Source: the human T2T-CHM13v2.0 reference genome, Homo sapiens
Direction: 5' to 3' (one strand)
Assembly (NCBI RefSeq): GCF_009914755.1
Contig: NC_060938.1
Length of the DNA: 64,000 bases
Position 1 is the stretch's first letter. The number at the start of each line of letters is the position of its first letter. Positions 1 to 64,000 of this stretch are shown here, piece after piece. Made by a program: the position numbers and the translations under genes. The notes under the pieces are model-generated. The model did not search any database, was not told the origin of the DNA, and worked only from the letters and a program-made list of their open reading frames with translations.

Positions 1-170
1 AGAGTTATTGTTTAATGGGCATAGAGTTTCAGTATTACAAGATGAAGAATTAAGAAGATGGATGATGGTGATGATTGCACATTATGAATATATTTAATAC
101 CATTAAACTATGCACTTAAATTGGCTAAGATGGTAAATTTTTCTATGTGTATTTTACCACAATTTTTAAA
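1..170 (+). mobile_element. Old L1M 3' end fragment
   Basis: gtttaatgggcatagagtttcag...ggtaaatttt...tattttaccacaat motif typical of L1MB/MC 3' ends. Confidence 0.65.
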
Positions 171-851
171 ATGAAGGAAAAGATTAAAGTTAGTAACAAA
201 AAAGCCATTTGAAAGTAAGTTGCAGACATGTATTTTCTAATAAAAACATTCTCTCTTATTTAAACACAATACCATTATCACATGTAAAAAATCTAACACT
301 GATACAAGAATATTATCTAGTATATAGTTTATATTCCAAAAAATATATATATAAACAGTAATTTTTACACAGAAAAAAATTAGTTAACATTTTGGCATTT
401 CATTTCAATCTTTTTATATATTTATATTTTGACACAGTTGAATGAATACACATTATATATAACAACGTACTACTAGCTTTTTAATTTTTTCAACTACCAA
501 TGTATATTACAAATTCTATGATGGCATTATTTTAAAATGCTTTATAAAAATAAAAAGTGATGTGTCTTGAAGCAGAACTGCCGAGCTGCAAACAACCTGG
601 GTGTGAGTCACAGGATATTAGGATAAGCCTGTCCACCAGGGATATAAATTTGATTGCATGTGACTTGTGTCAACTTTGGAGAAAACAAGAGCAAACGTAA
701 AGCAAGGCAATGGAAATTGTTTTTAAATGAGCCATTCAGCCTCTAAGGCAAGTTACAGGGCAGCAATTGAAATTCAAAGGGAAAGCATCAACATGTCAGG
801 TTTACCATCTTTAAATTACACATCCCTTTTTCATTCATTCCTTCAAAATAG

Positions 852-1199
<348 letters not shown>

Positions 1200-1777
1200 T
1201 CAAAATTACTGGCACTATCTGGTCATTTAGCAGTTATGCAAGCTCTAATCAGTCACACATTCAGGCCCTTGAAATTCTAATACCTACACAGTTGGAATAA
1301 ATAAAAAGTTAATCTTTATATTTTCCATCCACCAAAAATAATTTATAACCTTGAATCAGCAGGGTAGTAGAGAGATCACTGCTTTTTATAATATAAATCT
1401 ACATATTCCAATCTGCTCTAGTCAGTAGCATTTACATCTTATTGTCTGACTATGCTTAAGTACCTTAAAGCTATGATGTTCAAGTAGAGGGTTATTTCAT
1501 TCCGAGTTTAAATTTAATATAAATTACACTGTTAAAAATGTAACAGAACTATGAATAAAAGTAAAGTCAATTAAATAGTGAATTGCCTTAATACCTAATA
1601 CTAAGGTACCTAATATCTTAATACTGAATAAAACGTAAACTATAACCAAGTCAAGTGATTTCTGCATAGTGACAGTATGGTTTCGAACTGTTAAGAAAGT
1701 AAAACCAATTTAAATAAGCTTTCTTCAGTCTAAGAGTTTCAAAATGCTGCCTAAATTTCAGTGTCAAAGATAAGTAT

Positions 1778-3420
<1,643 letters not shown>

Positions 3421-3510
3421 TTATTTTAAAAAATATATTTCTTGTTTTATAGAGCATCTTATTCAGCCCTGGTCCACATTTCTTTAAGTTTTATGTTTGT
3501 GTTTCCCTTA

Positions 3511-3840
<330 letters not shown>

Positions 3841-4249
3841 TCAACAAATTAATATGTAGAATTATGAGATTAGTTCTTTTGGAAAGAAGGCAAATATTCC
3901 CTAACTCTTTCCCAAATATTTTATTCTCTAAGTCTAAAAGAAAATTATCTTGTTGAATAGATAATTCAAGTGTGCTGACTATATAAGAAAATAATGGTTA
4001 GAAAGTGGATGCCAGGAATGCAGCATATATAATTATCCCAGATTTTATGAAATTTCCAATAATTTTCAAAGGTTATCTCTAAAAAAATACAAAAACTGAG
4101 TAACAGCATAAAACAAAGAGAGCACAAGCATGGAGTATTGTCTTTCTCCTCAAACCCAAATCTAAAGACATCACAAAAGCTAGAAAAAGTTTGAAGTATC
4201 TGTCAAACTAATATAAATACTGTGAGAAACCATCACAGCTGAACAACTC

Positions 4250-4668
4250 TGTCAGGGTTCTCCAGAGAAATAGAACCAATTGGAAATAGATATAGATGAT
4301 ATAGATATATAAAGAGATTTATTATAAGGAAATGGCTCAGGAGACATAGTGGTACAGATTCTGTTTGAATCCAAAGGCCTAAGAACTAGGAGGGCCAATG
4401 GTGTAAGTTCCAGTTCAACTCCACGCCCGAAAGCAGAAGACCAGTGTCTCATCTTGAAGACAGTCAGGCAGAGAGAGGGAATTCGCCTTTATTCAGCCTT
4501 TTTGTTCTATCTAGGCCTTCAATGAATTGCATGAGTTCCAGTCACATTGGAGAGGGCAATCTGTTTTCCTCAGTCTCCCAATTCAAATGTTAATCTCATT
4601 CAGAAACACACACTTAGAATAATGAGTACCCCAAGGCCCAGTCAAGTTGACATAAAATTAACTATCAC
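4250..4668 (-). mobile_element. MLT2 (ERVL) solo LTR
   Basis: tcagggttctccagagaaatagaacc ... agtcaagttgacataaaattaactatcac termini. Confidence 0.75.
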
Positions 4669-6119
4669 GGCACTGTTCTGGGGAGCCAGCATTGGGATAA
4701 GTTTTTAGGCGTGTCCTTTTATCTTACCCTGGCAGTGGCAGCAGCATGTGTTTGGTGTGAAATGGCAGGGAAATATTAGGATCTGGAGAGCAACTGAGAA
4801 GTACAAGAAGGTTAGCCAGCCCCTGAATATATCCTCTACCTTGACTCCCTTATATACCCACTTTTCAAAAACAACTGTTAAAAATGTGTATACCTGTTTA
4901 ACTTAAAAAAATATGAACAAAGGGGCTTGAATAGATGTTTCTCAAAAGAAGATATACAAATAGCCAACAGGTATATGAAAAAATGCTCAACATCCCTATT
5001 CGTCAGGAAAATGCAAATTAAAAACAAAATGAGAGATCAGCTCATACCTGTTAGAATGGCTATTATGAAAAAAGACGAAAGATAAGTGTTTTGGGGGATA
5101 TGACGAAAAGGGAACTGTAGGTGGGAATGTTAATTAGTATAGCCATTATGAAAAACAGTATGAAGATTTCTCAGAAAATTAAAAATAGAACTACCATATC
5201 ACCCAGCAATCACACTACTGGGTATATATCCAAAACACAAGAAATGAGTATGTAGAAGAGATAATGGCCACTTCCACGTTCATTGTAGCATTATTCACAA
5301 AAGCCAAGATATGGAATCAACCTAACTGTCCTTTAGGAGATGAATAAAGAATATGTGATATATGTATTATATATAATTATATATATTTATATATACATTT
5401 AAATTTATATATACAATAAATATTATTCAGCCTTAGAAGAGAATTCTGTCATTTGCAACAACATGAATGAATCTGGAGGATATTCTCTTTTTTTATTATT
5501 ATACTTTAAGTTTTAGGGTACATGTGCACAATGTGCAGGTTTGTTACATATGTATACATGTGCCATGTTGGTATGCTGCACCCATTAACTCGTCACTTAG
5601 CATTAGGTATATCTCCTAATGCTATCCCTCCCCTATCCACGCACCCCACAACAGGCTCCGGTGTGTGATATTCCCCATCCTGTGTCCATGTGTTCTCATT
5701 GTTCAATTCCCACCTATGAGTGAGAACATGCAGTGTTTGGTTTTTTGTCCTTGCAATAGTTTGCTGAGAATGATGGTTTCCAGCTTCATCCATGTCCCTA
5801 CAAAGGACATGAACTCATCCTTTTTTATGGCTGCATAGTACTCCATGATGTATATGTGCCACATTTTCTTAATCCAGTCTATCATTGTTGGACATTTGGG
5901 TTGGTTCCAAGTCTTTGCTATTGTGAATAGTGCCGCAATAAACATATGTGTGCATGTGTCTTTATAGGAGCATGATTTATAATCCTTTGGGTATATACCC
6001 AGTAATGGGATTGCTGGGTCAAATGGTATTTCTAGTTCTAGATCCCTGAGGAATCATCACACTGACTTCCACAATGGTTGAACTAGTTTACAGTCCCACC
6101 AACAGTGTAAAAGTGTTCA

Positions 6120-8476
<2,357 letters not shown>

Positions 8477-9428
8477 CTATTTCCTTCAGTTCTGCTCTGA
8501 TCTTAGTTGTTTCTTGCCTTCTGCTAGCTTTTGAATGTGTTTGCTCTTGCTTCTCTAGTTCTTTTAATTCTGTTGTTAGGGTGTCAATTTTATATCTTTC
8601 CTGCTTTCTCTTGTGGGCACTTAGTGCTATAAATTTCCCTCTACACACTGCTTTGAATGTGTCCCAGAGATTCTGGTATGTTGTCTCTTTGTTCTCGTTG
8701 GTTTCAAAGAACATATTTATTTCTGCCTTCATTTCATTATGTACCCAGTAGTCATTCAGGAGCAGGCTGTTCAGTTTCCATGTAGTTGAGAGGTTTTGAG
8801 TGAGTTTCTTAATCCTGAGTTCTAGTTTGATTGCACTGTGGTCTGAGAGACAGTTTGTTATAATTTCTGTTCTTTTACATTTGCTGCGGAGTACTTTACT
8901 TCCAACTGTGTGGTCAATTTTGGAATAGGTGTGGTGTGGTGCTGAAAAGAATGAATATTCTGTTGATTTGGGGTGGAGAGATCTGTAGATGTCTATTAGG
9001 TCCGCTTGGTGCAGAGCTGAGTTCAATTCCTGGATATCCTTGTTAACTTTCTGTCTCATTGATCTGTCTAATGTTGACAGTGGGGTGTTAAAGTCTCCCA
9101 TTATTATTGTGTGGGAGTCTAAGTCTGTTTCTAGGTCTCTAAGCACTTAGTTTATGAATCTGGGTGCTCCTGTATTGGGTGCATATATATGTAAGATAGT
9201 TAGCTCTTCTTGTTGAATTGATCCCTTTACCATTATGTAATGGCCTTCTTTGTCTCTTTTGATTTTTGTTGGTTTAAAGTCTGTTTTATCAGAGACTAGG
9301 ATTGCAACCCCTGCCTTTTTTGTTTTCCGTTTGCTTGGTAGATCTTCCCCCCCTCCTTTATTTTGAGCCTATGTGTGCCTTTGCATGTGAGATGGGTTTC
9401 TTGAATACAGCACACTGATGGGTCTTGA

Positions 9429-9856
<428 letters not shown>

Positions 9857-11478
9857 TTATTTTGCTCATTAGTTGATGCAGTTTCTTCCTAGCCTAGATG
9901 GCCTTTACAATGCGGCATGTTTTTGCAGTGGCTGGTACCGGTTGTTCCTTTCCATGTTTAGTGCTTTCTTCAGGAGCTCTTGTAGGGCAGGCCTGGTGGT
10001 GACAAAATCTCTCAGCATTTGCTTGTCTGTAAAGGATTTTATTTCTCCTTCACTTATGAAGCTTAGTTTGGCTGGATATGAAATTCTGGGTTGAAAATTC
10101 TTTTAAGAATGCTGAATATTGGCCCCCACTCTCTTCTGGCTTGTAGAGTTTCTGCCAAGAGATCAGCTGTTAGTCTGATGGGCTTCCCTTTGTGGGTAAC
10201 CCGATCTTTCTCTCTGGCTGCCCTTAACATTTTTTCCTTCATTTCAACCTTGGTGAATCTGACAATTATGTATCTTGGAGTTGCTCTTCTCGAGGAGTAT
10301 CTTTGTGGCGTTCTCTGTATTTCCTGAATTTGAATGTTGGCCTGCCTTGCTATATTGGGGAAGTTCTCCTGGATAATATCCTGCAGAGTGTTTTCCAACT
10401 TGGTTCCATTCTCCCTGTCACTTTCAGGTACACCAATCAGACACAGATTTGGTCTTTTCACATAGTCCCATATTTCTTGGAGGCTTTGTTCGTTTCTTTT
10501 TTTTTTTCTCTAAACTTTTCTTCTTGCTTCATTTCATTCATTTGATCTTCCATCACTGATACGCTTTCTTCCAGTTGATTGAATCAGCTACTGAGGCTTG
10601 TGCATTCATCATGTAGTTCTCGTGCTGTGGTTTTCAGCTCCATCAGGGACTTCTCTGCATTGGTTATTCTAGTTAGCCATTCGTCTCATCTTTTTTCAAG
10701 GTTTTTAACTTCTTTGCCATGGGTTCGAACTTTCTCCTTTGGCTCAGAGTAGTTTGATCGTCTGAAGCCTTCTTCTCTCAACTCGTCAAAGTCATTCTCC
10801 ATCCAGCTTTGTTCCATTGCTGGTGAGGAGGTGCGTTCCTTTGGAGGAGGAGAGGTGCTCTGATTTTTAGAATTTTCAGTTTTTCTGCTCTGTTTTTTCC
10901 CCATCTTTGTGGTTTTACCTACCTTTGGTCTTTGATGATGGTGACATACAGATGGGGTTTTGGTGTGGATGTCCTTTCTGTTTGTTAGTTTTCCTTCTAA
11001 CAGTCAGGACCTTCAGCTGCAGGTCTGTTGGAGTTTGCCGGAGGTCCACTCCAGATGCTGTTTGCCTGGGTATCAGCAGGGGAGGCTGCAGAACAGTGGA
11101 TATTGGTGAACATCAAATGTTGCTGCCTGATCGTTCCTCTGGAAGTTTTGTCTCAGAGGAGTACCCGGCCATGTGAGGTGTCAGTCTGCCCCTACGGGGG
11201 GTGCCTCCCAGTTAGGCTACTCGGGGGTCAGGGACCCACTTGAGGAGGCAGTCTGTCCATTCTCGGATCTCCGGCTGCGTGCTGGGAGAACCACTACTCT
11301 CTTCTAAGCTGTCAGACAGGGACATTTAAGTCTGCACAGGTTTCTGCTGCCTTTTGTTTGGCTATGCCCTGCCCCTAGAGGTGGAGTCTACAGAGGCAGG
11401 CAGGCCTCCTTGAGCTGCGGTGGGTTCCACCCAGTTCGAGCTTCCAGGCCGCTTTGTTTACCTGCTCAAGCCTCAGCA

Positions 11479-11661
11479 ATGGCGGGCACCCCTCCCCCAG
11501 CCTCACTGCTGCCTTGCAGTTTGATCTCAGACTGCTGTGCTAGCAATGTGCAAGGCTTCGTGGGCGTGGGACCCTCTGAGCCAGGCGCGGGATATAATCT
11601 CCTGGTGTGCCGTTTGCTAAGACCATCAGAAAAGCACAGTATTAGGGTGGGAGTGACCTGA
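11479..11661 (+). pseudogene. L1 ORF0 remnant of L1-A (60 aa, ends at a CGA>TGA change)
   Basis: MAGTPPPASLLPCSLISDCCASN...IRVGVT* resembles primate L1 ORF0. Confidence 0.75.
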
Positions 11662-12364
11662 TTTTCCAGGTGCCATCCATCACCCCTTTCCTTGGCTAGG
11701 AAAGGGAATTCCCCAACCCCTTATGCTTCCTGGGTGAGGCGATGCCTCGCCCTGCTTTGGCTCAGGCTCGGTGCACTGCACCCACTGTCCTGCACCCACT
11801 GTCCAACAATCCCCAGTGAGACGCACCCAGTACCTCAGTTGGAAATGCAGAAATTGTTCATCTTCTGCTTTGCTCACACTGGGAGCTGTAGACTGGAGCT
11901 GTTCCTATTTGGTCATCTTGGCTCCACCCTCTCGAGGATATTCTGTTAAGTGAAATAATTCAGGCACAGAAAGACAAATACTGCACAATCTCACTTATAC
12001 GTGGAATCTGAAAAAGTTTAACTCATAGAAGCAGACAGTAGATTGGAGGGGTGGGAGTTGGGGAGATATTGGTAAAAAAATACAAAATTTTAGTTAGACA
12101 GGAGAAATAAGTTCAAGAGATCTAGTGTATAACATGATGACTACAGTTAATAACAATGTATCTTATATTTGAAAACTGTGAAGAGTAGATTTTAAGCATT
12201 CTAACCACAAAAAAAGATAAGTGTGTGAGATAATGCATATGCTAAATAGCTTGTTTTAGTGGTTCCACAATATATACATATTTCAAATATCATGTTTTAC
12301 ACCATAAATATATATAACTTTTGTTAATTAATTAAAACTGGCTGAAAAATTTATACCTAGTCAA

Positions 12365-13985
12365 ACTTTTTAAAATACTTTTATTGACATATAATATTTG
12401 TACATATTTATGGGGTACATGTGATATCTTGTTACATGCATACAATGTGTGCTGATCAAGTCCATGTATTTATGGTATTATCTTGAGTACTTATCATTTC
12501 TGTGTGTTAGGAACACATTTCAGGTCCTCTCTTCTAGCTTCTTTGAAATATATAATACGTTGTTGCTAACTATAGTCACCCTACTCTGCTATTGATAATT
12601 GGGGATTATTTCTTCTATCTAACTATATGTTTATATCCACTAAATTAACCTCCCTTTATCCTCGCCTCCTAAACTCCCTTTATCCCCACCTCCTACCTAC
12701 ACACTCTTCTCAGCCTCTGATATCTACCATTTTATTCTCCATCTCCATGAGATCAATTTTTCTCATATATGAGTGAGAACATGCAGTATCTGTCTTTCCA
12801 GGCCTGGCTTATTTCACTTAGCATAATAATCTAGTTCCATCCATGTTACTGCAAATCACAAGATTTCATTATTTTTTATAGCCAATTAGTATTCCATTAT
12901 GTCTATATACCACATTTTATTTATCCACTTATGGACACTTAGCTTGATTCCATATATTTGCCATTGTAAATATATGAATACTGTGATATTCATATCACAT
13001 TGTAAATATATAGAATGCTGTGATAAACATTCTAGTGCAGGTAGATATGCAAATTTTGATACACAAATTTCTTTTCCTTTGGATAAATACCCAATAGTGG
13101 GATTGCTGGATCATACGGTAGCTCTATTTTCAGTTTTTCGAGGAACTTCCATACTGTTTTCCGGAATGACTGTACTAATTTACATTCCCACCAACAGTGT
13201 ATAAGAGTTAACTTTTCTCCACAACCTCACTGTAATTTTCTGTCTTTTTAGTAATAGCCATTCTAACTGGAGAAAGATGATACGTCATTGTGGTTTTGAT
13301 TTGCATTTCCCTGATGATAATTTATGTTGAACATTTTTTTCATGTATCTGTTGGCCTTTTGTATGTCTTCTTCTGAGAAATGGAAATAGACATTTGTGTG
13401 TGTCCTTAGCTCACCTTTTAATGGGATTTTTTTCCTGTAGAGTTCCTTGTATATCCTGGATATTAGTCCCTTGTCAGATGAACAGTTTGCAAATATTTTC
13501 TCTCATTCAACAGGTTGCCTCTTCACTCTGTTTATTGTTTCCTTTACCATGCAGATGCTTTTTCAGCTTAATATAGTCTCATTTGTCTATTTACATTTCG
13601 GTTGCCTGTGCTTTTGAGGTTATAGCTACAAAATCTTTGTCTAGACCAACCTTCTGAAGTGTTTCCCCTGTTTTCTTTTAGTAGTTTTACAGTTTTAGGT
13701 GTTACATTAAGTCTTTAATCCATCTTGAGTTGATTTTTGCAAATGGTGACAAGTAGGGGCTCAGTTTCATTCTTTTGCATTTAGATATCCAATTTTCCCA
13801 GCATCGTTTATTGAAGAGGGTGTCCTTTCCCCAGTGTATGTTCTTGACACCTTTGTCCCAAATCAATTGGGTGTAAATATGTGGATTTATTTCTGGGTTC
13901 TTTATTCTGTTTCATTGGTCTATGTGTTTGTTTTTATACAAATACCATGTTGTTTTTATTACTGTAACCTTGTAGCTTATTTTGA
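12365..13985 (-). mobile_element. L1MA 3' portion
   Basis: Typical antisense L1MA 3'UTR and ORF2-end sequence (gtacatatttatggggtacatgtg...). Confidence 0.75.
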
Positions 13986-14405
13986 ATATATTCATGAAGG
14001 CATATTGGAAATGAAGGAATGAAACTGTCTCTATTTGTAAGCAACATGATTGCTTATATAGAAAATCCCAAAGATTCTACAAAAAAAGCTACTACACCTC
14101 CTGAGTTCAGCATGATCACAGTTGGTATATAAAAATCAACTGTATTTCTATATACTGGTTATGAATAATTGGCATTTAATATAAAAAATATTGCATGTTT
14201 CTATTTATATAACATTCTGGAAAAGACAAAGCTACAGGAATAGAAAACAAATCTTTGGTTTCCAGGCTTTGGAAGTAGGGGAAGGGATTGACTACAAAAG
14301 TCAATGCTAGGGAATTTGGGGTATGATGGAACTGTTCTATATGGTGCTATGATGGTAGATACATGGTTCTATTTGTCAAAACCCATAGACTTGCACATCA
14401 CAAAG

Positions 14406-14996
14406 TGTCAATAAAAAGAATCAAACTGTAAAATATTTGAAGAGATTTATTCTGAGCTAAATATGAGTAATCAATGGCCCATAACATAGCCCTCAGGAGA
14501 TCCTCAGAACATGTGCCCAAGGTGGTCAGGCCATAACTTGGTTTTATACATTTTAGGGAGACATAAGGCATCAATCAATACATGTAAGATGAACATTTCT
14601 TTGGTCCAGAAAGGCGAGACAACTGGAAGCAGAGGCTGGGGTTGCTTCCAGGTCGTAGGCAGATTCAAAGATTTTCTGATTGGCAATTGGATGAAAGAGT
14701 TATTATCAATAGGATGTTTGGTTATGATAAGGGTTATGGAGACCAAAATTTTATCATGCAGATAAAGACTCCAGATAGCAGGCTTCAGAGAATAGATTGT
14801 AAATGTTTCTTATCAGACTTAAAGAGCCTGTTCTACCAGTAATTCCAAAAGGGAGGAGAGTATAATGAGTCATGTCTGGCTCTCCCTTCCCATCATGGCC
14901 TAAATTAGTTTTTCAGGTTAATTTTGGAAAGTCCTTGATGATAGGAAGGATCCATTCAGATGGGTGGGGGGCTTTGAATTTTACTTTTGGTTTACA
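14406..14996 (-). mobile_element. MER4A-like (ERV1) solo LTR
   Basis: TG..CA termini; reverse complement begins TGTAAACCAAAAGTAAAATTC; near-TSD aaag/gaag. Confidence 0.8.
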
Positions 14997-15205
14997 GAAG
15001 GAATTTTACTGTATACAATTTTTTTTAAACCAAGCAGTAATTCAGATAAACCCAAGATGGAATGTAGATGGCCACAAATGAATCCATGTTATAAATGAAT
15101 GACACAATCAAATGTAAGGGGGTATAGAAGATAGGAGCTAACTTAAGTAACTTTGGAAAATATTGCTGTAACTGGATAAAGAAAACACACAAACACTATA
15201 CCTTA

Positions 15206-15901
15206 TGTAATAGACTGGAAATGGCCCCCCAGAAGATTTCCATGACCTAATCCCTGGAATCTGTGATTGTTACCTATATGGAAAAAAAAATGAGGCTTTG
15301 TGGATGTGACTAAGTCAAAGTCTTGAAATGGGGAGATTATCTGAATTATCCATCCAGATGGACCCTAAATGCAATCACATGTATGCTTATAAAAGGGAGG
15401 CAGTGGGAGAGATTTCACACACTAAGGGAAGGCCGTGTGAAGGCGGGTCAAAGAGAAATTTGAAGATGCTGGCTATGGTGGTTAATTTTATGTCAATTTG
15501 GATAGGATATGGTACCCAGTTGTTTGGTGAAACACCATTCTAGATGTTGATGCAAAAGTATTTTTTAGATATGATTAAGTCAGTAGACTTTGGGTAAAGC
15601 AGAACTCTCCATAATGTGGGTAGGCTGCATTCAATTAGTTGAAGGCCTTAGGAGCAAAGACTGAAGTTTCCTAAAGAGTGAATTTGACCTTGAGACTGCA
15701 ACACAGAAACCCTGCCTGAGTTCCCGGCCTCCCTAGTCTGCTCTGTTGATATTGAACTCAACTGAAACATCAACTCTTACCTGAATTTCTAGCCTGCCAG
15801 CTTGTCCTACAGATTTCAGACTTGCCACCTCTACAATCTTAACAACCAATTCCTTAAAATAAATCTAGATGAATGGATGGATAGATTAGATATAGATAGA
15901 C

Positions 15902-15942
<41 letters not shown>

Positions 15943-16235
15943 CTATAGATAGATACTATTGGTTCTATTTCTCTGTAGAATACTGACTGGCTTTGAAAAT
16001 TGGAGTGATGTAGCTACAAGCCAAGAAATGCCAGCAGGCACCAAAAGCTTAAAGAAGAAAGGAATGGATCCTTCCCTAGAGCATCGAAAGTATGATCCTG
16101 CTCACACCTTGATTTTTGACCTGTAACACCAATTTTGGATGCCTGGCCTCTGGATCTATGAGAGAATGAATTCCTATTGCTTCAACCCAAAAAGGCTATA
16201 GTAATTTGCTACAGCAGTCACAGAAAACTAACATA
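15206..16235 (+). mobile_element. MLT1 (MaLR) LTR with a nested MLT2 LTR at about 15474-15986
   Basis: cctaatccctggaatctgtga...gaaaactaacata; nested piece begins tggtggttaattttatgtcaa and is flanked by ctggc. Confidence 0.72.
15902..15941 (+). repeat. (AGAT)10 microsatellite
   Basis: Perfect tetranucleotide run inside MLT2. Confidence 0.95.
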
Positions 16236-17744
16236 CTCTAGTTAATAAATTTGTTTATCACAGCGTCTGGGTTACCAATTTAGAAATAACTTTACATGTA
16301 TACGAGGACTGAAAAAGAAAGCAAATAAATTGTAGTTAATGACAGCCAGGTTTCTCACTGTCAGAGAAAGCAGTTACAAATAAACAAAAGGGGAATACTA
16401 GATGAGCCTCTTGTTGCTGGAGTTACCAGTATAAACTCGTGTTTTGTTTTCAGTAGTTAGATACACCAACAAACATGTATATAGATATAGTATACATACA
16501 TGTATTTCCTAGCTTTGTCTACTGACAGATCCTAGGCCTGTCCACTGAGAAGCAGTTATACTCCAGGAACCACTGTCTGCTTATACATATACCTCTTGTG
16601 ACAATAAATCAAGAGTCTTAACTGATTTTGGAGTATTACTCTTATATTCTTAGAATACCTCTTCTAATCACAGAGAAAAAATTCATCTAACCATATTAAA
16701 ATAGATTTTTTGGACTTAAACAAAATTAGATATGCAGTGTCTATTTTTCTTCTAAATTTAACAAAGAGCTCTGGGACTAGACCCCTTATTTCTGAAAACT
16801 CATTGAATAGAAGTGGGAACAAATTCCTATTTTAAAGATGATAGAAGATTTGATTTATCTCTAGGGTAATAATTATCTTTTAAAAGTTATCTTTATAAGG
16901 CTATTTGATTACACAAAGTTATTTTTGTGATTTGTATTCGAAACACTGCATATGCCTCCACTAGTTGGATGAGCTATGATATTCAAACACGAACAACTCC
17001 GGTTCCTTTCTCCTTTTACCTTATACTCAGATGATGTTCAATCAAATGTATTTCTTTTAAACAAGATATATTTTTCCAATTTTAGGTGTCAGCAGTATGA
17101 AACCACAAGACAATCAGTTGTTATCACCTGGAACATATCATTACACACTTGGACCACTGCAATTGACTCCTAATTGGTTTATCCAACTCTTAATTTCTCC
17201 TAACTCTGGCTGTATTGTCAGTTTAATTTTCCTAGTCATTTCTTTTCTCTTGAAACTCTGACATTAAAATACAAGTTCTGTAAAACCAAGTCAAAACACT
17301 TCACGATCCTCTATAAATCAGTCCTATCATATCTGTTAAACTCAATTTCCTGGTATTATTCTTCATTGCAGTTAGGTCTATTCTTTAACTTCCTCTACAC
17401 TTATTAATAGTAAACATGTGACTGCATTTTTCTTTTGATCATATTAGTCCCCCTATCTAGAGAGCTCTGTCTCCTTTACCAATTCAGTTAAATTCTATTA
17501 AGTCAATAATTGTTTAATGCAATCCTACTAAAGACTAGCAACTAGTTAGGTAATTAAAACATGAAAGGCTAAAAAAGCATCAATCTTACACTTGAAAATT
17601 TTACAATCTACATACCTGTAAAGTCCTAATTCAATTTTACCTCTTCGGTGAATCCTTCCCAGGTTTTCTAGCTCATGATGACCTTTTTTCCCCTCATTCC
17701 GAAAACACTTGGTCTTTTCTATAACGAAAGTCACATTATAATAA

Positions 17745-19332
17745 TATAGTTATTATATTACTATAGTTATAATACAGTTGTTATATTATTATAGTTATAA
17801 TATAGTTGTTACTATAATATAGTTGTTATAGTTATAATATAGTTGTTATATTATTATAGTTATAATAGTTATATTATTATAGCTATATAATAATGTTATA
17901 TCATTATAGCTATATAATAATGTTATATCATTATAGCTATATAATAATGTTATATCATTATAGCTATATAATAATGTTATATCATTATAGCTATATAATA
18001 ATGTTATATCATTATAGCTATATAATAATGTTATATCATTATAGCTATATAATAATGTTATATCATTATAGCTATATAATAATGTTATATCATTATAGCT
18101 ATATAATGTTATATCATTATAGCTATATAATAATGTTATATCATTATAGCTATATAATAATGTTATATCATTATAGCTATATAATGTTATATCATTATAG
18201 TTATATAATGTTATATCATTATAGTTATATAATAATGTTATATCATTATAGTTATATAATGTTATATTATTATAGTTATATAATGTTATATTATAGTTAT
18301 ATAATGTTATATTATTATAGTTATATGTTATATTATTATAGTTATATAATGCTATATTATTATAGTTATATGTTATATTATTATAGTTATATAATGTTAT
18401 ATTATTATAGTTATATTATAATGTTATATTATTATAGTTATATTATAATGTTATGTTATTATAGTTATATTATGTTATGTTATTATAGTTATATTATGTT
18501 ATTATAGTTATATTATGTTATTATAGTTATATAATAATGTTATTATAGTTATATAATGTTATATTAGTTATATAATAATGTTATATTATTAGTTATATAA
18601 TAATGTTATATTATTAGTTATATAATAATGTTATATTATTATAGTTATATTATAATGTTATATTATTATAGTTATATTATAATGTTATATTATTATAGTT
18701 ATATTATAATGTTATATTATTATAGTTATATAATGTTATATTATTATAGTTATATAATGTTATATTATAGTTATATAATGTTATATTATAGTTATATAAT
18801 AATGTTATATTATTATAGTTATATTATTAATATAATATATAATTATTATATTATTAATATAATATATAATATATAATTATATTATCATATTGTTATATTA
18901 TATTATTATTATATTATTATAATTATATTATTATATATAATATATATTATTGTAATATATATTATATATAATGCATTATAATATATTATTATAGTTATAT
19001 TATAATATTATAGTTATAATATAATAGTTATATTAGTTATATTATTATAGTTATATTATTATAGTTATAATATATTATAGTTATATTATAATATAGTTAT
19101 ATTATAGTTATAATATTATAATATAGTTGTAATATTATATTATTAAAGTTATATTATATTATAGTTATGTTACATTATTATAGTTATATTATAGTTATAA
19201 TAGTATAATATTATAGTTATATTATATTATTATAGTTATACTATAATATAGATAATATATTATAGCTATAATATATTATAGTTATAGATATTATATTATA
19301 GTTATAATATAGTTATTATATTATAGTTATAG
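17745..19332. repeat. AT-rich VNTR; core unit ATGTTATATCATTATAGCTATATAATA (27 bp) with 24- and 21-bp variants
   Basis: Seven perfect 27-mers from 17893, then graded variants, decaying to low-complexity TA sequence at both ends; sits within an L2 relic. Confidence 0.95.
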
Positions 19333-19890
19333 TTATTATAATGTGCTTTTGTTATTTCCTAAGTTTTGTCTACCCAACCAAGTTATAAGTTCCTTGAGTA
19401 TAAGACCACGTCTGTGTTCTAGCCTTTTATATGCTGTCAAAATGCCATGTGCAAGGTAGATACTTTTAAAATACTTATTTCATATCACTTATTGATACAT
19501 GATAAATCTAACCATACTGGTCTGCTAGACATTACTCTAAAGTAAAAATAAATCATGGAATCACTGAATCATTCAAGGCTAAAACTAGTTTTGAATTTAT
19601 CAATAAACAAACAAATTATAACTTTTTCTTCTGTCTCATATATAGCCAATGTCTTTATTATATAAAAACTACCAATCAATTCAGTCATAGAGTCAATAAG
19701 ATAAATACCTGTTAAAAAACGAAAAAAAAAATCCAGCTTTTTAACTGAAATTTTCACCTTTTAAGCAGTTGTTGAATGTTTGATGGTTTTTTTTTTAACA
19801 GAGTCTAAAATTTTCTTAAACTCTATCATTAGTTAGATTGCCCTTCTTTTTAAGTCTTCGAGACAGCTTAATGTAATACAACTGTGATAA

Positions 19891-20282
19891 TTTGTAGACA
19901 CCCTGAAGAAGCAGTATAGACCCTTACCCAAAATTTGATTTGCATATTGAAACTGATGATGCCACACATCCCAATAGGGCATGAAAAGATTTTTCTAGTC
20001 ATATATTAAGGCCTTCTGGGGAGAGCGGGGCAGGCCTCCTGAACTGAAAAATAGCTTGAGAAGTAGAGAAAGAAGACTGGCTTTGGGTTTTTATGGTAGT
20101 TAGGGGGTGGGCTGGGTGGGGGCTCCCATATGTGGTTTGAACTTCCTACTGGCACCAAAGGAGGGAGCAACCAGGCTTTCTGATCAGCTTGGCCAAATGT
20201 GGGCAGAATGAGAAAAGAAGGGGTTAGGTTTAAAAATCCATCAACAGTCACATCAAAATATGGAGTCAAACCCTTTATTACT
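19891..20282 (-). mobile_element. LTR47-like solo LTR
   Basis: Reverse complement GTAATAAAGGGTTTGACTCCAT...GCTCCCTCCTTTGGTGCC...GTGTGGCATCATCAGT...AAATTTTGGGT resembles the recalled LTR47 consensus. Confidence 0.7.
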
Positions 20283-21149
20283 TGGTAACTCAGTACAGCT
20301 AATTTACAAAGCACAAAATACAATGATATTGAGCAAAATGTTTACAGAAGTTCATCAAATCTTAAATATCTTCACTTAAGCTATATAATTAATTGACAAA
20401 TACTGAACACAAAACATAAAGAAGAAATTTTTGTTATTGAAGGAGACAAAATTGTAAATGTTCTTCAAAAAATATTTAAGCAAAAAAGAATATTAACAGG
20501 ATCACCACTGATACAACAATCCAATTTTCAGAAATTACTCTTGCCCTTTACATTTAATTTTTAGCCATTGAAAGCATTAGCATAACTCATAAAATTAGAA
20601 TTGTACCATGTGTTATATTAGAAGAAAATAACACAGATTTTGTTATTAACATAAATTATTTGAAATTATTATTACAGTACCACTCTGTATACTACATAGT
20701 GAAGCAGAAGTGAAACCCAATAATTTTAATAGAAATTTTTAGTAGCTAAAGTACGCTTCAGCACTAACTCTGGAGTTACTACTGCAGTTCTTGTTCTTAT
20801 CAAAGTACCAACAATACTTCCAGAAAAAAACCTTAGGTTCCAAGGAGAAGCAGGCTTAATATTTAAATAAAGAGTAATGAAAAAAGCATCAAATTCTATT
20901 AAGATTAATAAAAGTTCTACCTGACCACGGCTCGCAAAATCAAAACCAAAATAAATAATGATTAGTTAATAGCACACACAAAACCCAAAATATTCAGTAT
21001 TTCAATATTTCAATAAATATAATCAAATAATGTAAACATTACTGCTTTAATCAATAAAAGAAAGCAGTCTTCATGTTTTAAGCAATAATGTAAATTTATG
21101 CCCTCATGAACACAGAACAGTAAAATAATTTAAGGAATTAATGACTAGC
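20260..21149 (-). other. C14orf39: C14orf39 3'UTR (about 890 nt, AU-rich)
   Basis: Non-repetitive AT-rich sequence from the stop codon to just past the first AATAAA; the end position is inferred. Confidence 0.7.
20274..20279 (-). terminator. Polyadenylation signal AATAAA
   Basis: tttatt on + strand; first canonical hexamer after the stop, followed by GU/U-rich sequence (TTTTGATGTGACTGTTG). Confidence 0.72.
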
Positions 21150-21352
21150 TCAAAAAAAAGTAAACTGTGTTGTATTTTGTGAGGAAGATGAAAAACCTTT
21201 TAAAGAAGAAGAAGGTATTGAATTTTGACCCTGTCCAAATGAAAATGGAAAACTAAAATCATCTTTTCCAGCTCCAAATGTATGAGTTGAAGTGTCTGAT
21301 GGAAAAGAAAATGTAAAGCCATCTTCTCCTTCTGGCTTCTCAAGTAAGTTTC
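21150..21352 (-). CDS. C14orf39: SIX6OS1 last coding exon (exon 18), GNLLEKPEGEDGFTFSF...NTTQFTFF*
   Basis: tag|GA acceptor; 203 nt to TGA at 21152-21150; cumulative count gives c.1764 (587 aa plus stop). Confidence 0.96.
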
Positions 21353-23212
21353 CTAAGGAAGATAAACATTACAATATCATGCTCTTCATATTATATAAAA
21401 TTTTTATAACCTACTGAATTATAGCATACTGCATACAATAAATATGGTAACACTGAATCAGTGTTACACAGGAATACAGGTATTTAATTGTATTCCTCTT
21501 AAGTGCAAGGCATTGTCCTTGGTACTATGAAGGTTAAAACAGACTCAAACTTAAACCCTGTTTTCAAGTAATTTGAACTCTAGTATATAAAGAACTAGTA
21601 TAAAAAGTAAAAAGTAGAATAAAACACCTCAAATGAAGAGACTGATACAGAGGCACAGAAACAGACATGCATAGGATGCATTAGAGTAACAGAAATCTAT
21701 TCAGCTTAGCAGGAGCAGTGAGAAATAATAAAGATGTATTAAGTGGAAATTAATGAAGATGAGCTTGGAAAGATTGCTGAATATCCCACTATGGAATCTG
21801 GACTTTATTTAGTAGATAACAAGAATTCATTGAAGATTTTCAAGCAGAGATATGACATGATTTGAACTGCTTTGTAAGTATTACTCAGGAGAGAATAGGT
21901 ATAAAGGCTGGAACAGGAGAGTCTAGAAGTGGGACTAACCAAAATAAAATAAAAGTCTATTGTCCAGTGAAGACATAATGAAATGTTGACCTTAGGTACA
22001 ATCATAGTGATGGTAATGGAGGAAAAAATGCTGAATCTAAGAGATACTGTATAAGTTAAACTTATTCAACTATTATTTATTGAGTCACTACAATATACTG
22101 CTCATGGCATTGTTCAAGGAAACTGACAGAACATTAAAAAGAGTTCTAAAAGGAATTTTTAAAATAAGCTTTAAATGTAGCTCTGGTTGATGAAGCCCAG
22201 AATTGCCATTAAGGAAAAATACTGTTTTTCACTTATTATATTACTTATTAATAAAATTATAAATATACAAATATATTTTCAACATCCTAATTCTAATTTA
22301 AAATTAATTATCATTAAATAATTTTAAGTCTATAGTAATCAAATATGTACTTGAAACAAGTCTTTTTAAATATCTATTTTTATATAGAATTAATCAAATA
22401 GCATATTAAGCAAAATAATTTGCATCACTTTGAATGTTTCATAAATTTTTTAACTTTCATATATTTAATAACTTTATTTTTATTTTTAAACATCTCAATT
22501 ATTTCACCCTAAATAGAACCAAGTCAACCAGCAGTAAGATGGGTGGATGGATGGATGGACAGACAGATGGATAGATGGACAGACTGACTACCAGATACTT
22601 GTGTTCTTCCCCTCTCCCTTTCTCACTTTATTTTTTTGACTATGTGTATTTCTCAGTACACAGCCATATGACTTAAAGAAAAATAGGTATAATGTAAACA
22701 CGGATCCAAAAAGAGCTAAAATCTTGAATTTCCCTTTGAATAAATGAATTTGATTTTGTTTTTAATTTCACAAGAAGTTCATATGAAGTCTTCATAAAAC
22801 TCATATGATCACTGTAAATAAAAGAACACATTACTGTGCAAGGCAGCATTATAGGTGCTATGGGGAATTCAAAGGTACATTTTAAAATCCTTGTCCTCAA
22901 AAAACCTGTGATCTAGAGGAGATTTTATATCTATTTATAAATAATGATGGTAGAATGGTAAAAAGTATAAAAAAGAAGAGATATTCAGAAAAGAGAGGGA
23001 GAGATCTTTTTGAAAAAGAAGATTGAGGGGATAAATAAAAGGTTTTATGGAAGAGAATTCTATCTCGAAAGATAGAAAGAGATAGAAGTTGGGGATTGCA
23101 AGAAGTAAAAAGCAGGTAAGAAAGTGTGGGCATACTTGAGACACACTGAGTTCCAGAGTCTGGCCAAAGCACAGGTTACCCTTATAAGATAAAAGCCTTA
23201 AAAGGTATGTTG

Positions 23213-23510
23213 GGGGATGAATAGAGACTGGTTAATGAGTATAAAAATACAGTTAGACAGAAGGAATAAGTTCTAGTACGGAATTTAAGAATAAGTTCTA
23301 GAGTAGTAGTATGGTTTACAAGAATTTATAGTGTATTTTGACATAGCTAGAAAAGAAGATTTGGAATATTCCCCACACAAAGAAATGATAAACGTCTGAG
23401 GTGATGGATATTCCAATTACCCTGATTTGATCATTACACATTGTATGCAGGTATCAAAATATCACATGGACCCCATAAATATGTACAACTATATACCAAT
23501 AAAAAATGAA
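23213..23510 (+). mobile_element. L1MA 3' end fragment
   Basis: gaggtgatggatattccaattaccctgatttgatcattacac motif. Confidence 0.7.
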
Positions 23511-24096
23511 ACAGGTAGTTGGAGCTAAATTAGAAAAGTAGAAGCATAATTTGATAGTCAGTGGGGGAGTCACTGAAGGTAACTGATTAGGGCAGTGACA
23601 TGGCCAACATTATGGGCACTGAAGATTAATTAAGCTGTGATCTATAGGTAAGCTGAAAAATGGAAAACACCAATTAGGATGATATTGTAACAGTCCAGGT
23701 GAACAGTAAGACTGAAATATAATGGTTTCAATGAAAATAGAAAATAAAAATAAATATTTAAGAGAGAGAACTGATAAAACTTAATGACTAGTTGAATGTA
23801 GTCACAGTCACAGAGAGAAGTTAAAATTGTTACCATGCTCCAAACCTTAAAAGCCAGAATAATGGAGATACCATCAGGGACGTCAGAAGGAGAGCAAGTT
23901 TCATTTCAGCTACACTGAGTTTTTAATGTCAAAAGATGTCTAAAGAGATTTAAACTGTACAATCAGAAATAAGGTCCTAGAGTTTAGAAGTCAGTGCAGC
24001 AAGATATAAATTTGTTCATTATCTGTATGTATTATATTTGAAAACACTGAAGTGAATGAGTGTCAAATGAATGAGAATGTCAAAAAAGAGGATGTG

Positions 24097-24385
<289 letters not shown>

Positions 24386-24439
24386 AAAAGAGGATGTAAA
24401 TAGATTTAAATTTTTAGATGGCAGACATTTAATAAATAC

Positions 24440-25340
24440 AATTGGTAGATTCATTCTGATCTCATAGCATTAAATACCATTTATAAAAATTCCAAAATCT
24501 GTGTCTCCATCTCATTGAATTCGAAATTCATATGTACAATTTCCTACTTTACTTTCACTTACGTATCTAATAAATAGGCTTTTCAATTAAAACACTTCCT
24601 AAATGAAACCCCTGTCTCCTCAATCTCAAATTACGCTTAGAGCCTTCCATATTTCTATAAATGGCAACTCCATTCCAAGTTATTCATGTCAAAACCATGG
24701 CACAATCTTTGTTTCTCTCTCTCAATCCTTATATCCAGTCCATAAGCAAATTCTTCCAGCTCTATCTTCAGAAAACTTTGTAACCAAAATCTGACATGTT
24801 CTCACCACTTCTACTACTACTACTCATCAATTCTCACTTTGTATCATTTTATAGCTTCCTGACCTTTCCCTGCTTTTGCCCTTGTTTCCATACAGTCTGT
24901 TCTCCACATAGCAGCCAGAATAATTCTTTTAAAACCTGTCAGATCATTTCAGTCCTTTACTTAAAACCTTCCAGAGGTTTCCCATTTCACTCAGAAAAAA
25001 AACCCTAAGTCCTTAATGATCTACAGGTCCCACATGATTTGCTCTCCATCCACCTCTTGGATTTAATCTCCCACCAGTCTCTCCTTCCTTATTCCATAAA
25101 TCATACCAATTTAACTAATTTTCAACGAACATACTGAGTATGTTCCCATTTCAAGACCTTTTTGCCCTTTGCTTGGAACACTTTTCCCAGTAGCTTGTAT
25201 ATGCACCTCCTTCTGCTCAATGTTGACTTTTAGTGATGCCTTTCCTGACTCCTTGCAATACGGCAATCACCTTCCCAATCCAAGTATTCCCTATTTCCCT
25301 TACTCTACATTACTTTGCTGCATAGTATTTATCACCAACA
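24440..25340 (+). mobile_element. L2 fragment
   Basis: ttctccacatagcagccagaataattcttttaaaac and related L2 motifs. Confidence 0.6.
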
Positions 25341-26378
25341 ATAAGTAAAAAATTAACATCAAGCCTGGGAAGATTCGGGCCCACCTGGAAAATGACCTTG
25401 GAGCCTGACTTCCCACAGCACTGTTTTCACAGAATTAAGGTAAACACAGAATGTTTTATCTATCTAGTCTGCTGTGTGAGACTGCACCTGAATTAGAGGA
25501 GCTATGAGTTAGCATACAGGCCTTGGGCCTCATGACTAGAATAATATAAAAGACTGGTGTGAAATTGAAGTTACAGCTCTTGTGTTTCAAGGTGACCTAC
25601 ATGCAACATGCCTTTTGTCCATAGCAGCCTGACATGTTCCTTGGGTGGCAGTGGCAAAAGAAGGTGTATTACTTGGGTAGTTGGTGATCCTCTCAATGAA
25701 ACAAGGATGCTGTACCTACCATTATCTCTTATCTTGTATCATTCTACAACATAAAGGTAATATTAGATTTAAAATCATAATATGTGAGTCTGACTATTCA
25801 AGCCCATAACAACTGTTGTTTAGTGTACTATCTGATAAATTATACATTGATTTATTTGACTATTTTCAGTTTATCCCACTGGAACATAAACCATATGAGA
25901 ATTTTTCATTCTTGTCCACTGTCACCACAGCCCAAAAGCATACCTGATATAAAATATAATACACGTACATATTTATATTAATATGTTGAATGAATTAATC
26001 AATCAAAGGAAAAATGAAGAAAGAATATCCAATAAAAAGTATCAAAGAGAGAAAAGGAAATCCAAAAATTACAGAAAAAAGATGGAAATAACCAATTATA
26101 TCAGATGTTGCAAAGAGTCTTAATATGATAATAAATACAAGATACCCATAATGTTTGATAATTGGGAGGTCAATAACCTTGGAGAAAGTAAGTTTTAATA
26201 GAGTAGTGAGAAAAGCTAATTGCTTGAAAAAGAAAGAAAAGAATATCAGTGAGTAGTGCAGAAGTAACAGTAATTTCTAAAGAATAAATTGAGCACCTAA
26301 GAAAATAAGTTAGAGAAACTAAATACTGTACTAATGAGTTAACATGTTTTTAAAGGTAGCAAACTTCAAACAACTTAC

Positions 26379-26436
26379 CAATCTCTTGCTCTGATGACAG
26401 AGGATTTAGATTTCTTGCAGAATAATGTTCATTAAA
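26379..26436 (-). CDS. C14orf39: SIX6OS1 exon 17, FNEHYSARNLNPLSSEQEI
   Basis: 58 nt, cag|TTT...G|gtaagt; phase 0/1. Confidence 0.93.
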
Positions 26437-27350
26437 CTGGAAAATAATTTCCATTAAATATTACTTGTGAAATCAGTAGGACAGTATATATAGTACATAT
26501 ATTTGAATCTAAAGCTTAGTTCTTCTAACACACAGAATTAAAGTAGACATATGGTACCTTTATATAGCACACTCTTATACTTAAAAAGATCTATCTTCAA
26601 AACCTGTCATTTACTTATATTAAAATAAGGTCTATTGATTTGATTCAGGCAAAATACACTGTACTAAAGATAGCTCTTACTTTAGAATCTTAATATGATA
26701 TTTTGCTTTATTCTGAAAGCTTTTAACAAATCAGGTTGTTGGTATTTTTTTTGCCTATAAAAGTAACAGGAAGTGGATAGCTTCATGTCAGTTGAGATCA
26801 AGTTTTGCTGCCAAAAGTCTATTTTATCAGTAAAACAGGCTTTTAAAAAAAATGAGATCATGACAGCATAGTTTTCTGTGCACCTTTTTCCTCTTCACAT
26901 TGCATTGTGAGCATTTGTCCATGTCATTATTCTTCTAAAATCTGACTCTTTCCATGGCTCTATAATATTCCTCCACATAGACAAACCAGACAGTTTCAAC
27001 CATCCTTTAATACTGGACATGTAAGTTGTCCCAACTTTGTTTTTTATATAGAAGTCACATGTGAATAAACACTGTTATGCACAGATTTATGTTTCTTTGA
27101 CAATTAATAAGGAAAGCTGTTTTCTCATAGATTTTATAAGCCACTTGAATTTCTTTTTCAGTGAATTATCTCTTTGTCAAATGGACTTTGCTCATTTTTC
27201 TATTGAGAAAGTAATTTTTTCCTTATTGGTACATATAAGCACTTTATAGTCTAGAGACGTTAATTAACTATTTGCAATCTTATTGCAAATATTTTACATC
27301 TTCGTCATTTTGCCCTTAAGATTTTTTAACATATAGAAGTTTAGATTTTG

Positions 27351-30300
27351 GGGTCGCTTCCAAGATGGCCAAATAGGAAGAGCTCTGGTCTGCAGCTCCC
27401 AGCGAGATCTACACAGAAGACAGGTGATCTCTGCATTTCCAACTGAGGTACCTGGTTCATCTCAATGGGACTGGTTGGACAGTGGGTGCAGCCCACAGAG
27501 GGTGAGCTGCAGCAGGGCAGGGCGTCCCCTCACCCGTGAAGTGCATGGGGTTGGGGGATTTCCCTTTCCTAGCCAAGGGAAGCTGTGACAGACTGTACCT
27601 GGAAAAACAGTACACTCCCGCCCAAATACTGCACTTTGTCCAAGGTCTTAGCAACCAGCAGACCAGGAGATTCCCTCCCGTGCCTGGCTCGGTGAGTGCC
27701 ATGCCCAAGGAGCCTTGCTCACTGCTAGCATAGCAGTCTGAGATTGACCTGTGAGGCTGCAGCCTGGCAGGGGGAGGGGTGTCTGCCATTGCTGAGGCTT
27801 GAGTAGGTAAACAAAGCAGCCAGGAAGCTTGAACTGGGGGAGCCCACCACAGCTCAGCAAGGCCTACTGCCTCTATAGACTCAAACTCTGTGAGCAGGGC
27901 ACAGCTGAACAAAAGGCAATAGAAAACTTCTGCAGACCTAAATGTCCCTGTCTGACAGCTCTGAAGAGAGCAGTGGTTCTCCCAGTATGGCATTCAAGCT
28001 CAGAGAATGGACAGACTGCCTCCTCAAGTGGGTCCCTGACTCCCATGTAGCCTGACTGGGAGACATCTCCCAGTAGAGGCTGACAGACACCTCAAACAGG
28101 TAGGTGACCCTATGGGACAAAGATTCCAGAAGAAGGATCAGGCAGCAATATTTGCTGTTCTGCAATATTTACTGTTCTGCAGCCTCCACTGGTGATACAC
28201 AGGCAAACAGGGTCTGGAGTGGATCTCCAGCAAACTACAACAGACCTGCAGCTGAGGGGCCTGACTGTTAGAAGGAAAACTAACAAACAGAAAGGAATAG
28301 CATCAACATCAACAAAAAGGACATCCACACCAAAACCCCATCTGTAGGTTACCAACATAAAAGACCAAAGGTAGATAAAACCACAAAGATGGGGAGAAAC
28401 CAGAGCAGAAAAGCTGAAAATTCAAAAAACCAGAGTGCCTCTTCTCCTCAAAAGGATTGCTGCTCCTTGCCAGCAATGGAACAAAACTGGACAGAAAATG
28501 ACTTTGACGAGTTGATGGATGCAGGCTTCAGAAGGTCGGTAATAACAAACTTCTACGAGCTAAAGGAGCATGTTCTAACCCATCACAAAGAAGCTAAAAA
28601 CCTTGAAAAAAGGTTAGACGAATGGCTAACTAGAATAAACAGCGTAGAGAAGACTTTAAATGGCCTGATGGAGCTGAAAACCATGGCACAAGAACTTCAG
28701 GACACATACAAAAGCTTCAATAGCCGATTCGATTAAGTGGAAGAAAGGATATCAGTGATTGAAGATCAAATTAATGAAATAAAGCAAGAAGACAAGATTA
28801 GAGAAAAAAGAGTAAAAAGAAACAAACGAAGCCTCCAAGAAATATGGGAATATGTGAAAAGACCAAATATACGTTTGATTGGTGTACCTGAAAGTGACGG
28901 GGAGAATGGAACCAAGTTAGAAAACACTCTTCAGGATATTATCCAGGAGAACTTCCCTAATCTAGCAAGGCAGGCCAACATTCAAATTCAGGAAATGCAG
29001 ATAACACCACAAAGATACTCCTCGAAAAGAGCAACCCCAAGACACATAATTGTCAGATTCACCAAGATTGAAATGAAGGAAACAATGTTAAGGGCAGCCA
29101 GAGAGAAAGGTCGGGTTACCCACAAAGGGAATCCCATCAGACCCACAATCCCATCAGACTAACAGCAGATCTCTCAGCAGAAACCCTACAAGCCAGAAGA
29201 GAGTGGGGGCCAATATTCAACATTCTTAAAGAAAAGAATTTTCAAGCCAGAATCTCATATCCAGCCAAACTAACCTTCATAAGTGAAGGAGAAATAAAAT
29301 ACTTTACAGACAAGCAAATGCTGAGAGATTTTTGTCACCACCAGGCCTGCCTTACAAGAGCTCCTGAAGGGAACACTAAACTTGGAAAGGAACAACCAGT
29401 ACCAGCCACTGCAAAAACATGCCAAATTGTAAAGACCATTGATGCTATGAAGAAACTACATCAATTAACGGGCAAAATAACCAGCTAACATCATGACAGG
29501 ATCAAATTCAAACATAACAATATTAACCTTAAATGCAAATGGGCTAAATGCCCCAATAAAAAGACACAGACTGGAAAATTGGATAAAGAGTCAAGACCCA
29601 TCACTGTGCTGTATTCAGGAGACCCATCTTACATGCAGAGACACACATAGGCTCAAAACAAAGAGATGGAGGAAGATATACCAAGCAAACTGAAAGGAAA
29701 AAAACCAGGAGTTGCAATCCTAGTCTCTGATAAAACAGACTTTAAACCAACAAAGATCAAAAGAGATAATGAAGGCTATTACAAAATGATAAAGGGATCA
29801 ATTCAACAAGAAGAGCTAACTATCCTAAATATATATGAACCCAATACAGGAGCACCCAGATTCATAAAGCAAGTCATTAGAGAGCTACAAAGAGACTTAG
29901 ACTCCCACATAATAATGGGAGACGTTAACACAACACTGTCAATATTAGACAGATCAACAAGACAGAAAGTTAACAAGGATATCCAGGACTTGAACTCAGC
30001 TCTGCACCAAATGGGCCTAATAGACATCTACAGTACTCTCCAACCCAAATCAACAGAATATACATTCTTCTCAGCACCACATTGCACTTATTCTAAAATC
30101 GACCACATAATTGGAAGTAAAACACTCCTCAGCAAATGTAAAAGGACATAAATCACAACAAACTGTCTCTCAGACCACAGTGCAATCAAATTAGAACTCA
30201 GGATTAAGAAACTCACTCAAACCCCCACAACTACATGGAAACTGAACAACATGCTCCTGAATGACTACTGGATAAATAACAAAATGAAGGGAGAAATAAA

Positions 30301-33300
30301 GACGTTCTTTGAAACCAATGAGAACAAAGACAAAACGTACCAGAATCTCTGGGACACGTTTAAAGCAGTGTGTAGAGGGAAATTTATAGTACTAAAAACT
30401 CCCAAGAGAAAGCAGGAAAGATCTAAAATCGACACCCTAACATCAAAATTAAAAGAGCTAGAGGAGCAAGAGCAAAGAAATTCAAAAGCTAGCAGAAGGC
30501 AAGAAATAACTAAGATCAGAGCAGAACTGAAGAGCTAGAGACACAAAAAACCCTTCAACAAATCAATGAATCCAGCATTGGATTCAACAAAATTGATAGA
30601 CTGCTAGCAAGACTAGTAAACAAGAAAAGAGAGAAGAATCAAATAGATGCAATAAAAAATGTTAAGGGGATATCACCACTGATCCCACAGAAATACAAAG
30701 TACCATCAGAGAATACTAAAAACACCTCTATGCAAATAAACTAGAAAATTTAGAAGAAATGCTTAAATTCCTGGACATATACACCCTCCAAAGACTAAAC
30801 CAGGAAGAAGTTGAATCTCTGAATAGACGAATGACAGATTCTGAAATTGAGGCAATAATTAATAGCCTACCAACCAAAAAAAGTCCAGGACCAGACGGAA
30901 TCACAACCAAATTCTACCACAGGTACAAAGAGGAGCTGACACCATTCCTTCTGAAACTATTCCAATCAATAGAATAAAAGGGAATCCCCCATAACTCATT
31001 TTATGAGGCCAGCATCATCTTGATACCAAAGCCTGGCAGAGACACAACAAAAAAAGAGAATTTTAGACCAATATCCCTGATGAACATCAATGTGAAAATC
31101 CTCAATAAAATACTGGCAAATCCAATACAGCAGCACATCAAAAAGTTTATCCACCACAATAAAGTTGGCTTCATCCCTAGGATGCAAGGCTGGCTCAACA
31201 TATGCAAATCAATACACGTGATCCATCACATAAACAGAACCAATGACAAAAACCACACGATTATCTCAATAGATGCAGAAAAGGCCTTTGACAAAATTCA
31301 ACACCCCTTCAAGCTAAAAACTCTCAATAAACTAGGTATTGATGGAACGTATCTCAAAATAATAAGAGCTATCTATGACAAACCCACAGCCAATATCATA
31401 CTGAATGGGCAAAAACTGGAAGCATTCCCTTTGAAAACGGGCACAAGACAAGGATGCCCTCTCACACCACTCCTGTTCAATATAGTGTTGGAAGTTCTGG
31501 CCAGGGCAATCAGGCAAGAGAAAGAAATAAAGGGTATTCGAATAGGAAAAGAGGAAGTCAAATTATCTCTGTTTGCAGATGACATGATTGTATATTTAGA
31601 AAAGCCCATCATCTCAGCCCAAAATCTCCTTAAGCTGATAAGCAACTTCAGCAGTCTCAGGATACAAAATCAATGTGCAAAAATCACAAGCATTCCTATA
31701 CACCAATAACAGACAGAGAGCCAAATCATGAGTGAACTCCCATTCACAAATGCTTCAAAGAGAATAAAATACCAGAAATACAACTTACAAGGCATGTGAA
31801 GGACCTCTTCAAGGAGAACTACAAACCACTGCTCAATGAAATAAAAGAGGACACAAACAAATGGAAGAACATTCCATGCTCATGGATAGAAAGACTCAAT
31901 ATCGTGAAAATGGCCATACTGCCCAAGATAATTTATAGATCCAATGCTATCCCCATCAAGCTACCAAAGACTTTCTTCATAGAATTGGAAAAAACTACTT
32001 TAAAGTTCATATGGAACCCAAAAAAAGCCCGCATAGCCAAGACAATCTTAAGCAAAAAGACCAAAGCTGGAGGCATCACACTACCTGACTTCAAACTATA
32101 CTACAAGTCTATAGTAACCAAAACAGCTTGGTACTGGTACCAAAACAGACATATAGACCAATGAAACAGAACAGAGGCCTCAGAAATAACACCACACATG
32201 TACAACCATCTGATCTTTGACAAACCTGACAAAAACAGCAACGGGGAAAGGATTCCCTATTTAATAAATGGTGCTGGGAAAACTGGCTAGCCATATGTAG
32301 AAAGCTGAAACTGGATCCCTTCCTTACATCTTATACAAAAATTAACTCAAGATGGATTAAAGACTTAAATGTAAGACCTAAAACCATAAAAACCCTAGAA
32401 GAAAACCTAGGCAATACCATTCAGGACACAGGCATGGCCGAGGACTTCATGACCAAAACACCAAAAGCAATGGCAACAAAAGCCAAAATAGACAAATGGA
32501 ATCTAATTAAAATAAAGAGCTTGTGCACAGCAAAAGAAACTATCATCAGAGTGAACAGGCAACCTACAGAATGGGAGAAAATTTTTGCAATCTACCCATC
32601 TGACAACGGGCTAATATCCAGAATCTACAAAGAACTTAAACAAATTTATAAGAAAAAAAATAAAAAAGTGGGCAAAGGATATGAAGACACTTCTCAAAAG
32701 CAGACATTTATGCAGCCAACAGACACATGAAAAAATGCTCATCATCACTGGTCATTAGAGAAATGCAAATCAAAACCACAATGAGATACTATCTCATGCT
32801 AGTTAGAATGGCAATTATTAAAAAGTCAGGAAACAACAGATGCTGGAGAGGATATGGAGAAATAGGAACACTTTTACAGTGTTCGTGGGAGTGTAAATTA
32901 GTTCTACCATTATGGAAGATAGTGTGGCAATTCCTCAAGGATCTAGAACTAGAAATACCGTTTGACCCAGCAATCCCATTACTGGGTATATACCCAAAGG
33001 ATTATAAATCATGCTGCTATAAAGACACATGCACACGTATGTTTTTTGTGGCACTATTCACAATAGCAAAGACTTGGAACCAACCCAAATGTCCATCAAC
33101 ATCAATGATAGAATGGATTAAGAAAATGTGGCACATATACACCATGGAATACTATGCAGCCATAAAAAGGACGAGTTCATGTTCTTTGCAGGGACATGGA
33201 TGCAGCTGGAAACCATCATTCTCAGCAAACTATCACAAGGACAGAAAACCAAACACCGCATGTTCTCACTCATAGGTGGAAACTGAACAATGAGAACACA

Positions 33301-33497
33301 TGGACACGGGGTGGGGAACATTACATACTGGGGCCTGTCAGGGAGTAGGGGGCTGGGGGAGGGATAGCATTAGGAGAAATACCCAATGTAGATGACAAGT
33401 TGATTGGTGCAGCAAACCAACATGGCACATGTATACCTATGTAACAAACCTGCATGTTGTGCACATTACCCTAGAACTTAAAGCATAATTTAAAAAA
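27351..33497 (+). mobile_element. L1-B: full-length L1PA6/7-like LINE-1 in intron 16, antisense to the host gene, ORFs broken
   Basis: 5'UTR with intact YY1 motif caagatggcc (27361), ORF1 at 28389, ORF2 at 29493; TSD AGAAGTTTAGATTTTG at 27335-27350 and 33498-33513. Confidence 0.95.
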
Positions 33498-35449
33498 AGA
33501 AGTTTAGATTTTGTATGTAATCAAACCCAATTATTTTCTTTTGCTTCTTCTTCCACCGTTTTCATGCTTAGAGAATCCTTCCTCCTAAGATTTGGTAAAT
33601 ATTCACCTATATTTCTTCAGAAATATATTGTTAACATTTTCTTATATAATTTAATGCATCTGTAACTTCTATTGACGTACAGTGTAAGATGAATGCGTAA
33701 TTTACTCCTATTAATTTGTAGTCTATCATTATCACATTATAAAATCTTTGGTTTCAAGATTTTCTAGCCCATACCATTGATCAATCAGTCCTTAAAACCG
33801 TTATCATGCCCTTTATTACTCTAACCTTATAGGATGTTTGAATATTTAGAAAGTAAGTTTCCCTCACCAATCTGTTTCATAATATTTAGGATTTATAATT
33901 ACATCCTCTCTTTCATTCCTAATATAAGGATTTTGTCAATTTTGTCAATTATTTTCAAATAATCAACTTTGACTTTGTTAATTTCCTCTATTGTTTGTTT
34001 TTCCATTTCACTGATTTCTCTTATTTTGTTTCTTCATTTTACTTCAGGTTTGCTTAGTTCTTCTTTCTCTAGATTCTCAAAATGAAATCTTAGGTCACTG
34101 ATTTTAGGCCTTTCTTCTTTTTATTATGTAATTATTAGCTAAATTATTTAAAGCTATTTTTTGCTCTGGCTTTTGCAACATCCCATAATTTTTGATAGGC
34201 TGGATTTTCCTAATGCAGTTTAAAATCCTTCCTAAAAGGGAATCCACTGCCTTGAAGGGAAGGACCCAGTCCTGGCAGAATTAATCACCCACTGACTAAA
34301 GAGCCCTTGGGCCCTGAATAACCAGGAGTGATACTCAGGTAGTATGCTGTGGGCCTTGGGCTCTGAGAGGTGCTGGCTTCAGTTGTGACCCAGCACATTC
34401 CCAGCTATGGTGGCTATGGTAAAAGACCCCATCTGTTTAAGAAAAGCAGAGGAAAAAGTAAAGGGCATTTTATCTTGCACACTAGGTACCAGCTCAGCCA
34501 CAGTGGAGTAGAACAAGCATGATCTTGGGGTCCCTGAGTTCAGGCCTAGGCTCTTGGACAGCATTTCTGGACCTTCCCTGGGCCAGAGGGGAGCCCACTA
34601 CCCTGAAGGGTGAGATCCCATGCCTGGCATCATTCACTGAAGAGCCACTGGGCTTCGAGTGGATATCAGCAGTGTCCTGGCAGACCCCCACCATGAGCTG
34701 ATGGTCGTGGGGGCCACAGGGAGAGGCTCCTCTGCCTGTGGAAAGGGAGGGAAGAGCAGGAAGGACTTTGTATTGTGGTTTGAGTGCCAGCTTAGCCACA
34801 GTAGAGTAGAACATTGGGCAAATTACTAAGGTTTTTGACTCCAATCCCAAAATCCTAGACAGCATCTCTAGACCTGCCTAGGGCCAGGGGAACTAGCCAC
34901 CTGAAGGGATGGACACAAATCTGGCTGGCTTCACCACCTGCTGATCACAGAGCTTTAGGGCCTTCAGTGAACACAGCGGGTAGCCAGGTAGTGGTTACAG
35001 AAGGCCTTAGCCAAGACCCAATGCTATGCTGGCTTCAGGAATGGCCCAGTGCAGTCCTAGTCGAGATGGCCACACCTCCCCCCACTCCAGGCAGCTCAGC
35101 ACAGAGAGAGAGGCTCCATTTGTTTGGGAGAAATCAAGGGAAAATAACAAGTCTCTGCCTGGTAATCTAGAGAATCCTTCCAGATCTTATCCAAGACCAC
35201 CAAGGCTGTACCTCTCTGAGTCTGCAAACAGCACAGCGTTATTGGGCTTGGAGCCCAAGTCCCTTTGAATACTTGGAAAGCCTCCTCAAGAAAGACAGGC
35301 ACTACAAGCCCAGACTGTGAAGACTACAGTAAATACCTAATTCTTCAATGCCTAGACACCAACAACAACTACAAGCATCAAGATCATCCAGGAAAACATG
35401 AACTCACCAAATGAACTAGAAAAATCACCAGGGACCAGTCCTGGTGATT

Positions 35450-36180
35450 TCTAACACCAGTCAGAAAGGCAATCATTAAAAAATCAGGAAACAACAGGTG
35501 CTGGAGAGGATGTGGAGAAATAGGAACACTTTTACATTGTTGGTGGGACTGTAAACTAGTTCAACCATTGTGGAAGTCAGTGTGGTGATTCCTCAAGGAT
35601 CTAGAACTAGAAATACCATTTGACCCAGCAATCCCATTACTGGGTATATACCCAAAGGATTATAAATCATGCTACTATAAAGACACATGCACACGTATGT
35701 TTATTGCGGCACTATTCACAATAGCAAAGACTTGGAACCAACCCAAATTCCATCAATTATAGACTGAATTAAGAAAATGTGGCACATATACATCATGGAA
35801 TACTATGCAGCCATAAAAAGGATGAGTTCATGTCCTTTATAGGGACATGGATGAAGCTGGAAACCATCATTCTGAGCAAACTATCACAAGGACAGAAAAC
35901 TAAACACCGCATGTTCTCACTCATAGGTGGGAATTGAACAATGAGAACTCTTGGACACAGGATGGTGAACATCACACACCAGGGCCCGTCATGGGGTAGG
36001 GGGTGGGGGGAGGGATAGCATTAGGAGATATACCTAATGTAAATGACGAGTTAATGGGTGCAGCACACCAACATGGCAAATGTATACATACGTAACAAAC
36101 CTGCACATTGTGCACATGTACCCTAGAACTTAAAGTATAATAAAAATAGAGAAATTTTAAAAATTAAAAATAAAATAAAA
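35450..36180 (+). mobile_element. L1-D: 5'-truncated L1PA5-like 3' end
   Basis: ORF2 C-terminus, G-rich 3'UTR and A-rich tail; no TSD visible. Confidence 0.88.
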
Positions 36181-36205
36181 TAATGGGTTAAAAGATAGAA
36201 TCTCA

Positions 36206-36486
<281 letters not shown>

Positions 36487-38584
36487 AAGATAGAATTTCA
36501 AGCCTCATGGTAACCACAATCGAAAAAGAGACAATGGATACACCAAAAATAAAAAGCAAGAAATTAAATCTCACCATCAGAGAAAATCATCTTCACTTAA
36601 AGGAAGACAGGAAGAAAGGAAAAAAGGAATGAGATCCTGTCATTTGCAACAACATGGATGGAACTAGAGGTCATTATGTTAAATGAAATAAGTCAGGCAC
36701 AGAAAGACAAACAACATATTCTCACTTATTTGTGGGACCTAAAAATAAGAACAATTGAACTCATGGAGATAGAGAGTAGAAAGATGATTACCAGAGGCTG
36801 GGAAAGGTTGGGGGCGGGGGACTGGGGACAGGTGGGAATGGTTAATGGGTACAAAAACATAGCAAGAATTAATAAGATCTAGTATTTGATTGCACAATAG
36901 GGTGACTATAGTCAAAATAATTTAATTGTACACTTTAAAATAACTAAAAGTATAACTGGATTATTTGTAGGACAAAGAATAAATGTTTGAGGGGATGGAT
37001 ACTCTCCCTTTCTATGATATGATTATTTCACATTGCATGCCTGTATCAAAATATCTTAGGGAGCCCCATAAATATATACATCTACTATGCACCCATAAAA
37101 ATTAAAAATAAATAAAATTTTTTTCTGATTTATCTCATGATTTCTTCTTTGATCTATGGCCTACATATTTAGGATTTTCTTAGATATCACATTGAGTTCT
37201 AATTTAATTCTGCTGTGGTCAGAGAACATACTCTGATTTCAATCCTTTTAAATTCATTAAGACTCATTTTATGGCCCAGAATATGGTGTATCTTGCTGAA
37301 GGTACCATCAGAACCTGAAAAGAATATATATGCTGCAGTTGCTGGATGTGATGTACTATAAAGGTCAATTAGATCAAGGTGATTGATGATGTTATTCAGA
37401 TCTTATTAAAGATCTTTACTGATTGTGTTATCTAATTCTACCAGCTGCTAAAAGAGAAGTATTAAAACCTCCAATATGTTTGAATTTTTGTCTATTTCTC
37501 TCTTTAATTCTGTTACATTTTGTTTCATGTATTTTGAAGCTGTTATTAGGCTTTACACATTTGTGACTGTTATATCTTCCTTATGAATTGACTTTTTTAT
37601 CTTTATGAAACGTCCCTCTCATTTCTAGTAATATTCTTTAAGACTACCAGAAATGATATTAATATAGCTACTGTGACCTTCTAATGCTTAGTTTTCATGA
37701 TACATCATTTTCCATCCATTTACTGTCAACCCGTCTTTGCCTTTATATTTAAAGTGTGTTTCTTATAGATAGCTTATATTTGGGTCTTGCTTTTTTTTTT
37801 TCCATTCTTACAATCTTTGTCTTTTAATGAGTGTTAGCCCATTCACAAAATATAATTATTAAAAAGCACATTATTTGGTGTAAAGTTTATTTGTTTTATG
37901 ATTTTTTTACTGTGTGTATTTTTTTATTGTTTCTTTTCTACCTTGTGGGGTTGAATTTTTTAGAATTTCGTTTTAATTTATCATCAATCTTATTTTTCAA
38001 TATTTTCCTGATAGTTCTTGACCACTTTCCCCCAGGACAGTTATTAATTATTTTGCCAATCTCCTTCCCCAATCCCACCACCATAAAAACAAAACAAAAA
38101 ATTAAATACAAACTTGCCAGGATTATAATTAGATTTGAATTGGACTATATTTATAAATTATATTGGGAAGAAATTTATCTTTACAATATTTTTTCCTATG
38201 CAAGTATTGCATGTGTTTATGTATTCATTAACTTTTTTCAGTAGTTTTGTAGTTTTCCTTATTCAAAGTGTACATGTTTCCTATTACATTTATATACATG
38301 CATTTTGCATTCATGTTATTATTGTAAATGAGAATTAAGTAACTATAGTCTACTTTCATGCCTAGCATACTCCTAGGAATTACTTGTTTTTAAAATAAGC
38401 ATTTAAATAAAAAATGAGACAAAAGTTGAAGATGTAAAATACTATAACATGTATAGTACTATATCATCCATCAATAAATTTGTAATTTCAACAATTTAAT
38501 GTCAGATATATGCAAATAAAATATTCTAATCCACATAAAATTGGCTAAATGTAATTAACTTAAATGAGCAATAACAATATTACT

Positions 38585-40180
38585 CATATCACATTAAAAC
38601 TTATGTAGGATTATTAAGTGGTTGGTACTTTTCTAAGTGCTTTATGTGTATAAACTCTAATACTCACAAACCCTATGATAATAGTTATTATTTCATTTTA
38701 CAGATAAGGAAACCAAGCCACTTACCCAAAATCCCACATCTGGTACACACCTAAGTAGTCTGGCTTCAGAGTCTAGTTTTAACCACTACACTGTAATGTT
38801 TCTACTTTTTGAATAAAGCATGTCTCAATTTTCAGCTTTAATTTCTAAATATAGAAATAAGCACTTTATCATGATTCATATCACTGAACAGTAGAAACCA
38901 ATATTAGGTCTTTTAAAATTAACCAGTGATAATGCTACTATGTATACACATGTAGTTGAAAAGACCCATTTATAATATGGAACATTTTTTATGTTGAGAA
39001 TTCTAGTTTGTCTGAAAGTTAGACACATTAACTATAAAGTCAAATTCATTTTTTAAACTGCCTTTAGCTGATTTAAATTATCCCTATCCTGAGATCCGTT
39101 TTTAATGAACAGATGTCAATATGAGGCATTCAAAGTTGAAAACAAAAAGGTAATAGGGAACTTTGTCATACCATCAATACTCAGAATTTTTTTAAATGCT
39201 TCTGTTGATAATCTGCCCCAAGACAGTTTTGTATTAAAGAACTAAAATTACTCAAAGTTCCACAGCAGAATTTTTAGAAATAAAACTTTTGGCTTCTCAT
39301 ATTACCTGATCTGATGAGATTTCTGTATCAAATACAGAAGAATCAAATAAATTCAATCCAGGTGATCTAGAAGTATAACTCATAAGAAAAGAAAGTCCAG
39401 GGGATTCCTTTTCTGTTTGAACTTCAGGTACTGCATTTCTATTTCTGTTACTGAGAAATAAGAAATTATCAAAATGTTAAAAATCTATTATTAAACACTG
39501 AATACTGGTAAGCATCATAAGCAACAGCATAGAGGTGAGAATTAGCATAGTAGGGAAATGTAGGAAGTAGTTATTGAAGTGACAATCCTATCGAGAAAGG
39601 ATTGTATGAGGTGGAGACTAATGTTAAATAAAGTTAAATAAGGCATAACTTACTTATTCTTCACAAGAACCCTATGAAATAGGTACTATTACTATCATTT
39701 CCATTTTACAGTAGGGAATTTTGAAGCATAGAAAGGTTAAATGATTTGCTTAAAAGAATAATAAGTGCCAAAGGTGGCAGGTGAATGCAGCAATCACGAT
39801 TCAAAGTCCAAGCTCTTAACCTTGACACTATACTGTCTTCAAGATTTTGAATGCCAGTTACAAGATTTTAGTGTTGATGAGAAGCCAGCCATTACAGTGA
39901 TGTATAAGGAAGTTAAATTATAATATGATTTGGGAAAAATAATTAGACAAGACAGTTTATACCAGTGGTTAAAAGCATGGATTCTAGAGCCAGAACGGCC
40001 TGGGCTTAAATTTCTATTCTAATGTTGATTAGTTGTATCACCTGTGATTCTGTTTCCTCTTCTGTAAAATAAGGATAATAATGTACCTACACCTAATAAG
40101 GCTGTTGTGAATATTAAATGAGCAGTATTTATAAAATGTCTAGAGCAGTGCCTTGCACAGTTTGTTGTTTGTTAAATTTA
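38585..40180. mobile_element. Several MIR fragments (about 38585-38795, 39620-39840, 39950-40180) flanking exon 16
   Basis: MIR core motifs attttacagataaggaaac and tttcctcttctgtaaaataaggataata. Confidence 0.55.
39306..39450 (-). CDS. C14orf39: SIX6OS1 exon 16, NRNRNAVPEVQTEKESPGLSFLMSYTSRSPGLNLFDSSVFDTEISSDQ
   Basis: 145 nt, cag|T...CAG|gtaat. Confidence 0.94.
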
Positions 40181-40731
40181 ATAGAAATCTGATGATACTG
40201 CCATAACTATCTCTATTACCATAAATGAGTCACTTAACTTTACAGATGATAGTTTTCTCATCCATGGGGAGAGGTCTTAGCGTATGAGCTCACATTATTT
40301 TACAGTTCTCAGGTTTGATGATGAGTTCCATTTCGAATGTGCTGTGCTTGAGTCAACAGCATGACATTCAAATCCATAACTCTTATTAGCAATTTAAAAT
40401 ACGGAAGTAGAGTACAGGTCTGATGCAAAACAACCCTGATGCAGTGAATTCTGCTTGACATATGTTTTAGAGAAACCTCAGGGTTGTTAAGGAAGATAAT
40501 GGACTAAACATAAAGGTTAAGTGCAGCACTATTTTCTTGGCTGCAAACTACAAATACGTGGTTTCCAAAATTTAATAATCATGTTAGAGATATTTATGCC
40601 TAAAGAGCTTGCTTAATAAAAATGGCAAGTCTTGCTTCAGACACTACAACATATGAAGAAATGACTGATGGAATATTAATTGATGATAAGTCTACAATCT
40701 ACCATATGTGACAACAGCTTTTTAGCTTGAC

Positions 40732-40860
40732 TTTTTTTTTTTTTTTTAATAGAGTCTCACTATGTTGCTCAGGCTGGATTCAAATTCCTGGGCTCAAGGG
40801 ATCCTCCTCCCTTAGCCTCCCAAATAGCTGGGACTACAGGCACATGCCACTATGCTAGGC
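40732..40860 (-). mobile_element. FLAM/Alu monomer
   Basis: Single Alu arm with poly(T); TSD TTAGCTTGAC. Confidence 0.82.
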
Positions 40861-41222
40861 TTAGCTTGACATTTTAAATTTTCTTTATCCTTTGGAAAAA
40901 TCTCAAATCTACACACTATTGCTTTATAAGTACGTGGGATTTATGCCATCTTCAGCTAAATGTTGCAGGAAAAATGGGGAAGAGGGTCTATGAAACAGGA
41001 ACAGCAGAGTATTAATAATTGTTAAAACAGGTATTAATAATTGTTAAAACAGGGTGATGGGTAAATGGAGGTGTGTTATATTAGTCTTTCTCTTCTTTGC
41101 ATGTCTGAAATACTACATAATAAAAACTTGTTAAAGGTACTAAGCATTTTACTATTCCTATCAGTTATTTATGTAATTCAACATACAAATAATTTAACAA
41201 TAGTTATTAATTAAAATCCTAC

Positions 41223-41401
41223 ATTTCGAACGGGGGGGTTTTAGGGAATTTTATTTTCTCCAATGACTCAGGTGCTTTCACAGCTTTGGGAGTTCCTAAA
41301 AATATAGGAATTTCAGACGTTCGTGGAAAATTCTCAGCTCTCTCTTCTACTTCATCACTATCATTTTCTATTGACTTCCCAAAATGTTCAGTATATATAG
41401 C
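41223..41401 (-). CDS. C14orf39: SIX6OS1 exon 15, AIYTEHFGKSIENDSDE...KFPKTPPFE
   Basis: 179 nt, cag|GCT...AT|gtagg; matches ORF 41219..41413; begins at c.1180 by cumulative count. Confidence 0.95.
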
Positions 41402-42289
41402 CTGCAAATTCAAAGTAACAGAAAACTATAAAACAAATGCTGCTGCATTAATGACATACATAAAAATGCATGAGGTGGAAAATACCTTATTAATCCATGA
41501 TGTTAACATTGCACAGACAAAATAACTGAAATAAGAATAACTGGTGAAAGTAATACTAAAACATATATCAAAATATAGAAAAATAAATATTTATCCGATT
41601 TTTTCTTTTCTTTCCAGTTCCATCTTCCACTTCTACCTGAAAAAGTAAATGACAGCCAGAACATATTGGAATTGATGAAAAAAAAGACTAGGAATGATTT
41701 TTCTTTTAAAATTTCCACAATATGCTCTTTGGGTGAACAATTACATAGGCTATCTCCTTGAAAGTGAAAAATGATGTACTTTTAAGCAATCTTGCTCTCA
41801 TTGATTAATTACATTTTCACACTTTTTTTGACCCTATAAATCTGTTATGCTACTTTCTCTACAATAATTGAGAATCTGAATACTAATTTTCCTTTATGTC
41901 ATTTTGTAGAATAGTGATATGATTTCTCAAATATGCTTGTTATGCCAAATCCCATTACAGAAATAATTTGGGTCTCTTCATCAAAAAAATTAAAATGTGC
42001 TTATTACGTGTGTTTTTTACAGCAAAATACTACTTGCTGTTTCTCTTATTTTAACCTTTAATAGTTAGACTGAACTTGATATACATTGTTTACATCTATC
42101 ATCAGTAAAGTGTTCCACTATTTAAATAATGCTTTCAAGATACTTTTATGGCAACCACTGCTCTTGAATTGTCGTGGCGAATCATTCAATCTTACCAAAC
42201 AAAATTATTTTCATCAATCATTATTTAGTTATAGTCAATATATATTGTCACTTACTGATGATAACTTTTTGTATATGTTTTTTTAATTT

Positions 42290-42790
42290 TTAAAAAAATT
42301 TATTGATGCATAACTGTACATAGTTTTGGGATACATGTGATAATTTAACACATTCATGTAATTTGTAAATATCAAATCAGTGTACTTGGGATATCCATCA
42401 CCTTAAATATTTGTCTTTTCTTCATGCTAGAAACTTTGAATTATTCTCTTCTAGCTATTTTGACAGGTACAATAGATGGCTGTAAGCCGTAGTCACCATA
42501 CTGATCTAACACAAGGCCTTATTTCTTCTCTCAAACTATATAGTTGTATCCATTAATCAGCTTCTCTACGTTCCTTCTTCCCCACTACCCTTCCTGGACT
42601 CTGGTAACCACCAATCTATCCTGTATCATCTTGAAACCCGCTTTTTTAGCTCCCACATATGAGTGAGAAGATGTGATATTTGTCTTTCTGTACTTGGTTT
42701 ATTTTGCTTAACATAATGACCACCAGTTCCAACGATGTTGCTGCAAATAACTAAATTTCACTCTTTTTTATGGCCGAATAATATATTTTT
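42290..42790 (-). mobile_element. L1MA 3' end fragment
   Basis: gctcccacatatgagtgagaagatgtgatatttgtctttctg motif. Confidence 0.7.
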
Positions 42791-42983
42791 GTATATTTTC
42801 ATATAAAATTTTTGTGGCTTCATCTTTTAATCTGAAAAATAGAATCTGTAACTCTCTAGAAACCTGATCACCAAGCTAACAACATCTCACATAAATCACT
42901 GTACTAAATCTGAAATTTAAATAGACATAATATTTTAAATTGGAATTTTTGCTTAGAAATTAGAGATCAAACATTTGACTTAC

Positions 42984-43045
42984 TTGTGAAGTACATTTTG
43001 ATTCTCTTACTTGTCTTACTGTCCCTTTATCTCCATACTCAGCAT
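42984..43045 (-). CDS. C14orf39: SIX6OS1 exon 14, DAEYGDKGTVRQVRESKCTSQ
   Basis: 62 nt, cag|AT...CAA|gtaagt. Confidence 0.93.
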
Positions 43046-45659
43046 CTGTTGTCATATGAGAACAAACTATTTTTCTTTTTGTAATTTTATTGTAAAATAA
43101 AACATAGTCTCGCCATTTGAAATTGCTAATATTTAGCTGTTTTAACCTACAAAAATGGCAACTTCATATGGTTCAACATAATACATACAGATAAGAGAAT
43201 AAAACATAATATGAACAGTTTAACAAACAAAATTATAAAGAGAATACCCATGTTTCTTTACCCAGGGAAAGAAATACAACATCATGAGCACTCTAAAAGG
43301 TTTCATATTCACCATGTCTTGCTCCTCAGAGGTAATCACTATTCTGACTTTTGTGACAATCATTTCCTTAGTTTGCTTTATATTGTTTTATCATCTAAAT
43401 AATATAGCCTATTTTTCCTGTTTTAAATGTTATATAATAAAATAACATATGTATGCTCTTATGTTTTGGTTTTTGTTTTGCATATGCTTGTGAGATGCAT
43501 CCATATTATTGCACAAAGACACAGTTCTCTTATTTTTACTGATGTAAAGTATTCCATTGCACAAACACAATACATCTATCCATTCTACTGTAAATGGATA
43601 TTTGAAGTGTTTCTGCTTTCATGTACAACCAAAGATATTATGAACATTCTTTTACATATATCCTTGCATGTATGTACTTCTATTTCTCTAGGTATATACC
43701 TAGGATTGGAACTATGAGGTATGGGGTATGTATATCTCTCATTTTACTAGATGCCAAATTTTTCCCAACGGTTGTACCAATTTTTCGTGGTAATTTGTCA
43801 TTCTGAATTACTCCAGGAAATCATTCATTATCACCAGACAAAATGATTAGCTCCAATTATAATTTAGGTATGGTCTCAATATGTAATTTATTAATGGAGT
43901 TCCCACCAATAGTTTATGGAGAATTCCTATTGTCCTACATTCTCCTACTTAGTATTGTCAGACTTTTTTAATTTTGCTAATCTGGTGGATGTGTAATGAT
44001 ACCTCACTGTAGTTTTATTTTGAGTTACCTGATTTTCATATGTTTATCTGCCACAAAAGATTCTCTTTTCTAAAGTGTATGCTTTTATACTTTGCACATA
44101 TTTTTAATTGGGTTGTCTGCTTTTTTGTTCTTCATTTGTAGAAGTTCTTTACACATTTTGGAAACTACTCTATTGAAAGTTTTACGTACTTCAAATATAT
44201 TATTTGCCCTTGTACTCTTTTTATGGTATCTTTTGATAAACAGAAATTCTTAATTTTAATATTGCCAAATTTCTCCATCTTTCTTTCATGATTGGACTTT
44301 TTAATGCTTGAGAAATCCTTTCCTATCTTGAAGTCATGAAGATGTTTTTCTCTTTGATCTTCTGAGAGCTTTATAGTTTTTGTCTCTTACATTTAAGTCA
44401 TAGGTATTATTTTTACCACATATTAATTCTTCAAAAGCTGGGTTTGAAAATTATTGAAAAAAATTTTAAGTTCCAAAATAATTGTATTCATTCTTGGGTA
44501 TGAAGCCTCACTATACATGCTCAACAGCAGGTAGGGCTATGTGAGATATATTCATTTCCCCATGTTCCTAGAGATTAGCTATTCCTCCTTGTCTAACACT
44601 CTGTCAGTTTGGCATATATAGATTATAAACAAGTAAAACAGATCACCTGCACATGTAATATATAATTTTTTTCTCCCAGAAGGAATATCTGTGTGGAATA
44701 AGCATATTGTGTTGGATGAATCCTATACTGAGTGAGAGAAAAAGACTCATAGTATATTAACATTCTAAATATATATCTATTTCATGCTGTCAGAATAAGG
44801 CATTTTTAAAACTTCAAAACAAAAGTCAGTTATCAGACAAAAAGAGATGTAGACTTTTATATACTTTAATAGAGCAATTGTTATGCATTATTAGTTTACC
44901 AAAAATATATATCCATCTGTGTGGTATACATTATATATACATTCACTCACATGTGATTATGTTAATATACATATACATACATGTATACACATGTGTGTGT
45001 ATATACATAGAGAGAATGAGTTCATATTTTCAAGGGTGTGCCAAAGTTAGAAAAGCTAGATGACTTGGGGATGATAAATTCATATATATATCCTGTGATC
45101 CTTCGGTAACTTTATTCAAAGAAAATAGTCCAAGGTATTAAAAGATTAATGTAAAAGAATATAGAGGCATTATTTATAATAGTAAAAGAACTGAAAAAAA
45201 ACCAAAATATTCCACATGAAAGAATGACTAAGTAAATTACGGCATATCCACACAATGGAACATTATACAGTCATTACAAATAAAACCTATTTACTGACAT
45301 AGAGAAATAACCTCAACAGTATATCAAGTGGGAAAAAAGAATAAAAAATTATGTATATGATTCAAACTTGGAGGGAAAAAGAATAAAAATGCATAGAAAA
45401 AAACGGTATGCACCAGTATTTATGATGTTCAGTTATGTCTGAGTAGTGATATTTTTGTTTTCTTTATATCTTTGTTTTCCAAATATTCTACAATAAAATG
45501 TATTTGTTCTATATTTAGGGAAGATGTATTTTAAAGCCAGGCGTGCATGGTCAGTTAACCAGAGATGCAAATAATCGAAACAATTTATTTGACTAATGTA
45601 AAAACCTGATATAATTTGTTACCCCGACTTCTTAGAAGAAAAATATAAACGGCAAATAC

Positions 45660-45718
45660 CTTTATCCCCTTTTTCCGACCACTGATTGGAATTTGATTGT
45701 TTCTGTGGGGTTAACAAT
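45660..45718 (-). CDS. C14orf39: SIX6OS1 exon 13, LLTPQKQSNSNQWSEKGDK
   Basis: 59 nt after a 95-nt intron; tag|A...G|gtatt. Confidence 0.92.
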
Positions 45719-45813
45719 CTAAAATGGAATAAATATAATTTTTGTATTTTTTCTGAGTTGATATCTATAAATTATTTCAGAGATTAAAACATTTTCTTAT
45801 TTTAAAAAGTTAC

Positions 45814-45899
45814 CTGACTTGCATAAACTTTTGTGAACTTGTGATAGTCGTAATATGTGAACATTTTGAATGGTTATCCACAGCAGAGTCATTAAATAT
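45814..45899 (-). CDS. C14orf39: SIX6OS1 exon 12, IFNDSAVDNHSKCSHITTITSSQKFMQV
   Basis: 86 nt, cag|ATA...AG|gtaact. Confidence 0.93.
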
Positions 45900-46397
45900 C
45901 TGAAAGAAAGAAATTAAGCATCTGACTTGGCTACACAAAGCAATAAAAATTTTTTGCTTGTCGTTAGCAACTCAGAACTCTCATTTCATTAGTATTTCAT
46001 CCTTTCCATCATTACCATCATTATCAACATCAACAACTACACACATTAACTGAAACCACTACATACAAAACATTAAGTTGAATATTGAGAAACAAAAAAG
46101 TTTAAGAAATTAATGTTTTTGACAAGTATAGTAATGATTTGTAGTAGTATTTCTGTATTTAAGATAAACCTTTTAAAATTTATACCACCCATATTCATGA
46201 CTCATCAACTAAATGTTACCATTTTCTCAACTGATTATCTGATTTCTGTGTCCCTCCATTCTCTATAACCTCTCAAATTTAACACAGGAAAGCAAAACAA
46301 CAGATTAAAAGATTAAAAAGCTGAAACTTTCCTTTTTATATACACATAAAAGAGCTATTATTCCATTTTAACTTTAAATTGTTTAATATTAACATCT

Positions 46398-46702
46398 AGC
46401 TGGGAGTGGTGACTTATGCCTGTAATCCCAATACTTTGAGGGACTGAGGCCGGAGGATCACTTGAGCACCAGGAGTTCAAGACCAGCCTGTACAACATAG
46501 TGAGACCCCATCTCTACAAAAAATTAAAAAATTAGCTGAGTTTGGTAGCCTGATGTCCTAGCTACTGAGGGGAGAGGGGAAGGGAGGGTGGGGTTGAGGT
46601 GGGATGATCCATTGAGCCCAGGATTTCAAGGCTACAGTGAGCCATGATCGCGCCACTACACTCCAACCTGGAGGTGACACGGCAAGACTTTGTCTCAAAA
46701 AC
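46398..46702 (+). mobile_element. AluJ with a G-rich internal expansion
   Basis: Diverged dimer; TSD aaattgtttaatat; GGGGAGAGGGGAAGGGAGGGTGGGG at about 46569-46593. Confidence 0.82.
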
Positions 46703-46977
46703 AAATTGTTTAATATCAATATCTAAACCATTGTTTTATTAACGTTTCTTTCAAGCCTTTTGTTCTCCTTGAATCACTCATTTTAAAAAGTCCCTGCTTT
46801 TTGTTATTTGACTCAAAATCAAAATATAGTTTTAACAGAAAAGTTTATCTCATTTATTTTTGTTATAACAGACATTGATCTTAATTCTGTCATCTTACTG
46901 TGCTCTTCAACTATAAGAAAAAGTGTCAACCTCCTTTAAAGAACAAGTGATGCTACTGTTTTGATGTATGCTTTAAA

Positions 46978-47214
46978 CCAAGCTTGTTCAACCCACGGCC
47001 TGCAGGCTGCATGCAGTCCAAAACGGCTCTGACTGCGGCCCAACACAAATTTGTAAACTTTCTTAAAACATGAGATTTTTTTCAAGGTCTTATTTTATTT
47101 ATTTATTTATTAGCTCATCAGCTATCGTTAGTGTTAGTGTATTTTATGTGTGGCCCAATACAATTCTTCTTTTTCCAGTGTGGCCCAGGTAAGCCAAAAG
47201 ATTGGACACACCTG
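46978..47214. mobile_element. MER30 (hAT DNA transposon)
   Basis: ttgttcaacccacggcc ... gccaaaagattggacacacctg termini. Confidence 0.75.
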
Positions 47215-48221
47215 CAAGGAGAATACATGTCTCTATATGTCTCCTGGTACAAATACCTGTATAAATATTTCAAATATTTCTTTCGAGTAGATGTCAAGCA
47301 GTAGAATTGCTAAGTATATACATTTTTATTTGTAATAAATTTATACTGTGAATCAGTCCTCCAAAGTGCTTGTACCAAATTACACTTCCACTATTCTTGA
47401 CCTCACTAAATGTTACCAAGCAAATATTTTAAGTCTGCTAACCTGATAGGTAAAACCAGGCACTTCAGTGGTTTAATTTGCATTTCCCCATACTCCTGGG
47501 GTCTGGCATCTTGTTATGTTTAGTGATCCTTTGGCTTTCCTTTTCTATAAACTGCCTTCTTATTTTTTGTCCATTTTTATTATCTCTTTATTAATTTGTA
47601 AGAGTTACTATGTACTTCTTTATATAGTATACATTGTGGATACCAATCTTTTGCTCATTCTGTTATTGTCTTTTAACTTTGTTAGTGTCTCTTATCATAT
47701 ATGTTTTTTATTTTTATGTAGTCCATTGATCACTTTGTCTTTTTCCTTCACCACACTGTTATAATTACTATGTTTTGATAATATTTACAAATGTTTCGGG
47801 TGATGGAAATATTCTGGAATTAGAGTGATAATGGTTACACAACCTTATGATATACTAAAAACCACTAAATCTACACTTTTAAGTGGTAACTTTCATGGTA
47901 TATGAATTATACCTCAATGAAAGAAGAAAAATAATGAACATTTTGACATATGGACATACAGATCCCCCTCTTTATCTTGCTAGTTTTTTGGGAGAGGGCT
48001 ATCTTTGTGTTTGACTTGTATTTTTTAAATCATGGTAAGTGAAAATAGCACTTTTTAGAATTTGTTGAGATATACTTTTTATTCTAGTAATGGGTCATTT
48101 TTGGTGAATATTGCAAATAAAAACTTAACTGTATTCTGTGTATGTTGGGCACAAAGTTTGCTAATTGTGCTATTCAGATTCCCTAAATCCTTATTTATTT
48201 TTCCCCTATTTGATTTACCTC

Positions 48222-48740
48222 TGTGGCAGAAACTGCCATTTGCCTATCCTATCCAAAATCTAATTTCTCCTTGTGTTCTACTTTAAAAAACAAAGAAACA
48301 AACAAAAAACCCTGTTTCTCAACCTCTCCTGCAGATAGAGGTACCCAAATGACCAAGTTCTGGCCAATGAAATGATATCATAAATTGTTTACGGAGCTTC
48401 TAGGAAAAATCCTTAAAAATGGGGCTGACTCAGCTAGCCCTTCTCCCCTTTTTCTTTCCTGCCTGGAAGGCAAATTTACATGGTTACCTTCTGACCATGA
48501 AGTGACCTAGAGGTAAAAGCATAGCATGAAAAATAGCAGGAAAAGAAAACATAGATGAAGCTTGAGAAATAATGGCATTGTTGAGATGATGCTATCAGTC
48601 CTGAATCTGAATGACCTACTTTAGAATTTTATGGCAAGTAAGAGAAAAACAAACGTTTATCTTGTTTAAGATGCTATTATTTCACTGGTTTGGTTTTGTA
48701 TTATTTCACATGTAGCCAAACTCAACTCCTAAACTCACAA
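48222..48740 (+). mobile_element. Old MLT1 LTR
   Basis: tgtggcag start; aagttctggccaatgaaatg; tcttgtttaag...gtagccaaac end motifs. Confidence 0.55.
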
Positions 48741-50156
48741 TCAGTACTCTTTTTGGAGAGAGCTATATTCAGCTTCTTGTTTTAACTGTGTATTCAACCA
48801 TTTCTTTGAAAGTCTGTCAAACTCTGCTTTACATATTTTGAAACTTGAAATAATTTAGTGTATTGTGGTTTTTATAATTTCTTGGTAAATTGTTCTTTTT
48901 AAAAATATGAAATATATTTACCCCATTAATGCTTTTCACCCTGAACTCTATTTCGTACAACATTGTTACATCTGCCTTGTTTTCGTTTGCATTTGCCTGA
49001 TATATTTTCTTCTTTTTTTCAGCCTCAATGTCAAGTTGTTTCCGCTCTTCTGCTTTAATAGCATATACCTGTATTTGTTTATATATCCCATAGAAGTAGT
49101 TCTGTCTTTTAATGGGAGTTTAAACCAGTCACATTTTTGTGGTTACTAATTTGTTCAGAACTATTTCTGGCACCTTATTCGTTTTCTATTTACAATGCTT
49201 TCTAACTGTTTTATTTTTACCCCCATTACTGTCTTTGTTGGTCTAATTAATTTTGCCTTATCTTTTTTCTTCTACTGTTTTAAAACTAACACATTCCATT
49301 TCTCTTCTGGTGGTTACCCTTAAATGTTTAATATGTATGCATAAATTTACATTTTTCCAACAATGTATAGAGTTCATCAGCGTTCATATCTTCTCCCTAC
49401 CTCTATCCTTAAATAAAAAATAGAACTCTGGTAAACTTTTATTTTTCTCATTTATCTTTCCACCCTTATCACATATTGACATCATCTGGAATTTCAGTAC
49501 CAGATTTAAAAATTTTTATAAGTTATACATATTTACACTTGAGTTTCACTAATTACTTTGGTCACCACTACCAGTGGAAGAACAATTATATTTTTCATTG
49601 AGGCTTTCCCTCTGGACTATTTTCAGGAAGAATGGGGAAAGATAAAAAAGTGTGCCACCAGCAGTTAGCTCTCTGGGTGGTATGCTCCTTGTTCTTCATG
49701 GGCATCAAGAACCACCCAGGGGACCTGCCTATCTCTCTCACCTAAACTTCCATATTCACTGCTTCCACCTGGAGACAGTCATTCCATTGCTGATGCCTGG
49801 CCAAAGATACAGTGGATATAAGATGAACAGGGGGTTAAGTAAACTAACTACCACTGAGGTAACGCAACCAATTACCTTACTCATCATCCGTATACCTTTA
49901 TCTTGTAGAACGGTATTCTCCTATGCATGTCCTGGGCAATAATTTCCCTCTTCAATCCAATCCTGCTATTTTCCTTCAGGGATTTCTCACAGTTTTGGAT
50001 CTACTATGTACAGAGCTTGGTATTTTAAAATATCTTTTTCTATTATTTTTAGGGATAAGGGGACAGGTTACAGTATATAATCAGAATGCCATATTGAAAC
50101 ACCTTTAAATTTTTTAGACCTTGAGTTTGCACTAATGGCTGATTTAATAAATTTAT

Positions 50157-50177
50157 AACACACACACACACACACAC
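50157..50177 (+). repeat. (CA)n microsatellite
   Basis: About 10 CA units. Confidence 0.9.
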
Positions 50178-50262
50178 GTCTGTGTCTTAAGGGCAGTACA
50201 TTCATTATTACATTTAATGCAAGCAGGTATTTAATTTATACTACTAAAAGTGAGACACCTAC

Positions 50263-50339
50263 CTGTGTATCATTTTCTTTTTGTCTAAAGTCAATATTGG
50301 CAAGCTTTGACTGCTTCGCAGAACTTTCTTCTTTTATAT
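50263..50339 (-). CDS. C14orf39: SIX6OS1 exon 11, DIKEESSAKQSKLANIDFRQKENDTQ
   Basis: 77 nt, tag|AT...CAG|gtaggt; phase 1/0. Confidence 0.93.
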
Positions 50340-50651
50340 CTAGATTATTAAATAGTACTACTTTAAATCAATGCTGGAAACAGAATCAAGTATCTTCCCC
50401 AATGTTTAACCTAAACTTGTAATTTAGAAAATCAAGTCTACATGAATTTTTAATTTAAATTAAAATACGGAATTATGAAATTATTTTAAAACTCTTAATT
50501 CCTTACTATATAATAGCTTTACAATAACTATGAAGATGAAATGACAAAAGGCCAACTGACAAAACTGTACCTTTATAATGGGTTACCAAAGAAGACAGAG
50601 TGGTTGAGAAGACAAAGAAACCAGCCAATGTAGTTAATCTAATATAATGTA

Positions 50652-50783
50652 TTAGGTTGGTGCAAAAGTAATCATGATTTTTGCCATTACTTTTAATGCC
50701 AAAACCATTATGTAATGGTAAATGCCATTAAATTTTAATTAAACGCAATGGCAAAAACCATGATTACTTTTGCACCAACCTAA
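50652..50783. mobile_element. MADE1 (Hsmar1 MITE) with expanded centre
   Basis: TIRs TTAGGTTGGTGCAAAAGTAAT at both ends, TA TSD; 132 bp versus about 80 bp consensus. Confidence 0.92.
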
Positions 50784-51200
50784 TAGTTAATTTAATCTGC
50801 AGAGCCACTGAATGAAACTTGATTCAAATATCTCAGTGACTAAGTTATAGATACTATTAGCATAAGTCTTTTACCTGCCTAAGTCACACATATTGATAAT
50901 CAACTCCTCAAATGAAAAATATGTAATTTTTCCTCCTCCTCTAACAGCTGTGCAACCAGGCCAGAACACTTTTTTTGAAATTTATTGTGTGAATAATTCC
51001 TTTCTCAAAGAGAAAAAAGTTACGTATAGAAGACATATTTTGTTTGCTCTCAGAAAGATTCAAAGCAGTACTCTCTTGAGTTTATAGGTCTCCAGTATTG
51101 TTTTTACTTACACCAAATGATAAATAAAATTGCTTCCTTCTATTTCTTCTGTGTGTTTGCAAAAAAAATGATGTTTTTGAATAACAAACAGATATTATAC

Positions 51201-51328
51201 CTGCAACTCTTGGTTCTGAAGAATGCATCTTTATTGGTCTTACTAATTTCTGAGATTCATAAGGAAGAAATAATTGACTGCTTTGAGTTTTATTCAATGT
51301 AAGTACATGCTCATCTTTTCCAAAAATT
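51201..51328 (-). CDS. C14orf39: SIX6OS1 exon 10, IFGKDEHVLTLNKTQSSQ...HSSEPRVA
   Basis: 128 nt, tag|A...G|gtataa; overlaps ORF 51082..51297. Confidence 0.94.
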
Positions 51329-52733
51329 CTAAAGAGAAAGGTGAATTACATTAAATATTAGATAAGTTAAAATTAACATATTTTAAAGCTAGGAGGCATA
51401 TTTAGATACTATATAATAAAACCCCTCGTTTTGCAGATAATAAAACTGAGTTCCAAAGAATTTAATAGACTTGCCCAAAATGACTGAATTACTTAGTAGT
51501 GGTGTCAGAGCAAAAACACACTTCCCCTGATTAAGTTCAATGCTCTTCTCAATATAGTCCACTCTTATTTTTAAAATATAATCATTGCAAAAGACTTCCT
51601 ACACATGTCAAAAACATTTTAAGCCAAAACTTGTAACTACAAATAGCATGCTTCAGATTTCATGGTACTTTAAACTTTAAAAAGACATATTCAGAAATAA
51701 ATCAACCAACATGAATACAGAAATTGTTAAAACAGTATTATAATCATAAATGGGTCTTTTAAGTTTTTTACTGAAAGAATAGTTTTCACTAAATTTTATC
51801 TAAATTGAAGAAATAGAATAAACAGTGTCAGAATATATATTGAGTTAAAAATGACTAAATATTTATATGTTTCTGTCAATACATGGAATTTTTCTTAAAG
51901 GCGGTCAATAAAGTAAAATTCTGTCTATTTACCTATTTTTTCAATTAACTTCATTATAAAATTAAAGACACACTTGCACTGAATGTGGTACATGGGAGTG
52001 GAGGAATCAAGAAAATAACACATCCAAAAAAAGTAGGATCAGGGAAATTAACCCGACAGAAGAATGTGTTGAAAAATCAGATTAAGGGCCATGGAACTTG
52101 AGGAAAGGAGTTTCAGAAGAATGAAAAAGGATATAAGTAGGGGGAAAAAGTAAAAGCTGGTCAGAAATAGCAATAGTAATACATCTATTTTTCTGTCATA
52201 TGATAACAGGCAAAGTCCATCTATTTTTTTTTTTGGCCTCTATCACTGATCTCTATTTTATCGCCATTAAAACAAAAGACAAGGAAATATGATGCCACAC
52301 ATTTAGTAGCATGCTTTGACTCATCTTCACTCTATAGCAAAGGAAGAACTGGTCAAGGTGGACAGGGTGATAAAAAAGTAAATACCTTGCTATTCCCACC
52401 ATTGTTTCTGTTTTACTCCTATTGCTGGCCCATCATGGAAAACACTGGATGAATTATACAACTGACAGGTTCTAGAACAGCAGATGTGCTGCTGCTACTC
52501 TATTTCTCTTTACACATTATCCTCAGCCTTACTAAATAACAAGCAGATTTTAGTATTAGCTCATAATATTTAAGTTAATAATATTTTTCATAAGAAATTA
52601 ATAGAAAATAGCCTGCACAACAAAATTTACAGATACTGTGTAAATATTAGTGGTTTGGGATGGAATATAGAATCAAACTTTTAGATGCAAAATATCTGTT
52701 CACATAAAATTTAATTTTAAAGGTTACCTATAC

Positions 52734-52825
52734 CTTTCTTTCAGTTCTTTTCTGTTTTCTGTATTTTTGTTCTTTTCTTCCAGAGTTTCTGAAAGAGCCT
52801 TAGTTTCATTATGCCTAGATATCTG
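52734..52825 (-). CDS. C14orf39: SIX6OS1 exon 9, QISRHNETKALSETLEEKNKNTENRKELKE
   Basis: 92 nt, tag|CAG...AG|gtatag; phase 0/2. Confidence 0.92.
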
Positions 52826-53821
52826 CTAAAAAGACAATTGGGAACACAAAATAAAATAATTACTTGCAAAGCAGTAAAAAAAGATATGCTTTATCTTATG
52901 TTTTTTCTATATAATCATAAGATTCATATTTTTGATAGCATTTACTATCTTCTATTTACAGTTATTAAAACAAAAACAAAATTAACAATAAATCACACCC
53001 GTTTAACTTTTCCTTACAATTCCATTGGCAAATGTAGATTTTAACAAACTCCCATCTTTTTAAAAACAGATAATCATAAGCAAAGTAGACATTGATTCCT
53101 TACATTAAGGACAGTTACCATATATTTTAAAGGAAATGGCATCTACTTTCTTCTGTTTACTAAAATGATATTACTGTTATTTGGTACCTCATACTTAATG
53201 AAAGATAAGTATACAGTATTTAACATAATTTTCAAAAATTTAGAAAATCAGGTATCATAGTCAAATTTTTCTCAGAATTTGGAAGCGACTTTGATGGGTT
53301 ATCATAGCTATGTAAATAAAAGCCACAATTTCATGGATGACATCCAAATGTTTCCAAGAAAAGTTTAAAGGCTAAACTAGTTCTAGCCTAGCTCGCTAAA
53401 GATTATAGTCATATATTTTTCAAGTTTAAATTCTTTATTTACTACCTTTTTAAAAAACACTGGCGTAGATCTTTTAATGCCTTTAAAATCCTGTTACTAT
53501 GTTGCATCTTATTCCTTCCTCATGTTCTCTCCTCAGACCTCAAAGAAAGCTAAACTATTCCCCAAAATATATTCAGTACCTAAATATATATATTAAATTA
53601 TATACAAATTAATATAAAATATATTAATAAAATTAATAAAAAATATAAATTAATATATTCAGTACCTAAAATACCTTTTGGCTCCAAAGGTAATCTAAAT
53701 TATCTTAAACCTTTCTCCACATTAGGCTCTCTTAAAAATAGCTCTTCTAAAACTGTCAACTAACATACCATTATACTTATACATTAATACACATATTAGA
53801 AATATATAACAAAATATATAC

Positions 53822-53942
53822 CTGGTTTAAATAATTAATTTCTATTTCCATTTCATCTACTTCTTTCTTCAATTCGGATGAACTTTTGGTAAGATTGCTG
53901 GCATGTTTAAGAATATCTTGTGTTTCACATCTCAAATTAACA
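53822..53942 (-). CDS. C14orf39: SIX6OS1 exon 8, VNLRCETQDILKHASNLTKSSSELKKEVDEMEIEINYLNQ
   Basis: 121 nt, aag|T...CAG|gtata; phase 2/0. Confidence 0.93.
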
Positions 53943-55707
53943 CTTTTTATGTTAAGGAACTATGTCATATAAGTAAATTTTATATTTATAATATATGTGC
54001 CATATCAGAAATGATTAATATTATGTGACATCATTTATATGTATGTTTCATATAAACAGTAAGCAATATTAAAAACAGTATCTGAAAACAGGAGAATAAT
54101 ATAAACATTTGGCAGACTAACAGATAATTTATTGTTTATGTTATATACTGAGCTTAAAAAAACATTTCATACAAAATATTTGTTAGGATTATTTCAGTTA
54201 AGTATTTTCACAGGGTAGTTTTTTTTTTTTTTTTTTTTTGCTTTTTAAATCAAAGTTCATTGTGTCACTTGGCATAACTAATAAAACATAATTCAGGCCC
54301 AAATTTAACTTCTTATGCTTCCATTATTTATTTGTTCAAAGACAATATTTAAAGTATACCCATTTCAAGCCAACAACAGTATGCTGGAGAAAAACAAAAT
54401 CGACCAAATTTCCCTTTTCTTGCTCTGTAAGGCTCATCAGTGTACCCTACAGAACTCAAAAGACAGGCAGATCTTCGACTTGGACTTTCTACTTGAACTG
54501 GATTTGTGCCCAATTTCAAGTAAAAAATCCTCAGCTATTAATACATTCCACGTGGTTATTAGCTAATACAATGTCCTAAATTATAATCCATTTAGGAGAA
54601 TTTGAAAATGATAGAATAGTGACAGTTAACAAGAATTCCAGAGAAGATTAATCAGGGCTTTCCTATTCTGCCTTAAAATATGCATGATTTATATGCTAGA
54701 ATATAAAATTTCAAGTGAATCATGATTTATAAGTCTATTATTATCAAGTTTCCATTAAAATGTTAGGTACAGATAATTAAATCCTAATCTTCAAATCTTC
54801 CTACCTCCATTCACCTCTTCCTGTTTGTCATGCAACCTTATATGTCATCCCATTCCACATCCAACTCCCTAAACCCTTGCTATACCAGCGTCTACTAACT
54901 TTGGCCCCTTCCCACTGAGAAGTTAAAGCGCAAATGGGCAGCAAATGAACAACAAAAAACAGAAGAGACTAAAACCAAAACATGGAAAAAGCTAGCAGCA
55001 GAAGAGTTAAAAGGATGGTTTAGAATGAAGCAGACAGAAAGCAAGGTAGGATGTGGGGATAAAGAAGACTTAGTACAAACAGTGGAGTTATAATCTGATA
55101 GGAAAGCATATGAAGGATTGTGGAGGTTGAAAGAGGATTAAAGTTTCAAGTTCATCATCAGGGAAGATCTCTCTGACAAACAGGTGAGACTTAGACCAAT
55201 TAAGAATTACTTAGGCATCTATTACAGTGGTACTGTATTAGAATTATTTATTTACATGTCAGTCTTCCCTACTAAACCCAGAGCTCCTTGGAAGAGAGCT
55301 CTGTATCGTCTTCAGTATTGCCTGGCATAAGGTAGGTTTCCAGTGATGAATGAATAAATGTAACTCACCTCCTTTGCACCTTCCATTCTAACAAGTAATA
55401 AGCAATTTAACTGGAACTTTCTTCGGTAAGACAGACCAATATAACATTTTCATTGGTTTGGTTCCTAAGACACGCCACTTAAACCCAAATACATATGCCA
55501 TTTTATTCTCACCAAAGTTGCTTGCTTCTGATCACATGAATATACATGAAAATGAATCCAAGATGACCTTTAAAATTACTTTTTAAATATTTTAATTAAA
55601 CACAAAACAAATCCATGTTATTCTCACAAAGGAAACACAGTAACAATTAAAATACAAAATAATGCTTATCTAATAAAAATTATAAGTACAAATACTATTG
55701 TGGATAC

Positions 55708-55750
55708 ATGTTTAAAGTCCATTTAGTAAGTGATGGAAAGGGAGCAGGCA
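55708..55750 (-). CDS. C14orf39: SIX6OS1 exon 7, VPAPFPSLTKWTLNI
   Basis: 43 nt after a 92-nt intron; cag|TG...AT|gtatcc; phases consistent. Confidence 0.92.
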
Positions 55751-55842
55751 CTGAAAAATAAAGTCACAGCATAAGCTGATTATTATATTCTTTTCATTAC
55801 AAAGATATCATAATTAAAACAATATAACAAAAATATTAATAC

Positions 55843-56030
55843 CTCGAAATTTCATAAAAATTGTTTCATTCATTTTTAATTGTTCAGTACATGCCAACAC
55901 TCTGCTTTGAATTTCTTCATGTTCTCTTTTCTTCTCATAATATTCACGTGAAAAGGGTGTTTCTGAGTATTTTAGTTGGTACTGCTTCAAAACTTCTTTA
56001 TACTGACATATATAATCATGATACATTTCT
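55843..56030 (-). CDS. C14orf39: SIX6OS1 exon 6, EMYHDYICQYKEVLKQYQLKYSETPF...IFMKFR (coiled-coil region)
   Basis: 188 nt, cag|A...G|gtatt; corresponds to ORF 55814..56026; recognised SIX6OS1 peptide. Confidence 0.96.
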
Positions 56031-56698
56031 CTGTTAAAATTAAAAGAAATGATGTTTATATAACAACAACAGATCTAAAAACTTTGTGAATACACTGTTA
56101 AAGTCTACTAAACATAAAAGGCAAATCAAATGTCTTCTTATTCTTGCTTCCCTCAATATTGTCTGCCCTTTAGACTTTCCTTAACTCCACCACACTTCTC
56201 AACTTGACTCTTTTTCTTCATTACCTGAGTGATTCACTTCTTAATTCTATTCAATTTAACTCCTACTCCCACTATTTTAATGACGCTATTCTTCCCAAGG
56301 TCACCAATGATCAAATTTGTCCAACTGAATGATCTCTTTTTAGCACTCATCCTAATTGACACTGCAGAACCTGGTTCTTCTGATCACTTACTCCTTGTGG
56401 AACCTCTATCTTCCCTGGCTTCTGAGTCTCTACTCTCCCAAGCTCAGCTACTTCTAAAACCATATCTTTTTAATCTTCAATTTTCATTAGCTAAAATTAT
56501 CACATGAAGTCATGTTCTATGTATTAGAACTCTGTGTTCACCATCAAATGTACCCCGTAACTATTTTATGAAGAAAATTTTATCACAGTTTAGAAGAACT
56601 CTACTCCAGCTCCAATAGTAGTGGATGGTCATCTATTTAGGCACAAATCTTGAGTGAGACAGTTAATTCTTGCAAAAGGACATTAACCTTTTTTTCTT

Positions 56699-59658
<2,960 letters not shown>

Positions 59659-59704
59659 TAACCTTTTTTTCTTATTTGACCTGTGCTCGATTCTACAAGA
59701 ATCA

Positions 59705-60022
59705 AAATTATGATGGTCTATGGGCCAAATCTAATCTGCCACCTATTTTTGTACAGCCCATGAACTATGAATGATTTTTACATGTTTAAATTATTGAAAA
59801 AATCAAAAGAATATTCCATAACACATTAAAATTATATGAAATTTAAACTTCAGTATCCATAAATAAAGTTTTATTAGAGCATAGCTCATTTATTTACATA
59901 TTATCTGAAATTCTCTCGTGCCATAATAGGAGAGTGGAGTAGTCACGGCAGATGTTGGCCCACAAAGGTTAAAATATTAATACTTACTATCTGGTCCTTT
60001 ACCAAAAAAGCTTGCCAACTCT
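59705..60022 (+). mobile_element. MER58-like hAT element
   Basis: tatgggccaaatct...ctatctggtcctttacc aaaaaagcttgccaactct. Confidence 0.7.
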
Positions 60023-62187
60023 AATCGAAAACATTGAAAATGTTAAATCCAGTTCTTTATAGAAAATATATTCTTAAATCTTCTTTTTCCCCAATTATTA
60101 TCAAATACTTAGTTTCAAAAAAATTCGTAGAAAAATTTTTGAAAATATATAGTCCTTACATTCCTCAAGATTTTCTCATTTCTTGGATCAAGGTATACTC
60201 TATGGGGGAGTTTCTTAAAAGATACCCTGAGGATTATCTCACCTTAGCAGATTAGAGAAGAGCAAGTTTCAAAAACTGCACACATGAGAAGAAAAGTAAG
60301 GATAACAGCCCTGTGCTAGTCAGCGGGTCTGAATCTTAAGAAAGTTTTAATTTCTGAATATTACTAAACTGTCCCCTTTAGCAAGGAAAAGCAGTTGAGC
60401 CCCAAACAAGCTCCTATTCCTCTAAACGCATATTTGCTAATTAAGACCCACTTACTATTTAATCGCTTGGGAAAAATGGTCCAGGGAAGAAATACCTATA
60501 AGAAAATTAAGCCTGGGTCACCAGTTCCAGGTGAGATGACTATGCCACATCCACCCTATTCATACTGTATATTCATGCTCACTCTTCTAACATACTCCAT
60601 ATAGAAACTCTGGCAGAGCCTAGCATAGCTAAGTCATAGTTAAACAAGAGCCATTATTATCTCATCTAAGCCAGCAACACTATTTTTCATGAATGACTTG
60701 AACAGGGATGGGAGATTAGGAGAAACAAGTAATTGGTGCCTCTACTTCCTCCATTATCCATGAAACCAACAAATGAGTTATTTTCCATTTATAAATGCCT
60801 GGTATTGAAGCATCAATTCAATTAAGCTATGTAGCTGGTTTAAGAAAGAAACAGACAACTGTTTTCACTTTAATACCTTCAGTTAGCTCACAGAAGTCCT
60901 CTATAACAAACACTGTTAGAGAAGTACATATTTTAACTGGTTTGCTTTAGCCTCTCACAGAATCATTTTTAAGAATTAATGTTTTATAGTCATGACTTAC
61001 ATTGACAGATGCTATAAGAAGCAGTTATATATACTGTGTTTGGGGCTGGGGGAGGTCACTGAAGCACACTGCACAATTTCCCCTTTAGAGGACCCAGAGG
61101 AGAAATTTCTCTCAAACCTCAGGAAAAGCCTCTACTTATCCTAAGCAATTGACCTGTTTTTTTAAATGAATATTATGAATCCCACACTGATTATATTTCC
61201 ACAATGCCTTGACTACTAGGAATTTGAAAGCTTAATTCGTGCCTATATCTAACAAATGTGCGGGATACATAGTATGAATTTCTAACTTCATCAAAGGCTT
61301 CAACTTCCTATATTTTCCTTACTTCCCTGCAGCCTTGATTTTTAATCTAGTTTCTTTAAACACTATCCTTTCAAGATGATTATTTAGTCAAATCATCTAA
61401 AATTCTTTTTTAAATGAAGCAGGATGTATAAATGACAAGACAAGTCTCCTTCACTGATCCCACCCTCTGCCTACCCTCTAGATGATGGCGTACTCCAGCT
61501 TTCTCCTCTTTTTGCTCCATACATTTCCATGGGCAATCTCATGTATTTCCATGATTTCAAAATGAAGTCTATATCTATAACTTTAGTCCCTACCTTTTCT
61601 TAAGACTTGTCTTTGAATATATAGAGTATTGCATTCTAGATTTTGCACGTTTTAGTTACAATATAAAAATAGATACTGTTCTCATCCAATTATATTAAAA
61701 ATAAAAACATTTCAATGTCTTATATTAGGTGAAATTTTTATGCTATATAATGTGTTCAAAGTCTCTTGTCTTGTTTCATTACATTCACTAATTATATTTA
61801 ATCCCCAAGACAATGTGATTATACATATAAGAAAATAAATTCATACAATTATTGGTGTTTCTCTATTAGAATATAACCACTCCATTAAATCAGCTGTCTA
61901 AAAAACAGAAGTTTGATATAAAATACCATTCAGAAATCAATATCCCAAATTTGTTATAAGCTAATTCTACAGGTAACTATTCCCCGAGATGTTTGCCTAA
62001 ACAGTTTACTCATAAAGACCATTAATTGATGGACTCTGCTATAATAATTGCCACTGAGAAACAGTTTATATCTAAGGCCATATCTAAATATATCTAGGGT
62101 TAGAGAGAGCTTTACAACAAGTAGGTAGATGTTCCACTGCACCCAAGGAGTCCAAAACACTACATTTACTTAAAAACAAAAACTCCT

Positions 62188-62540
<353 letters not shown>

Positions 62541-62603
62541 TTACGCACCATGTCCTAATAATACAAACTTATAGAATTGATAAACTTCATATAAGTACTA
62601 TAC

Positions 62604-62693
62604 TTGTCTTTTTCAACAGTTCCTTGATAAACAGTAAATTGGTCCTGCATATAATCTTCATGTTTACGAAAAACATCACATGTTGGCTTCCAG
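62604..62693 (-). CDS. C14orf39: SIX6OS1 coding exon (exon 5), WKPTCDVFRKHEDYMQDQFTVYQGTVEKDK
   Basis: 90 nt, tag|C...AA|gtatag, phase 2/2; the peptide continues in frame into the 56030 exon. Upstream exons lie beyond the window. Confidence 0.93.
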
Positions 62694-63654
62694 CTATAGA
62701 AAAAAATATATTTGTAATTAGCAACTCAGAATGATAAACAAATTGATAGAGATAATAAAAAAAAGAACATAATTATTTAAAGAGAAACAAATCTTTCTCT
62801 TCCTGGAGAAAACAAGCTTACATCAAGAAAAGTATTTCCATCTCATATCACTCCCACTACCTCCATTCAAGGACTATTATGCTTGAATATCAATATTCAT
62901 GAATTTTTATATTAAACTTGTTTTTGAACCATTACTAGGGAAGGAGCAAATGTGACATGGCTGGATTGTGTATTGCTATTGCATTTCTATTATACACTCT
63001 GTAACACTCCAATATCAGCCTTTCTTTCTCATTACATTTCTAAGATTTTGGTCAAAAAAATTCTTTTGGAGTAAGCATTCAAAGAACTAGAATAAGGGCT
63101 AAAGAGAAGTTTTTTTGCTCCTTTAACACTTAGAAAACAGGTGTCACATCATCCTGAATTACAAAAAAAAGAGAAACCAGAGCAAATGAATTACAAAATC
63201 AGACAATAGGAATATAACAAATATTCATCTTATACATTTTTATTATGTAACTTGAAAGAATATTACCAATACAAAAAAATATAAAATTAATATATACCAT
63301 GGCGGCTTCCAGTGTAAGTATTTTTCAAATATTGCCTTTTTTCTAACTTTTTTTTCAGATTCAAAAAGTATACATGCCCAATTTGGAAGCACAGAAAAGT
63401 ATGTGTAAGAAAATAACTATTAATCATATTCTCAATATTGAATAATGACTATTATTGTTTTAATAAATTGTTTCCAGATGTTACTATAATTATACATTTT
63501 AACATCATTGAGAGCTTATCCTCCTTTATCACTTAGTAACAGAACTTGTACTTAAATATATCTGAATTTCTGATCATTTCCTTAGAAAATATTCTCCAAA
63601 ATGAAATTAGAAGATCAAAAATTATACATACATATATTCTCAATATTTTTAAAT

Positions 63655-63860
63655 GTCATAAATACTCATGGTCATAAAGATACCAACAGTAGACATTGGA
63701 AACTAGTAGAGGGGGAAGAGGTGAAAAACTATTGAGTACTATGCTCTCGCTACCTGGGTGATGGGATCAGTTGTACCCCAAACCTCTGCATTACACAATA
63801 TAACTATCTCATAAACTTGCACAAGTGCCCCTGAATCTAAAATAAAAATTGGAATTATTT
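63655..63860 (+). mobile_element. L1PB-like 3' end fragment
   Basis: gaaaaactattgagtactatgctc...ccctgaatctaaaataaaa. Confidence 0.7.
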
Positions 63861-64000
63861 TAAAATTCCATAAAACATACATGTTCATTGAGAAGGCATT
63901 CACTATAAGCCTTTTGATGTACATCCTTCTAGACTTTTTGTAATTATATATAAATATACAATTACTAAATTAGCTTATTATGAATATTGTTTTTTAATCT

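What the first reader, a model, noticed from the sequence alone, without database searches (positions are those of the whole stretch)
53943..55707. Intron 7 looks like a minor-spliceosome (U12-type) intron with a degenerate 5' site
Seen (minus strand): the 5' site is CAT|GTATCCAC, a very poor U2 donor that matches U12 GTATCC at +1 to +6 but not TT at +7/+8. The 3' end is TTCCTTAAC-ATAAAAAG|, a perfect U12 branch sequence with the branch A 10-11 nt from the acceptor and no polypyrimidine tract. The intron is phase 2. Known: these are hallmarks of U12 introns, which often splice slowly. Inference: SIX6OS1 output in meiosis may depend on the minor spliceosome, or this intron is part-way through U12-to-U2 conversion.
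Basis: partly seen in the sequence, partly recalled or inferred. Interest (0 to 1): 0.75.

Follow-up and report, generated by a model that had tools for sequence, protein, structure and literature searches.

The report
Known minor-spliceosome intron in SIX6OS1

Summary
On the minus strand the intron (window 53943-55707, 1765 nt) starts CAT|GTATCCACAA and ends GTTCCTTAACATAAAAAG|TG. It is in phase 2, and the annotated coding parts joined give an open 510-codon frame.

It is the clear outlier among the gene's 13 introns in the window. It has the weakest U1 duplex (-1.3 kcal/mol), the strongest U12 duplex (-10.0) and a purine-rich 3' end. Both motifs falling at one intron's ends by chance is about 4e-6 per intron.

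It is already known. Supplementary tables of Olthof et al. 2019 (MIDB, PMC6717393) list ENST00000321731-C14orf39 and mouse 4930447C04Rik as a minor intron in both species. The 5' core (GTATCCACA) and branch core (GTTCCTTAACA) are identical in the two.

AC at +7/+8 is a rare but catalogued variant: 18 of 1329 TATCC strings. It cuts the best computed U11 and U6atac duplexes from 6 to 3 pairs.

Mouse identity, a T at -1 and no pyrimidine tract argue against ongoing U12-to-U2 conversion. Dependence on the minor spliceosome in testis was not shown by anything I could read.

The parts
55696..55710 (-). 5' splice site CAT|GTATCCACAATA (intron +1 = 55707). U12-type GT core at +1..+6, A and C at +7/+8, T at -1.
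   Evidence: The best U1 duplex is -1.3 kcal/mol, the weakest of 13 introns, and is out of the normal register. U11 and U6atac each pair with only +4..+6.
53951..53959 (-). Branch point sequence TTCCTTAAC. The adenines are at 53953 and 53952, that is -11 and -10 from the intron's 3' end.
   Evidence: RNAduplex pairs TTCCTTA with U12 nt 19-25 and leaves the second A bulged; at -10.0 kcal/mol it is the strongest of 13 introns. The MIDB BPS score is 88.7.
53943..53950 (-). 3' splice site region ATAAAAAG|, purine-rich with no polypyrimidine tract. The AG is the first AG downstream of the branch motif.
53943..55707 (-). Intron 7 of NM_174978.3 (C14orf39/SIX6OS1), 1765 nt, phase 2, GT-AG U12-type.
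   Evidence: It is listed as a minor intron in Olthof 2019 Table S1 (hg38 chr14:60469654-60471416, 1763 nt) and Table S2. An Rfam scan of 53700-56100 found nothing at threshold.
55708..55750 (-). Exon 7, 43 nt, upstream of the minor intron. It is preceded by the 92-nt U2-type intron 6 (55751-55842).
   Evidence: 43 nt is not a multiple of 3, so skipping it shifts the frame.
53822..53942 (-). Exon 8, 121 nt, downstream of the minor intron.
   Evidence: 121 nt is not a multiple of 3. Skipping exons 7 and 8 together (164 nt) also shifts the frame.

Best explanation
Intron 7 of C14orf39/SIX6OS1 is a genuine GT-AG U12-type (minor) intron.

Most likely mechanism; every step here is inferred from the sequence and from established knowledge of minor splicing. 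The U11/U12 di-snRNP recognises the intron as a unit. U12 snRNA pairs with the perfect TTCCTTAAC and bulges the second A as the branch point, 10 nt from the 3' end. U11, with its 48K protein reading +1..+3, binds the GTATCC core. U6atac later replaces U11 on +4..+6. The 3' AG is chosen by its short distance from the branch rather than by a pyrimidine tract and U2AF.

The A and C at +7/+8 remove the usual extension of the U11 and U6atac helices. The 5' site is therefore a weak member of its class and probably leans on the strong branch site.

Failure to remove the intron would truncate the protein. Retention brings a stop 4 codons after the junction, and skipping exon 7, exon 8 or both shifts the frame. 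Full-length SIX6OS1 should therefore depend on the minor spliceosome in meiotic cells.
For: Sequence.

Within-gene controls over all 13 introns in the window. Intron 7 is the only one with GTATCC at +1..+6. It has the weakest U1 duplex (-1.3 against -4.0 to -13.8 kcal/mol). It has the strongest U12 duplex in its last 40 nt (-10.0 against -4.0 to -9.6). Its pyrimidine fraction is 0.50. The snRNA sequences were taken from the window's own genome.

Chance: about 3.8e-6 per intron.

Published classification: Olthof 2019 Table S2 gives status 'Both'. Human 5'SS CATGTATCCACA scores 97.6 and BPS AGTTCCTTAACA 88.7. Mouse CGTGTATCCACA scores 92.6 and TGTTCCTTAACA 93.0. Table S1 lists the intron's coordinates in both species. 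That paper's criteria include a minor GT-AG 5'SS score over 50 and at least 10 points above any other 5'SS score, plus a BPS score over 65.

Class-typical context: phase 2, where U12-type introns are biased against phase 0. The -1 base is T, and a -1G marks the minor-like introns that do not respond to minor-spliceosome inhibition.

Consequence of failure.
Against: +7/+8 are AC, not TT. The best computed U11 and U6atac duplexes fall from 6 pairs (-4.5 and -5.7 kcal/mol for a GTATCCTTT site) to 3 pairs (-2.3 and -3.4). Several U2-type introns of this gene give equal or better unconstrained U11 or U6atac duplex energies, so that measure alone does not discriminate.

The MIDB 5'SS score seems blind to +7/+8: ACTGTATCCTTT and ACTGTATCCTAG both score 100. 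The high score therefore does not vouch for the tail.

No experimental evidence was seen. The main text of the Rnu11 germ-line knockout paper (PMC12956336) names neither Six6os1 nor 4930447C04Rik, and its supplements could not be read. About 45% of expressed minor introns were unresponsive in published inhibition datasets.

The gene name was not found in the held supplements of the 2024 re-classification or of the intronIC paper, so its class there is unknown to me.
Confidence: 0.93

Rival explanations
1. The intron is an intermediate in U12-to-U2 conversion (a 'minor-like' or hybrid intron) that either spliceosome can remove. On this reading the AC at +7/+8 is the first step of decay.
For: The +7/+8 tail departs from TT and halves the U11 and U6atac pairing. 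A at +7 is rare among catalogued sites: 65 of 1329 TATCC strings. Class conversion is an accepted model.
Against: Mouse has the identical GTATCCACA and GTTCCTTAACA, so the tail is old and stable rather than drifting. Nothing has moved towards U2 type: -1 is T, the U1 duplex is the weakest of 13, there is no pyrimidine tract and the branch motif is perfect. Phase 2 is the class-typical phase, and conversion is thought to favour phase 0 with -1G.
Confidence: 0.04
2. It is an ordinary but very weak U2-type GT-AG intron, and its match to the U12 motifs is coincidence.
For: The termini are GT-AG. Other introns of this AT-rich gene also have weak signals: intron 10 has a pyrimidine fraction of 0.45, and introns 5 and 15 have U1 duplexes of -4.0.
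Against: The joint chance of both motifs at the right places is about 3.8e-6 per intron. The U1 duplex of -1.3 is out of register. The last eight bases are ATAAAAAG. Both motifs are conserved in mouse.
Confidence: 0.02
3. The annotated junction is wrong and the real splice sites lie elsewhere.
For: None found. I could not look at RNA-seq junctions.
Against: The annotated junctions give an open 510-codon frame, against 53 and 29 stops in the other two frames. The same intron is in Ensembl's canonical transcript as used by MIDB, and at the orthologous place in mouse. None of the alternative exons in the gene table touches this junction.
Confidence: 0.01

Closest known systems
GT-AG U12-type (minor) introns as catalogued in MIDB (Olthof et al. 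2019, PMC6717393), which lists this very intron
   Same: GTATCC at +1..+6, a TTCCTTAAC branch motif about 10 nt from the 3' end, no pyrimidine tract, phase 2, no -1G, and conservation in mouse. The intron is listed by transcript and coordinates.
   Different: Nothing in kind. The tail at +7/+8 is AC, where 1039 of 1329 listed TATCC strings continue TT and only 18 continue AC, two of those being this intron's human and mouse entries. The T2T copy is 1765 nt, against 1763 nt in the hg38 list.
Other catalogued minor introns with GTATCCA at the 5' site: PPP2R2A, CFAP44, mouse Ubl5 and PCNX3 in MIDB Table S2
   Same: A at +7 with an otherwise canonical U12-type core, and a listing as minor in at least one species.
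   Different: Their branch scores in the rows I saw run from 74 to 92. Here they are 88.7 in human and 93.0 in mouse. I could not test over the whole table whether a strong branch site compensates for the weak tail.
'Minor-like' and 'hybrid' introns of Olthof et al. 2024 (PMC11347168), proposed as transitional between the classes
   Same: A departure from the full minor 5' consensus.
   Different: The unresponsive members of those classes tend to have -1G and U2AF1 binding. This intron has -1T and no pyrimidine tract. I could not see its class in that scheme: the gene name has no occurrence in the held supplement.

Membership tests
U12-type (minor) intron, GT-AG subtype | 5' splice site core |RTATCC at +1..+6 | tested here: met
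   GTATCC at 55707-55702 on the minus strand. It is the only one of the gene's 13 introns in the window with it.
U12-type (minor) intron, GT-AG subtype | Extension of the 5' site consensus (TT at +7/+8) that lengthens the U11 and U6atac helices | tested here: not met
   AC at +7/+8. The best computed duplexes have 3 pairs instead of 6. Catalogues do not treat this as disqualifying: 65 of 1329 listed TATCC strings have A at +7, and the MIDB score appears not to use these positions.
U12-type (minor) intron, GT-AG subtype | Branch point sequence TCCTTRAY close to the 3' end. Roughly 10-20 nt is my recollection; intronIC searches -55..-5. | tested here: met
   TTCCTTAAC at 53959-53951, with the second A at -10. 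The U12 duplex of -10.0 kcal/mol leaves that A bulged.
U12-type (minor) intron, GT-AG subtype | No polypyrimidine tract between branch and 3' splice site | tested here: met
   ATAAAAAG precedes the junction, and the pyrimidine fraction is 0.50 over -25..-4.
U12-type (minor) intron, GT-AG subtype | Poor fit to the U2-type 5' site (U1 pairing) | tested here: met
   The U1 duplex of -1.3 kcal/mol is the weakest of 13, and -1 is T.
U12-type (minor) intron, GT-AG subtype | Passes a published PWM classifier | tested here: met
   I did not recompute it. Olthof 2019 Table S2 gives human 5'SS 97.6 and BPS 88.7, and mouse 92.6 and 93.0. The paper's thresholds are 50 and 65. intronIC itself was not run.
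U12-type (minor) intron, GT-AG subtype | Orthologous intron keeps the class in other species | tested here: met
   Mouse only, from the published table: CGTGTATCCACA and TGTTCCTTAACA, status 'Both'. No other vertebrate genome was available to me.
U12-type (minor) intron, GT-AG subtype | Removal depends on U11, U12, U4atac and U6atac, and the branch maps to the motif's adenine | not testable with these tools
   The main text of the Rnu11 germ-line knockout paper does not name the gene, and its supplements could not be read.
Minor-like / hybrid (conversion intermediate) intron | Features usable by the major spliceosome: -1G, a pyrimidine tract, and orthologues of mixed class | tested here: not met
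   -1T, no tract, and the weakest U1 duplex. The mouse orthologue is minor with an identical core. U2AF1 and ZRSR2 binding was not checked.

The most novel reading that the evidence does not exclude
The AC tail at +7/+8, conserved between human and mouse, makes this an unusually weak U11/U6atac substrate that is held up only by a perfect branch site. Its removal would then be especially sensitive to minor snRNA levels. One paper reports those levels as barely detectable in leptotene-zygotene spermatocytes and surging in pachytene (PMC12956336, passages). The intron would thus act as a timing gate on full-length SIX6OS1, and so on central-element assembly of the synaptonemal complex. Variants in its 5' site or branch motif, or mild minor-spliceosome defects, could then be an unrecognised cause of azoospermia or ovarian insufficiency.
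Probability: 0.08. Interest if true: 0.55.

Novelty: already known. Interest (0 to 1): 0.1.

Why it matters
C14orf39/SIX6OS1 encodes a central-element protein of the synaptonemal complex. [quoted passage not shown]

One of its introns needs the minor spliceosome, and mis-splicing there truncates the protein. This is practical knowledge for reading intronic variants near 55702-55707 and 53951-53959. It also bears on the meiotic phenotypes of minor-spliceosome mutants. As a discovery it adds nothing to the 2019 catalogue. No paper in the searched library discusses the gene together with minor splicing in its text, so the link sits only in supplementary tables.

Tried and rejected
Full-text searches found no paper for C14orf39 with 'minor intron', C14orf39 with 'U12', or 4930447C04Rik with 'minor spliceosome'. 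SIX6OS1 with 'spliceosome' gave 5 papers, none on minor splicing judging by their titles and abstract openings.

One of those 5 (PMC11550311, passages read) reports aberrant Six6os1 splicing in Bcas2 and Hnrnph1 knockouts, and cites the same for Srsf1. The passages do not say which exon.

Supplements: the gene name is absent from the one small file held for the intronIC paper and from the one 2.6-million-character file held for the 2024 taxonomy paper. In Olthof 2019 it occurs in 3 of 8 files (S1 coordinates, S2 sequences, S3 expression) and not in the 5 others, S4-S8. By the main text, S5, S6 and S7 concern minor-intron retention, comparison with flanking introns and alternative splicing. I did not open those files, so I draw no conclusion from its absence there.

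Earlier findings of this scan were not open.

An Rfam scan of 53700-56100 gave only a sub-threshold sR52 match (19.2 bits against a cut-off of 50, E = 0.51), which I read as chance.

Unconstrained U11 and U6atac duplex energies do not separate intron 7 from the U2-type introns, so I dropped them as a classifier. I use them only to compare this 5' site with a TT-tailed one.

Whether the 2007 U12DB already listed this intron could not be determined. No vertebrate genome other than the window's own was available, so conservation beyond mouse is untested.

Full report
What is there. On the minus strand, exon 7 of NM_174978.3 ends ...TTTAAACAT and the intron begins GTATCCACAATAG, with +1 at window 55707. 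The intron ends ...GACATAGTTCCTTAACATAAAAAG at 53943, and exon 8 begins TGTTAATTTGAG. The two adenines of TTCCTTAAC sit at -11 and -10 from the intron's last base. The annotated AG is the first AG after the motif. The intron is 1765 nt. It is intron 7 because 4 of the 18 exons lie upstream of the window.

The joined coding parts in the window, anchored on the annotated stop, read 510 codons with no internal stop. The other two frames have 53 and 29 stops. With 1210 coding nt downstream, the intron is in phase 2.

Is it more than chance? The bare motifs are not enriched in the window. GTATCC occurs 11 times on both strands against 19.9 expected, and TCCTTAAC 4 times against 3.0. What is improbable is their placement. 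On the gene strand 7 of 3154 GT are GTATCC, and 7 of 4041 AG have TCCTTAAC with its second A 8-35 nt upstream. Both at one intron's ends has a chance of about 3.8e-6, or 5e-5 for the 13 introns.

Within-gene controls. I took the snRNA sequences from the window's own genome by Rfam model. The best matches were U11 at 137 bits on contig 1, U12 at 158 bits on contig 22, U6atac at 146 bits on contig 9, and U1 at 175 bits. I then computed RNAduplex energies for all 13 introns.
- Intron 7 has the weakest U1 duplex: -1.3 kcal/mol and out of the normal register, against -4.0 to -13.8 for the other introns.
- It has the strongest U12 duplex in its last 40 nt: -10.0, against -4.0 to -9.6.
- In that duplex TTCCTTA pairs with U12 nt 19-25 and the second A is bulged. 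That is the textbook geometry as I recall it.
- The pyrimidine fraction over -25..-4 is 0.50, and the last eight bases are ATAAAAAG.
- It is the only intron of the 13 with GTATCC at +1..+6.

One result goes against. Unconstrained U11 and U6atac duplex energies do not single out intron 7 (-2.3 and -3.4), and several U2-type introns score as well or better by chance pairing. That measure is therefore no classifier.

The 'degenerate' tail. U11 and U6atac each pair only with +4..+6 of this site, giving 3 pairs. A site ending TTT, as most catalogued sites do, gives 6 pairs (-4.5 and -5.7 kcal/mol). So the tail does weaken both snRNA helices.

It is a known variant, however. In Table S2 of Olthof 2019, with mouse and human strings pooled, TATCC occurs 1329 times. 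The continuations are:
- TATCCT: 1210
- TATCCTT: 1039
- TATCCA: 65
- TATCCAC: 18

PPP2R2A, CFAP44, mouse Ubl5 and PCNX3 are other listed examples with A at +7.

Already known. Olthof et al. 2019 (BMC Genomics, PMC6717393) built the Minor Intron DataBase with position-weight matrices. I read passages of its main text and parts of its supplements. Its Table S1 lists ENST00000321731-C14orf39, chr14:60469654-60471416, 1763 nt, minus strand. It also lists mouse ENSMUST00000044000-4930447C04Rik, 1829 nt.

Its Table S2 gives MIG status 'Both':
- Human: 5'SS CATGTATCCACA (score 97.6) and BPS AGTTCCTTAACA (88.7).
- Mouse: 5'SS CGTGTATCCACA (92.6) and BPS TGTTCCTTAACA (93.0).

One of the paper's criteria is a minor GT-AG 5'SS score over 50 and at least 10 above any other 5'SS score, with a BPS score over 65. 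The 5'SS score appears not to read +7/+8, since ACTGTATCCTTT and ACTGTATCCTAG both score 100. The high score therefore says nothing about the tail.

Table S3 shows the human gene at 15.9 TPM in one tissue and below 0.6 in the seven others. I did not read the column headers.

No paper in the searched library mentions the gene together with minor splicing in its text. The knowledge sits in supplementary tables only.

Conversion in progress? The evidence is against it. Mouse shares GTATCCACA and GTTCCTTAACA exactly, so the tail predates the primate-rodent split. Nothing has moved towards the U2 type. The -1 base is T, and -1G is the feature associated with minor-like introns that escape minor-spliceosome dependence. 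The U1 duplex is the weakest in the gene, there is no pyrimidine tract, and the branch motif is perfect. Phase 2 is typical of the class, and conversion is thought to favour phase 0.

How it most likely works (inferred, not shown). The U11/U12 di-snRNP recognises both ends cooperatively. The perfect branch site and the protein-read +1..+3 (passage on U11/U12-48K) make up for the short U11 helix. U6atac then takes over +4..+6. The AG is chosen by distance from the branch.

If the intron is not removed, a stop follows 4 codons after the junction. Skipping exon 7 (43 nt), exon 8 (121 nt) or both (164 nt) shifts the frame. Full-length protein should therefore need the minor spliceosome.

What is not shown. 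I saw no experimental test. The 2026 study of germ-line Rnu11 ablation (PMC12956336, passages read) reports meiotic defects. It also reports minor snRNA signals that are weak in leptotene-zygotene and surge in pachytene. Its main text names neither Six6os1 nor 4930447C04Rik, and its supplements could not be read. About 45% of expressed minor introns were unresponsive in published inhibition datasets, so class membership does not guarantee a measurable effect. The gene name was absent from the held supplements of the 2024 re-classification and of the intronIC paper. Conservation beyond mouse is untested.

Verdict. The finding is a correct reading of a real U12-type intron, already catalogued and ordinary for its class apart from a rare 5' tail. 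Interest is low.

Noticed in passing
window 55708-55842 (-): Exon 7 is only 43 nt and is preceded by a very short U2-type intron 6 of 92 nt. A tiny exon is thus bounded by a major 3' site and a minor 5' site, a setting where cross-talk between the two spliceosomes during exon definition would matter.
   Followed up: no
window 54219-54239: A run of 21 T on the + strand (A21 on the gene strand) lies inside the intron. The T2T intron is 1765 nt, while the hg38 entry in MIDB Table S1 is 1763 nt. A homopolymer length difference is a plausible but unchecked cause. A coordinate convention in the table is another.
   Followed up: partly
window 53946-53951 (-): The bases just 3' of the branch motif (CATAA) are complementary to U12 nt 12-16, so RNAduplex extends the U12 duplex across an internal loop. 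In AT-rich sequence this is probably coincidence. That part of U12, as I recall, pairs with U6atac later in the cycle.
   Followed up: no
window 50340-51200 (intron 10), 56031-62603 (intron 5), 39451-41222 (intron 15), all (-): Several U2-type introns of this gene have weak signals. Intron 10 has a pyrimidine fraction of 0.45 before CTAG|. Introns 5 (CAA|GTATAG) and 15 (AAT|GTAGGA) have U1 duplexes of only -4.0 kcal/mol. This may relate to the reported sensitivity of Six6os1 splicing to loss of Bcas2, Hnrnph1 and Srsf1.
   Followed up: no
window 40486-40493 (-) and 42329-42334 (-): A second TCCTTAAC lies in intron 15 and a GTATCC in intron 14, both on the gene strand. They are in different introns and not at annotated sites. 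Counts match chance.
   Followed up: no
window 55120-55178 (+): A sub-threshold Rfam match to the archaeal C/D box family sR52 (19.2 bits against a cut-off of 50, E = 0.51) inside the intron on the opposite strand. I read it as chance.
   Followed up: no
G000 genome-wide: The U6atac model matches 43 places above its cut-off and the U1 model 42. The tool calls these counts lower bounds. I take most to be pseudogenes or variant copies. I assumed the top-scoring U11, U12 and U6atac copies to be the functional genes from their scores and chromosomes alone.
   Followed up: no
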